From Salpingoeca rosetta (taxonomy: Eukaryota; Protista; Choanoflagellata): DNA of 64,000 bases. Positions within the stretch are counted from its first letter, which is position 1. Every line of letters begins with the position of its first letter. The stretch is taken from assembly GCA_033442325.1 (NCBI GenBank), contig JAWQFM010000005.1, positions 1,923,665-1,987,664 on the forward strand, given 5' to 3'. This document shows, one piece after another, positions 1 through 64,000 of this stretch. A program made the translations under genes and the position numbers. Under the pieces are notes generated by a model. That model did no database searches and was not told the origin of the DNA. It worked only from the letters and a program-made list of their open reading frames with translations.

Positions 1-9
1 AACAACAAG

Positions 10-375
10 CCTGCTCTGATGCGGGCGTACAAGAAGACGACGCTGCGCGATGGCGATGGCGACTCGTGGGTGGAGAAGAAGGAGTTCCCTGCGCTCCTGT
101 CCAACCTGCTCTACTTCAACTGCCTGTTTGACGCCTTTGACGACATTGACACGGACGACGACCGGCGCGTGGACTTTGAGGAGTTCAAGAAGGGCCTGAA
201 GGTGCTGGACATGAAGATGGGCGAGCAGGACGCGCGCGATGAGTTTGCGCTCATGGACGAGAACGGCGGCGGCGTTGTGCTGTTTGACGAGTTTGCGGCG
301 TGGGCTGCCCAGTCTGCCTGCCCCGTCAACGACGTGGTCATGACCGAGTTCACCACATCCGATGACAAGATCTGA
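10..375 (+). CDS. Last exon of an EF-hand Ca-binding protein, flagellar calcium-binding protein (calflagin)-like; 5' part lies outside the window
   Basis: Probable AG acceptor at 8-9. EF loops DTDDDRRVDFEE and DENGGGVVLFDE. The C-terminal FDEFAAWA resembles calflagin/FCaBP. Confidence 0.8.
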   Translation, partial: PALMRAYKKTTLRDGDGDSWVEKKEFPALLSNLLYFNCLFDAFDDIDTDDDRRVDFEEFKKGLKVLDMKMGEQDARDEFALMDENGGGVVLFDEFAAWAAQSACPVNDVVMTEFTTSDDKI

Positions 376-3300
376 TGACGGTCACATGCGCCTGCAGTGG
401 TGTGTGCGTGTGCTCGTGTGCCTGCAGTGGTGTGTGCGTGTTCGTGCGCGTGCTTGTGCGCGTGCTTGTGCGCGTGCTTGTATGTGATAGAAGCCTTTTA
501 TGTAGACGCCTTTTTTTCTTTTCTTTTCTTTCCTTTTCGTTTCTTCGTTCCGATGTTGTCCTCTCGCTGTCAGACACGTATCATCGCTGGTTGTTTGCTT
601 CTTTGCGGGGGGGGGGGCAACTGTTTTGTTTGTCTCCATTGTAATGTGGCGCGTTTAGGTCTTGATGGTGGTTGCCTGGCGTTACACCTTTTTGCCCAAT
701 GACTGCATCTTCCACCTTGATGGGGACTGTTTCGTTCGCTGTGTGCGCGTGTGCGTGTAGTATTATGTGCTGTGTGTGTGTACGTATATGTCGTTTTGGG
801 TGTATGTGTGTGTGTTGGTTTGTGTGATCTTGATCGTTGGGCTCCAACACGTTGTTGTGTGCTCCTTCCTCCCTCCCTCCCGCCCTCCAATCCCCTCCCC
901 CCAACGTACACATACACACTATTCCCCACATCGTCTCCATCTCACACCACCTCACCCACAGCACTCACTCATTCTCTCTCCGGCCACATGTTGTCTTTCC
1001 TTATTGTGTGTGCGTGTGTGTGTGTGTTTTTTTTTCTTCTGTATTTCGTATTGTGATTGGCTTGTTGCACAAGTGCGCCCATCCCTGTTCCTTTCCACTC
1101 AATGCCGTAGTTGTTGCCTGTGCTTTGCTTTTTGTGTTGAGATGAGAGCATGTCTTGCTTTGTCATGTCATCTCATCGCCCTCGGTGTTTCTTACTTGGC
1201 CCCCTCTTTTTTTTTTCTCCCCTTGTTGTTGATGTGAACGAATGAACGAATGAACGAATGACACCGCTGAATCCATGGGTGATGAGGAAGCGTGGAAAGG
1301 ACAGCACTCTTGTCAACCAAGTGAAGAAGCATGACTGGCAAAGCAGTGGCCATGCCGCCATCCACCCATGCGTGGTTGAGTACCCTACCCTTCCATTTCC
1401 AGCATTTCCTCATGACACTACACGTCATTGCTTCATCTTCTCGCTGCTGCTCTGCTGCTCTGTTGCTTGATGAGTAGATTACCCATACACTTATACACTA
1501 CAGTCGCCACCCAAAACCCACTGCCACAGCAGCGCAGCAGCATGCCAAGTCCACCCATCGCAAATAATTGCTGCAGTGGGCTGCGGTGGCACTCGATGAT
1601 TGCGAAGCAAAGTGCGAAAGGGAGCTCTTGCTTCATCGGGCTTTACAACCACGTTTGGGGGCGCGAAGATGGCGCGGTTGCGACGATGTTGCTGGCACAC
1701 GCGCTTGGTTGGAAGGCCAAGCCTTGCACTGCAACAGTGGCGCCACCACAACAACCGCGCACCGATATGCCACGTTGCCAGTCAAACACTGCGCGGCAAC
1801 CAGTAACAAAAAAGTTGCCATCCCACAATCGTCTTGCTTCTTGCACATGTTGCATCGGTACGTTCAACGCGTTTCAACGAAACACCGAATGTCCATGTGG
1901 GTTGTGCATTTCGAAGCCCCGAACTTGCATGACATGCACGCACACAACCGTTATCGTTTTGCTTGCCGTTGCGCGACTGATTGGTGGTTGCGTAGGGCTC
2001 CCTGCCGCCACCACACACGCACAAAAAACCAGAAGAAGAAGAATTCATTCAAATCATCGTCAAAGCTCAAAGTGTGTGTGCGCCAGAATTGCTGCGCTGG
2101 TTGTTGGTGTGATGTGATCCGATTTCGACGCAGTTTGACCGTTTTGGTGGCGTTTTGTGTTTGTCAGGGTTCTGTTGTTGCATGCATGCACGGTGTTTGG
2201 CGATGGTGATGCTTGGCGCTTTCCCGAGCAACGGTGCCGTCCAACGGTCGTCAGCCACCGGTTCAACCGTCAGGGCAACCGTTTTTTTCCCTGGGCTGGT
2301 TGCGACGTCTGTGTTTACTTCGTGCGGTGTGGTGGTCGTGAAGCCTGACTTGACTGAGTGCATGTGCGTGCGTGCGTGCGTGCGTGCTTTCCCCACCCAT
2401 TGTTTTTTCTCTCTGTCTCTCGCTCGCTCCGCTGGCTGGCTGGCTGGTGTGCATTCCTCGCAGGGTGTGTTCGCCTTCTGTTTCAGTGAGTATTGCCTGC
2501 AAAGTGCGCGTGGCAGAGCGTGCGTGCTGTTGTGGTGTGTGTTTGGTTCACCGTTCAGCTTAGCCAGCCGATTGCTGTGCTCTGCTGTGCGCGTGTGTGG
2601 GAGGGAGGTGCGGTGTTCGGTTGGGTTGTTCGTTGTGCTTGTTCCCCCTCTCGCAACCGACATACCAGCGTTGCTTGAGCGTGTGTTGTGATGTGGAGTG
2701 CTGTGAGAGAGACACACGTTCGCATTCACATCACACCGCTGCGTAAGCTTTCCTGTCGATCCATCATCAGCCATCACCTGCAAGCGCGCACACACAGCCA
2801 CACTCGCTTACGGCGCAACACCGTGCCAAATACACAAGCAAGCAACAAGGGCACCCGCTCGCTGCACCCACCCCCCACCTGACTCTGTTGATCCGCCTTG
2901 ACGCGCACTTTCTCACTCCACTCCACCACGCATTCGTTGTTCTTGTGCTTGGTTGACGTGACCTCCGTGTGTGTGTGTGTGTACATGTGTCCTGGCGCTG
3001 CGTCGCTTGCTTGTTCCCTTGCTTGCTGGTACGTTCATTTCAACAGGGACCCACGCAACACCACAACCACACAACCACATACACACACACATCACATTCA
3101 TCACACCCGACTCCACCTTCCTTTCGGTGAGTGTGTGAAGTGGCCATGAATGATGCGGGGAGAGAGGGGAGGGAGGAGGGAAGAGAAGGTTATCGTGGAC
3201 GGACGCCCGGGGGGGGGGGATTGCGAGTTGATGCAGGGACAGATGGTGGTGATGTTGGTGGAAGAGATGATGGTGAGGTTGGTGGACCTGGGTGGGTGGC

Positions 3301-3720
3301 AAGCAAGCAAAGGGGCGGTGATCGTTGCTTGCATGCATGAGATGGTCGCCTGTTCACGGAGAGATGTGTTCGTGGAGAGATGTATCGACTGTGTTCACGG
3401 AGAGCAGCAGAACTTGCCATGTCCAGAGAGAACGAGAGAGACTTGAAAGGAGGGGCACAGCATGGACGATGCTCGTTGCTTGATTCCCCCCCCCAACAAA
3501 CAACATTCCATTTCCTTTCCTTTATTACCTTTCTTCCTTTCTGCGTGCATGACCACCACGTCTTCTCACCCATACGCACCCTCCCCCCCCCCTCTCTCTC
3601 TCTCTCGCTCGCATTTGGCAGGTGAAGGAAGAAGACAACCAAGCCTCGGCAACAAGGCGGGCGGACTGAAGCGCACGCACAGACACATACTGCGACTTTC
3701 CACACACAAGCAACACGGCA

Positions 3721-4465
3721 ATGCGGCTTGCGCTGATTGCGGTGCTGGCCCTGCTGGCAACCGCTGCCATCGCAAACGCTGAACTGAGTACGTGTGGCAT
3801 TGGGGAGAAAGAAGTGCTCTGAGGGAGAAGTGCGGTGCCCTGGTCCTCGTTTTGGATGCATGCCTCTGCCTGCATGCAGCTTGATGGTAGTGATGGTAGC
3901 CTTTGTCTTTGTTGAATCTGGTGCGCTGGTGCGGCGCTCGATATCTTTTCTTCTTTTGGTTTTTTCTTTCTTTGGTGACACGACATTTCCACCTCACACT
4001 CATTCGCACACACCACCACCACCACCACCACCACCAACAACAACAACGAAACAAAACCACACAGAGGGCGAGCGAGGCGACCCTGGCGAGCCTGGTGTCC
4101 CTGGCTGGGACGGTGCACAAGGCGACGGCGGTGACGGAGGCGACGGTGGCCTCAACGGTATCAACGGTGCAGATGGTCGCCCCGGCGATCGCGGTGACAA
4201 GGGTTTCGCAGGACGCGACGGCGAGAAGGGCGCACAGGGCGCTCCAGGTACGCAAACGTGTGTGTCGTGTGTCTAGTGACGTGGTTGTCAGCAGTGAAGG
4301 GAATGGTCTTGTTTGTGTTCACCTTTGTGCCGCGAGGAGCCATCCGCTCGCCTCCACGCCTACTCTTCTTTGTCATGCATCATGCCCAACGCGTCTCCTC
4401 ACACAACACAACACAACACAACACAACACAACACAACACAACACAACACAACACAACACAACACA

Positions 4466-4498
<33 letters not shown>

Positions 4499-5976
4499 CA
4501 CACACGCACAATAATAGGGACCCCTGGTGAGCCTGGCGACCAAGGCCCTGCTGGGCCTCGCGGTCCTCAGGGTAACCCTGGTACAGATGGCGCTGATGGT
4601 GACAAGGGCTTCCGAGGCGAGTCTGGTCTCCCAGGCACGGACGGTCGCCCAGGCGAAGATGGCCTCCCTGGCGACAAGGGCTTCCGCGGCGCAGATGGCT
4701 TTGACGGTGGGTGTGTGGTGGGTGTGTGGCCTGCGCTCATGTGTCGTGTGTGCGTGTGCTTGTGCGCGCATGTTTGCGTGTGTATGTGTGTGCTTGTGTG
4801 CGCGTGTTTACGTGTGTATGTATGTGTGTGTGTGTGCTTTTGTGCGCGCGCGCTTATTTGTTTCATCATTGTGTGTTTTGTGCGCGTGTGCCAAGTTGAT
4901 GATGGTGTTGCTTCGAAGCCTCCCCCCTAAAACTTGTTTATTTGTGTACTTGTATAACCCCCCCCCCCTTTTCGTGTGATGATGATGATGCTTGGGTGAC
5001 CCACCCTCCTTTGTCTTGCCTACTGTACTCACCACAACTGCAACCACGCTCTTTGCGCATGTCTACGCGCGTGTGTGCATGGCTTGTGTGCACAACAGGC
5101 ACGGTCGGCGTGAACGGACGCCCTGGTGACGACGGCGCAAAGGGTGCCAAGGGTGAGCAAGGCACACCAGGCTCCCGCGGCGCCACGGGCCCTGCGGGGT
5201 CTGATGGACGCCCTGGCGAGGACGGTCTGAACGGTGCCAAGGGTCAGGCTGGTGATGCCGGCTCCCGTGGTCCTCAAGGTGACAAGGGCCGCCGTGGTGC
5301 AGAGGGCCCTCGCGGTACCCCAGGTGCGTATCCGATGTTGATTGCCGACGTGTTGTGTTTGCCGTGTTTGATCTGATGTGTGTGCGTGTGTGCGTGTGTA
5401 TGCTTGTGTTTGCGTCTGTGTGTGCGTGTGTATGCTTGTGTGTGTGCGTGTGTGTGTGCGCGCGCGTCTGCGTGTGTATGTGTGTGTGTAACGTGGCAGT
5501 TGATGTGCGTCTGCGTGCATGTCATTGTATGTGACACCGTGGTTGGTGTGCGTGTTGCGACCTCGTGTACCTGATGCACGCCTTCCGTTCGCATTGCGCA
5601 AACATCTTTTTCGTTTTGCATCCCTCCACACTCGCCTCACACACTTGCCTTGCACACGCACACGCAATTGTACATGTTCAGGTGTCGATGGTACGCCTGG
5701 TGAGGATGGTATTCAAGGTCCCACAGGTTTCAACGGCCCCGCTGGTCCCAAGGGTCAGCGCGGCAACACTGGCATCCCTGGTAAGTGGCGCTGCATGTGC
5801 GCGCATGTGTGCGTGTGTGTGCAGTTGATAATCATTGGGCGCAGCGTGTATCATTGTCGGGTTTGATTTGTCCACCGATGAAGCGGTGACATTCAGCGAC
5901 GGGAAGTATTTTTTGCCCATGCGCTCGTTTTTATGTGTCGCTTTCTCTCACGACAACCAACAACAACCAACAACAA

Positions 5977-6041
<65 letters not shown>

Positions 6042-6657
6042 AATGACTGGCGGTTGCTTGTGTGTGCTGTACAGGTCGTGACGGAACCCCAGGAACTCCC
6101 GGTCGCAAGGGCCAGCGCGGGCCTGAGGGACCTGCTGGGCCCTCGGGTTTGGCTGGGCCCAAGGGTTTCCGTGGCACTGACGGCGTTGATGGCAGTCGCG
6201 GTGACCCAGGTCCCGCAGGCGAGGACGGTCTCAACGGTACCCCTGGTACCCCAGGCTCCCCAGGCACCCGAGGTATGTCTTCTGGGCGTATGTATGGATG
6301 TGTGGGTTTGTGCGTGCGTGCGTGTATGCACGTGCCGTTGCAGTGGTTCCTTTGATATTTCTGTTTTCTGTCACACGTTGCGCCTTTATGCATTGTCGTC
6401 TTTTTACACGCATGCCTTCACGTCGCGGACGTCATCATTGACATGACCTCACCTTCATGTGCAAAATCCCCCCCCCCTCTTAATTCTTTTGCAATGTCAC
6501 ACGTTGATTGTTGTGCACAGGTGACCCTGGTGATGCTGGTCCTCGTGGTAGCCCCGGTCTGGACGGGTGAGTTGAATGCAGATGCAGACATCGTCATGCA
6601 GACGCACGCACCCACTTGCACATTCTGCACATACATTTCCACACACACACACACACG

Positions 6658-6690
<33 letters not shown>

Positions 6691-9600
6691 GACACTCTTC
6701 CATCAACTACCTCGCTCTCGATTTACTCGCGGCTTTGTTAATCAACCGACGCAACGATAACGCACGGCTTTCGTCTGTTCTGCTTGCTTCTTCTTCCCTT
6801 CGTTGTGCAGTACGGACGGAGCTCGCGGTGACGCCGGTACACCCGGGCCCAAGGGTCTCAAGGGTCTTCGCGGTGTGGACGCTGCTGCTCGTGGTGCCCC
6901 TGGCCCACGTGGTGACAAGGGTCAGCGTGGTGAGCCAGGTCCCCCTGGTATCACTGGTGACAAGGGTTTCCAAGGCGAACCAGGCTTTGACGGTGCGTTT
7001 GTTGAAATTGTAAAAGAGGGTGTTATGTTGAAGTTGTTGTTGTTGGTGTTGTTTAAGTTGTTGTTGTTTAAGTTGTTGTTGTTGCTGTTGCTGTTGCTGT
7101 TGCTGTTGCGTTTGCGTTTGCGTTTGTGCTTGCGTTTGTGCTTGTACTTCGTGAACGTTTGCGACTGTTGTGTGATGTCCTCCTTGCTCGCATTCACACA
7201 CACACACACTCACTCGCACAATCAAACACACACACACACTCTCGTACACTCACTCACACACACTCACACACGTTTACAGGCACGGATGGTGCAAAGGGTC
7301 TTCGTGGGCCCCGAGGTGCTCCTGGCAACCCTGGTGTCGATGGTACAAATGGTGTGCCAGGGCCCCGTGGTGTGAAGGGCGAAGCTGGTGTCCCAGGTAC
7401 CCCTGGCCGCGACGGAGAGCAAGGTCTCAAGGGTGTGACAGGTCCCGCTGGGCCCAAAGGTTTCCGCGGTGTCTCTGGTGCTGATGGTGCTGATGGTGCC
7501 CCTGGTGACGTTGGCGAGCCTGGCTTGAACGGGACCCCAGGCACCCCAGGCCGCAACGGTGAAGACGGTCTTCGTGGCCCCAAGGGTGACACTGGTACGT
7601 TATTGTGGTTTCGCATACTGCGTGCGCTTACCTGCGTGTGCGTGAACATGCGTGCGCTTGCATCCTTGCGCTTGTTGTTTGCTGTTGTAAGTTTGCGGCG
7701 CTCTCGCCTGTCTTGCTGCTACGATTGGTTGCTATTACTGCTTCCGATCACAAACACGCAAACAAAACAACACGGTATTCACGTCCTCTCCCTCGCGCCT
7801 TTGTCACTCACGCCAATGCATCACCAAATGATGTTTTTTTTTTGTACTGCATTTCTTCACTTCAACCACAAACAGGTGCACAGGGTCCCCAAGGTGCCTC
7901 TGGCTTGGACGGTGCTCCTGGCCCCGACGGTATCCCCGGTAGCCCTGGCGACAAGGTGTGTACATTGCCTTGCTGCGTGTGTAGTTGCGCATTTTGTGTG
8001 TGGTTGTATCGTCGTGTTTTCGAGGAGTTGTATGTTTGTGTAGTTGTTCGAGTGTGTGTGCGTGTCGCATTTTTTTTTTGTGTGTGTGTGTTCGTGAAAC
8101 GAATGGATCATCCACCCACCAACGAACAAACGCCGGCACGCGCACACGTTCACGTACACGCACACGCACACGTTCACATACACACGCGCGCACTCGTTTA
8201 CTCATTGACACAATCATTTCTTTTCCTCAACAACAACAACTACTTTAACAACAGGGTGCACTTGGTGATACTGGTCCACGCGGTGCCCCAGGTGACCAGG
8301 GTCCAGCTGGCCCCCAGGGTCCGGCTGGTGAGCCTGGCCGTGACGGTCTGAAGGGTGAGCACGGTGACGCTGGTGCCCCTGGCGAAGACGGTGTTCAAGG
8401 CCCCGATGGTGATGCAGGCTTCACTGGCAGCGACGGACCCCGCGGCACTACTGGTGACGCAGGCATTCCAGGCACGGACGGAACCCCAGGTCGCAAGGGC
8501 CAGCGTGGTTCTCAAGGCGCCCGTGGTCCACAAGGTGCGTCGTTTGCCTGTTGTTGTTGTTGTTGTTTAGGTTGTTGTTGTCTCTGTTGTTGTTGTTTAA
8601 GTTGTTGTTGTTGTCTCTGTTGTTGTTGTTGTTTAAGTTGTTTCAGTTGTTGTTGCTTGTTGTTGTTGTTGTTGTTGTCTCTGTTGTTGTTGTTTAAGTT
8701 GTTTCAGTTGTTGTCTCTGTTGTTGTTGTTTAAGTTGTTTCAGTTGTTGTCTCTGTTGTTGTTGTTTAAGTTGTTTCAGTTGTTGTTGTTGTAACAATGA
8801 TGTATCAGGTTATGTCCTCCCCACTTCACACGTTGTGTCCTGCGCATCAAACCCATTTTACCATCACCAACTTTGCTCATCCCCCCCCCCAAACCCTCCA
8901 CGCCCCCCCCCCAAACTCTCACACACGATCGCCACACTGCAGGCTTCACTGGTGCGAATGGGCCTCGAGGCTTTGATGGTACGGACGGTGTCCCTGGTCG
9001 CAAGGGTCAACGCGGAACCTCAGGTGCCCCTGGCGTGAAGGGTGAGCGTGGCCCCGCTGGGCGCGATGGTACGGACGGTCGCCCTGGTGAGGATGGTTTG
9101 GATGGTGCTGATGGTGCCCCTGGCCCTCGTGGCTTCCCTGGGCCGAGTGGTCCAAAGGGTTTCCGCGGTACTGATGGTACCCAAGGCGACAAGGTGCGTG
9201 CTGTGCTGCTTGCGCGAGCTTTGTCTGCTTGACTAGGTGCAACTTGAGTGCTTGTGTTCGTGTGGTTGTTTGATGTTCGTTGCACGTTGTCTGCTTGATC
9301 GTTTGTTGGGTTGTTTGGTTGGTTGGTTGGTTGGTTGGTTGGTTGGTTGGTTGGTTGCTTTTCGTTCGTTCAGTGGTCGTTTTGATGTTTTGTCGTTTAC
9401 TGTTTTTGCATGCGTGTTGTCAACGTTTGACTTACCATGCGCAACTCACACATTGCTTTCTTTGCGTGTTGCGCAGGGCTTCCGCGGTGACGCTGGTCGC
9501 GACGGTACTCCAGGTGTGTTTGCACAACCCATTTCAATGTCTTTATGTTGCGTGATGCAACTCGTTTGCCGATCGGCACCACCCACCTCCAGCGCTCGTT

Positions 9601-10347
9601 TCTCCCTCAGTCGTTCGGTTGCAACCCTCCCCACACAACACGGTTTTTTTTCGTTCAAACTACCAATCTCACTCACCGCTTCACCACCATGCTATGCTGC
9701 TTGTATTGCGTTAGGTACCCCTGGTACTCCTGGCGAGGACGGCTTGTCTGGCCCTCGTGGGCCCCAAGGCCCGCGTGGTCTCAAGGGTCGCGCTGGTACC
9801 CCTGGTGAGTTGTCACACGCACGTACAAGAGAGAGAGAGAGAGAGAGAGAGTATGTGTGTGCGTGCGGTGTGTGTGTGTGTGTGTGCGGTGTGCGGTGTG
9901 CGGTGTGGTGTATGTGGCGTGTGTGTGAGTGTGTGTGTGTGCGGTGTGCGGTGTGCGGTGTGGTATGATTCACATTGCCATGCTATGTCATGTGTTGCAC
10001 TCGCTGTGCTCTCGCGCTCACTCACATACACGCACACATCACTTCCCTACTACCCCTCCTCTTCACGCCTTCTCCCCACCCCTCTTCCTTGCCTTACACG
10101 CGCAGGTACAATTGCTGAGGATGGTAACCCAGGTAACCCGGGAACACAGGGCCCTGCCGGTCCCCAAGGTCCTGGTGGTGATGCTGGTCCCAAGGGTCTG
10201 CAAGGTCCCCGCGGTCTTCCGGTACGTGTAAACGCGCGCACATGCTTCTTGTGCATGTTTAAGTTGTTGTTGTTGTTGTTTAAGTTGTTTAAGTTGTTGT
10301 TGTTGTTTAAGTTGTTGTTGTTGTTGTTTAAGTTGTTGTTGTTTAAG

Positions 10348-10390
<43 letters not shown>

Positions 10391-10894
10391 AGTTGTTGTT
10401 GCTGTTGCTGTTGCTGTTGTTGTTACCTTGTGTCGTGTGCTGATTGTTTTGTATTATGTTTGGTGTCGTGGTGGCTTGCGCCAACTCGCCATCACTCGCA
10501 CCACCGTAGTGGTCGTTGTCAGTTCACCTGCACTGTCGTTGTTTACATGCTGTCGCCATTGCACGCAATCAACATACACACATGCACACTTTGCGCCGAC
10601 ATCTTCTCACCCACTGACTTCTGTCTGTCCGCTCGTGATACGTGCCTATTCACTCTCCTCTCATTCTACAGGGCGAGAAAGGTCGCGTCGGTATCCCTGG
10701 TACCCCCGGTACACCAGGTACGGACACAGCCCATCGTTCATGATGTGCACTGCCCTCATCATGCGTCTGTATGTTAATTTTTCTCCACCTTCCCACTGCC
10801 ATTGCGCCACCGCCAACAAGCACCTCCCCCCGGCTCTTTCTTGTTGTCGCTCCTTCTCTCAAACACCCCCTTGTCACTCCTTCTTACGATTACC

Positions 10895-10941
<47 letters not shown>

Positions 10942-11363
10942 TCTCCTCTTCTCGTCATGGCATTTTGTCTCGATGAAGGTACCCCCGGTGACAAGGGCCA
11001 GCGCGGCGACGCCGGTTCCCCTGGTACTCCTGGTTCCCCTGGTGAGGATGGCTTGGATGGAAGCCCAGGCCCTCGCGGTATCCCTGGTGTTGATGGCGAC
11101 GATGGTGTGCCTGGCCCCAAGGGTCGCGCTGGTACCCCTGGTCTTGACGGAGCTCGCGGTGATCCAGGTACGGCACTTGTTGCATGTCCAACGTCGTTGT
11201 TGTTGTTTTATGTTGTTGTTGTTGTGCGTGTGCGTGTGTCGTGCTGCGTAGTGTCGTGTCGTGTTGTGGCGTGATTGCGCATGTTAACATGTTTGTACTC
11301 AACAACTCGTGCTCTTGAATTTTATTCTTTCAAACATTCGCGCTGATTGTGCGCTCACACATC

Positions 11364-11404
<41 letters not shown>

Positions 11405-12259
11405 CACATCAACACACACATCACATCAACACACACATCACACACACATCACACACAGGTCCCCAGGGTCCTGCTGGTGCCGATGCCGAGGATGGTTTGC
11501 CCGGCCCTGGTGGCGAGAACGGTGACGCCGGTGACCGCGGCTTCAAGGGCTTCCGTGGCGACCCTGGCCCACGCGGCGCAGATGCTGGCGATGGTGCACG
11601 CGGCTCAGACGGCCACCACGGTCTCAAGGGCGACAAGGGCAACACTGGTCCCACTGGTGTGAAGGGTCAGCCCGGTACGGACGGTGTCGATGGCGCTGAT
11701 GGCAGCCCAGGTGCCAAGGGCCAACCAGGCTTTGATGGTACGGATGGCCTCAAGGGCATGCGCGGTTACGTTGGTGACAGCATCCCGGGACCTAGTGGTG
11801 CCATTGGTGACAAGGGCCAGCGCGGCGACGGCGGTGACGGCGGCATCAAGGGTAACGTTGGTCTTCCTGGCTCTGCCGAGGCCATCCGCGCCTTTGAGAC
11901 AGACGCCGATTGGCGCGCGTTCAAGACCGAGTACGACGCTGCGGTTGCCAGCTTTGACAACTACGACGGCTCTTGCGACGATGTCATGGATGACTTTGAG
12001 ACTGCCCGCCAGGACGCCCGCGATCTCTACGACACCATGGAGGAGTTCTTCAGCAACATTGACCGTGCAGCGAGCGACGCGCAAACCGATATCCAAAACG
12101 CCCTCAACCAGTACGAGGCAGAGTGCGAAGAGCTTCGCGTCGAGACATACGCAACAGTTCAGGTTCGTCTTTGTGCATTTTGCGTCTGTGTGTATGTGCG
12201 CGCGCGCGTGTGCGCGTGTGCGCCTGTGTGTCTTTGGCGTTGCGTGTGTGTGTGTATGT

Positions 12260-12301
<42 letters not shown>

Positions 12302-12526
12302 ATGCAAGCATGTGTGGGGGGGGGGTGCGGCCATTTTCCATTTTGCCATTCTCCAGTCTTGTCTCTGTCTCTTCGCTTTTGTGCCTTTCCTCCTCGCCAT
12401 TTCTTCCTCACGCCCAATCTCCCTTCCTTCCTCCCCTCTCCCTTCTCTCTCCACCGCCATCTTCTGCAGGAAATGATTTCGGCCCTGCGCAACTGGGTCA
12501 ACTACTACACAGACGGCAGCGACTAA
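3721..12526 (+). CDS. Secreted collagen: signal peptide, about 981-aa Gly-X-Y domain, 113-aa helical C-terminal domain (about 1117 aa, 19 exons)
   Basis: Phase-consistent GT-AG exons: 3721-3787, 4065-4247, 4518-4706, 5099-5323, 5682-5780, 6075-6272, 6521-6566, 6811-6992, 7280-7594, 7876-7955, 8255-8534, 8943-9193, 9477-9513, 9715-9804, 10106-10221, 10672-10717, 10979-11167, 11459-12162, 12470-12526. They sum to 3354 nt. N-terminus [29 protein letters not shown]; the triplet register is kept across every junction. Confidence 0.93.
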
Positions 12527-12840
12527 GAGTCGTCCGTCCTCACACCACTCTTTTTCCGTTTTCTGGTGTGCTGTTGTTGTGTATGTATGTGTGTGTACGT
12601 AAGTGTACGTATGTACGTGAACCCCCCTCCGTTTATGCATGGCGGTTTCACTCTGCTTCCTCTCGGTGTACGCGACTTTTCGCGCGTGTGTTGTTCACTT
12701 GGGTGCGTGGCGCGCTCAGCGGTTCCTCATGCGCTTTTGTCATCGCTTGTTGTGCAAAGGCATTGGCTGTTGACTGTATCAACACCGTTGTTCGCTTGCA
12801 CGCCGCCTTCCTTTTCGTCCTTTGTTCCTTTTTCTGTCTC

Positions 12841-12874
<34 letters not shown>

Positions 12875-13903
12875 CTTTGCGTCGCGTTGATTGCTGTGTT
12901 GTTTGGTGATTCCTTGTGCCTTCTCACGTTTGGATTGTTTGTTTGTGTTCTCATCCCTCCAACCTGTCCCCAAGCCTCTAACTTTGACTCTGACTGGCGT
13001 GAACCACCCCGCCAACCATACCAACCAACAAACAAAACAACACACCACACACACACACACCTTCTTTCCAGAACCGGATTTCCACCTGCCAACACACCAC
13101 ACTCGTTTCTTTTCCGCCTATTTTGGTTTCTCAACCCTGCACCTCCTCCATGTTTGAATGTTTTGTGTTGTGCGCGTGTGTGTATGTGTTCATGGGCGTT
13201 TGTGTGTCAGAAATAAACCTCAAGAAGGTTCTCAAGTTGACCAACACACACTGAAGCAAGCAAACAAGCAAACAAGCGCGTGCTCGTGCAATGTCATTGT
13301 GTAGTTCGTTGCCGCTAAGGCATCACCACACTGCCTCTCCACCCCTCTTCCCACTTGCGTTTGCTCCGACAGCGCAAGGGATTGTGATATGAAATCACAA
13401 CACAACACATCACATGTATCATCACATGTCGACAAACACATGACATATCTTGTCTGTCACATAGGTCATTCGACAAAACTTGTGTACTCCAACCAACACA
13501 ACAAAGCCACTCAGCATACAACAGACAACAAAACACAGGTCAACGGCTCGCTAAGGAAAGGAGAGAGTAAGCGGTAAGAAAAAAGGCTGAGGAGGACAAA
13601 AAAGCAGCTGAACAAATGGAAAATCATGAAACGTTGCTTGGTCAAGCAAGCGAGGAGTGCGTGGTTATCTGTAGGTACAAGGAGATGGAGCAGAGTTCGC
13701 ACTCAGCAGCAAACACAAGCGACACAACGCACTTCACGACAACGACGACGACCGTGAACCGTTGTGCAGACCGCGGATTACGTACAACCAACTGGTTGCG
13801 TTGAGATGCAAACAGCGCAAGCAGGCAAGTTCCAGGGCAGAAGACGTTGCCAGTCAGCGCGCACAACACAACACACAAGCCAGGTCGGCAGGCAATGTGC
13901 GAT

Positions 13904-13953
<50 letters not shown>

Positions 13954-14379
13954 CAACACGGAGGGAGCACAACCGCACACCCACAGTTGGCTGCTGAGTG
14001 CGGTAAACACTCGACAGGGCAGCGTACGCCGACGAAGAAAAGAACCGTACACATGGAATGCGGCGCCATGTGATGTACAAGATCGCACTTACACACACAC
14101 AGCGCGATGGGAAGAGGGGCAAGTGGACAGACGGATCAGTGCATACACACGCATACATACATATGGCATTTGAGAGAGATGGAGAGAGAGAGGGGGAGGG
14201 GGGAAGGAAGAAGGGGGTGAAGGATGACATTCAAAAAAAAAGTCACCACGTGTCCATGGCACGGACAATACAGCTGCACCGGCAACATGAATTCTTCGGA
14301 CACACAACGAGAATGTGTGCGTGTGTGGAAGAGGAGGAAGAAGCTCAAAACCAACAGTGCGTGGCTGGTCCTTCTGATC

Positions 14380-14444
<65 letters not shown>

Positions 14445-15041
14445 GCACAAAGCACAAAGGGTAAAGAGCTTGCTGGAAGGAGCTGAAGAATCAACGCACG
14501 GTGACAACCCACTCACTGGTTGAAACAAAACGCTGCCGGGCCAAAAGGATACAAACAACACCCTCCACTAGTGGTGGCAACTACCTACGCTTGGTGCTCG
14601 TTGGGCGCGGAAGGTGGAGAAAAACGCAACGCAAAGAGAGAGAGAGAGAGAGAGGGGGGGGGGACGAAACAGCCACACGTTGATCGGTGGTTGAAGTGGG
14701 TGAAGTGGAGAGGAAAAAACAACAGATATGTAAAAAGCATACAGCTATGGATATCAACACCCAACTCAAGCCACCCATGGACATGGATAGAAAGGAAAAA
14801 ACACGCGCCTACATACGACCATGGACAAATACAGAGCGGGGAGTAAGTTGAAACAGCAGAATCGACATGGACAGAACACATACAGACAGTTATCGGATTC
14901 ATGAAAGTGCCCTGGTGCAAGGAAAGCAGCCAATGACACTTGAAAAGGGGGGGGGGGAGCAAGAGAGGGGGATGAGACACACGCAAGTACAGAGAGCACC
15001 GGCGTGTGCTACTGGTCTTCTTGTGGTTGGAGAGTCAGCAC

Positions 15042-15223
15042 CTAGCGGCGCTGTGTACGCAGAGCCTCTGCTTTTGCAACAATGTGCTTGCCATAGTTGT
15101 AACCCCTGCCAGTCACATGAATGCACGCGCATTTGTGCACACGTGAGGGTGTGCAGCGAATAGTAACGCAGATCGCGTAGGCAGAAACCAAAGGCAGCTC
15201 GAGTTGTCAACATCCACACGAAA

Positions 15224-15254
<31 letters not shown>

Positions 15255-18200
15255 GTACAACACACACACACACACACGTACAAAACAGCACGCGTACACA
15301 ACACAACACAACACAACACAGACACGCACCGAAGGACTTCGCGGTTGGCGTGAATGTAGTCGAGAAGGGCCATCTGCGTCTGGCGAGGGGCAAACTGCAT
15401 GAGCGTCTGGATGACATAGTTTGCGTACTTGTCCTTCATCATGATGTGCAGTGGAGCAGCCGTGGTTCCGTCCGGCAGCGCAGTGCTGCGGCACAACTCG
15501 GCCACGAGCGAGGAAATCTGGTCCGCACGCGCAACGCGCAGAAACTTCTCAATCACGTTGCTGGCAAACTTGTGCTGGCTGAGCGTGAGGAGGTTGCCGG
15601 AGACGCAGTCCATGACCACGTCGCGGTGCTCCTGCTTGCCATGCTCGAGCACGTGCTGAATGACGTAGTTGCCGTACGCGTTCTTCATGAGGGAGGCACA
15701 GTCGTCAAGCACATTCTTGTACACAAGAGCCAGCTGCGTCGACTCGCACTGTTCAATCAGGCGCTGAATCACGCGGCAGCCGTACAGGTGGCGGGACATG
15801 GCCGAGGCCTGCCACAAGACACCACATCACATTCGCAGCAATTGCACGCAACGTGCACATGATGCGTTTGTCGAACAATGGGGCCGGTGGGCGGAAGTGT
15901 GAGCGAGTGGGCGCGACAAGAGCATCAAACCAGATGTGCAGTGGAAAGAGATGCGCACACGCATACACACCATCACAGACGAGCAGATGCACACGCGCGC
16001 ACGCACGCACACGCATACACATACACACACACCTGGCGCTCGCAGGCGGAGATGACAAAGCCGAGGTTGTCTGGGGAAAGCGAGGTGACGCACTTCTGAA
16101 TGACATGGTTGGCATGCTGATCCATGATGAGATCGCTCACATTGTATGCCTCCAGCTCCTTGAGAACAATGTTGCGCAGCTCGGCAGAGGTGACGGTGGC
16201 AAGGACCTCCTGCACAACACGGCAGCCGTAGTTGTGCATGGAAAGTGCCGGCACGCGGCCGCGCATGCCGTTGACAATGGCGTGCTGCACGGTGCCATCG
16301 CCATACTGCAGCAGCTTCTGGATGACGTAGTTGCCAAAGACGTCAGTCATGACTTGGTACAGCTGCTCGCCAACCTCCTCCAGCAGCTTGTGCATTTCTG
16401 CCGGCGTGGCAGACTCGATGCAGTGCTGAATCATGCGTGAACCGTGCTGGTCCGCCGACAGCTCGACAATGCGGCCCGCGAGGTCCCGCAGCCGCGTGCT
16501 GCTGTCGAGGTTGAGGCGACGGAAGGTGTTCTGCAGGCCGTTGTTGCCGCGCCGCGGCGTGCCGCGTTCGGCGCTGTTGCGGCTGCTTGATGGGCGACGC
16601 CGGCCATCCCTGTTGTTGTCGTGGGCGTTGGCGGTGTTGACGTTGTTGTTGCGTGGTTGGTCGGGTACGGCCGGGGGTTGCGCATGAAAGGCGTGCGGAT
16701 GATGCGCCACAGCGTGTTGGGGATGCAAGGGTATTTGCAGGTGCGAAACGGCAGCATGGCCATGATGCGGGTGCACATGCGAATGATGGGGAGGAAGTGG
16801 TGCGGGTGCGCCGGGGTGGTATTGTTGTTGGTATTGGGGATGATATGGTTGTTGATGATAAGGTTGTTGTTGGTGTGGTTGTGATTGTTGCACGAGTTGG
16901 TGCGGTTGGTGGTGTTGCACAAGTTGGTGTGGTTGTGATTGTTGTTGCATGGGTGCATGGGAAGCGCGGGGATTGTATTCCGGATAGGGGTTGTGCGCGA
17001 GGTGGGGTGATGGTGCGGAGTGCGGGTGTTGAGGTTGCGGGAATTGTGGCGGGACGTGGTGGAGTGCGGCCGTTCCAGACGTCGTTGACACGATATGGTG
17101 GTGGTTGTGGGGTGGTGCGTGGGGATGGGGCGCGTATGCAAGCGGGAGCGACGACGGAGGCGGAGGAGGTGGTGCGTGTGATGGTGGTGTCACAGAAGCA
17201 TAGGCAGACTGGTGAGTCGACATGGTTGTTGTCAGAGAAAAGCAAGACGGGAGAGCCAGCGTGTCAGGTCTTCGACAAAAGGAACGAGGAGGAAGAGAAG
17301 TGTGTGGCAATGTGTGCTGATGATGACACGAAGACACAACTGCGCCCAAAGCGAAAAATTAATTATCGTGGCGAGCGCGCCAATGCCAGTGTGTGACGTC
17401 AAGTGATGTGATGTAAAAGAAACGAGGGAGAGACAAGCGAGAAGACGAGTGAAAGCACAGAGGCCGCCCCAAGAGAAGACGGGTGGATGATTTGGCGACT
17501 CCAAAAACACGAACGAAGGAAACGGAAGCAATGGGGGAAAGAGAGACAAGCAGCGATGCAAGAGCATTGAAAATTAGTGCGGCACACATGCAGGGCCAGC
17601 AAGGGTGGAAACTCCACATTAAATTCCATCGTACCTGTCATGACTGAATTCAGTCGACGGTGAGGCCAATGGCGCGCCCGCAAACATGAAGGCGGACGGT
17701 GGATGGTGGGGATGACCGTGATGATGGAGGTGGTGGTGATGAGCGTGGTGCGGGTGCGGGTGCGCGTGGAACGGTGGGGCATGCCCATGCGGCTCCTCCA
17801 TCAGCGGGCCAGGGGTGTGGGGCAGGAAAGAGTGGGGGGTGTGAGGGGCAGTTGCAGGGCCGGGCGCGTGAAAGTGCATGCCTGGGGCCGGCTCGCTGTG
17901 GGCGCGTGCATAGCGATGGTTCGGCGGGGGCACCATGCCTGGCTGCATATGATGAAGGTGCTGCTGGTGGGGATGGTGGTGGGGGTGGCCGAGATGGAGG
18001 GCTTGATGATGTGGGTGCTGGGGTTGGAACGAAGCACCCATAACATGCTGCTGGGGTGGGGGTATGCCCTGCTGCTGTGGCGGTTTTTGCTCCTGCCGCT
18101 GTTGGGCAGGGTCATGCCGCTGCTGCTGTTGTTGCTGCTCCTGCTGCTGAGAAGAAGGGGGGTTGGCAGGCAGCCAGTCCTGGGACCCGGGCGCAAGCAT

Positions 18201-19001
18201 GAGGCCACCACTGCCACTCATTCCCGTGCCACCGCCCGTGAACATGTTTGGGTCGGCAGAGACGGACTTGGCACGCTGCGGGAACATGTACGCCTGCTGG
18301 AACTGTGGGTGGCGGGCCTGGGCGTGAGCGTGCTGCATGGCCTGTCTCTGTGGCTGCTGTTGTGGGTGCATTGAAGCGGACCATGGCTGGAACCCGCCGC
18401 CAGCGGAGGCCTGCGGCTGCTGGTGAAACTCGGCCTGGGGGCGCGCAGGCGTTGTGGCCACGCCGCTGTCATCTGCCAGGGGCGGGGAGATGTTTGCGCT
18501 GTCCGGCGCAGACATGTGCTGCGGCAGAGACCACCCACCCTGCTGCTCGTTTTGCGTCGTGGGCATGGGCCCGCTGGCTGTGCTGTCCTGTGGCCCCGCC
18601 TGGCTCCAAGGGCCTGCCCCGGAGAGCGAGAGCGATGCCAGTGCCGGCTCCAAGCCGGCGAATTGCTGCGGTGGCTCGGGGTACGGCGTGGCGTGTGTGG
18701 CCCAGGCCATTGCATCGTGAGGGTGCAGCGGGGTGCCGGGGGCCATGGTGCCGTGCGTGCTGCTGGTGTTGCTCAGCGTGGCCGCGGTGCCCACAGTGGA
18801 AGACGGCGTGCCAAAGGAGGGCAGCGCCGAGAGGCCGCTGTCGTCCTGGCTAAACGCACCGCCGCTCACGCTTGTGGTGAGGGGTGGAGTGGTCGGGCCG
18901 TCGTCAAAGACATCCGTGTCAGCGAGCGTGTTGAGCCAGCGCGTGTCATCGTCCTCAATTTTCTTGATGCTGCTCTGCGGATCCACGGCATCCATCGTCT
19001 C
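15042..19001 (-). CDS. PUM: Pumilio/PUF RNA-binding protein with 8 PUF repeats and a long Q/H/P-rich N-terminal region
   Basis: Repeats GSRMIQ, GNYVIQ, GCRVVQ, ANHVIQ, GCRVIQ, GNYVIQ, ASNVIE, ANYVIQ and the terminal YGKHIVAK. Exons approx. 19001-17635, ~17209-16033, 15808-15330, 15105-15042. The 17635/17209 junction needs a small intervening exon or a different splice site. Confidence 0.92.
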
Positions 19002-19220
19002 CTATGTGTGTATGTGTGTGTTTGGTGTGTGTGTGTGTGTGAGTTTGGGTGTGCGTGTGTGTGTGTGCGAGTGTGAGCGAGAACAAAGTGCCACTTGCAT
19101 ACATGACGTTGGACAAGACGAGCGACAGTAGCAACAGTGCGAGAGATGGCAGCACGTAGCGCGTGGGAGTGAATGAGTAGTGAAGCGGTGCAGTTGCTAT
19201 TTGGGAGGGATGGCACGCAC

Positions 19221-21240
19221 CTCCCACTTGCGCAGGTCGTGCTCGACCTTTGCTGCGGGGCTGTCCTTCTGATTGCGGTAATGATGACAATGATGATGAT
19301 GATGAGTGATGATGAAGTTGACGGCGGGTTTGCAGAGCGTGAAGACGTTAACAAAACGGTGCAAAAAAAATGCGCTCAAACGTAGCATGTGGGTCCCGGC
19401 ATCAAAAGAGACAAGCGCAAGTTGTCGGGCTTTGCGCCCTTGTCAATCCTACTGACTTCTTCTGTGTCGATGTTGGAAATGGTGGCGGTGTTGATGGAAT
19501 AGGGAGTTCTGGCAGTGTCACGCAAAGAAAGGGGGCAAACGTGTGAGAGTGGAGTGGGGTGATGTGGAACAATGTTGACGGAAAGTGGGTTGAAATGGCG
19601 AGGGCGTGAGACGTTGCAGAAACGCCTGAAACACAACCCAGGGAGTGAGGCCCAGACCGCAGCGATACGCACGCACGCACACAAAGAGCAGACAAGTTGA
19701 ATCAATTGCAGTGTTGGATAAGGGTCTGTGACAGAGGAGGCGAGAGTAGGTGGTGTGTGCTCTGGTGGGATCAACAGCTTGTCGTGCGGCGCGACCGCAA
19801 CACTCACCGTTTGAGGGTCTTGGGGTTGGTCTGAACAGAGCGCATGGACAATCGCAGAGAATAAACCAGAGCATGTGTGAGAACGACGCGAAGACGAGGA
19901 CACGATGGTGATCTCAGTCACGCAAGCAACGGCTTGGGGGGGGGGGAGGAAAGCACACTCAAGCAATCAACTAAGACAGAGAACAGAGGGGTGTCAGAAC
20001 AAAGGAACAATGGGCGTTGACAGAAGGCGAATGAAGCAAGGAACGTGGGAGCAGTTGGGATGGGTGGGGAGAGAACAAGCAAGAACAAGCGAAAACAAGG
20101 TGCCCTATAATCCAAAGGACACGGCACGTCGCAACGTCGCAAAGGCACAACGAGAATTGCTGCTTGCAGCTGCTTGCATGTGTGCAGGTATGCAGCGATT
20201 CTCGGGGCAAGTTGCTATGACTGCACTTTCTATCTGCAGGGCATGCAAGAACAGCGCACCGGTTGTTGATCGGCCTGTGGAGGAGATGCAGAGAGGCGGA
20301 TACCGCTGTCGCGAGACAATCGTTCAGAATCTGTCAATGCAGGCGAAGCCAAGCTTGACATCTGCAAACCCACCAAAGTGTAAGCTTTGATGTGAGGGAA
20401 TGTGCGATCGGATACGAGCGAGCGAGGAAGGGCATGGGAGCAACCAGGCAAAAAAAAAAAAAAAAAAAAAGGAGGAGGAGGAGGAGGAGGAGGAGGAGGA
20501 GAGGTTGAGGATGTCCTTTTTTTTTCTCCCAAGCACATAAACTCAAGGTAACATCTGACGCAGCCGTGCGTGCCTGCATGCATGGGCAAGCCATGCAGGA
20601 AAACAACGAAGCAGAGCGACATGCACACAAACAAACATACACACCATGGCGGTAGCAACAACGTACAGTGCAGCAGCAGCAGCAGCAGCAGCAAAAGGAG
20701 AGGCGCCGTGCGCGTGTTGTTGCCGTTGGCCCGCCAGGTGGTCTTGCCTTGTGAGGGAGCGGTGGGCGCAAAAGAGGGTTGGTGAGATGAGCCGATATAA
20801 CGTCACAGCAAACAATACACGATGGCAAGGAACTAGACATAGACACGCTCAAGCAGGAGCAACAGATCTATGTAGAGGTGGCAGGTTCTCAAACAAGCTA
20901 AGAGACAAGCGAGTGATCGATGTGGCAGCTGCAACGGCAAGGGATTGTGTCATATGGATACCAAGCGCATACACGAGCAACCCAACAACACAAAACACAC
21001 ATGCACACGCCAAGGAGAAACGATAGCCACCACGCGGTGTCTGCAAAAAGCATGCATCGATGACGTGTGGCAGGGAGGATGACATGCTTGCTCACCGTTG
21101 CTCTGTTTGGTGGGGGCGGCGGTCAAGCTCGAACGCGTATGGTTTGCTTCTTGTGTTTCTCTAGTTCCTTTGCCTTCAGAGTGGCAAGCAGATGACCAAG
21201 TGTGCGCGTCCTCCTTGCAACTGGGCCCTTGATGATCTGA
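19221..21240 (-). CDS. Candidate additional 5' coding exons of the Pumilio gene
   Basis: Small AG/GT-bounded segments (~21240-21096, ~20330-20261, ~19830-19808, ~19508-19457, 19268-19221) splice in phase into the acceptor at 19001: ...KQSN|DSERLSRDSG...QQP|TNPKTLKR|TPYSIN...TEE|KDSPAAKVEHDLRKWE|ETMDAV. No homology support. Confidence 0.45.
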
Positions 21241-22811
21241 CCTTGCTGTGGAGTGTGATGGATGGAAGAGACGAGAGCGGAGCCCTGCGTGAGTGGGAAA
21301 TGGTGGACAACCAATGCCGGCTTTGCACAGAGACAGGGAGACATCCATGAAGGCAGAAAAGGATAGGCAGGAGAGCCCATTGCTTGCTTCGTGCTCCTGC
21401 TTCTCCTGCGGTATGCTGACCTTTGTTTTTTGCTTGGCTTTGCTTGCTCCAGCGAAGACGGCGTCAGTGCTGGGTCGACCGATGGATGGATGGATGGATG
21501 GATGGATGGATGGATGGGTGGGTGAGGAGGCTCTCCAGGGAGGATGGAAGTCGCGGGCAGATAGGGGGAATGGCGATGTCTCACGGCTCAAAAAGAGGCA
21601 CAGCGACGTTAGTTCACTCGCTCACTCACCCGCACAGCAACGTGTGTGTGTGTTGATTCTGATTCCTGCTCCCTTTTTCTCTCTCCTTGCTTGCCTCGCC
21701 TTGCTGCTTTTTTGTGCGGGAGAAGGCAGCACAGCAACAACAAAGAAGAAGCAGCAGGGAGCAGGGAGGGGGAAGATGACGAGCAGTGTGCAAGCCCAGA
21801 AGCACATCCAGTCGGTAAACGAAGAAGCAGCAATCGTCGCTATCCACCAAGCTGGCGTCCAGCAGGGGAACAGCTGGGACTGCTCGCGTGCGCATTTGAT
21901 GTATGTGTTGTGTGTCCGGGTTATGTCCCACCGCTTGATGCATGCAAGCAATCCAAAACGAGGCACCGATCTCAACATCGTTGAGGCGCGTTGCACACTA
22001 AAAAAGCTTCAGATCAGTAGGTGCCCAGAGGTAGCCTTTACTGCGCAAGCGCATGGTTTGATGCACACAAGCAACGTCAAGATACAACGAAAGTGTCCTG
22101 TCCTGATGCGAACACACCTCCCGCGCAAAACTTAAACAGCAACAACAATGCACCCAAACAGGAAAAAACAAACAACGTGCTCAAATCACTCCAAACCAAA
22201 AATTGCGCGCCGCCAGTGTGTGTGTGTGTGTGTGTGTGGCCACGCCCGGACACACCACACTGTCAACAACAACAGAACGGCCACTTCTTTGCTTGCTTGT
22301 GCTCGTGCTGGGCCTCACAACTCAATCAATGGCTGGTCCACTAGCGCGCTCGAGCTTCTTCTTGTGCGTGAGGGCTTGCGTGTTTTTGTGTGTTTGCGCG
22401 TGTGCGTGCTTTTGTGTTTGAGTTGCCGGCTTGACTGGGACTTGTGCCATCAGATCACGAGCGGATCTGGGTTGTTCCTCGGCGTGGCATGTGTTGCTGC
22501 TGCTGCTGCTGCTGTCGGTGGCTGCTGTCGGTGGCTGCAACGAGAAGGAAAATGCTGGGCTCACCAGTGCGGCCCTCACCTTCATCCCAAACACACACGC
22601 GCCACTTGTTGTGATGGCTTGTCCACCTGGCATGATGTGACCACGCTGGCATACATGACAGCCTCACCTCGCTCGTGCCCTACTCTCGGTCTATACACAC
22701 CCTACCTCTTGCCCCCCTTCTCCTCAACCACTTCTTCTTCTCCTTCCCTCCTCCACCATCCAAAAGCTTCTGGCGTCGCCCCTCCAACCTACTAATACTA
22801 ATGCCGCATAG

Positions 22812-22860
<49 letters not shown>

Positions 22861-22975
22861 ACACTGGTTGCCTTGTCCCGTCATCACCTGCTCTCACGTA
22901 CCATCTCACTCTCACGCACCATCTCGCCTTCACGCTTGCACCGCAGCACAGCCGCAGCACAGCCGCAGCACGACA

Positions 22976-25074
22976 CTATCTGCGCTCATGCAGAAATTCG
23001 CAGCTGTCGCCCCGCGCACACCGGCCCTGGGCAAAGAACTTGCACGGGATCTCGTGCCGCGGCTTCCAATCCCGCCGCCGCCTGGCTGCGGGCGGCGATC
23101 GGCGATGGAAGTCACGCCGGTCCCCACGCCCATACCCAAACCCGGCTGGCGGGTGCTGGTGCGCGTGTGCGTGTGCTGCGACGGCGGCGGGGGCAGGACC
23201 GCGCGGCGGTGGCGGCGGGGGCGGTGAAGCGTGGGGGTGAGGGCGAGGGTGGTGGGGATGTGGCAGGTGGTGCTCATAAGGTGGTGGTCGCTCCTCGCGG
23301 TGCATGGGCGGCTGGGCCGCGCCAATATTCTGCCGATAACGGTCGTACCCAGCATACTCCACATGGGCATACTCGGGCGCCCCGCGCCGCGTGGGGCTCG
23401 CCTGAGACTCGCCCCATACACTGGAAGGGTCAAACGGCGCCGCAGGCGGTTGTTGCTGCTGTTTCCGATGCCGGACACAGCGAGCAAGGCAGGGGCAACC
23501 GTACGTGTGAGCAAGCCGAAATTGGAATGTGCAAGGCGCAGGCAACTTTCAAACAAGCCAAAAAGGACGGGGGCTGCTGATGCTCGACAGAACACACATC
23601 AAAACGGCATGTGCCGCGCGGCAAGCGCGTGGTGGCTGACATACCGAGGTGAGAGCAGCAGCCAGCGATTGCAGCGTCGCTTCATCGACAATGCTGGAAA
23701 CAAAAACCGAAAGAATAGGGTGTGGGCCAAGGGATTAAGCAAGGCAATATTCGGATCCATCAAGCAGTGAAATACACACAAACACAAAGGAAACAGGAAA
23801 GAAAGAGTGGAGGAGGGGGAGAACAGGCACAGACAGACAGACAGACAGACAGACAGATAACAGACAGACAGACAGACAGACACACACACACACACGCAAA
23901 CACACACACACACACACACGTGCACACACACACAGACACACACACGCACACACGTGCACACACACAGCCACACAGACACACACACGTACGAGTCATCGAC
24001 GTCCAAGTCTGTGATGGATGAGAGCATTTGCTGCTGCGGCTGTTGTTGCTGTTGTTGCGGCTGTTGTTGTTGTTCCTCAGCACGCATCGCCTCCATGGCA
24101 AGCGCTTCCTCGTTGGAAAGGGGGATGGTGGCGCACGGCTGTGTTGGTGCCGCTGGCTCCTCGTCGGGCTCTGCAGGGCTGGAAGGAACCTGGTTTTCTC
24201 CGCTGTACACGGATGCTGTCGGGTGGAAAAGCAAGGCGTCCGTGCGAAAGGCAAAACACGTGAAGATGAGCAAACCACGCCACATCATGTTGCAAGAGTT
24301 CAAAACAAGCACAGCAGCAGCAGCAGCAGCAGCAGCAGCAATGGCTTTGGCACGAACCAAGTGTCACTCGACAGCGCTGAAGTTGCTCGTCGCGCTCTGT
24401 GCTTTCTGCTCCACGCTCAAGCACCTGGCAAACCACACACACGAGCACACATCACGCGCAAGCGGTGTCAATGCTGCAATCCAACGTCTCAAGACAGGCA
24501 GACAGGCAGAGAAACAGGGGTAGGCATTCATGATTACACACACACACACACACGCGCACAGACACATACACAGATACACACACACACACACACAAGACAC
24601 ACACACACACACACAGACACAGACACACACACACACACAGACCAGTCCAGCGGAAACAGCTTGCAAAGCTTCTCGGTTGAGCGGGACTGGGCGGTGCCAT
24701 TCGAGTGTCGGCTTGATCTCGTGCTGCTTTCGCAATTCCTGCAACGCAACGCTGTCAACGAAGACGTGTCCGTACCACGGCAGTAGCCATGCACACACGA
24801 GCCATCATGCGTGAGTTGTTTCCAGGCGAGCCAAGACAATATTTTCCGTGGACCGACGAAGCATGCACGCATGTGATGCACAACGTGAATGCGAGCAGCG
24901 CAATACCGTTCTCGTTCATGTTCTCCCGACGCAAGATCCCGGAAGTGTTTCTCTGGAGGCATGGAGGAGGGCAAGCAAAGGTGAGGGCGCAGAATGAGCG
25001 GTTGGGGAGGAAACCTTCATTTGCAGAGATGGGCGGATGGGTGGAAACGGACATTGGGACAAGAGGACACAACC

Positions 25075-25113
<39 letters not shown>

Positions 25114-25151
25114 CGCTCACACACATACACACACACACACACACAGTCGCT

Positions 25152-25183
<32 letters not shown>

Positions 25184-26683
25184 CTGGATCGCTCCTCCTC
25201 CTCAAGTTCGTAGTATTTGATTTCTGCCAAGTCGGGCTTCCAGTGCACGCGCTTTTTCCTGCCACCAGCAGCAACAGCAGAGTCAAGGGCGAGTTGAGAT
25301 TGCGACCCATTGACAGAGCAAGAAAGTAAGCGACATTCCCTCCCACCGCACTTTCTTGCGTGTGCGCACGCAGTGCCTCCCTGTCCTTGTTGACAAAGGC
25401 GCATAACATGTCAGCCACTCACTTGGGTGGTGCAGGTTGCGCAGGAGCGGGTGCTTGCGCCATGGGTGGCGTGGTGGAGGCGCCAGCAGTCACTTTCGCC
25501 GGCGAAGCCTTCGGGGAAGGTGATGCCACTGTCAATCAATCCAACATACGGCCGCACAAATGACAGTGGATTAGACCACAGACACACGCACGGATGCACG
25601 GACACTCATATACAGGGTATGCATTGCACGAATAACTCAACAACAAGTTGCACGGCAGCACTCGCACTCACATGGACTCATGGCTGTCGGCGACGGCAGA
25701 TCCTCCTGCAATATTACGTGGGTGGAGTTACACGATGTACACGCACAAGTGAGTGAGTGAGTGAGTGAGTGAGTGAGTGAGTGAGTGGGAGAGTGAGTGA
25801 GTGAGTGGGAGAGAGAGNNNNNNNNNNNNNNNNNNNNNNNNNNNNNNNNNNNNNNNNNNNNNNNNNNNNNNNNNNNNNNNNNNNNNNNNNNNNNNNNNNN
25901 NNNNNNNNNNNNNNNNNNNNNNNNNNNNNNNNNNNNNNNNNNNNNNNNNNNNNNNNNNNNNNNNNNNNNNNNNNNNNNNNNNNNNNNNNNNNNNNNNNNN
26001 NNNNNNNNNNNNNNNNNNNNNNNNNNNNNNNNNNNNNNNNNNNNNNNNNNNNNNNNNNNNNNNNNNNNNNNNNNNNNNNNNNNNNNNNNNNNNNNNNNNN
26101 NNNNNNNNNNNNNNNNNNNNNNNNNNNNNNNNNNNNNNNNNNNNNNNNNNNNNNNNNNNNNNNNNNNNNNNNNNNNNNNNNNNNNNNNNNNNNNNNNNNN
26201 NNNNNNNNNNNNNNNNNNNNNNNNNNNNNNNNNNNNNNNNNNNNNNNNNNNNNNNNNNNNNNNNNNNNNNNNNNNNNNNNNNNNNNNNNNNNNNNNNNNN
26301 NNNNNNNNNNNNNNNNNNNNNNNNNNNNNNNNNNNNNNNNNNNNNNNNNNNNNNNNNNNNNNNNNNNNNNNNNNNNNNNNNNNNNNNNNNNNNNNNNNNN
26401 NNNNNNNNNNNNNNNNNNNNNNNNNNNNNNNNNNNNNNNNNNNNNNNNNNNNNNNNNNNNNNNNNNNNNNNNNNNNNNNNNNNNNNNNNNNNNNNNNNNN
26501 NNNNNNNNNNNNNNNNNNNNNNNNNNNNNNNNNNNNNNNNNNNNNNNNNNNNNNNNNNNNNNNNNNNNNNNNNNNNNNNNNNNNNNNNNNNNNNNNNNNN
26601 NNNNNNNNNNNNNNNNNNNNNNNNNNNNNNNNNNNNNNNNNNNNNNNNNNNNNNNNNNNNNNACAGAGATAGAGAGACAGACA

Positions 26684-26758
<75 letters not shown>

Positions 26759-28144
26759 TGTGTGCTTGTAAGCTGGGGCTGGGCAGCATCGCCATGGCAT
26801 GTGTGCAAAGCACGGCGTGACTGCTCACCTGGTCTGACAGAGACGATGACCGGCTTGTCGAGCCCCGTCTGCTTGGGAGGGCCGGGGAGGGGGGTGAGGT
26901 GTAAATGTGTGTGCGTTCGCAAGTGAGTGAATGAGTGAGTGTGTGTGTGTAAGAACGTGAAGGCTTGTTCAAACACATGCGTGAGAAGTTGCGCATATCC
27001 ACAGAAGCGCAGCGTGCGTGAAGATGCAACGCGTGGCTTTATGGCATGTCTGCGTTCGTACCGTTGTCGCCCAAGCAGGGGAACGCGGGGAGCCATGACT
27101 TTCCCTGTGCACCAAAAAAACAAAAAACAAAAACAAAAAAAACAAAAAACAAAAAAAAAAGAACAGCGGCAATGTTGCTCGCGTGGTCAGCACCATGACA
27201 TACAATGCAACAGAACAAGAACAAGAACAAGAACAAGAACAAGAACAAGAACAAGAACAAGAACAAGAACAAGACGACTTACGCGTCGGAGGTGCTGGCC
27301 CAGTGGGTTTGGGCGGTGCTGCAGTCCGTGTCGCTGCCGAGGAAGGCGTGGTTGATGCCGCTGTTGCGACTGGGGGCGACTTGTCTGTTGCTGCACTGGT
27401 GGGGCGTGTTGGCGCTCTTGGTGCTGGCCGGGCGGTCGAGGGCTTGAGCCTGTCGACACAGAAATGAGAAGAGTAACGTGAAAACTAAAGGTGAGGGGCG
27501 TGAGATGAGGTCGACGTATGGCGCGAAAAAGAGGAGGGCGAGGAACAAGAAGAAGAGGGAGAAGGGGGCAACTCAACAGCACACGAAAAGACCGCAAACC
27601 GAAATAGCACACGGGTGCATCCTCTATACACCAGCAGCTGAATTGAGCAAACGATCAAGCACGCAAGCACATCAGCAGCGGTTCGTACATGACTTTTCGT
27701 GCTTGCGGTTGGAGGAAAGGTTTTGGTCCGGGCCCAGTGGTGCGGTGCTTCTGTTCATGGTGTGTGCGTGTATGATGCAGCAGACAGCGCACACAAGCAA
27801 GGCAATCAAGACAACCGAGGCAGCCAAAACCACAGAAGGACGCAAATACAGGGTCAGCGTGCATCGAGAGAGGGTACCAAACAGGCAGATGGGTGGATGC
27901 ATGTGGAACAGGAGTTGCACACGCCGACGCCACACCTTTCCAAAGCTGCGGGAAGCGACGGGGACTGTTGCATCGGTCCCCGATGCGGTTTTGGCACTGC
28001 AACAGCGACGCACAACAACGGTAAGCGAAGGTGGACACAGTTCATGTGCAAAACGTCACGAGAATGCCACAACTGTAGGAGTGATAAGACAAGACGGAAG
28101 CACCAAAACACACAAGAAAACAAGAAAAAAAACGTCGATGCACT

Positions 28145-28204
<60 letters not shown>

Positions 28205-29816
28205 ATACCGCGATGGGCCGGGCTCTTCCTTGAGAATAAATTTCCCGCTGGCGCGCATCTGTGCCTCCGACAAGTGCTGTGCTGTTCCCTCTGTCTTCAC
28301 GCGCGCCACCTTTGCCTGCGGCTCTGCGTCGTGCGAGGGTCTTCGTTTCGCCGTCGCAGTCTTCACGGCAGTCTTGGCAGCGGTGGCCGCAGCAGCGCCC
28401 GCCGCCACTCCTGTCGATGGGCGTGCCGATTGCGGCTGCTGTGCTGTGCTCGTGGTGGGAGAAGGCTTGGCAGCGGACTTGGCACCGGTTTGCGTGACAA
28501 TGGTCTTCCACTTGGTCACCAACGCTTTCGCTTTCGCGCTCACCTCTGCATTTCAGAACGGGCACCCACGTTTCACCGCAGCAGAACCGCCAGCAGGGTG
28601 GCACCACAGCAACGCACATTCACAGAGGAGGCAGGGCGTGAACGAACACGGCTGCAAATCATGCACATCGTGGGGCACAAAGAGTGGTCTTCCCCACCCT
28701 GTGTTTATTGTTCCTCGACACATGGGAACAAACAGGGTTTCGGTTGAGGTGGTTGCAGCATGTGCGAGCAGGACAAAGCAAGCAAGTATCAACTCGCACA
28801 GTCCTCCCACGCGCATGTGCATGCTTTGTGATGTTGGTGTCAAGGGTGTCGGTGTGCTTCGAACCGGGTATTTTGCGGCACTGCTTGACGGTGCGGGCGA
28901 GCTCGTTCTGTGTGAGGAGATCCAGTGTCACGGGAAGAACCTGTAGCGTCTGTTTGGTGGAAGTGGTAGGGGGGGGGGAGGGAGAGGTTGAGAAGCGGAG
29001 GTGAGTACACGTGAAAGCAAGAGCTCGGTTGGAAACCTAAGGAGACTGCGCGTCGGCACACAACATCACACAATACAGTCAAGACAGTCAGACACACACA
29101 GACACAGACACAGACACGCACAGACAGACACGCACATGCACGCACACACAGACACACGCGTAAACACACAGGCAAACACAGACACAGACACATACACTCA
29201 CTTCCATAAGCGCGGTGAGGACGGCAGTTTGGTTTGTTTGTCTCGCTCGGGTCAGCCAATCGAACAGCGTTTGCCATGCCCCAGCATGCAAGCACCTGCA
29301 AATTATGCAAGTCAGCCATCCCGGTGCAGAGGCAGGTCAGCGAGTCAGCCGGTATGCACGTGAATCCACAAGCAGGCAAGCAAGGGTGCTAGCGTGCGCA
29401 TGGCCAGGCGAAAGACGCAACGGGTCTGCATTACGAAGCAGTGGCATACTTGGAGACGATGGGCTGGCCAGGGCCTTTCGACAGGTGCGCAAGCATCTTG
29501 AGTGCAAGCGATCGTTCCGCAACTTCTCTGCATTTGTTCAACAGCCTGCAAAGCCACACAAGAACGCCGGGCGAAAGGCAAGGCAAGAGCAGCGTCAGGA
29601 ACGGCAAGCAAACACGAGAGCATTGGAACACGGGCCACGCCCGACACACTGGTTGTACATCTTCGATTGCACGCGCATCAGCAGGGAAGGGGTTGCGTAC
29701 TCGAGCAGCTCCTTGGATCGTGCGGCGTTCTCGGTGTCGGTGGTTGCACTGATGTCTTTGTTGTCCTTGAACCACGTCATCAGGGACGTCATGGTCGGCG
29801 TTCTTGGCGCGGCCAT
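22976..29816 (-). CDS. PPP1R10: PNUTS/PPP1R10-like PP1 nuclear targeting subunit; multi-exon, spans the assembly gap
   Basis: TFIIS N-terminal-like segment (LPVTLDLLTQNELARTVKQCRK...AKALVTKWKTIV). PP1-docking RKKRVHWKPDLAEIKYYELEEEER near 25190-25260. PSSPAEPDEEP motif. C-terminal CCCH finger CKFFAQGRCARGDSCEFLH. Domain order matches animal PNUTS. Confidence 0.82.
25818..26662. other. Assembly gap (845 N) flanked by (GAGT)n and (GA)n repeats
   Basis: Run of N. Confidence 1.
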
Positions 29817-30775
29817 GGTGAGTTGCGGTCTGTGGTTGGTGCTGTGATCAGTGGTGGTGGTTGTGTCGTTGTGGTTGGTCAGCGGTGTTCGGAGGCGGTT
29901 GTGACGGCAATCGTTGTGGTTGGTGCCGTGATTGCTGTGATCAGTGATGGTGGCGCTGACTGTCGACACGCTGTTGTTGTTGTTGTTCGGAGGTGGGGTG
30001 CCGCCGGTGTGCGCACGGTGGCTTTTCGTCGTGCTTATCGTGTGGCTCTCTTGCTTGGTTGGTGGGTTTTGCTTTGGCACACTTTGCTGCACATGCACAA
30101 GTAAGAGAGGTCTGCTGAACCTGTTGAACTTGGGCTCTACCGTCGGTTGCAACGCCACTTGTGTGTGAGACAGGCAAGAGCACGGGCTCAACACAGTGCG
30201 AGCACAAGGCGTGGCTGTTTGCTGCTTGCAGGGAGCGGCCGGATGACTTGACACGTGATTTCGTTCGACCGCAGTAGCAGCAACAACAATGGAGCTAGCT
30301 GAAAGCGACAACAGCAACGAATGGCGTGACGACCGCACAACAAACAAACACCAGCACAGAAGATGGAACAAACAGGCCGTGTTCTTGGCCTTGTCTTCTT
30401 CTTGTGCTTTGCTTCTTCGAAGGGTGAACGCGTGGTGGGGGTCTTATTGGTCTCTGCTTGCTTCCCTGCTTCTGATGCGTTTGTGTGCTTGCTTGTGTTT
30501 GTGAGAGTGCTTGCGATTTCCCGCCAACCTCGCTGACTCCGCCTTGCTTGCCCCCTGTGTTGCCTTGCTTGGTTGGTTGAGCTTGCTGTTGGTGGACGGC
30601 GTCAGATAGGGAGAATTGCCACCAGGGCAAGCTACACGCGCCCAGAAACGCGGGTTTTTTGTTGGTGCTTGCGATTGCGTTGGCTTGAGGAAAAGTTGGT
30701 GTATCTTTCATGAAAAATCCACAACAGAGGAGAAATGGGAAAGGATGAGTGTGTGTGTGTGTCCCTTCCCTTTGC

Positions 30776-30810
<35 letters not shown>

Positions 30811-31167
30811 TGTACGCCTCGTTGCTTGTTGAAAAGTGATTCATGATGGAACAAAAGAATGTAACTCTCTCCCCTCACCCTCCCTTGTCTCACTAACGCT
30901 TGCTCTTACGTGCGTCGTCAACGGACCTCAACGCAACATAACACCACAGAAATTGTGCGGGAAGAAACATCACAAACTCAGACACTCACAGACAGACAAA
31001 CAGACACAGACATGCAGACACGCACATGGCAACAACGAAAAGGCACGAAGCAAGTGGCAGCCGCAGTGTTGTAAACAAAACACAGCTCCACAAACACAAG
31101 CACGGGTGCATGCACAGAGCACAAGCACAGGTGCACAGGAGACAACAATCATTGACCGAGTTGGAGC

Positions 31168-31533
31168 TCAGTAGCGAATCTCGTACGAGCCGCTCTTGGA
31201 GATGTACCGCACCCATTTCAGCACAGAGCCATCGTCATACCTGCGCAGTGGCACGGGTAGTGTCGCGGGACATACATGAGAAGCAGGATATCCATGTTAA
31301 TGGCCACGCGATCACGGAGGTGTGAGCAAGCGGAACAAGGCTGCTAATGAAGCAGTTGAACACAAGCAACACACAGTGCAGCACAACGTAATCACAGACA
31401 AATAGATAGACAGACAGACAGACAGACAGGCAGGAGGACACAGACACATTCCCAGACACAGACACATTCCCAGACACAGACACATTCCCAGACACAGACA
31501 CAGACACATTCCCAGACACAGACACATACACAG

Positions 31534-31605
<72 letters not shown>

Positions 31606-33937
31606 CGCGCACCCCAGCTTCCGTTCCAGGATCTTGAGATACTTGACCTCCAATCCAGAGCACGCAAACGGAACCTGACGAAAGAACACGACACGGTGGC
31701 GGTGATTTGCTCATGAGCACGAGAAAAACCAAAGCGACAGCACGGTCGGGCGCCAACTCATAGGCACAACAAAACGACAACAACAACAAAACAGCCAGCT
31801 ATCAACAGAGTGCAAGTCACAGAACACACAGACAGACACACGGAACACACACAGACACACACAGAGCAAACACACCTCAAAGTTGACAGAGATTGGGGTG
31901 CGTGTCCATTTCTTTGTGGACTGGAGGAGATCGAGCTCGGCGTTAAGCTGTGCGCTGCGCCCGCCATTGATGCGCTTGATCCTGCATGGGGTTCATGGTG
32001 ACGCGATACCACAACACACACACACACAGTGCACGATGCCAGCAATGAATGAACACACACGCACACAGTGTACACAAACACACGCACACGAATCAAGCAC
32101 AGCAAAACAGCACACACACACACACACGCACACACACCCAACACACTTACTTCCAGACGATTGCGTTTTCGCCCGGCTTGTACTTTGCCTTGCCCTTGTC
32201 GGAGCGTGCGTGCACCTTGGAGGTGATGCTGGGCACGGGAACGCGCACCTCAATCCGCTGACCAAGCAGTGCGGGGTCAAACTCGGCCTTGAGGGTGACG
32301 TTGATGGACACCTTGTTGCCGCTCTCGTGCACAAGTGGGGTGATCTTGAAGGGCAGCTTGATGTTTTGTGTCGTGCGGTACTTCATCAGCTCAAACTCGC
32401 CATCGGGCGGGATGAACGAGATGGACCGGTCTGTGTCAAACTTGCCCAGTCGCACGCACTGGTGGAACGTGAGGTCGTCAATGGCAATTGGCGCTGCCCG
32501 CTGCTGCTGCTGCTTCTTCTTCTTCTTCTTTCCCGCCGCCTCCAGCGGGTTCGGCGGGCGAGCGTCCTTCATCACAATCTTGTCGTTGATCCCAAACTTG
32601 CAGTCGGGCATGCCAGACAGGTAGCACTTGACGCGCACAGACCCGTTCACGTACGCGTTCAACGGGCCTACGAGGCGAGTGAGTGAGTGAATGAGTCAGT
32701 GAGTTGAGTGAGGCGAGTGAGTGAGTGAATGAGTCAGTGAGTAGAGTGAGTGAGGGAGAGTGGGAAACACGGAATGTGCAAATTGTTGTATGCGTGTAGC
32801 AGTACGTCAAATCCGCCATCCCCACGACAAGCATGCTAATCCCAACACATACACCCCCCCCCCAACCACCGCCCGCGCGTACCGAGGGGCCCCATGAGGA
32901 GACTGACAGACTCGAGGACATCGATGAAGAGCTCGTGCTTGCGGTACTTGATGGCCTCTCGCCGCCAGCCAATCTGGCCCGTCACCTGCGACGTGATCTT
33001 CGCCTGCTCCTCCATCGGCTGCACAACAACAACAACAGCAGCAGTAGCAACAACAACAACAACAACAACAACAGCGACGGCAGCGACGGCAGTTGGAAGA
33101 GGTGGGAGGGAGCGCGAGCAGTGGACAACAGTAGGGAGGTGTGGGTGAAGATAGATGCGTGAACGGACCGTTGATGAATGTGTGCGCAAGGCTATCAAAA
33201 CACCAAAACATTCACACACATTCTCATGGGCACACTCACATTCACACTCATACATGCATTCGCACACGCATTGATTGGCAGATTGGTGTCATTAACACGA
33301 GAAAAGGAAGCACAGGTGATGGTACAATGCATTCACGTCCATGCTGTTGCGTTTATTGGCCACTGCACCTTCTCTGCGGCGTTGAAGCCCTCCTGTGTGA
33401 TGAGAAGCTTGAGCACGTTCGGGTCTGTGCTCTGGGGATACCCGTAGTCAATCACCTCTGTCAGCGTTGGAGTTGGTGTCGCAGATGAAGCGGTGGTGGT
33501 GGTGGTGTTGAGGCGGTGTGAGGGGATGAGGAAGCAGCGCGTTGGCGTGAGTTGAGGTGAAGGGAGCAAAGTGTGCAGCGAGTGGGAACGAAAGGGCGTT
33601 GGATTGGGGGTGGGCACCAGCTGCCGTACGCACCATCAAGGAGTTCGTAGATGAGGGAGAAGTTGTTCTTCACGTTGAGCTCGTTGAACTGAGCAACGTG
33701 CAGCAGGACAGCTTCAGCATGAGGAAGAAAGCACTGTGGGCACGCGGCCACCAAACATCATCGAACAAGTACGACATGACAAGAAACCTGTATACACATG
33801 CACAGAAACTCCAGCACTCGCATGTACGACACACACGCACACGCACATGTACACATGCACATGTACACACACACACACACACACACACACGCACGCACAC
33901 ACACTTACACACACGCGCACGCACACACACACACACT

Positions 33938-33974
<37 letters not shown>

Positions 33975-34890
33975 GCACCTGGCCAAAGTAGGAGGATGTG
34001 AGCTCAATGAACTTTGCCATGTACTCAAACACCATTGCGGCGTTGGCGTTCTGCAAACATCCAGGTGCACAATGAAGAAAAAGGCCCCGTTAGCAGTGGC
34101 AGAGCGAACAAGTGGGTGGTGTAATCATGTGTGTGTAGTTATTGTTGATGGCGTGTACAGATGGTCACATTCTTGATGATGTGGGGGTTGGCAAGGAACT
34201 GGTAACGGGACACCAGCATACCAAGCGCGTCACGGTGACAAGCCACAGGTTCTCCCGCTTCATGTGGAAGTACGACGTACTGGACACACATCCACGAAAG
34301 CAGCCAATATGGAGTTGTGCGTGTGTGTGTGTGAGAGAGAGAGAGAGCTTGACACAGAGACATGCTTGCGTAAAGGTTGAATGCACATACAACAACACAC
34401 AGACACACAGACACACAGACACAGACAAACCGCAACGCGGAGAGGAAACAGACCGGCCAATGTTGGTGACTGGCGAGCGAATCTCATGTCGAGAGTGAAT
34501 CACATGGACGCGGAATGCATCCACCACAGAACGGCTGACAAGGCAACACAAGAGTATTGTGTGAGAGTGTGTGCGACGATGCGCAAAGGAACCAATCGTA
34601 GATGCACATCCAATCGAAATGCGCTGCACTTCCCACGACACCCACACGCCCACACGCTTACATACACGCCCACACATGCACGCATACACACCCAAACATG
34701 CATGCACCCCCCCCCCCCACACGTACACAGACATACACACGCACAGGTATTGGTCACAGCAGAGAAATCACCACTCGCCGTGGCACACCGTTTGTGGCCA
34801 CTTTGCATGGTCTTACGTGATGTCATCGCGGTAGATGCGGGAGATGATGCAGTCGCCCTTGTTGTTGTACACAAACACACCACTGATCAT
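31168..34890 (-). CDS. AP2M1: AP-2 complex subunit mu (multi-exon)
   Basis: [24 protein letters not shown]; [21 protein letters not shown]; [14 protein letters not shown] (AAK1 phospho-Thr motif); [14 protein letters not shown]; FHQCVRL; [15 protein letters not shown]; C-terminus [18 protein letters not shown]. Confidence 0.96.
31436..31526. repeat. Intronic minisatellite with an ~18-bp unit (CAGACACATTCCCAGACA), followed by (CA)n
   Basis: About 4 direct copies visible in the last AP2M1 intron. Confidence 0.8.
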
Positions 34891-35126
34891 GGCTGTCTGT
34901 TTTGCCGGTGTTGGTTGGTTGTTGTGGAACAAATTATGCGCTGCTGCTGCAACACCAAGTACCAAACCAGGCCAAAAACACCAAGCTGCCGTGAGTTGTT
35001 CGCTACACACCGACAGACAGATGGGCAGACAGATGGGCAGACAGATGGGCAAACAAATGGGCAGATGGGCAGACAGATGGGCAAACAGATGGGCAGATGG
35101 GCAGATAGAGCACACACACACACATA

Positions 35127-35191
<65 letters not shown>

Positions 35192-35772
35192 ACACACACA
35201 CACACCTCGCACCGCTTGCTTGCTTCTCTCTTCTTTTGCTCCTTTCCCAGCAGCCAAACGAAAGTGAGTGGCGTCAATTTGTAGGAATGGCACCGCTAAT
35301 TTTCGCCTGCGCCTGTGTTTTGGTTTGCTCTGTCCTCCTCCACACACACACACACACACACAGCCAAAGCAAACAACAACAGCGAAGCAGGTGTCGCATT
35401 CCATGTCTGACTCTGTGCGTGTGTCCGTATGTGTCTGCGCATGTGTCCCTCCCCCACCCCTTTCAATTTCCCATTGTGCGCTCATCGTCTTCCTTTGTGT
35501 TGTTGTACCGTGGTTTTTTTGTTGTTTGGCCTTGCGTAGGTTTCGGCCTCAGGCCCACCACATCCAAGAGCGAGACGGTCGGTCCGGTTGGATTTGTCCT
35601 CGGGTTGGTTCTCCACCATCGCCATTCATACCCATCACCTTTTCTCATTGCCATTCCTTCAACCAGTCACCACCGCTACCACCACTACCACCAACAAACC
35701 AAAGCGCCCGCGTATATTGCGCGCAAATACGCCATCAGCACACATCCTCCCCATCACGACCACAACGCAACC

Positions 35773-37653
35773 ATGAGTGAAGGAGACGCAAGCACGCCGC
35801 CAACGACGCCAAAGCAGAAAGGCTCTGGCATGTTCGGCTGGCTGTTTCGGAAACGCAGCAGCCGCTCGTCGCTGGGCGGCGATGCCGAAGAGCCCTCCAT
35901 CGGAGATGGTGCACAAAAGCAGCAGAAGGAGCCCGCCGAGGACACCAGCAGCACTGACGGCGACAAGGGACCCCAGTCAGACAACGACGCATTCGCGCGC
36001 GAGGACGACAGCGCACAGGAGATGGCTGTGAACGGAAAGACGGCAAGTGATGAAGCAGCAAAGCCAGATGCCAACACCACAGACAGCGAGCCAAAGCACA
36101 AGGATGTGGAAGAACTCAACACCTCGTCAACAACAGACAACCAAGAAACCAACGGGGCAGAGGCGGCCAAGAGCCCCACCACCTCCACCTCCACGTCCTC
36201 GCCGCCCGCCACCCCGTCAACGCCATCCACACCAGCACCGCTACCGGAGAAGGAGACGCCAAAGACGACCCCAAAACCTGCGCCAAAACCGAAACCAAAG
36301 CCAGAGGTCAAGGCCAAGCCCCTAGGAGGGTCGACACCGGGCTCAAGCAGCAAACCGCGTCCCATCGTCCAGCCGAAGCCATCTCCATCGTCGTCGGCAG
36401 CAACGCCGCCACCCGTGGCTCAGAAGCCGCGCGGGCGTGTTGGCACCATCGCTGCTGTACGTCAACTCATACCTGTGTGTATGTGTGTTGTGTGCGTGTG
36501 TTGTGTACGTGTGTTGTGCATGCATGTGTTGTTGTGTGTACGTATGCAGTACATATGCAGGGCGTGCATGTTGCATTTCATGTGCGCACGTTCTCACGCT
36601 TCGCCCCCTTGTTCCCGCATGCCGCCGTTTGTTACGCCTTGCACCACGCGTGTCCTCAGGCGCTCGCGGCGCGGCCACCACCCGGACTGTTTCAGCAGCG
36701 AACACGATCGGCAACGACATCTATGCCCAAACCGGCGCAGCGCCGCGTGAAGAGCGAATCGTTTATCTTCCGCCCAGAGTCTGGCGCCGTGGAGGAGTCT
36801 TTTGACATTGGCCGCACAACCATGCTCAACAACACAGCAGGTTCGCGCGCGCGTGCGTGTGTTATGTGTGTGTGGTATGTGTGTGTGTTATGTGTGTGTT
36901 GTGTGTGTGTTATGTGTGAGGTGATGCGCTTGAAGCTCATCGTCGTGGACCTGAGGCGTTACACCGTTTGACAGCTTCATGTGTGCTCACTTTTCCTTTT
37001 TCCAAACACAATCGCACAACACAACACAACACAACACACAACACACAGCCAAGGAGCGTGTGCGCCTGTCGTCCCACAGCCAGCGGCCGCGCCGTCGCCC
37101 AACGCGCACAGGTCGCAGCGGCACCCGCAGCCAGCCCTCGTCCAAGTCGGGCTCTTTTGTCATCAAGGACGTACGCTCGGCGTCAACTGCGCGCCTGCAG
37201 GACGCCCTGCGCGGGTTTGCTGGCGACAGCAGCACGCGGCAGGCGTCATCGGCAGCCATATCTGTTGCCTCGGTGCCGCTTGACGAGGCGGAGGAGGTGG
37301 AGGCAGCGCGCGAGCTGCAGGTGGTGCCGGAGGGAGAGGGCGAAGACACGACGGTGAAGGTGGAGGTGAAGGCTGAGGTGAAGGCTGATGGCGAGCCCGA
37401 GGGCATCGATGCTGACGGGACGAAGGAGCCGCAAACGTCGGATGAGGAGGAGAACAAGAAGAAGGTGGGGGAGAAGGGTGAAGTGGACGAGGAAGCTAAG
37501 CACAATGATGCGGAAGAGGCGGAGGATGGGCAAGAGGCAGAAGAGGCAGAAACAGAGGTACATCAGGAAGATGAGGAAGAAGAAAAGGAGGGTGGTGACA
37601 TTGAGATTGTTTCTGGGTTTGCGGATTTGCAGACGGAAGAAGCAGACGCCTAA
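35773..37653 (+). CDS. Disordered Pro/Lys- and Glu-rich protein with a capping-protein-interaction-like motif (3 exons)
   Basis: Exons 35773-36456, 36660-36840 and 37049-37653 splice in phase. The junction gives FDIGRTTMLNNTAAKERVRLSSHSQRPRRRPT. PKPAPKPKP SH3-type ligands are present. Confidence 0.75.
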
Positions 37654-37666
37654 GCCGAGTTGTCAC

Positions 37667-37725
<59 letters not shown>

Positions 37726-37743
37726 GTGTCTGCGTGCGAATGT

Positions 37744-37831
<88 letters not shown>

Positions 37832-38265
37832 CTGCTCAGAGAACTTGTGTTCGTGTGTGTGTTTGTGTGTTTGTGTGTTCGTTGTGTTGCCCTCCCCCCC
37901 CCCCACCTTTTTTTTTTTTTTTTGTTTTTGCTTCGGTTCGCACACCACTTGCTTGTGTTGACGCATGTCGCTTCGTCTAATGCCGACTTGTCTGTCGATG
38001 AGAGAGGTTATTCATACACACTAACGTAAGAACAAGAACATGGCGACCCTACATCAGTGTCATGTCATGTCACTACAAGTCGGGCCAGCGGCACACATGC
38101 AAGAGAGGCAAAGAGACACGAGACGACAAAAATAAGGACGCGTTCAGCCATCAACAGGCAAAAACACGGGGAAGAAGTGTACAGATCAGCGACCGCAACA
38201 GAAGGAAAGGAAGGGAGGAAGGGGAGCAATTAGGTCAAAATCGGGAGGGGGGGGATCACAAAGCG

Positions 38266-38667
38266 TCAGCTGCGCTTCTCTTTGACGGATGTGGGGACTG
38301 GATTGACAAAAAAGTCGTGGTGCATGAGCTCTGCCGCCGTTGCGCGGTCTGCGGGCTCATATGCGACCATGGCGCGGATAAACGACAGCATCTGCTGGTC
38401 CTCCGGCAGCGACGTGAAGTATTCGTCAAGCCGCTCCGGTCGGTCGCCCACATACCGCACGCTCGACGTGCCCTCTGCAAGCTCCGGCCACCGCAGCAGC
38501 CCGTCAGCATCGCCATACCGCTTCCTACAGAGGGTGTGTGTGTGTGTGTGTGTGTGTGTTGCAGGGGTGAGAAAGAAGGGGGATTTGTAAGCTGGGTGGC
38601 CACGTGTGACGTGTGTGCATGTGTTGTCTGGGCGCATTGGTGTTGCATGTGTCGATGGCTGTTCAGC

Positions 38668-38715
<48 letters not shown>

Positions 38716-39509
38716 GGCACCCGACTGGTAACGTACGATGACTCCTTGAGCATGGACGGCGGCAGAGGGCCAAGCAGCGCCTCCATCAGCGCAAGGTGCT
38801 CAACGTTGTCGTGTGTCTGATGTGTGGGCAGAGGGGTGCAGGCAGGAAGGGGCATGTGCACGTATGTGCATGTGCGCGCGTGTGTGCGTGAGTGCCTTTT
38901 GAGTGTTGTGTGAGATGATACGCGAGCGAGGCAAACACCCACACCCACACGCGCGCGCACACCCACACATATACACACCCACACCCACACACGCACACTG
39001 TAAGCAGCAACGAAAACGACAACGGCATGTACCTGAAAGGTGGTTTCGCCCGTGTAGAGCTCGAGCAGCACAAATGCGATGCTCCAGATGTCGCACGGAT
39101 GCGACCAGCCCGTCTCTGCAAAACATGTGCAGGGCAACAGCGCATTGGCAGAGGGTCATGAGCACAGGAAACAAAGAAAAGAAACCCTCAGTCACCTCCA
39201 ACCACACAAATACGCATGCACGCTGATGTAGATCCGAACAACGGAGCACGCGAAGCATGGCTCCCTCCCATATCCATATGGGTGTGAGCGTAGGCGTGTA
39301 TGCTCCGCGTTTGAGCACATGGGAACGTACCAAGGATGACTTCTGGGGCGCGGTAATGCCTTGTGGTGACGACGCGCGTGTGGTAGTCCCAATCAAACGT
39401 GGCCGACCCAAAGTCAATCATCTGTGCACGCCATTGTTGGAACAGCGAGTGAGGGGCGAAGCAGACACACACGCACATAGGGCGCAAACGCACGCACACA
39501 CGCACACAG

Positions 39510-39546
<37 letters not shown>

Positions 39547-40505
39547 GAGACGTGAAGCGAAATGTGGGACCTTGATGCGCGGGTTGTCGACGTGCAGCTC
39601 GGTTGGTTTGGAGAACAGCTGTTGGTAGGAAGCACGGAACGCAAGTAGTGCAATGTAACCGCAAGGTGAATACACGGACAGGGCCAGCAGTAGAAATGTT
39701 GACGCAATCCAATCAAGCGCTTGCTGTTGCCAGGAGAACACGAGCACACACACACACATACATATACACACATCCACATATACACCCACATACACACACG
39801 TGCAAACGCAAGAAAGAGACCTCTTTGACGTTGACGGGGCCTTCAAAGAGAATGTTCTCTGGCTTAATGTCCGTGTGTGTGATCATGTTTCGATGCAAGA
39901 CTACATCAAAATGACACCCATACAAGTCGACGCGTGCGTGAGCGGAGGATATTCAGCACAGCGCAGACGAGGGCAAGCACACAGCATTCAGCGCGAGCAT
40001 CTGCCTTTCAAAACACAGACACGGACACGGACACGGACACACACAGACACACAGACACATACACACGAGGCATTCAATTACTCCTCTCTGCCCTGCACGG
40101 CACGGAAAGCAACCCGGCTTACAAGTGAGGGCGGCAATGCACTGGTGGGAGATGGAGCGCAGAGTCTCCATTGTAAAAGGGATGAAGGAGTGGTCCTTGA
40201 GGACATCATAGAGGCTTTGGCCGAGCAGCGGAAACACCATGCACACGTGGCCATCCAGTTCAAAGTAGTTCAGCAGATGGACGCACGGACTGTTCAAAGG
40301 GGTTTTCGAGAGCCAGCGTCAGGTTCAGTGGGGCGGTGGGATGATGATGGTCACGGGGGAGGAGGAAGGTAGAGATGATTGGACGGTGGTGGAAGCGGGG
40401 GAGGGGAGGGATGTGAAGAAGGGGAAGAAGAAGAAGAAGAAGAGAAGAGGTGGAGGGGCGAAGTTGAAGCGGTGGGGGTGGTGATGACGGGAGGAGGAGG
40501 AGGAG

Positions 40506-40567
<62 letters not shown>

Positions 40568-41979
40568 TAGGGGTGGAGGTGAAGAGGCGGTGGTTGTGGT
40601 GCGTGCGGAGAAGAAAGAAAGGAAGGAAGGGAAGGGAAGCGGAAAGGGAGCAGCAAGGATAACAGAATGGTGGATGTTGATTCAGGGAAGAGGGAGGATG
40701 CGATGAAAAATAAGGCGACAACATGTGTGCGTGGGTGATAGGGGTGGTGTGGGTGCGTGCGGGTGCGTGCGAGTGTCTCGAGTGCTGCTGAGGCATCAGA
40801 GTGTCATGGATGCACAGAGAGAAAGCTCAGAAAGGGGGGGGGGGGAAGAGAAGGGGTTGGGGTTGTTTAGACATACTGCTGCTGCTCGCTATCTCGTTTG
40901 GAGATGCAGGTCAAGATTTTCCGCTCTTCTTGCGCAGCGGTTCTGCAAACAAAGCCGGTGGTAAGCCAGAGGACAGCATGGGGGAACAAGAGAAGGTGGG
41001 AGGTGAGAAGAAAGGAATGACACGGTGGGAAAGGAGTGATGTGTCAGCAAGGGTGGGGAATCATGCCACGATACAAAATATGCTGAAGCTCAGCGTCACA
41101 AGCGAGCGCACAATGCCACAGCAAGCATGCCAAGGGGAGAGAGTGTGTGGGTGTACGTGTATGTGTGTGTGCATGGGTGTGTGTATGTATGGGTGCACGT
41201 ACATGTATTTGGGAATGTTTCGAATAATCTTGACCGCAACCCTGTGACCTCCACTAGTTTGACGTGAACAGCCAAGGTAGAAGCCGAACAACAACAAGAC
41301 AGGGAAAGGGGATGAGGCAATGACGGCGCGAGCGGGCGCAGCTCACGCGCGCGCACAAAGGGGTAGAAGAACCAGCGTGCGACAGCAACACGCGCTGCAT
41401 GATCACCACACACACACACACACGCACGCACAAATACACGTTGCACACACAAGACACCCACCCACACCCACACACCCACATGGCGCACCAACCTCGTGCA
41501 TTCGTACACGCGGCCAAAAGTGCCTTCACCAAGGCGCTTGTCGACAGTGTACGTTGTGTCTGGCGCACGCAATTGGTCTTGTGTGCGCACGCGCATGTGA
41601 CCATCGTCCTGTGGTCGGCGCTATCACCCACCCAAGCGGCAAAACGAGCAAGCAATACACCGTGTGAACAACAAAACGAGCAAGCAGCAAGACACGTGCA
41701 CAAACACAACAACATCAGGCGCGAGCAGCTCATGGCTTGATCCAAATGCAGCAAACAGCAGTTGTAAGCATTCCCTCTCTCCCTCTCTCCCTCTTTCACA
41801 CACACACACACACACCCTTCCTCACACACACCCTCTCTCTCCCTCACACACACACACACCCTCTCACACACACGTGTGTCAACTTCACGCGTGCGCACGA
41901 GTGAGCCAGCGAGCTCGCAGTCAGTCGTTCGTACCTTGTGCGAGTGGTCTGGGGAGTGTTTGCGTTTCCTTCCCGTCAT
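38266..41979 (-). CDS. CLK: CLK/LAMMER-family dual-specificity kinase (multi-exon)
   Basis: [62 protein letters not shown], and the LAMMER-box variant [11 protein letters not shown]. Confidence 0.93.
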
Positions 41980-43120
41980 GGTGATGCCAGCAAACAACTA
42001 CAACAGCAACTGCGACGGCGATGACCAAAATAAATCCAGCAGCCTGTGCTCGAACCCCAGCTGATAAATCAACCACGGGTGCCTTCCCGCCGACGTATGC
42101 ACAGAAAGAGAGAGATAGAGAGAGAGAACAGTGGTGGTGTTGTTGAGTTGAGAGCGCAGCGTGGTGAGTCTGCGACGACGACGATGATGATGCTGCAGCT
42201 GCTGATGGTGATGATGGTGTGCTCACGACTTCTCGGCAGCGTGTGGTCGTTCGTTGACACACACCACTCACCTTCTTGCTTCCAGAATAGTTGCTTCGTT
42301 TTATTTTCGTGGCGGGCACCTGGGCCCGTCCCATAAGGCTCACCAGCAGGCGTGGAACGCCGCAACGTATCCACCACAGCGTGTGCGCATTAGGGCGGTT
42401 TGCGCTGTTGCTTTTCCCAGCTCAGCATTTACCTCTCTCTCTCTTTCTGGCGTGGCTTCTTCGTCTCTGTGGTGAGTTCATGGGTGGCTTGATCTTGTGC
42501 TGCAGCTGGTTGGTGGTGCAAGGGTTGAAGATGATGCTGATGGTGGTGGTCGTGGGTGGTGGAGATGAACGTGACCGCAACAGCAGCCAGCCAGCCAGCT
42601 TCCCCTTGCAGTGACCTCCACATCATCTTGTGGACCGCCACTGGCGCCTGCACATGAAACATAGACCAGCAACGCAAACAACCAGTACTGCCGCCAAGCG
42701 TGCACGTTGCGTGGACAATTTGATTCTGCAAACACAAACAAAACCACCCGCATCAACAGCAACAGCACCCATATCCGCTGCTTCCCGCAAGTGGCCTCAC
42801 CACAATGCCTTGTTTACATCACACACACACAGACACACGTACGTACACCCGCACACAGGGACTCATTCACATGCATTCACTCACATTTGTGTGTGTTGTC
42901 CTGTCTTGTCTCGCTCTTTTGTGGTCATCCTCGTGTTCATTTTGCTTCATCGCCGACCGGATATCAGGTGGCGCGCACGTCTCTTGTCCTTCTTTCTCCT
43001 TCTTCCTCCTCCTTCTCCTTCTTCGTTCTCTTTCTTTCCTTCTCTCCCCTACTTGTCTTCGCTTAGCCGTGCTCCGCAGATCCACCCGCGACCTTGCACC
43101 GAGCACCGCTGTCAGCCGCC

Positions 43121-46100
43121 ATGGCGTACCTGCGCGTCTGCCTGGCCCTCGTTGTGGCCCTGGCTGTCGCAAACGCAACCACCGTCCTGCACTCCGCAGA
43201 CGGTGCGTTGCTCTCCACTGTGCTGCACATCACATTGCCTCTGTTTGTTTCCTCTTTCGCTCTTTCACATGGGTTCTGGCGCCCAACACACGGACATACA
43301 CAGACAGACAGACAGACACACACACACACAAGCACACACGCGCGCGGACATCAACACACCAAACACAATGTACTCATACACCCCCCCCCACAAACACACA
43401 CACACACTCCTGCACTCACCCGTCCCCCCACAAACACACGGCAGTGGAAGCGCCGTCCATCATCAACACGCGTTCCCTTGAGCGGAATGCCCGTGCCCTG
43501 GATGCCCTTGAGCCCGGCGAGGCCCGCCCAGAGTTTGCCATCTCGCCCGAGGTCGTTGTTGGCCCCGTGCGCCAACTCATCTACCCGGGCACACCCGAGT
43601 TTGACCAGTTTCTCCCTCCCAACGTGAGCTTCTTCCCACCACCATCACACATGAATACGAGAGCTTAGCGTGCTCAAAGTAGACGTTTCCACACACACAA
43701 CGACTCGTGTTGCACAACCACATGCACGTACAATCACACGCACACACACGCACACACACACACACACACACACGTGCGCGACATCTATCACACACACTCA
43801 CACAATCACAATCACACACACACACACAATCACACACACTCACACTTCTCCCCAACCCCCTCTCTTCTTTTTCCTTGTAGGACAATGAGGACATCTTCTT
43901 CGTCCAGGAAATTGCCCGGCACATGAGCCCGCGCATGGCGCAGGTGCTGGACATCCTCGCCCAGACTGTGAAGCAGCTCAAGCTTTCCGACGGTACCCCC
44001 CTGCGCCTCGCTGTTCGCAACGGTTACGAGGACCCCACGGGCTCCGAGACCTCGCCCGAGCTGTTCCACGAGGGCCGCATGGTGGACCTCGCCCTGTACA
44101 ACACGGGCAACGGCGACATCATCAACAACGCCGCCGACATGGGCACGCTCGCGGCGCTGGCGTGGAGGGACCGCCTGGACTGGGTGCGCCACTTCCAAAT
44201 CACCCCACAGAATGCCGCGCAGTTCAGCTTTGTGCGCGTTGCCGTCGTCCCTGAGTCGTGCGGTGCCACCCTCGACTTTGCCTTCCTGCTCGACGGCTCC
44301 GGCTCCCTCCTCCAGTCTGGCTGGGACTCGCAGATCCAGTTTGTCAAGGACGTCACTGCCTACTTTGACGTCGGCCGCAACCGCACGCACGTCGGCATTG
44401 TCACCTTCCACGGCCCGCGCGTGTCCCACCTCAGCTACAACGAGTCCATCCCGGACTGCCCGCTCGGCACCGTGTGGGAGCCCGATGGCGAGGGCTGCAT
44501 CTGCGAGGTTGAGGGCTCCCAGTGCACCGGCTCCGCCTGCGGCACGGGCTACTACGAGCTCGAGGCCGGTGGCTGCCAAGGCGCCACAGACCAGAACATC
44601 GACACCCTGCCAGACTGCGAGATTCGCCAGTTCTTCCCACACGGCTGCGCTGACTGCACGTGCAACCCGCTCGGCCAGAAGTACCAGCCCAGCGACTCGT
44701 ACACGGTTGACCAGCTATTCTCCATGACCCAGGACCACGACGACCTCGCCGCCACGCTCGACTCGCTCGTCTTCCCCGACGGCGCCACCCACATGTCGGC
44801 CGGGCTCGAGCAGATTCGCGACACCATCTTCCAGCTGCGCAACGGCATGCGCGAGTACGAACAGGCCATCCCGCGCGTCCTCATCGTCCTCACAGACGGC
44901 AAGTCCAACCCGGGCTTTGAGCCGCACGAGGTGGCGGAGCAGCTGCGCAACCGCGGCATCATCATCTACGCCATTGGCGTCGGCGACTACTACCTGCCGG
45001 AGCTCGAGGCCATGGCCTCGGAGCCCATGGACCGCCACGTCTACGAGCTGGCCGACCCTTCCTCCCTCTTCACCATTGTGGACCGCCTCAGCTTCGACAC
45101 GTGCGACATCCCGGGCCTGCTCCGTGCTGGCGCGCGCATCGCCCTCAGCCTCAGCGCAAACGAGTTCCGCTATTTCACCATCGAGTGCAACGACAACCCG
45201 GACGCGCTCACAGACAAGGTCATTGTCGAGCTCATTGACAGCCCTGACGGCAGCAGGACCCACCTCTTTGTGTCCTCGCGCACCCCAAACCCAACCTCCC
45301 TCAACCACGCCCAGTCGCTCGGCCCACTGCCGCCTGCAAAGGTGCTCGTGCACGACCGCACCTTCTCCGACGGCAGCAGCGGCCTCGTCCACGTCGCCGT
45401 GCAGGCCGCGGCCGGCAAGGACGTCAGCAACGCCCAGCTTGTCGTGTACCAGCTGCTCTTCACAGACTTCCGCCCCATTGTCAGCGTACCGGAGGACACG
45501 TCCCCGGGCACGGAGGTTGTGCCGCCCGCACAGCTGATCGACAGCATCGATGCCGGCATCACCTTCCGCTACTCGCTTGAAGACCCGTATGGCACGTTTG
45601 CCATCAACCCGGCGGACGGTTCCATCACCCTGGCCGGCCCCCTCAACCGCGAGGCCCTTGATACGTACGTTGTGCGCCGCTGGGTCGTCGACTCCCCACC
45701 CGTCGCCGACCAGTGCCTCCGCAGCTTCCAGTTTGTCACCATCTCCGTCTCCGACGTCAACGACAACGTGCCAGTGTTCAGCCAGTCGCTGTACGAGGTC
45801 AACCTGCCCGAAACCCTCCGCGAGCGCCCCGCCCGCCGCCGCCGCGCCGTGGGCACTGTTCTGGTGACCATCTCCGCCACGGACGACGACACGGGCGACA
45901 ACGCCGAGGTGCGTTACTCCATCACCGGCGGCAACGAGCTCGGCCTGTTTGCCCTCGACGAGGTCACTGGCGACTTCACCCTGGAGAAGCCCGTCGACTT
46001 TGAGGAGCTCACCAACCCCGTGCTCGACATTACTGTCGTGGCCACGGACCTTGGCGGCGCCGTGTCTGACCCGGCCACCATCCGCGTCACCGTGCAGGAC

Positions 46101-49100
46101 CGCGACGACCTCCCCGTCTTTGAGTCGGACCAGCTGCCGGAGCTGACCATCTTCGCCGGCGACATTGGCCCCGTCGGCTTTGCCCCCGTCGTCGATGATA
46201 GCCGCAAGAACACGTTTGAGTGCCGCCTCACCACCCCTGGCACCCCATTCACCGTCGCCGCCGCCACGAGCGGCGCCACCGGCTGCAACATTGTTGCGCA
46301 GTCCTCCACCACGGAGCTCGGCGGGCAGATGTTCACCCTCATGCTGGAGATTGCCGACCAAGTCGGCGTGCTGTCGCGCACCCGCGTCGTCGTCAACGTG
46401 CTGCCCACCAACCGCGACCCGCCCGAGTTTGCCATGGACATCTTTGATGTCCTCCTCTCCGTGGCCACGCAGATTGACACCACCGTGGTTGACCTTGGCG
46501 TGACAGACCCCGATGGCGACGCCGTGTCCTGCAAGCTCCTCTCCTCCCCCAAGGGCCTCTTCCGCATCGACGACTGCCAGCTCGTGCTGGACTCGCGCCT
46601 GCCCACGGATGGCCCCACCTTCTTTGACTTGCTTGTGGAGGCGTCGGATGCGCCCACGCGCGGCAACCGCAACCTCACGTCCACGGCCCACGTCCAGATT
46701 ACGCTCACGGGCGTGTGCCCGAGCGACGACGCGTCCTGCACGTGCGCGGACGAGGGCGCCACGCCGCCCAACTGCACCCCAGACCTGTGCGAGGCCTTCC
46801 CTTGCGTCAACGATGGCGTGTGCTCGCAGGGCGTGAGCAACCAAGGCCTGCCCGAGCGCAAGTGCATGTGCGCCGACTTCTTTGGTGGTGACGACTGCGA
46901 GGTGACGCCGTGCGACGACACGCCCTGCATGAACGGCGGCACGTGTAACCCCACCCCCAATGTCGGTCCTGGCTTCTCCTGTGACTGCCCCGTGACCCAC
47001 GATGGTGACATGTGCGAGAACGAGACGGGCATCACCACGACGACCACAACCACAACCACAACCACCACCACCACCACGCTCAACCCGTGCGATGGTTCGC
47101 CCTGCTCTGAGGGCCAGTTTTGCCGCCGCGTCGACGACACCAACTTTGAGTGCGTGGACGGGAGCACCACCACAACCACCACCACGACCACCACCACCTT
47201 GTCCACGACCACGGCAGCCACGACCACCACCACGACAACGACGACGACGACGACCACAACCACGACGACATCGCCGCTGGCCACTGTGACGTTCACGGTT
47301 CCCGACGATGACGAGATCAACGACTGCTCCCAGTGCCAGAACGGCGGAACGTGTGTGAGGACACCCACTGGCCAGGTGACGTGCGACTGCCCACGCGTGC
47401 AGCAGGGCCGCTTCGAGCTGTGCTACGAGAACGCCGACTGCACCTCGCAGCTCCCCTGTGACCAGGTGCCGTTCCCTCGTGGCGATGCCACGGGCTCCAG
47501 CACGTCCACGCCTGCCACCCGCCCTGAGGTGCCGTACACGGTTCCGGACAGCGACGTCATCGACGACTGCTCGCAGTGCGAGAACGGCGGGACGTGCGTT
47601 GTGACGTCGTCCGGCCAGCTGACGTGCGAGTGCCCGCGCGTGCGCCAGGGCGGTGTTGAGCGCTGCTACGAGGATGCCCGCTGCACCAACCTGAGCCCCT
47701 GCGACGAGGTTCCTTTCCCCCGCGGCGACGCCTCTGTCTCCACCACCGCTGCTGCCACCGTCACCTTTACCGTGCCAGACCAGTTTACTGTCTCGGACTG
47801 CACTCTGTGCCAGAACGGCGGCGTGTGCGCGTTCACTGCCAGCGGCCAGCAGTTCTGCCAGTGCCCCCGCGTGCCGATTGGGTCAACCGACTTTTGCTAC
47901 GAGAACTTTGACTGCACGTCGCTGCAGCCGTGCGACCAGGTGGATGGCCCCAACGGCGACCGCTCCGCGTCGACCAACTCGGCCAACAACTCGGCCTCCA
48001 CAGGCATCATTGTTGGCGCCGTCATTGGCGGCCTCCTCTTCATCATCCTCGTGCTCTTCCTCCTCAGCTTCTGCTGCAACATTGCCCTGTGCGCTTGCCT
48101 CGGTGGTGCGGCCTGTTGTGCTGGTGGTGGCACGCCAACGGCACCCATGTACGAGACTGCGGACAACAAGGCCGCCTCCTTTGACAACCCCACGTTTGTG
48201 TCGCACTACGCGGCCACGGGCACCGGCGGCGCGGGCGTCAACGGGCCCAACGCGCTGTCCAACCCCTTCTACGCCATGGGCGCCACAGGCAACAAGGGCA
48301 CCGGTCAGTACGATAGCGTCAACGGCCAGTACGACAGCATCCAGGAGCCGACCTACGACAGCGTCAACGGTGCGTGGCCGCATGCGTCATGGATGGCCGT
48401 GTCTTCGTGTGTTGTCGTGTGATGTTGTGTGCGTGCGTGAATGTGAGAATGCGTATGCGTGACTGTGTATGCGTGTACTCTGTTGTTTGTTTTCAACACT
48501 GTGCTATTGTGCGATCTTGCGTTCCACCTTTCTCATGTACCAGCGTCTCACAATCCACCTCATCCCTCCTCATCAACTTCTTCTTCTTTTTCCCACACAA
48601 CCGTCTGTCGACCCCTCCATCCACCAATTTGCACCGCAGACGGCCATGCGTCTCTGCGCAGCAACAACCGCATGCAGGTTGAGCAGGGCCGCATCCGCCT
48701 GGCCTCTGTTGCCCGCCACAACCCGCTGACAGCAGAGTCGTCCACGGACGCCGCCGCTTCCCTCGACAACCCTATGTACCAGGTTGGCCAGCAGAACGGC
48801 TCCAGCCCCATGTACGCACCCGTTGACGGGCAGCCCTCGTCCATGAGCAACCCCACCTACGAGCGCGCACAAGGCCAGGCACCTTCCAACGTCACATATG
48901 CAGCACCAACAGCCTCGGCGGTGAGGAAGTTGTTTGGGGGTGTGGGGGTGTTGGGGTGTTGGGGAATTGGTGCCGGATGGCCCGTCGACCATGTCATGAG
49001 CCATGTTGCCGTGTGTTATGTGTTGTGTGTGTCGTGTGATGCGTGATGCGCGCGCGCGTGTGTGTTGTGTGTGTGTTTCTCGGCACGTTGGGTCCCTTTT

Positions 49101-49669
49101 GGAACATGCGCTTGCTTGTTGCTGGTTGTATTTGACAATTTATGCTCACCACTGGTCGTGACCTGCTCATTATGTGTACAGGAATCTGACATGTACTTTG
49201 ACGTCGACGCCAGGAACGAGGCTGAGGAAGCTTACACCCAGCACCGCATTGCTGCCACGGTACGTTGTATATCATGACAGTACTTGCCTTTACCTATGTG
49301 TGGCTGTGCGTGGTTGCGCACTGATGCCCTCTGTTGTCACTTTTTCCCTGTTGTTTGCGAGTGCCTGTTCCAACTGCAAGCTTCCATTTTGCCTCAGTTC
49401 GCCCGCCGCCACTGCTTGCGTTTGCACTTACCTCATCCCCCCTCACCCCCTCCCACCCCGCAACGCTCAACCTCCATACACTGCAGGGTGATGCGTCGTA
49501 CATTGATGTGCTGCCGCGCTCTGGTGCTGCGCAGAATGCCGCCATGCCCAGCAGCATGAGCAACCCCTCGTATGCCCAGGCTGGCAACAGCATGCCGCAG
49601 TACGACAACCCGACACAGGGCGAGCCTGCGTACGATACGGTCCCCATTGACCACGATGCTACTGCTTAA
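43121..49669 (+). CDS. Hedgling-family receptor: signal peptide, Hedgehog-N, VWA, beta-rich domain, about 4 cadherin repeats, EGF repeats, Thr-rich stalks, TM, Tyr-rich tail (about 1763 aa)
   Basis: Exons 43121-43202, 43445-43623, 43881-48369, 48640-48920, 49182-49259, 49487-49669 sum to 5292 nt. Hh-like PNDNEDIFF...MSPRM...LRLAVRNGYED...FHEGRMVD...LDWV. MIDAS DGSGS and LTDG. Cadherin motifs PED, LNRE, DVNDNVPVF, ATDDDTG, VDFE. CxNGGTC EGF repeats. TM GIIVGAVIGGLLFIILVLFLL. Confidence 0.92.
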
Positions 49670-50837
49670 ATGGACCCCCCTTCCCTCCCCCTCCCCCTTT
49701 TGCCATTCTCGAACCCATCGCCTTTTGTCTCTCTTGTTATCGTGCGTTATGTTGAGTGTGCGTGTGTGGTTTGTCTCGCGTGCTCTTTCTGTGTCGTTGT
49801 GTTGCCGTAGCGGTGTGCATGTGTTGTCTTTTTTTTTGTTTGTTTGTTTTGGTCGTAGTGCCAGGAAGAGAGCAAGCTGTGTGGCTTGGATGGTTGCGTC
49901 GTTTTTTTGCGACACTTCCATTCCCTTGCCGTATGTTTGTGCTTGTCACTTGCTCTATCCTACAAGAGGCATTCAGCCTATGCTTCTTTTTCTCCCCTCT
50001 TTTTCTGCTTTTGCTCCTTGGAATCGATTCTCTTCTCTGCACTTTTCTTCACCCCCCCCCTCTCTCTTTCGTCTTTCAGCCTGCAGACGGAGTTGTTGTT
50101 CTTCTCCCTTATCTTCAGTTCTCTCCTATTGCTGTTTGGTTTGCGATGCTACTCGATGCATGCCGCGTTTGGTGTGCTGGTTGGCTGGTGGGTTTTTCAT
50201 TTCCCTTCCGCCTGTTGTTGTTGCTGTGGCGTGTTTTGTTGCATTGTCGCGTGGAATGCGTTGTTCTCCGCTGGTTGTTCCTCAACATGCTTGCCTGCCT
50301 GCTTGTGCTCGCGTGCATGTGTGTCTTTGGGTGCGGCGTTGCCTCGCGCTCCCTGCGCACGTGCGACCCGCCAGTGCAAACTGGGTTGGTTGGTTGGTTC
50401 TCCGCCACTCAGCCACACGCATTCATATTCGCGATCACAGTATACTTTCCCCTCGTTCTTCAAGGTCATTGCAAGGAGAGTTGGATTGTTGCGTGTAGAT
50501 GGACGGGAGGAGGAAGTGGGAGATGGGGGGGGGGCAGGAGGAGGAGGCTGCGCTGATGGTCAACATCATTGGCAGTTGGAGTACGTCAGGCGTCAAACGA
50601 GAGGGGCAGTACACCACACGCCAGCGTGTGTGAAGGAGGGGGAGGGGGAAGCAGCTATGCACAGGTTGATGAACAAATGGAGCAACCATTACGTCTCGCG
50701 GTGCAGGAACTTTGATTCCTTGGCGATCTTGGTGAGGCTGTGGTGGAACAGGCACCAGAATGCCGGCGTCCACACTGTTGAAATGGCACGAAGACGAACA
50801 ATGAACACGAATGAAAGCGTGAGCGTCAGGTTTAAGT

Positions 50838-50906
<69 letters not shown>

Positions 50907-51033
50907 CGCGCGTGCGTGTGTGTGTGTGTGTTCCTTTCAAGCAATGTCATCAAAGGAGTACAAACCGAGTTGTCGCGTGCAAAAGACAATCTGACTTGTC
51001 TGCGGCCAACCAGTGTATCTCCCTTTGATAACG

Positions 51034-51137
<104 letters not shown>

Positions 51138-51311
51138 TGGAGAAAGGGAGGATGGCGTGAAGTAGATCCGGTTGGAGACAAGATGTTTGGAACGTGGAGA
51201 CGAGGTGCTGCTCAATGTGAAGGGAGGTGAAATCACAAGAAGTGCATTTTTTTTTTCGCTTCCCCTCCCCCCTCTCACTCTCATTCACCGCACACCTGCC
51301 ATCGTGGACAG

Positions 51312-52281
51312 GGAGCACGCCACTTCCGACGTATCGTCACCTGATCAAGCTGCACAAGGCCGGCAAGGTGTCCTTCAAGCATGTGGTCACCTTCAACATG
51401 GATGAATACTGTGGCCTCCCACGCGACCACCCCGAGTCTTACCACAGCTTCATGGTGAGGCTTACCTGCCTGGGATCGGAAGAGGGGCAAGGGCAAGAGC
51501 GCAGCGGGATGGGCTGTTGTTTCGTGCACACTCGCTCGTCTCTTCCGCAGAAGCGACAAACCCTCACACGCACTCACTTGCGTACACGCTCGCACACGCA
51601 CTCACTTGCGTACACGCTCGCACACGCACCCTAATTTGCATGCGCATGCGTTCATGTATGCAGTGGGAGAACTTGTTCAAGCACATTGACATTGTGCCAG
51701 AGAACGTCCACATCTTGGATGGAAACGCGCCCGACTTGGAGAAGGAGTGCGCCGAGTATGAGAAGAAGATTGAGGCTGTGGGTGGCATCGAACTTTTCCT
51801 TGCAGGTCTGCATCGCAGTGTTCCAGTGCGCGTGTGCGCCTGGGTGGCATGTCTCTACACATGTCCACATTTGCACATGTCAATGTAACAGCAGTCAAGG
51901 TCACGTCTTTCTGCATACGTCCATCGTTTTGTGCCGGTATGGCTTTCTGTTGACCAACCCCCCAAGTCCAACCACACGTGCTTACCGCTGGCCCACACCA
52001 CCGCCCATTGCGTGCCACTGCCACCATCACCAGGTATTGGCCCGGATGGTCACATCGCCTTCAACGAGCCGGGCTCCTCGCTGACATCTCGCACTCGCAT
52101 CAAGACGCTTGCGTATGACACCATCCTCGCAAACGGTACACACACACATATACATACAGGCACATAATTGCCTTTTGCGGCTTCCCGCAACACAAGCTGG
52201 AAATCCGTGCACATTATTCCTCACCCACTCTCTTCCACCCAAACACTCACATGGTCTCTGTTTCTCAATGTCTATGACACA

Positions 52282-52361
<80 letters not shown>

Positions 52362-53105
52362 CACACACGTTCACACACGTTCACACACGTTCACACACTC
52401 ATCATCATCATCCTTTCCTCTTGTGAATCCATAGCGCGTTTCTTTGGAGATGACATTGACAAAGTGCCACACATGGCCCTCACCGTCGGTGTTGGTACTG
52501 TAATGGTAAGTGCACCCCTGAACAATGTATACTGAAACCCCTGCTTTCCCTTTGCTGCTGTGATGAAATTACAGTGATTGTCGCTGTGTCGCGCACGGCA
52601 ACTCCATGTGGCTCGACACGCACCTTGGTGCCCTCAGCATCGGGTGAGCTCACCCAAATGGCTCCCTCATCTCCGCCATCACACACCTGTGCATTGACAG
52701 GACGCCCGCGAAGTCGTTCTGCTGGTCACCGGCGCTCACAAGGTGCGTGCGTGCGTGCGTGTGTGTGTGTGTTTGTGTGTGTGCGTGTGTGCGTGCGTGC
52801 GTGTGTATGCTTGTGTTTGTGGTGTGTGTGTCTTGTGTGCATGAGTGTGTGCATGAGTGTGTGTTTGTGTTGTGCGTGAATGCGCGTGTGCATGCGGGCA
52901 TACTCCCTGTGCACTCACCCGGCTGCCTGTCAATGCACGCGGAGAACAGTCGTACGCCCTGCACAAGGCGATTGAGGACGGCATCAACCACATGTGGACA
53001 TGCTCCTGTCTGCAGAACCATCCACGCGCTCTCATTGTCTGCGACGAGGTCAGAGAGAGAGAGAGAGTGTGTGTGTGTGTGTGTATGTGTGCGTGTGTAT
53101 GTGTA

Positions 53106-53136
<31 letters not shown>

Positions 53137-53423
53137 GCGTGTGTATGTGTGTGGGCATTTGTCTCACTCTCTCACTCTCACTCACTCACTCGCTCACACA
53201 CTCTCTCCATGTGCGCGCATGTGGTCCACACAATACCTCACTTGCGCAATCATCTTCTGCCACCATTTGCTGACAGGACGCCACACTGGAGCTCAAGGTG
53301 AAGACCGTCAAGTACTTCAAGGGCTTGATGAAGGTGATGGTTGAGCGCGAATGCGGCGGTGATCTGGACGACACCACCGTCATCGCACCATCATCTCAAA
53401 GCAAGACAGCAGCAACTTCGTGA
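51312..53423 (+). CDS. GNPDA: Glucosamine-6-phosphate deaminase; the first ~40 codons were not found
   Basis: [78 protein letters not shown]. Exons 51312-51454, 51664-51805, 52034-52135, 52435-52505, 52701-52742, 52950-53048, 53277-53423. Confidence 0.93.
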
Positions 53424-53431
53424 CACCCTCG

Positions 53432-53499
<68 letters not shown>

Positions 53500-53774
53500 T
53501 GTGCATCAAGTGTCATTGCTTTTCAGTTTCAGTGTCTCTGTTCTCAATGCGCCACTGTCACGGTTTCTTGCTGGTTACAAAGACACGTGCGCTAACATGA
53601 CACATGATCACGCATTACACAAACTGGGCAAAGTGCGTGATGCCAAAGGTGGTGGAGATCAAAGCAAGCTCACATCCGTCAACACGTGTTCGTGCGCACG
53701 CAGCACATGGGGTGCAGATGGCAACTCCAAGGAGGGGGGGGGGGAGGGCGGTAAAGACTTGATTACACATCAAA

Positions 53775-53862
<88 letters not shown>

Positions 53863-53916
53863 GAATGCACACGTGCACGCTGAAGAAGGGTGCCGTGGGC
53901 ACGGGTTTGTGTTGAG

Positions 53917-54712
53917 TTATTGTCGCTCCTCCTTTCCAGACTCAAACTTCCACTTGCCCCTGTTCTGGTAATCCGTCATACCGCGCCCACCAATGCCGCA
54001 CGTGCCAACGCCAACCTGCGCCATGTGTTTGGTGCGGGCGTGTATGTGTTTGTGTGGGTGTACGTGTGTCAGCGTAAGACGTTGGACGTTCATGTGCGAG
54101 TGTGCACAGTGTGTGTTGGGAGAAGCAGAAGTCACCCTGGCCACCGTGTGCACACCACCGCGACCGACCTTTCCGTTTGGGTCATCGGGGGACGCAAAGA
54201 TGCTCTTGCCGTGCTTGCCAGAGCCCGTGCCTTTCTTGCGCTTCGTCTGAATCACATGCAGACGCACACAAGGGCACAAGAGCGCGTGGCAGCGAGGTGA
54301 GATGTTATGGTGCAACAATGTGATGTGCTGGGGCACAAACGTTACACACAGGCTGGCAGGCAGACAGACAGGTAGATGGACAGGCAGACAGATAAAGGAA
54401 TGTGCACACGCAGCGACACACACGCACGTACACATACACATACACATACACACATGTACCTTTGCTGCAAACGACTGCCACTTGTTCTTCTGCTGCTCAA
54501 GCTTCTTCATCTCTTTTGACTCCTTCTCCTTCTTTCGCTTTGCCTTCTTGCGCTTCTGCTCCCAATCAGACTGTTGCGGTGACATGACACGCGTGAACGA
54601 ACAGAACTTGACGGCGGGTGCAACGCACAAACAGCTTGAAGAGGGGGGGGGGATGGCAGGTGCCAGCGGGTGGCAAGAGTACAAAGGGTAGGGAGCAAAG
54701 GCAAAAGCACAT

Positions 54713-54773
<61 letters not shown>

Positions 54774-55106
54774 GGTGTGTCTCTGACCTCTTTGCTTGCG
54801 CGGGTTTTTGCCGTCTTTGTCTCGGGGGCTGGCTGTGCGGCCTGGTCGGTGGCAGCGGCCTCTGCGCCATCGCCGCCCGCCTTGCCTGTTCGCCGTAGCG
54901 ATTTGATCTGCGAGCAACACGCAAAGACAGATGCAATCACAGACAAGGTCAAGGACAGAGACGGGGACAGGGACAGGGACAGAGACAGGGACAGAGACAG
55001 AGACAGGGCAGGGACAGGGACAGAGATAGGGGCGCAGCCACGCAGACACGCAGACACACACAAACACACACACACACACACATACACACACATACACACA
55101 CACACA

Positions 55107-55179
<73 letters not shown>

Positions 55180-55470
55180 GCACGCACGCACGCACGCACG
55201 CCGTGGCCGTACGCCGTTTGAGCACAAAACATCAGTGTGTGCACATGACACAGCGGGGGTGTGGGCTGGAGCGACCAACCTGCACGACGTCTTCCTCGTC
55301 GTACTCTGTGTATCGCACTCGTACTTGATCCCCGCCCTCAAATGCAACAATCTCAGCGGGGTAGTAATTGCCTACCCGTGTGTTTGTGGACATGTGTGTG
55401 GTGGTTTGAATGTGTGTAGTGTATGTGTGTAAATGTGTGTGTGTGTGTGTAAATGTGTGTGTGTGTGTAA

Positions 55471-55548
<78 letters not shown>

Positions 55549-55785
55549 CGCTTGAGAAAAGCCAAGTGCACTGGTCATAGGGCTTACGTACCATCCTCAC
55601 TCCATACGGCTTCACAGGTATCGCCGACCGTCCAGCCATCCTGCGATGTCACCTTTGTGTTCTACACACGGTGGAATGGTCACAAATGCGTTGAGACAAC
55701 AGGAAGGATTGAGACGAGGTCGAGCGGCGTGATGCAAGTCAGGGCAAACCACAGAGTACGTCGAGTGATGCACTCACACACATTT

Positions 55786-55865
<80 letters not shown>

Positions 55866-56195
55866 ACACACACACACCTGGGTTGTGTCGGATGCTGTTG
55901 TCAGCTGTGCTTGCAACGCAATCACTTCCTGAGGCAGATGGAGAACAGGCAGCAGTGTAATGTGAGAAGATGTCAACTCACGTGCTGGAGGGAGAGAAAA
56001 GGGGGACGGCTCCGTGCAAGCCCCTTTGCGTTAACACACACACACACACACACACAGACACACACACACACACACACAGACACATACCTTGAGGCCTTGG
56101 GCAAGGCTCTTGAGGTTCTCATCGTCGGGGGACAGCAGCAGCGCCGCCTCGACTTGCGCCAGCTGCTGGCGTGACGCCTCCAACTCAGCCGACAT
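53917..56195 (-). CDS. SMNDC1: SMNDC1/SPF30 Tudor-domain splicing factor (multi-exon)
   Basis: [19 protein letters not shown]; Tudor [22 protein letters not shown]; KNKWQSF; [19 protein letters not shown]. Confidence 0.92.
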
Positions 56196-56514
56196 TGTGC
56201 CTTCTTGTGCTTGTCGTGTTTCGTTGGTGTTTTTGTGGCTTTTCATCTTTGTTGTTTTCGTTCTGCGAACGTGACAAGTGGCAGACACACTCAACCGTGC
56301 CACGCTGTCCCTTTCACACACACACACACACACACACAATCTCTCTCCTCTGTTGTCGTGCCATGTGCTTCAAAAGCGTCACGTTGCTTTCATACAGCGA
56401 GGGTGTTGCTGATGCCATTCACTCCAAGGTGGGGACCGAATAGACACACAACCAAACCGGGGCGCAATATCGGGGTCAAAGAAGAACAAGTACGTGTGGA
56501 TGGTGGTGACGCGT

Positions 56515-57927
56515 TTACTCGCTCTCTTGTTGCACAAGACGGGCAGTGCGGTTGGTGACCTTGACGTTGAGGGCCTTGGCGCGCTGGACAATGGCGCGGC
56601 GCTTCTTGGCAGACACACCGTGTGCAATCTCCGCGGCGTAGTGGCGGTTGTGCATCAGCAGAACCTCAAGCTCCTGCAGAGCACACAACACGAGCAAGAA
56701 CAAAGTCGTCAAGAAGGGATGCGAGGCGAATGGACAACAACGAAAAAATAATGCAAGGGAATACAAGGCAAGTTGATTGGTGCGTGAGTGTGTGTTGTGT
56801 CAGCGCACACAAAGAGCAGAGGCAGCCGATGGCAGCAGTGCGTACACAGGGAACCAACAAACGGCAAACAAGACCACCAACCAACGTGTCAAAAAGGACA
56901 TAAGGCAACACCACCACAAGGACACATCCAATACAATAAACACAACACAACACAACGCTACTCTCGACCCCAACGAGCACACAACAACAACAACAACAAC
57001 AGCAGCAGCAGCAGCAATGGCCACGCACCGAGACGTTGTGGACGAGGAACTTCTTGAAGCCATCGGGCATCATGTGACGGGTCTTGACAAAGACAAAGGG
57101 GAGGACGGGAAGGGAAGAACGGCAAGCAGCAGGTAAAGCGGAATCTTGTGAGCCACCAATGTGCGACAGAGTCAAACAAAGAGGGGAGGGCAGCAAACAC
57201 AGCGCCCCCACTTGCCACCCATAACCACCTCATCCGGACAAGCAAAAGCAACGCAACAGGCACCCTCCTCGTCTTCTTCTCCCCTGCCATGTCATATCAC
57301 CAAACCAAACCTAACCAAACCATATCCAACACTACCAACCGCACGCCCATCTGTCATCCGCAATGACCCACACATCCTCGCAACAAACATCCAACACCCC
57401 AACTCCGCCCGGGCTGTCCTTGTTCATCATGCCTCGCTTGTCCCAAAGCTTCGCCTCATTCATCCGCCGTCCAACTCGACCAGCAACACGCCTCTTGTAT
57501 CACACGCGCATACCTTCTTGTTGCTGCCGAAGCCAATCTTGGCGTGCTTCTGCTGGCCCTTGAACCGCCGGCGGAAGCGGCCGTCAATACCGTGGGGCCT
57601 CCTCCAGCCTTGCTGCGCTCGCGAAGAACAGAAAAACAAGAGGGTAAGAGGGCAAGCGAAAGCACGATGCAATTGGAACCGAACATGCACATGAGCTGAT
57701 GAGCTGCAGCATTGTGGTGGAGTGTATTCCTCAACAAACAGTCGTCGCCTAGCTCGTGCAGCGTGGTTGGAAGAAATCGTGCAGCGGCGACGAATCATCA
57801 ACCACCTCACGCACACACACACACACACACGACAAACCTTGAGGCACTTGTAGCGGTCATAGTGCATGCGGTTGAAGCGCTTGGTGCGCTTCTTCACAAT
57901 GTTGGGCTTGTTGATTGGCATCACCAT
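56515..57927 (-). CDS. RPL32: 60S ribosomal protein L32 (4 exons)
   Basis: [14 protein letters not shown]; [14 protein letters not shown]; [25 protein letters not shown]; [21 protein letters not shown]. Confidence 0.97.
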
Positions 57928-58518
57928 CTTTTGTGTGTGCGTGTGTGTGTGTGTTTGGTGTGTGTTTGGTGTGTGTGCGAAGCGATTGATATGGTGGGAG
58001 GTGTATCAAGGTGTGAGGGGTGTCGCTGAGGCTGGCAATGACGACGATAATGACGACGATAATGATGGCGGTGGGTGTCGACAAGGAGGTACACACGAGC
58101 GCATGCATGGGCACGCCTCGTGCGTGGCTCTGGCATCACGTATGCACAATACACAGGCACACACGGGAAGGTGCGTGCATAGGCACACACGCACACGCAC
58201 GCACACGCACACGACCCCAAGCAGCCGCACTCATGTCGCACTCATATCCGCAGCGTGCTCACCTTGGCGGTCTGCTTGTGTGTGGAAGGGAGAGGAGGCA
58301 CAGGTGAAAAAGGCACACGGGGTGCTGGGGTTCCCGCGTGCGTGGGTTTCAGAGGCAAGTAATGGAAATTTTGGATTTGATGGATGCAGCCAAATACACA
58401 TTTCCCTCCATTTCACGGGTGCGTTCTATTTCTTTGAAACTTTCAACAAATAGTCGTAGGGAGCGGGAGGACAAGAGAATGAGAGAGAGTGTGTGTGGTG
58501 AGAGAGAGAGAGAGAGAG

Positions 58519-58558
<40 letters not shown>

Positions 58559-58994
58559 TGAGTGAGTGAGTGTCGGGTGTGTGTGTGTGTGTGTGTGTCG
58601 GGTGTGTTGCAGGTTGCTTCCCACCACGAACAAATACACAAAGACAAGGTGGTGGGGTGGGCATTGACATCAATGATACGAGGAGAAAAGTAAAGCAGAT
58701 CAGCAAGCAAGGCAAATGAAGAAGCAAAGCAGGAGGGCGGGAAGCAAGAAGGAAGGGGGATAACACAGCAAGAGCAAGAGCGAGAGCGAGAGCAAGAGCG
58801 AGAGCGAGAGCGAGAGCGACAGGGAAGCAACCTCTCCCCGTGCCACTATCAGTGAGGCATCATGTCGTGCCAGCGCCCAGCAAAAACAATCAAACAAAGA
58901 ACAAGTGTTCCATTCCAGCTTCCACCACATCCGAGTGCGTCAATAGTGGTGTGTGCGTGTGAGCGAGTGTGGTTGGCTGACGCAACTATTGCCA

Positions 58995-60209
58995 CTACTG
59001 TGCTGAAGAGGAGCAACCTTTGTCGCCGTCCTTATCTTGTGCTTCTGCTTCCTTCTTGTCATCGCCCGCGTCCTTCTTGTCATCGCCCGTGTCCTTCTTG
59101 TCATCGCTTGCTTTGTCCGTGCCGGCCTTGTCAGCCTGGTCTGCCTTGTCGACAGTGCCGCCGGGTTTGCTGCTGCTGCTGCTGCTGCTGCTGTCATTGT
59201 CGCTGTTGCCGCTGCCTGTTGCCTGCGCCTCCTTTGCTGCCGTCTTCTCTGTCGTTGATGCTGCGCCTTCTGGCTTGACAAACGGCTTGAAATCAGGCGT
59301 TGTTGGGCTGGTGCTGGCTGTGTCGGGGAGTTGGTGGCTGGTGTGACTTGCCTCCGTCAACGCAGCGTTGGCTTCCTCCTGCTCCTTGCACAACTCGGAC
59401 ACGCGCTGCTCCATCATCTGAAACTCCTCCTTCATTGTGTCCAGCTCTGTCAAGTGGATGCGAACGCGTGTGTGCGAGTGTAAGTGTGTTGCAGTGTACG
59501 AGTGTGTAAGTGTGTTGGAGTGTACGAGTGTGTAAGTGTGTTGGAGTGTGAAAGTGTGAAAGTGTGTTGGAGTGTACGAGTGTGTAAGTGTGTTGGAGTG
59601 TACGAGTGTGTAAGTGTGTTGGAGTGCGTTTGTCGACAGGCACCACACATAGTGTGGCCATGTACTGACAAAAAGATCCAGAGAAAGAAAGACAAAGCGA
59701 AATGCACGAGCACGCACACGCATGTACACACACATGTGCGCACGCACACACGCACACGTACAGACACACATAGCCGTCGACAAGACACACAGACAAGCAT
59801 GCACACATGTCAACACAAAACGCACCCTTTCGCAGGAAGCTGTTTTCCTTCTCCAGCTTTTCGACTTGGGTTAGAAGCTCCTTCATCTTCGCATCGTTGC
59901 TTTGCTGTCGACAGGGCGTGTGATGAACAGTGAGCACAAGTGAACGAGGGAGCACAAGCGAACGAGGGAGCACAAGCGAACGACGGAGTTCAAGTGAACG
60001 ACGGAGCACAAGTGAGCAAGTGTTCCAATGAGCAAGGATTTAGTACATCCAACACACACACACAAGTACACACACACACACACTCACAGAGTCACACACA
60101 CACACACACACACACACCACACACACACACACACCACACACACCACACACACCACACACACACACATCCACGCACACAAAAGTACAAGCATCCAGCGCAC
60201 CTCTGTCAT
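58995..60209 (-). CDS. Hypothetical protein of about 179 aa: N-terminal coiled coil and D/K-rich repetitive tail
   Basis: Exons 60209-60201, 59904-59826 and 59446-58995 splice in phase: MTEQSNDAKMKELLTQVEKLEKENSFLRKELDTMKEEFQMMEQRVSEL...(DDKKDxG)n. Confidence 0.6.
59474..59626. repeat. Intronic 26-bp tandem repeat (GAGTGTACGAGTGTGTAAGTGTGTTG)
   Basis: About 5 direct copies with no unique spacers. Confidence 0.85.
59932..60020. repeat. Intronic 18-bp tandem repeat (GAGCACAAGCGAACGAGG-like)
   Basis: About 4-5 degenerate direct copies. Confidence 0.75.
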
Positions 60210-61300
60210 CTTTGCCACCACGGTCCACGCGCGCGTGTCTTTCCCGACAGCAAATAATGCCTTTTGTTCCCCGCCGTTCGTCCCCAAAAATAAATGCACA
60301 TGGTCGACACAGAAAATTGGCCGAGTCTTCCCAAGATTCCACGCGATCGAGACGGTTTCTTTTCCTTACTCTTGCGTTGCTTTTGCTTCTGCTGCTTCTT
60401 GCTGCTACGTGTCTGCTGTTGCTGTGTGTCGTCAGATTCTCACTTTTGCATGTCAGCGCCACGACCGCACAGCAAGATCACACACATCCATCACACACAA
60501 ACAAACGAACGAAAGGTGCGTGTATGGTGTGCGTTGGTGCTCGCTTGACCGTCCTCCTCTTACATCCAGCCGCGCGTTCGTGCGGTCATGTGGGTGCGCA
60601 CCACCACCAGCACCATGAGCGGCGGCGGCGTCGTCGTTGCCGTTTGCTCCTTGTTCACTTATGTGAACTCACTTCTGTTGTTCTGTGGCGCGTGCATGTA
60701 TTGCATCCATTCGTTTGCGTTTGCGTTTGCGTTTGCGTGTGTGCGTTGCTTCGTCCATCCCACAGAGACGCCAACCTCTCCTTGTTGAAGCAAGGCCAAG
60801 CCAACGAAGACCAAATACAGCAGCCGTTGTCTGCCTGGTATGTCCTTCACCATTGCACACACAGAGAGAGAATACGAGAGGAAGAATGTACATGTCTCTG
60901 TGTGTATGCTTCTCTGTGCGCGCGTCTGTGCGTCACCCTGTGTGTATGTGGTGCCACGTCCTTAAAAGTGTGCTCCCGCCAATGGTGTGATGCGGTGTGA
61001 CGTTGCTGTCGTGGACACACGTTGGATTTCACAGTCGCCTTTGCTTGCGCGCTCTGTGTGTGTGTGTGTGTGTGTGTGTGCGTGCGTTGCATTTTGTCGA
61101 CGCAATGCCCTTCATTTGCTCGTTGGTGTGCGCACCAAGCTCACCACCACTGCCGTGCTTGGTCTTTTCCCCTTGCCACGCTCCATTTACTTCCTGTTCA
61201 GAAGAACCAACGCCAGCCCAACCGCATCCACAACAAGGCTTTCTGAACCGCTTGGACAACCGCCTTTTTTTCCCCTTGCAATTCACATCACCAGACAGTC

Positions 61301-64000
<2,700 letters not shown>

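Follow-up and report, generated by a model that had tools for sequence, protein, structure and literature searches.

Salpingoeca rosetta very probably possesses a real, expressed and conserved gene for a secreted long collagen, in which a near-continuous Gly-X-Y helix is closed by a helical C-terminal tail. The gene lies on the plus strand at positions 3721-12526 of the window, the 64,000-nucleotide stretch of contig JAWQFM010000005.1 that was analyzed. Taken as a whole, the molecule is probably a homotrimeric structural filament of about 280 nm that carries a bundle at its C-terminus. Because the chain ends in a helical tail and not in the animal C-propeptide, it stands outside the family of animal fibrillar collagens, as a solution parallel to theirs. 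Both the tail domain and this collagen family appear undescribed.

When the whole 64-kb window was scanned, Gly-X-Y runs of 15-108 aa were found between 4067 and 11877 on the plus strand only, and none were found elsewhere in the window on either strand. Splice sites were picked as GT..AG pairs that preserve the Gly-X-Y triplet register. The resulting model has 19 GT-AG exons and a CDS of 3354 nt encoding 1117 aa, and it rebuilds what a preliminary description of this DNA had read from it (19 exons, a 20-aa signal peptide, three residues and about 981 aa of Gly-X-Y with about 322 triplets). The 5′ UTR part of exon 1 (3578-3720) has an estimated start at about 3578, obtained by arithmetic on an RNA contig (X12) in which 210 nt, 67 of them coding, precede the first junction and exon 2 starts at position 211 of the record. 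The coding part of exon 1 (3721-3787) contains the ATG, the 20-aa signal peptide, the residues EL and the first base of the K codon, followed by the donor GTACGT. A repeat is present at 4001-4059, upstream of exon 2. The triple-helix domain runs through exons 2-7 (4065-4247, 4518-4706, 5099-5323, 5682-5780, 6075-6272 and 6521-6566), exons 8-12 (6811-6992, 7280-7594, 7876-7955, 8255-8534 and 8943-9193) and exons 13-17 (9477-9513, 9715-9804, 10106-10221, 10672-10717 and 10979-11167), with sizes for exons 2-17 of 183, 189, 225, 99, 198, 46, 182, 315, 80, 280, 251, 37, 90, 116, 46 and 189 nt. The first part of exon 18 (11459-11874) encodes the final 139 aa of Gly-X-Y, including the breaks GAD-AED, GAD-AGD and GDS-IP, and its second part (11875-12162) encodes the first 96 aa of the C-terminal domain (AEAIRAF...ATVQ) before the donor GTTCGT. 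Exon 19 (12470-12526) supplies the last 18 aa and the stop codon. Among the 17 helix introns, 13 are in phase 1, so that the first base of the Gly codon is separated from the other two, one is in phase 2 and three are in phase 0. The GC content and the CA-repeat introns of the gene are like those of the surrounding genome.

In RNA contigs of 3835, 3670 and 4451 nt, obtained in three studies, exons 2-12 are joined directly to one another as modelled. Eight GT..AG joints were read in these contigs, at about 4705/5098, 5320/5679, 5779/6074, 6270/6519, 6565/6810, 7593/7875, 7953/8253 and 9191/9475. The junctions 4247/4518 and 8532/8941 come from contiguous RNA record coordinates, while 6992/7280 comes from record arithmetic only, the lengths of exons 7 and 8 together matching the 229 positions that separate exon 6 from exon 9 in the record. 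The joint of exons 1 and 2 (3787/4065) is implied by the start of exon 2 at position 211 of the record and by bin 3650-3849, which in X4 and X12 is covered at 138/200 of the depth of the contig. For exons 13-19, support is provided by k-mer share, contig-length arithmetic and collinear relatives. The k-mer share was 0.33-0.37 over 6500-12500 in many RNA-type runs, and 0.33 is expected for exons without introns. In the X12 contig, 1579 nt remain past exon 12 compared to 1239 nt of modelled CDS, leaving 340 nt for a 3′ UTR. Moreover, the alignment to three environmental relatives described below (L015, L002 and L003) is almost gap-free, and the part of the tail encoded by exon 19 is contiguous with the rest in the intron-free L003 and L002. 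Stranded raw reads had their first mate on the minus strand, as expected of a plus-strand mRNA. The gene is transcribed into one abundant, long, spliced mRNA from the plus strand and not into several short genes, an outcome that the preliminary description had left to transcript data; it had warned that the open reading frames show only fragments and that automated models may miss the full protein, but RNA assemblies carry the long spliced transcript.

The chain begins with a signal peptide (M1-A20, ..AIANA/ELK) that looks cleavable and is separated by three residues (ELK) from the Gly-X-Y domain at residues 24-1003, after which the 114-aa tail completes the protein. No transmembrane segment was found in the chain. 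The helix of 980 aa contains 322 true Gly-X-Y triplets and five very small breaks, GVD-AAAR-G at 360, GTI-AED-G at 751, GAD-AED-G at 874, GAD-AGD-G at 907 and GDS-IP-G at 973, exactly the five imperfections noted beforehand. The longest perfect runs are of 112 and 129 triplets, and the Pfam Collagen family (PF01391) was matched with E values of 1.8e-19 on exon 9 and 4.3e-17 on exon 18. At 0.286 nm per residue, the 980 aa give a predicted length of about 280 nm, and together with the signal peptide this agrees with the earlier view of a secreted, near-continuous helix of fibrillar length. Proline makes up 16.5% of the residues at X and 23.9% of those at Y, and its share of X and Y together (20%) is lower than the animal median of 30%. 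Charged residues make up about 24% of the helix. Twelve matches to 2OG-FeII_Oxy_3 were found in the S. rosetta genome, and P4H domains are present in all choanoflagellates according to the accessible part of a preprint (Linden and King, 2021; bioRxiv 10.1101/2021.10.08.463732).

The preliminary description had presented a bare rod and missed the conserved C-terminal domain. This tail (residues 1004-1117) is non-collagenous, acidic and helical, and is built from a short helix, an invariant DG(S/T)CD turn and a second, amphipathic helix about 80 residues long. An AF2 model of an ortholog tail contains helices at 10-28 and 35-114, with a mean pLDDT of 86. A single helix of 80 residues, as modelled, would be no stable fold for a monomer. 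In the family alignment the long helix has a strong hydrophobic period of 3.55-3.65 residues; a period of 3.6-3.67 residues suggests a straight helical bundle or a hendecad-type coiled coil. G-x-C-D is invariant in the same alignment; since only one Cys of the tail is invariant, a disulfide knot is uncertain.

Pfam analysis of exon 18, including the tail, returned only Collagen; the tail had no family above the cut-off, and its sub-threshold matches were weak ones to coiled-coil families. A Foldseek search of the AF2 tail model against the PDB gave no match at E <= 0.001, with generic coiled coils at E of about 1 or worse, and an ESM Atlas feature search with the tail gave no usable match. In the S. 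rosetta genome the domain was found in single copy, with no paralogs besides its own gene. When the tail profile was compared by hhalign with the two helical domains of the large C1 collagen that contain Cys and Trp, the E values of 0.03 and 0.07 were not significant, and kinship was rejected in favor of a mere resemblance of motifs. Complex prediction with three copies of the ortholog tail scored 0.02; the partner's own fold was uncertain and the result counts neither way. The tail is a likely trimerisation module, and on balance trimerisation of the chain through it is favored.

Further evidence comes from relatives. L003, an environmental contig of 4012 nt found in five JGI samples, is intron-free and presumed to be an mRNA. 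It encodes a protein of 1121 aa with the same layout, starting with a signal peptide (..SASA/DLK) and then Gly-X-Y, so that an xLK start is common to both proteins. Its helix is 979 aa long. The two proteins are 52% identical (35% outside Gly), and the gaps in their helices are only multiples of three. Four of the five imperfections of the S. rosetta helix sit at the same places in L003. These include the AAAR-type break, a position that L003 alone among the relatives reaches. All four of the sequences S. rosetta, L015, L003 and L002 have the I(A/M)(E/P)DG break and the insertion of two residues, and three of these four have the AGDG break. Besides L003, three environmental relatives share the tail domain. 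In the metagenome contig L015, the last intron is at the same position, after ..TVQ, and the tail past it is identical or almost so; a block of 12 residues is also identical in S. rosetta and L015. Over their chains the two are 58% identical, and 42% outside columns where both have Gly. In these sequences the tail domain is more strongly conserved than the helix, and helix length is constant between the two full-length members (980 and 979 aa).

The family signature, which was checked in alignments A1 and A2, is a Gly-X-Y helix followed directly by W..F..(Y/F)D.(F/Y)DG(S/T)CD, a long amphipathic helix and ..QE.I..L.N.V.YY at the chain end. Its members are the gene in the window, L003/P0009, L002/P0002/L008, L015/P0001, L009/L016/P0007, P0008, P0003, P0005 and P0022. 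Nine tail relatives were found in 1.84 billion representative proteins, and four of these have Gly-X-Y directly upstream in the listed protein; in P0003 and P0009 the listed protein consists of the tail domain alone. A metagenome scan with alignment A2 gave two loci. No full-length members were recovered with L003 in a search on tail-region words, which requires shared 5-residue words in proteins clustered at 50%. Under the same settings, a search with the whole length of L003 returned only generic collagens at <=45% identity, a Wolbachia protein first, and missed the protein encoded in the window itself. The gene next to L002 is without a Pfam domain and has a weak match in the S. rosetta genome.

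In the proposed mechanism, the secreted collagen would be built from one kind of alpha chain, the product of this gene, and three identical copies would associate via the C-terminal domain. As the tail domain is found on one gene only in the genome, a homotrimer is the default. The helical bundle would set the chain register and nucleate C-to-N zipper folding of the triple helix, which may be stabilized by its proline residues, which fill 24% of the Y positions and are possibly hydroxylated, and by its charged residues. The conserved micro-interruptions could serve as fixed flexible or recognition points. The product would be an extracellular structural filament, and a structural role in the matrix is rather probable.

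Collagens trimerised by coiled coils include those with the collectin neck, class A scavenger receptors, the membrane collagens XIII/XVII and streptococcal Scl proteins with their V-domain. Similar to these, the S. rosetta chain has an alpha-helical module adjoining Gly-X-Y that could set chain register, and bacterial Scl proteins also share its charge-rich, proline-poor helix. Coiled-coil-trimerised collagens contain tens to about 200 triplets, however, and in most of them a functional head or membrane anchor comes after the coil. The S. rosetta tail instead ends the chain, with a helix of about 80 residues whose period is near 3.65 and not 3.5. The order of a rod and then an alpha-helical neck, recalling collectins and class A scavenger receptors, could indicate a soluble or cell-surface 'defence collagen' which binds bacteria, prey or substrate and provides no matrix scaffold. 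Heads of the SRCR or fibrinogen type occur on other choanoflagellate collagens, and the 11 RGD motifs and very acidic tail of the S. rosetta chain would be in keeping with such a function. Nevertheless, this reading is unlikely. Past the tail there is no recognition head, be it a lectin, SRCR, fibrinogen or another domain, because the chain ends at the helical domain, and a membrane anchor of the transmembrane type is absent. The RGD count is as expected from the composition of Arg at Y and Asp at X. Moreover, the helices of defence collagens are shorter than 280 nm by a factor of about 5-15.

The major helix of animal fibrillar collagen comprises about 1014 residues (338 triplets) and is uninterrupted. 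As in the animal fibrillar procollagens (I-III, V, XI, XXIV, XXVII and those of sponges and cnidarians), the S. rosetta chain is secreted, has one major near-uninterrupted Gly-X-Y domain of around 1000 residues whose length is constant among relatives, and ends in a non-collagenous domain where chain association would start. A true relative or surviving prototype of these proteins, in which COLFI later replaced the coiled-coil domain and staggered fibrils are formed, could therefore be proposed. Helix length (980 aa compared to about 1014 aa, with five tiny breaks), its conservation in both full-length members and the trimerisation-type C-terminus would all fit, as would the COLFI domains which, in the accessible literature, exist on other choanoflagellate proteins. 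A weak stagger score at 221-224 residues is also common to both orthologs (z about 2.3-2.8, also recorded as about 2.1-2.8), without multiples. Yet this origin is improbable, and kinship with animal fibrillar collagen is not supported, length being the sole resemblance. As had been noted beforehand, an N-propeptide, COLFI and NC1 are all absent, Pfam finding Collagen only: COLFI (PF01410) was not matched on a chain that ends 114 aa past its helix, and only ELK lies where an N-propeptide or minor helix would be. Telopeptides and the KGH cross-link site are also lacking. Animal fibrillar helices are encoded by 54/45-bp exons in phase 0, whereas the S. rosetta helix has mostly Gly-splitting phase-1 introns and no 54/45-bp pattern, contains less Pro, and is followed by an unrelated alpha-helical module instead of COLFI. 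The best database matches are generic Gly-X-Y proteins, the Wolbachia one first. When D-stagger was scanned against triplet shuffles, the best D in S. rosetta was 230 (P 0.11, not significant after correction), in a scan without a clean fibrillar positive control, as the fibrillar chains fetched for it were faulty gene models; the best D of 330 in L003 (P 0.023) was not common to S. rosetta. No lysyl oxidase match was found in the genome, a weak result since the control also matched nowhere. Collagen IV/spongin features were not found either, with no C4 (NC1) match and five micro-breaks as opposed to a much-interrupted helix. It is doubtful, though conceivable, that the ancestor of choanoflagellates and animals already had a C-terminally nucleated helix of some 1000 residues whose constant length acted as a molecular ruler, that fibrillar collagen arose by a swap of this tail for COLFI, and that the molecule may assemble by itself into ordered fibrils in the matrix of theca or colony.

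Horizontal transfer of a collagen-like gene from bacteria is highly implausible, and so is contaminating DNA. A collagen-repeat protein of Wolbachia, 40% identical, is the top full-length match of the ortholog, and the helix is low in proline and rich in charge as in bacterial collagens, but that similarity is compositional, and no bacterial tail relative is among the significant matches with Gly-X-Y. The gene has eighteen RNA-confirmed or RNA-supported spliceosomal GT-AG introns and a signal peptide of eukaryotic type, and it resembles its surroundings in GC content and CA-repeat introns.

Fibrillar collagen has been treated as an animal invention, with choanoflagellates credited, in the accessible literature, with 'collagen repeats' and separate COLFI proteins only. 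According to the accessible part of Linden and King (2021), choanoflagellate collagens can match those of animals in repeat length, and COLFI is never on the same chain as collagen; that part does not mention the S. rosetta long-collagen architecture or tail domain, uses 'uninterrupted' once, of animal fibrillar collagen, and lacks the word 'coiled' (bioRxiv 10.1101/2021.10.08.463732). ChCL, as far as its accessible description goes, differs from the S. rosetta long collagen in having about 50 aa of collagen and a lectin domain, and in a VWA-collagen at C1:2334765-2345616 three VWA-like inserts, together with two helical domains, split the helix. With the parallel long collagen of S. rosetta, a close relative of animals expresses, at high mRNA level, a presumably secreted collagen as long and near-continuous as the animal molecule, resting on a different, conserved C-terminal module. 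This splits two questions that are usually merged, the origin of long continuous triple helices and that of COLFI-driven fibril assembly. The tail is a candidate new trimerisation module, possibly useful for recombinant collagens, and the conserved micro-interruptions are natural test cases of Gly-to-Ala tolerance. Since S. rosetta is genetically tractable, the role of a 280-nm collagen in a single cell can be asked. A place in the theca, stalk or rosette matrix, as put forward in the preliminary description, would be conceivable; one preprint states only that expression of unnamed 'collagen' genes peaks in thecate cells, and the main text of Fairclough 2013 does not mention collagen.

The gene at window 3721-12526 (+) very probably encodes a real, expressed and conserved collagen that is predicted to be secreted, has fibrillar length and ends in a new C-terminal helical domain. 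Scanning of the 64-kb window revealed 20 uninterrupted Gly-X-Y blocks of 15-108 residues each on the + strand between positions 4067 and 11877; elsewhere in the window only chance 12-residue runs were found. Every GT/GC..AG pair preserving both reading frame and triplet register was enumerated as a candidate intron, and the final donor ahead of the Gly-X-Y decay was chosen at each junction, yielding a 19-exon model. Its donors are all of the GT(A/G/T)(C/A/G/T)G type and its acceptors are all (C/T/A)AG. The coding sequence spans 3354 nt with a stop at 12526 and encodes 1117 aa, consisting of a 20-residue signal peptide followed by ELK, a Gly-X-Y helix (residues 24-1003) and a non-collagenous C-terminal domain (the final 114 residues, hereafter the tail). 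A triplet walk counted 322 true Gly-X-Y triplets and five imperfections, at residues 360, 751, 874, 907 and 973, with the longest perfect runs comprising 112 and 129 triplets. The preliminary description had reached the same protein by hand splicing, which proved exact to the residue, as did its count of triplets and its list of imperfections; its reading of a near-continuous collagen of fibrillar length is upheld by a 980-aa helix with five small breaks.

Transcription of the gene is evident from RNA data. In many runs labelled as this organism, 0.33-0.37 of the sampled 31-mers of window 6500-12500 were present, which matches the spliced model, since by our own count a share of 0.33 is expected if exons 7-19 are complete and introns are absent. 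RNA from four runs of four studies was mapped on window 3650-9649, and exons 2-12 were contiguous in record coordinates within single RNA contigs of 3835, 3670, and 4451 nt. GT..AG joints were listed directly for eight junctions. Junctions 4247/4518 and 8532/8941 were deduced from adjoining record positions, and 6992/7280 was placed by arithmetic only, exons 6 and 9 being separated by 229 record positions, the summed length of exons 7 and 8. The joint between exons 1 and 2, dropped from the listing at a flagged repeat (4001-4059), is implied by the start of exon 2 at record position 211 and by a depth over 3650-3849 that amounts to 138/200 of contig depth. The hand-spliced junctions of exons 1-12 are supported by directly mapped or coordinate-derived joints, and exons 13-19 indirectly through the k-mer share and the length of the contig assembled from run X12. 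In the latter, 1579 nt remain past exon 12, of which the model coding sequence takes 1239 nt; the leftover 340 nt are plausibly 3' UTR. In a run examined as raw reads, first mates fell on the minus strand, which fits a + strand mRNA as usual stranded libraries give.

Two odd joints, from 6120 to 9082 and from 9515 back to 6082, had sides of 24-39 nt and were rejected as isoforms, being read as misplaced short and similar collagen exons. At introns 10 and 11 (window 8071-8096 and 8718-8775), RNA reads and small contigs joined 8091 to 8718 or 8754, with TC..TC ends, sides of 21 nt, foreign flanks and at most 21 reads, and one run had very high depth at 8650-8849. As these sites are (GTT)n-type simple repeats, the reads probably derive from other loci.

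To find relatives, 1.84 billion representative proteins were searched exhaustively by HMMER with the 97 C-terminal residues encoded by exon 18. Nine matches were obtained, all of them environmental proteins. In four (P0001, P0002, P0007, and P0008) the tail domain immediately follows Gly-X-Y, and three carry the domain alone (P0003, P0009, and the further fragment P0005), the collagen context of P0009 being supplied by the environmental contig L003. P0004 and P0006, the remaining two, were discounted as long coiled-coil proteins of repetitive sequence. L003 is a 4012-nt contig detected in five JGI samples; its one ORF, counted from the ATG, has 1121 codons and no intron. This ORF encodes a signal peptide (..AVSASA), DLK, 979 aa of Gly-X-Y (one residue fewer than the S. 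rosetta helix) and then the same tail. Global alignment of L003 with the S. rosetta protein gave 52% identity (35% outside Gly), and all gaps within the helix are multiples of three residues. Two further relatives are collinear: the partial contig L002/L008, with another gene on its opposite strand, and MDTD01070338.1 from a marine metagenome (L015). L009/L016 (GC 63%, >900 aa of Gly-X-Y, more breaks) is a more distant member. L015 is the closest relative, with 58% identity overall, 42% outside columns with Gly in both, and identical blocks of 12 and 14 residues. The tail is better conserved than the helix, long tail blocks being identical between S. rosetta and L015.

The helix breaks are themselves conserved. 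In a four-way alignment of S. rosetta, L015, L003, and L002, the Gly-replacing break I(A/M)(E/P)DG and the two-residue insertion (IP, VS, VE, LP) occupy the same columns in all four sequences, and AGDG is present in three. The four-residue AAAR break corresponds to STLA in L003, the sole relative extending that far, and the position of the ADAEDG break varies. Moreover, L015 shares the last intron at the very same place (after ..ATVQ). Upstream of it L015 (3-2384, compared with window 7280-12526) has no intron in 719 codons, whereas the window gene has eleven. This looks like either lineage-specific insertion of introns at protosplice sites or their massive loss from L015. In the two full-length members (S. 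rosetta and L003) conservation is strong over the N-terminal 40 residues, which include a 10-residue motif at residues 44-53 (about window 4125-4154) that is identical in both. A sequence similar to this motif, GDGGDGG, occurs close to the C-terminal end of the helix in S. rosetta. The motif may serve as a site of end-specific interaction or of metal binding.

Pfam searches with the same 97-residue piece of exon 18 gave no match above cut-off, only weak coiled-coil-type ones, and nothing resembling the tail was found among solved structures and Atlas clusters. In the family alignment G-x-C-D is invariant and aromatic positions are conserved. With this shallow alignment, AlphaFold2 predicted two helices in the tail, a first at residues 10-28 and an unbroken second at 35-114, with the Cys motif as the turn between them (mean pLDDT 86; pTM 0.44, as an elongated shape would give). 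Because a lone 80-residue helix is not stable as a monomer, this model points to oligomerisation of the tail. Column-averaged hydrophobicity along the long helix has a strong period of 3.55-3.65 residues and, over its whole length, almost no power at exactly 3.5. A classical heptad coiled coil accounts for this pattern less well than a nearly straight bundle of hendecad-like or stutter-rich type. Since the tail domain occurs once in the genome (55.4-Mb assembly searched), a putative homotrimer is the simplest assumption. The tail would then nucleate the long rod from its C-terminus in procollagen style, and the likeness to procollagen is one of layout. The rod proposed in the preliminary description keeps its length and its lack of COLFI and NC1, and gains a terminal domain that the description had left out.

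With animal fibrillar collagen the protein shares only the length and continuity of its helix. The absence of COLFI, NC1 and N-propeptide, claimed earlier, is borne out by Pfam and by the chain sequence, in which C4 (Pfam) and a KGH site were not found either. Animal fibrillar genes are built from phase-0 54-bp units. In the window gene, unlike these, exon sizes follow no 54/45-bp logic, and 13 of the 17 helix introns split a Gly codon after its first base (phase 1), at ..CAG|GT. On these grounds membership of the fibrillar family was rejected. The ancestral exon-intron organisation of fibrillar collagen genes has been reviewed (Exposito et al., PMC2852846). A Hulmes-type stagger score, set against 1000 triplet shuffles and with fetched fibrillar controls that were faulty gene models, gave no significant D period for the S. 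rosetta helix (best D 230, family-wise P 0.11), a different best D of 330 for L003 (P 0.023), and z values of roughly 2.1-2.8 around 221-224 residues in both, multiples being without support. Whole-length searches with L003 returned only composition-driven collagen matches, bacterial and vertebrate alike.

Reviews and surveys describe choanoflagellates as having triple-helix repeats and separate COLFI proteins, without fibrillar collagen (including Exposito et al., PMC2852846). In the portions of Linden and King (bioRxiv 10.1101/2021.10.08.463732; 2021) that were consulted, collagen repeat length in choanoflagellates is said to rival that of animals, P4H domains to be universal across holozoans, and COLFI and collagen never to be joined in choanoflagellates; ChCL and VWA-collagens are described. 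The general phenomenon of long choanoflagellate repeats is therefore known. Those portions make no mention of the present architecture or tail domain; what appears to be new is the particular family with its tail and with the conservation of its length and breaks. A preprint reports that unnamed 'collagen' genes are highest in thecate cells, lower in swimmers and lowest in colonies; if it extends to the window gene, this trend would be a lead towards a theca or attachment matrix.

Several further collagen loci exist in the S. rosetta genome. The largest, C1:2334765-2345616 (+), read as L013:3544-10000 and L014:1-5049, encodes about 1950 aa of Gly-X-Y. Three VWA-like inserts and a pair of Cys/Trp-rich helical domains (L014:793-1131 and 4711-5049) interrupt its repeat, which leaves the window gene as the continuous one. 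The motif W..(F/W)..DY..V..(N/D)GT of these helical domains aligns with the tail, hhalign being not significant (E 0.03-0.07). Twelve matches to the prolyl-hydroxylase-type 2OG-FeII_Oxy_3 were found in the genome, and none to lysyl oxidase in a search with a weak control. Genes adjoining the collagen in the window gave no hint on function; the next recognisable one downstream, on the opposite strand, is an ORF at 15973-17346 (-) that encodes four RNA-binding repeats of the Pumilio (PUF) type (Pfam E 2.2e-34). The gene beside the collagen on L002 (2780-6625, -) encodes 1281 aa without a Pfam domain. Its sole match in the S. rosetta genome, C5:1895439-1898141 (-) of assembly G000, lies about 30 kb upstream of the window gene (27% identity, E 2.7e-8), so that linkage is weakly conserved.

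Follow-up and report, generated by a model that had tools for sequence, protein, structure and literature searches.

A conserved and previously undescribed helical domain at the C-terminal end of a long collagen of Salpingoeca rosetta

The collagen gene described here encodes a chain that closes with a real, conserved and so far undescribed helical domain. It is located on the + strand of a 64-kb window (64,000 nucleotides of Salpingoeca rosetta DNA, the whole stretch that was analysed; positions are counted from its first letter), contains multiple exons and begins with a start codon at 3721. A 19-exon model of the gene yields a secreted-type chain of 1105 amino acids with a signal-peptide-like leader. 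Its last Gly-X-Y triplet ends at 11877, and a tail of 113 residues, the only non-collagen part of the mature chain, starts at 11878. This tail contains 29 D/E and 8 K/R residues, no proline, two glycines and two cysteines, and carries a net charge of -21. The first-pass annotation, made from the DNA letters, had given the coordinates and the acidic, proline-free composition of this segment directly after the last triplet correctly, and its splicing is now confirmed by RNA. It had also placed the only two cysteines of the spliced protein in the tail, which agrees with residues 1025 and 1075 of the 19-exon model.

Exon 1 (3721..3787, + strand) comprises the start codon and, based on the sequence and the exon model, a signal-peptide-like hydrophobic leader of about 20 residues. 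Gly-X-Y begins three residues past the leader, so that an N-terminal non-collagen domain is absent from the chain. The collagen part (4065..11877, + strand) is formed by exons 2-17 together with the collagen-coding stretch of exon 18 (11459-11877) and amounts to ~970 residues of near-continuous Gly-X-Y. On the + strand, 20 Gly-X-Y runs can be joined by GT..AG introns with the triplet register kept, and the collagen introns are mostly in phase 1 and split a Gly codon. Within the tail-carrying exon, the Pfam family Collagen (PF01391) was matched with an E-value of 1.2e-17 and 63.9 bits, compared to a cutoff of 27.2. Many of the introns within 4248-11458 contain long (GT)n, (CA)n or (TTG)n microsatellites. 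The lengths of the collagen exons are irregular (37-298 nt in the exon model) and are not multiples of 54.

The first 95 residues of the tail (11878..12162, + strand) comprise a linker, a first helix (helix 1), a D-G-S-C-D turn and most of a long helix. They are followed by a phase-0 GT..AG intron of 307 nt with a (GT)n microsatellite (12163..12469, + strand), which is defined by RNA joints, and by the last exon (12470..12526, + strand), which encodes the final 18 tail residues (12470-12523) with the conserved E-x-I-x-x-L-x-N-x-V-x-Y-Y end as well as the stop codon (12524-12526). Splicing of this intron was observed in 34 reads of each of two stranded raw RNA-seq runs (34 + 34), and the same joint is carried by two transcript contigs from older runs. 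RNA depth across the tail was 15-50, with a read orientation that fits a + strand transcript. According to loose ends of RNA reads, the penultimate exon starts at 11459, and the transcript contigs have a length of 3.5-3.8 kb, which is consistent with the coding sequence of 3.3 kb. Inside the intron (12311-12433), run X22 showed a depth of 2-5, corresponding to a little unspliced RNA, and run X21 showed none. Protein and profile searches of the genome find this locus alone, and the tail domain is thus single-copy. Three other genome matches to a degenerate DNA pattern of the cysteine motif were attributed to chance, as their frames are open for just 10-56 codons. Throughout, the chain of the exon model was used for residue and column counts, database searches were run exon by exon, and whole-domain modelling was performed on natural homologues.

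An exhaustive HMMER search over 1.84 billion representatives returned nine matches, seven of which are true relatives with 23-65% identity to the homologue P0002 (alignment A1); all seven are unnamed metagenomic fragments. The other two were rejected: P0004 (5191 aa) is a repetitive coiled-coil protein with an hhalign probability of 2% and is unrelated, and P0006 (622 aa), another repetitive coiled-coil protein, was judged by eye to be a compositional match. A profile word search added P0022, a full member, and P0023, a short fragment, and a metagenome scan with the closer alignment A3 as query revealed L009, which is identical to the window's tail at 68 of 98 positions in the first tail exon and at 15 of 18 in the last. 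In all, there are about nine environmental eukaryotic relatives with 23-69% identity. Sequence scans of viral and prokaryote collections showed no relative. A word-index protein search with a 520-aa open frame (region 178-272) likewise found no relative, which is accounted for by the length filter together with the absence of words in common.

In every relative the tail domain directly follows Gly-X-Y. On the contigs, 89 to 222 triplets precede it in one open frame, which indicates that the relatives are long collagens too. As far as the sequences tell, the tail defines a small unnamed family that is confined to the C-terminus of long collagens from environmental eukaryotes, and its hosts are probably choanoflagellates and their kin. 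That the chain might represent a distinct collagen class had already been proposed, and these relatives, in which the domain follows long Gly-X-Y runs, show a recurring collagen type. A comparison of the window with L009 resulted in a dN/dS of 0.195 with saturated synonymous sites, indicating purifying selection.

The hallmarks of the family extend over the whole domain. The linker is conserved and of the A-E-P-[IV]-R-A-F type, and helix 1 presents W, F/W, W/Y, V, Y and F along one face. The turn [FY][DS]G[TSQ]CD is invariant, resembles a helix C-cap with an N-cap after it and lies 28 residues past the last triplet. The helices of all members are free of proline, columns 65-70 form a short polar stretch with Gly in three members, and the end is conserved as Q-E-x-I-x-x-L-x-N-x-V-x-Y-Y. 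A further hallmark lies within the collagen part, where a two-residue insertion (I-P; 11782..11787, + strand) interrupts the Gly-X-Y register, with exactly 10 triplets left before the tail. The segment of the last ten triplets (11788..11877, + strand) has a fixed length across the family, and the break is found 58 residues before the cysteine turn in all seven family sequences that reach it (including L002, L003, L004, L009 and L010). This fixed distance suggests that the last ten triplets and the tail behave as one unit of fixed geometry, and the break itself may serve as a hinge or mark a processing site. The window's tail shows the complete set of placement, turn, end and break in alignments A1 and A2. 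Two imperfections were observed further upstream within the last 140 residues of the triple helix: an Ala at the position of the expected Gly (11485-11487, G-A-D-A-E-D-G) and an A-G-D triplet between G-A-D and G-A-R (11584-11592).

The phase-0 intron after the T-V-Q codons is common to the window, L009 (about 2151-2330) and L003 (after 2733) and is absent at the same boundary in L002, L004 and L010, so that its presence varies in the family. The intron of L009 is microsatellite-rich like that of the window. Adjoining the collagen of L002, a gene for a 1281-aa coiled-coil protein (L002:2783-6625, - strand) has its best match in the window's genome at C5:1894821-1898141, ~38 kb from the window's collagen gene, with 27-33% identity and E-values of 2.7e-8 and 7.6e-5. 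This may be a weak hint at a conserved neighbourhood.

The tail is predicted to be all-helical, with a helix of ~19 residues, the cysteine turn and an amphipathic helix of ~79 residues. For the window's 95 residues alone, AlphaFold2 predicted helices at residues 2-7 and 10-27, a turn, and a helix at residues 33-94 with a pLDDT of 75.7. With alignment A1 and the intronless natural homologue P0002, it predicted helices at residues 12-30 and 36-114, again separated by a turn, with a pLDDT of 82.5 and a pTM of 0.39. Foldseek found 0 matches in the PDB, and the ESM Atlas, queried by shape and by features, yielded no more than generic or sub-threshold rows. The wide structural neighbours obtained with VIA-align were generic long-helix single chains of coiled coils with a Z of ~7, which is below the meaningful level for helices. 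A helix of 79 residues that bears an uninterrupted hydrophobic stripe would hardly be stable by itself, and together with the coiled-coil neighbours this points to self-association. A three-copy prediction of P0002 (141 aa; eight triplets and the whole tail) gave a score of 0.04 and a mark of 0.32, which yields no verdict and speaks neither for nor against binding.

On balance, we favour with moderate confidence the reading that the tail is the trimerisation and registration domain of the collagen chain. It is the only non-collagen part, it is located at the C-terminal site where triple helices nucleate, it is preceded by imino-poor triplets, and its long helix appears to self-associate; together, these features argue for a role in trimerisation. 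Through their tail helices, three chains would come together as a parallel three-stranded helical bundle or coiled coil, which would set the chain register and nucleate the zipping of the triple helix from the C- to the N-terminus. Stabilising imino acids are scarce in the final triplets of this helix (the last ten contain one GLP and no GPP). As the gene is single-copy in the genome, the product would be a homotrimer. The invariant cysteine, usually the only one in the chain, could form interchain disulfides, be it inside one trimer or from one trimer to another. That the domain is real, expressed and conserved, with a helical prediction and a periodic pattern, is what the data show, and its oligomeric state, its part in nucleation and its disulfide bonding are what we infer here. 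Aromatic residues (W, F, Y) and Ala are unusually frequent in the core, which would fit a globular helical bundle as well. If helix 1 simply folded onto the long helix as a plain hairpin, the remainder of the long helix would be turned back along the collagen axis and collide with it. This clash might be avoided in two arrangements. One is a straight rod. In the other, the linker would run up, helix 1 down and the long helix up again, which would bring the three cysteine turns to the collagen junction, by analogy with the end cystine knots of some animal collagens.

The distribution of the cysteines bears on this mechanism. Cys 1 (11974..11976, + strand; tail residue 33, protein residue 1025) is located in the turn that joins helix 1 to the long helix; its column 36 is C in 8/8 rows, and it is present in L009 too. 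In five relatives, namely L002 (390 aa), L003 (769 aa), P0003, P0007 and P0022, the turn cysteine is the sole cysteine of the known chain. Cys 2 (12124..12126, + strand; tail residue 83, protein residue 1075) occupies the 11-spaced hydrophobic core column 86, which is F/Y/V/L in most relatives, and is kept only in L009. A second cysteine is thus found at column 86 in the window and L009, at column 93 in P0008 and at column 71 in P0009, in all cases on the hydrophobic stripe. Because the invariant cysteine stands alone in five relatives and the position of the second varies, an intrachain lock is not a feature of the family. The disulfide lock between the two cysteines envisaged by the first-pass annotation is therefore not supported in that form, as Cys 2 is confined to the window's lineage and L009. 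Judged from the aligned family members, the conserved function of the cysteine cannot be that of an intrachain pair; the invariant cysteine, if oxidised in the secreted protein, would have to bond to another chain. One cysteine per chain cannot close a symmetric knot in a trimer, and as three per trimer leave one unpaired, links between trimers would be favoured.

This odd number per trimer also favours the main alternative reading, which we consider rather unlikely: the tail could be an end-domain for higher-order assembly or anchoring, while nucleation and chain selection would be carried out by the collagen sequence itself. It might join trimers tail to tail, provide cross-links via the lone cysteine and the terminal Tyr pair, or bind a partner in the cell coat. 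Besides the inter-trimer bonds that one invariant cysteine per chain would favour, the conserved aromatics with the Y-Y pair at the chain end, the net charge of -21 and the fixed two-residue break 10 triplets upstream, as a potential hinge or processing site, speak for such a role. However, no partner was identified by the analysis, and the tail, being the only non-collagen part, is placed where nucleation domains are. The roles in assembly or anchoring and in trimerisation are compatible with each other.

The favoured trimerisation role draws on the regular hydrophobic pattern of the long helix. In the window's tail alone, the periodicity power peaks at ~3.6 residues (z 7-10 compared to shuffled sequences), but ~50 residues of a single sequence cannot separate 3.6 from 3.667, and the hendecad call rests on the family profile. 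Averaged over the family, the profile peaks at 3.5 (heptad) in the first 26 residues of the long helix and at 3.65 in its last 53 residues; there, 3.667 (= 11/3) scores a z of 11.4, and 0 of 1000 shuffles reach the maximum. The 11-spaced columns 64, 75, 86, 97 and 108 as well as 60/61, 71, 82, 93/94 and 104 are hydrophobic across the family. The 11-residue periodicity that had been read from the window's letters is therefore borne out in part: its 11-spaced I, I, C, V and V columns are hydrophobic in all relatives, but the hendecad pattern is limited to the C-terminal half of the long helix, and the N-terminal part is heptad-like. Likewise, the proposed hendecad coiled coil or helical bundle agrees with an all-helical prediction containing one very long amphipathic helix, but the pattern passes from heptads to hendecads and is not hendecad throughout. 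An amphipathic helix with heptad-related periodicity directly after Gly-X-Y, as expected for a coiled coil, is present in the tail.

The polar, Gly-holding stretch at columns 65-70 could break the long helix in two. This possible break, at which the periodicity changes, together with a pTM of just 0.39-0.46 for the AlphaFold2 tail models, an alignment of 9 rows and the aromatic-rich core, is compatible with each tail forming a compact monomeric three-helix bundle without any role in oligomerisation, in which case the long helix would be an artefact of the shallow alignment. We regard this as improbable, since the P0002 model has a pLDDT of 90-94 throughout columns 60-110, the helices of every member lack proline and the hydrophobic stripe is unbroken.

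The tail was also compared to known domains. No Pfam family reached its curated cutoff for the tail of the window or of eight members. COLFI (PF01410), NC1 (PF01413) and C1q (PF00386) showed no match in hmmscan at E<=10 for the window or at E<=1 for the eight members. Nothing in NCBIfam reached a curated cutoff for the tail, PHROGs gave weak and inconsistent matches only across the four tail domains scanned, and PDB sequence and profile searches revealed weak helical noise only. The initial description of the tail as unrecognised thus holds for Pfam, NCBIfam, PHROGs and, by sequence, the PDB, and the known collagen domains that could have contradicted it, COLFI, NC1 and C1q, are absent even at permissive thresholds. 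No paper describing the tail domain was found in the literature search. A highly diverged version of a known non-collagenous (NC) domain of collagens (COLFI, collagen IV NC1, C1q, or the multiplexin or FACIT trimerisation domains) is very improbable: its sole point in favour is the C-terminal position on a collagen, whereas no such family appears in the permissive hmmscan lists of the window and eight members, PDB sequence and profile searches as well as Foldseek gave no meaningful match, and the tail is predicted to be all-alpha in contrast to the beta-rich folds of COLFI, NC1 and C1q.

Salpingoeca rosetta is a genetically tractable laboratory model, so that nucleation by the tail is directly testable in this organism. 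In a survey of choanoflagellate collagens, the partner domains were VWFA, SRCR, fibrinogen and lectin domains, and the tail domain was not described (bioRxiv 10.1101/2021.10.08.463732). Fibrillar collagens were deemed animal-only, as no chain outside animals combines COLFI with Gly-X-Y, and the choanoflagellate proteins with COLFI all lack collagen repeats (bioRxiv 10.1101/2021.10.08.463732). The window's gene encodes a secreted, near-continuous triple-helix chain of ~970 residues whose C-terminal domain is a different one, conserved and as yet unnamed. If the tail nucleates trimers, the design of a long helix with C-terminal registration would be older, or more often reinvented, than thought, and the tail would provide a compact new trimerisation tag for recombinant collagens. 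Taking the observations jointly, we tentatively suggest, as a possibility short of probable, a class of fibrillar-length secreted collagens of the choanoflagellate lineage in which a heptad-to-hendecad three-chain bundle with a junctional ring of cysteines would do the job of COLFI, while the odd number of cysteines would link trimers tail to tail into a polymer. If this were true, long secreted collagens with a C-terminal nucleation domain would predate or parallel animal fibrillar collagen, and the fusion of COLFI with collagen would be a domain replacement and not the origin of the architecture.

Among known systems, COLFI is an alpha/beta domain of about 240-245 residues with eight cysteines. 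Like the window's tail, it sits C-terminally on a near-continuous triple helix of ~1000 residues. This C-propeptide of fibrillar procollagens is described as driving chain association and carrying interchain disulfides (PMC5353611). The family chains differ in having one or two cysteines and no COLFI match to the tail. The V domain of Streptococcus pyogenes Scl2 is all-helical and of the hairpin type, trimerises into a helical bundle and promotes refolding. It is mentioned as a collagen-flanking domain alongside work on EPclA (PMC3368898). It differs from the tail in its N-terminal position, its bacterial origin and its two helices of similar length, and shows no sequence match. In EPclA, a collagen-like protein of an E. 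coli prophage, the helical coiled coil PCoil flanks the collagen helix and was experimentally identified as a trimerisation module (PMC3368898). It resembles the tail as a helical coiled-coil region beside a collagen helix, but is N-terminal to the collagen, consists of low-complexity Ala/Ser heptads and is of phage origin. Collectin necks (SP-D, MBL) and the coiled coils of class A scavenger receptors and transmembrane collagens are three-stranded, set the register and nucleate the triple helix. In collectin-type necks, as in the window's tail, an amphipathic helix directly adjoins Gly-X-Y. These necks carry a lectin or other head behind ~30 residues of plain heptads, whereas the tail has 113 residues in a helix-turn-long-helix arrangement with a heptad-to-hendecad pattern and an invariant cysteine turn, has nothing after it, and no sequence similarity between the two was found. 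The tail fits the known design of a helical oligomerisation domain beside a collagen helix, and its trimerisation is proposed here as likely.

What the first reader, a model, noticed from the sequence alone, without database searches (positions are those of the whole stretch)
45808..45860. Polybasic convertase-like site inserted in cadherin repeat 2: possible Hint-independent Hedgehog shedding
Seen: where repeat 1 has PEDTSPGT, repeat 2 has PETLRERPARRRRAVGT, an insertion of about 9 aa ending in R-R-R-R|A in a surface loop. Known: R-x-R/K-R is the furin/kexin consensus, and animal Hedgehog is released by Hint autoprocessing. Inference: cleavage would free, or leave non-covalently and perhaps Ca- or force-dependently attached, a fragment with Hh-N, VWA and cadherin repeat 1. 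That would give a diffusible Hedgehog-like signal from a tethered receptor.
Basis: partly seen in the sequence, partly recalled or inferred. Interest (0 to 1): 0.8.

Follow-up and report, generated by a model that had tools for sequence, protein, structure and literature searches.

The report
Conserved cut site in choanoflagellate Hedgling
A known Hedgehog-related surface protein of a single-celled relative of animals has a conserved enzyme-cutting signal in the middle of its second cadherin repeat, so it is probably cut there and its two halves then held together by calcium, rather than simply releasing a free Hedgehog signal.

Summary
Confirmed. The gene is Salpingoeca rosetta Hedgling PTSG_01986, published in 2013. 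Cadherin repeat 2 has a 9-residue insert ending R-R-R-R|A-V in the exposed A'-B loop. RNA-type contigs from three studies carry it unchanged. It is not chance: 4 of 6 orthologues, including Monosiga brevicollis (R-S-R-R|S-V), have R-x-R-R in this loop with different flanks and codons; such a motif was in 1 of 867 other repeats. The genome encodes an intact furin-like protease. Cleavage is therefore likely but not shown. Free Hedgehog shedding is weakly supported. The cut leaves the first strand of repeat 2 and the DxNDN calcium linker on the head, favouring a non-covalent heterodimer like LAR or Fat1. Two orthologues lack the site, as do the cnidarian and sponge Hedglings checked. A 99% copy of the stalk, site included, sits 94 kb upstream under a head without Hedgehog. 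The Hh domain lacks the palmitoylated cysteine and two zinc ligands. Best reading: a pre-cut, calcium-held break point. The scan noted similar furin-type joints elsewhere in this genome before. New variant of a known kind; no paper describing this site was found.

The parts
43121..43202 (+). Exon 1: start codon and hydrophobic signal peptide
   Evidence: RNA joint; translation; exon lengths sum to 5292 nt, the length listed for PTSG_01986
43445..43623 (+). Exon 2: short pro-region with a weak R-N-A-R|A-L motif (43480-43494) and the start of the Hh-N domain
   Evidence: orthologues have a full R-x-R-R site before Hh-N
43881..44255 (+). Exon 3 part of the Hedgehog N-terminal (Hedge) domain; Zn ligands degenerate
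   Evidence: Pfam HH_signal 26.6 bits, over the 22.1 cut-off; orthologue profile hits Ihh/Shh/Dhh structures at E about 1e-8
44259..45104 (+). VWA domain with a cysteine-rich insert
   Evidence: Pfam VWA E 6e-31; alignment
45105..45467 (+). Unnamed jelly-roll beta-sandwich (GOLD/PPC/CUB-like fold), typical of Hedgling-like proteins
   Evidence: no Pfam hit; AF2 pLDDT 93; Foldseek best hits GOLD, SIDT2, PPC, E 4e-4 to 1e-3; 100 relatives
45468..45767 (+). Cadherin repeat 1 (PE, DRE-like and DxNDN calcium motifs; linker at 45753-45767)
45768..46109 (+). Cadherin repeat 2 (AxDxD intact); strand A/A' lies before the predicted cut
45807..45857 (+). A'-B loop with the 9-residue insert; R-R-R-R at 45834-45845; predicted scissile bond between 45845 and 45846
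46110..48002 (+). Two degenerate cadherin-like repeats, EGF-like repeats and Thr-rich stalk
   Evidence: Pfam; sequence
45747..47981 (+). Segment duplicated at 99% identity in a Hedgehog-less cadherin gene about 94 kb upstream (L037)
   Evidence: the independent DNA run branches at both ends and shows the two variant letters
48003..48071 (+). Transmembrane helix followed by a cysteine cluster
   Evidence: sequence
48072..49669 (+). Cytoplasmic tail with NPxY-type tyrosine motifs (end of exon 3; exons 48640-48920, 49182-49259, 49487-49669)
   Evidence: exon 6 inferred from splice signals and the 5292-nt total

Best explanation
A furin-type proprotein convertase cuts this Hedgling after R742 in the secretory pathway. 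The cut is inside repeat 2, so the head (Hh-N, VWA, beta-sandwich, repeat 1; about 720 residues) keeps the first strand of repeat 2 and the DxNDN linker, while the membrane piece keeps the rest of repeat 2 with its AxDxD calcium ligands. The two pieces stay together by strand complementation and the shared calcium site, as a non-covalent heterodimer like LAR phosphatases, Fat1 or S1-cut Notch. The joint is a built-in break point that can part under pull, low calcium or a second cut. It is an optional stalk feature of choanoflagellate surface proteins, not a Hedgehog-specific substitute for Hint. Shown: motif, expression, conservation, loop position in a model, presence of the enzyme gene. Inferred: cleavage, continued association, the trigger for release.
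For: Site in 4 of 6 members of a supported clade (99/94), with different flanks and arginine codons; chance of 3 of 5 other orthologues is below 3e-4 even at a generous background rate. Exposed loop between strands A' and B. Furin-like gene with the catalytic Asp/His/Asn/Ser motifs and most acidic pocket residues, E 2e-110 to furin, and a second one. No cysteine in repeat 2 and even cysteine counts on each side (14 in the exon-3 part of the head, 48 in the stalk), consistent with no disulfide across the cut. Same stalk and site under a Hh-less head. Other Hedgling-like proteins carry R-x-R-R inserts in the middle (C-D) loop of a repeat, where a cut splits the fold in half. Similar motifs in non-Hh proteins of this genome. 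Precedents: PMC8711739 (LAR), PMC3953070 (Fat1), PMC2770060 (Notch S1).
Against: No protein-level data. Strand A of cadherin repeats is the mobile strand in strand-swapping cadherins (own knowledge), so the hold may be weak and release constitutive. Two orthologues do without the site. AlphaFold cannot model the cut state and no coordinates were returned to check contacts.
Confidence: 0.55

Rival explanations
1. One reading: the cut sheds a diffusible Hedgehog-like ligand, a Hint-independent forerunner of animal Hh release.
For: The site lies between Hh-N and the membrane and is old within choanoflagellates. 12 of 36 Hedgling-like proteins with cadherin hits have some R-x-R/K-R after the head (a few may be cytoplasmic). 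Patched-family genes are present (PMC4054682).
Against: No N-terminal Cys-Gly-Pro-Gly and no cholesterol-adding Hint; Zn ligands degenerate (Hedglings lack the full motif per 10.1101/276295). No Frizzled/Smoothened hit (a search with no positive control). The freed piece would have four domains, about 79 kDa. The site is reused without Hh and absent in repeat 2 of Hydra, Sanderia and Sycon Hedglings and PTSG_11807. S. rosetta already has three small secreted Hh-VWA proteins.
Confidence: 0.12
2. The head is released but not as a signal: it is a pro-region that is discarded, as for the two N-terminal repeats of Drosophila N-cadherin, or it is left stuck to the substrate or theca when the cell detaches.
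For: DN-cadherin loses two EC repeats by furin-type cleavage and the piece is unstable (PMC8325961). The S. rosetta Hedglings are reported upregulated in attached thecate cells.
Against: Removal would leave repeat 2 without its first strand. The head is the best-conserved part of the protein, which fits poorly with a discarded piece.
Confidence: 0.17
3. The loop is not cut in vivo. It is a tolerated basic insert, or binds polyanions, and in S. rosetta may partly reflect CGC repeat slippage.
For: All four codons are CGC here and in P0002; loss in 2 of 6 orthologues; no experimental cleavage.
Against: CGC is 59 of 66 arginine codons in this exon, and other orthologues use CGC-AGT-CGT-CGT and CGG-CGG-CGG-CGA. 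The conserved element is the P4/P2/P1 arginines followed by a small or acidic residue and valine, not overall charge.
Confidence: 0.16

Closest known systems
Hedgling family; this gene is S. rosetta PTSG_01986 (Fairclough et al. 2013, PMC4054682)
   Same: Signal peptide, Hh-N next to VWA, cadherin repeats, EGF, one transmembrane helix; no Hint.
   Different: No processing site in it was found described in the papers searched; compact form with two canonical and two degenerate repeats.
LAR-family phosphatases, Fat1 and Notch S1: convertase-cut non-covalent heterodimers (PMC8711739, PMC3953070, PMC2770060)
   Same: Polybasic site in the ectodomain of a single-pass receptor; halves expected to stay bound; release possible later.
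   Different: Those cuts lie towards the membrane end of the ectodomain; here the cut is inside a cadherin repeat about 720 residues from the membrane.
Drosophila N-cadherin and vertebrate type I/II cadherin prodomain removal (PMC8325961)
   Same: Furin-type site within or before a cadherin array; R-x-R-R|A-type motifs also seen here in vertebrate 'neural-cadherin' proteins.
   Different: Those sites are between repeats and the N-piece is discarded; this one is within a repeat.
Animal Hedgehog (Hh-N plus Hint)
   Same: Homologous Hh-N domain, separated from the rest of a precursor by proteolysis if the site is used.
   Different: No Hint autoprocessing, no cholesterol, no palmitoylated cysteine, Zn site degenerate; the piece would carry three further domains.
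Bird FAT3-like protein P0069
   Same: R-K-K-R in the same A'-B loop of a cadherin repeat.
   Different: One sequence with a short insert; use as a cleavage site not checked, and no paper on it found.

Membership tests
Hedgling | N-terminal Hh signalling domain | tested here: met
   Pfam HH_signal over cut-off on the exon 3 piece; profile hits Hh structures
Hedgling | VWA directly after Hh-N | tested here: met
Hedgling | Several cadherin repeats and a transmembrane helix, no Hint | tested here: met
   Hint hits of the genome lie on other contigs
Furin/kexin substrate | R-x-[R/K]-R with permissive P1'/P2' residues | tested here: met
   R-R-R-R|A-V; orthologues |S-V, |A-V, |D-V
Furin/kexin substrate | Site in an accessible loop of a secretory-pathway protein | tested here: met
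   AF2 loop between strands A' and B; signal peptide in exon 1
Furin/kexin substrate | Cognate convertase encoded | tested here: met
Furin/kexin substrate | Cleavage shown at protein level | not testable with these tools
   needs westerns or mass spectrometry
S1-type non-covalent heterodimeric receptor | Fragments stay associated without a disulfide | tested here: inconclusive
   cysteine parity and cut position fit; association not measurable here
Animal Hedgehog ligand | C-terminal Hint domain with cholesterol transfer | tested here: not met
   no Hint in the gene
Animal Hedgehog ligand | N-terminal cysteine for palmitoylation | tested here: not met
   no cysteine after the signal peptide in exons 1-2
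Animal Hedgehog ligand | Zn ligands His, Asp, His | tested here: not met
   first His is Phe, Asp kept, no H-x-H
Animal Hedgehog ligand | Binds Patched and signals through Smoothened | not testable with these tools
   Patched-family hits present; no Frizzled/Smoothened hit, uncontrolled search

The most novel reading that the evidence does not exclude
Choanoflagellate Hedglings are pre-cut receptors whose Hh-VWA head is released on demand, by pulling force or calcium loss, through unzipping of one cadherin strand, and the released head acts on other cells through a Patched-family protein. Proteolytic release of a Hedge domain would then predate its fusion to Hint.
Probability: 0.12. Interest if true: 0.85.

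Novelty: new variant of a known kind. Interest (0 to 1): 0.45.

Why it matters
Hedglings are proposed forerunners of Hedgehog, but nothing on their processing turned up in the papers searched. This gives a residue-level, conserved prediction (cut after R742 of PTSG_01986) that can be tested in S. rosetta. It also suggests that convertase-cut, calcium-held receptor ectodomains, familiar from Notch, Fat and LAR, were in use before animals, here with the cut inside a cadherin repeat. A Hh-less duplicate and two orthologues without the site are natural controls.

Tried and rejected
Assembly or splice artefact: rejected, four runs agree. CGC microsatellite alone: rejected by codon variety in orthologues. 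Hedgehog-specific feature: rejected by the Hh-less duplicate and non-Hh examples. Pan-Hedgling feature: rejected. A metagenome scan with the VWA-to-repeat-2 alignment found no locus. Direct phmmer of the Hh piece against PDB found nothing; the profile did. A DNA pattern for RRRRAVG was no more frequent genome-wide than its reversed control (8 against 18), so it says nothing on enrichment. Paper searches found no report of Hedgling cleavage; Adamska 2007 and Nichols 2012 did not come up in these searches and were not read.

Full report
The gene. The window belongs to a 55.4 Mb, 68-contig genome. A paralogue on the same contig is S. rosetta PTSG_11807. Spliced contigs from three studies give introns at 43203-43444, 43624-43880, 48370-48639 and after 48920. 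With two further exons read from splice signals the coding length is 5292 nt, the length listed for PTSG_01986, whose listed domains are Hedgehog, VWA, cadherin and EGF and whose listed neighbours are a kinase and glucosamine-6-phosphate isomerase (PMC4054682 supplements), as in this window. So this is a Hedgling of the 2013 genome paper, which reports two Hedglings upregulated in thecate cells.

The observation. The insert is real: 9 extra residues ending in four arginines at 45834-45845 (residues 739-742), followed by Ala-Val. No variant, indel or splice joint touches it in three RNA-type runs and one DNA run. The segment from DxNDN to AxDxD is 32 residues against a mode of 23; R-x-[R/K]-R occurs in this segment once among 68 own-genome matches (this one) and once among 867 others. 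AlphaFold2 (pLDDT 93) gives two ordinary cadherin repeats with the insert as a lower-confidence loop between strands A' and B.

Conservation. Three word searches and one profile search of the domain between VWA and repeat 1 gave 35 Hedgling-like rows for a tree. The window protein falls in a supported clade of six (99/94). Four have R-x-R-R in this loop: the window (RRRR|AV), M. brevicollis MONBRDRAFT_38707 (RSRR|SV), P0002 (RRRR|AV) and P0224 (RRRR|DV). Barroeca monosierra, the closest, has a longer acidic insert without the site and has also lost the calcium motifs; P0044 has no insert. Each of these two is sister to a site-bearing protein, so one gain and two losses is the simplest history; six rows cannot prove it. 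Flanks and arginine codons differ among the four, which argues against repeat slippage. In about 8,500 residues of these proteins the motif occurs five times, four of them in this loop. Repeat 2 of Hydra, Sanderia and Sycon Hedglings and of PTSG_11807 has no insert.

The enzyme. The genome has four P-domain hits. One exon matches furin at E 2e-110 with the Asp, His, Asn and Ser catalytic motifs and most acidic pocket residues; a second gene matches at 3e-41. Choanoflagellate PCSK-family genes were noted before (PMC2770060). Cleavage is thus likely; it is an inference.

What follows a cut. The bond lies three to four residues before strand B. The head keeps strand A/A' of repeat 2 and the DxNDN linker; the stalk keeps AxDxD and the rest of the sheet. 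From general cadherin structure (own knowledge) these parts share the calcium ions of the repeat 1-2 junction. Repeat 2 has no cysteine and cysteine counts are even on both sides. That is the layout of a non-covalent heterodimer, as for LAR, cut at a penta-arginine and staying bound (PMC8711739), and Fat1 (PMC3953070). The alternative precedent is DN-cadherin, cut between repeats with the N-piece lost (PMC8325961).

It is not tied to Hedgehog. About 94 kb upstream a second gene has two ordinary repeats joined to a 99% copy of window 45747-47981, site included, with no Hh or VWA. An independent DNA run branches at both ends of this segment and shows the copy's two variant letters, so the copy is real; it was not seen in the RNA contigs, which drop rare variants. 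Other Hedgling-like proteins have such inserts in another loop of a repeat; in all, 12 of 36 with cadherin hits have a motif after the head, and non-Hh proteins of this genome have them too. Earlier notes of this scan report furin-type 'cut and clasp' joints in other cadherins and in the other Hedgling; I did not test those.

The Hh domain as a ligand. It is a true Hh-N homologue but has Phe for the first zinc histidine, no H-x-H, no N-terminal cysteine and no Hint; degenerate zinc motifs in Hedglings were noted before (10.1101/276295). Patched-family genes exist; no Frizzled/Smoothened hit was found, in a search without a positive control. The 2013 paper lists three small secreted Hh-domain proteins as candidate ligands. 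The piece freed here would be about 720 residues: Hh-N, VWA, a GOLD/PPC-like jelly roll and repeat 1.

Verdict. Observation confirmed and under selection; interpretation partly supported. Most likely (0.55) a pre-cut, calcium-held heterodimer with a built-in break point; head discarded or left on the substrate 0.17; uncut 0.16; diffusible Hedgehog-like ligand 0.12. No paper describing the site was found, though key subscription papers could not be read. New variant of a known kind; interest 0.45. Limits: six orthologues, three from unnamed metagenomic contigs; own-genome background limited to loci already held; no protein data.

Noticed in passing
L037:4436-7700 (G000:C5, about 1,872,400-1,875,700): Chimeric cadherin gene: own signal peptide and two ordinary repeats, then a 99% copy of window 45747-47981 joined at the last strand before the DxNDN linker, then its own transmembrane helix and short tail. 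A frameshift sits next to a 100-N gap, probably an assembly error. Supported by an independent DNA run; not seen in the three RNA contig sets.
   Followed up: partly
window 43480-43494 and P0159:70, P0002:113, P0044:90: A second convertase-type site before Hh-N in three orthologues (R-Q-R-R, R-Q-R-R, R-R-R-R); only R-N-A-R in S. rosetta. Suggests a short removable propeptide.
   Followed up: partly
P0001 (Barroeca monosierra) repeat 2: The insert is longer and acidic, without the site, and the DxNDN and AxDxD calcium motifs are lost as well: loss of the cut and of the calcium clasp go together in this one case.
   Followed up: no
P0270:843, P0294:684, P0272:361, P0226:502: Other Hedgling-like proteins carry R-x-R-R inserts in the C-D loop of a cadherin repeat, an apparently independent placement.
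   Followed up: partly
L014 (G000:C36, about 367,000) and L048 (G000:C12): R-R-R-R|D-V in the F-G loop of a repeat just before a Thr-rich stretch in a giant cadherin frame; R-R-R-R|A-V in another open frame that reads like an ectodomain.
   Followed up: no
P0069:284: A bird FAT3-like protein has R-K-K-R in the same A'-B loop.
   Followed up: no
window 45105-45467: Unnamed jelly-roll domain between VWA and repeat 1, 100 relatives at E<=0.001, no Pfam family.
   Followed up: partly
L036 (NCBI GCA_002697785.1, MAS41655.1): The orthologue labelled as a Rhodobacteraceae protein lies on a contig with TMEM138 and an adaptor-complex subunit: a eukaryotic contig in a bacterial bin.
   Followed up: yes
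window 38256-42000, 51227-53300, 61700-63700: Neighbours read as a CLK-type kinase (PTSG_01985), glucosamine-6-phosphate isomerase (PTSG_01987) and a p97/CDC48-like ATPase.
   Followed up: no
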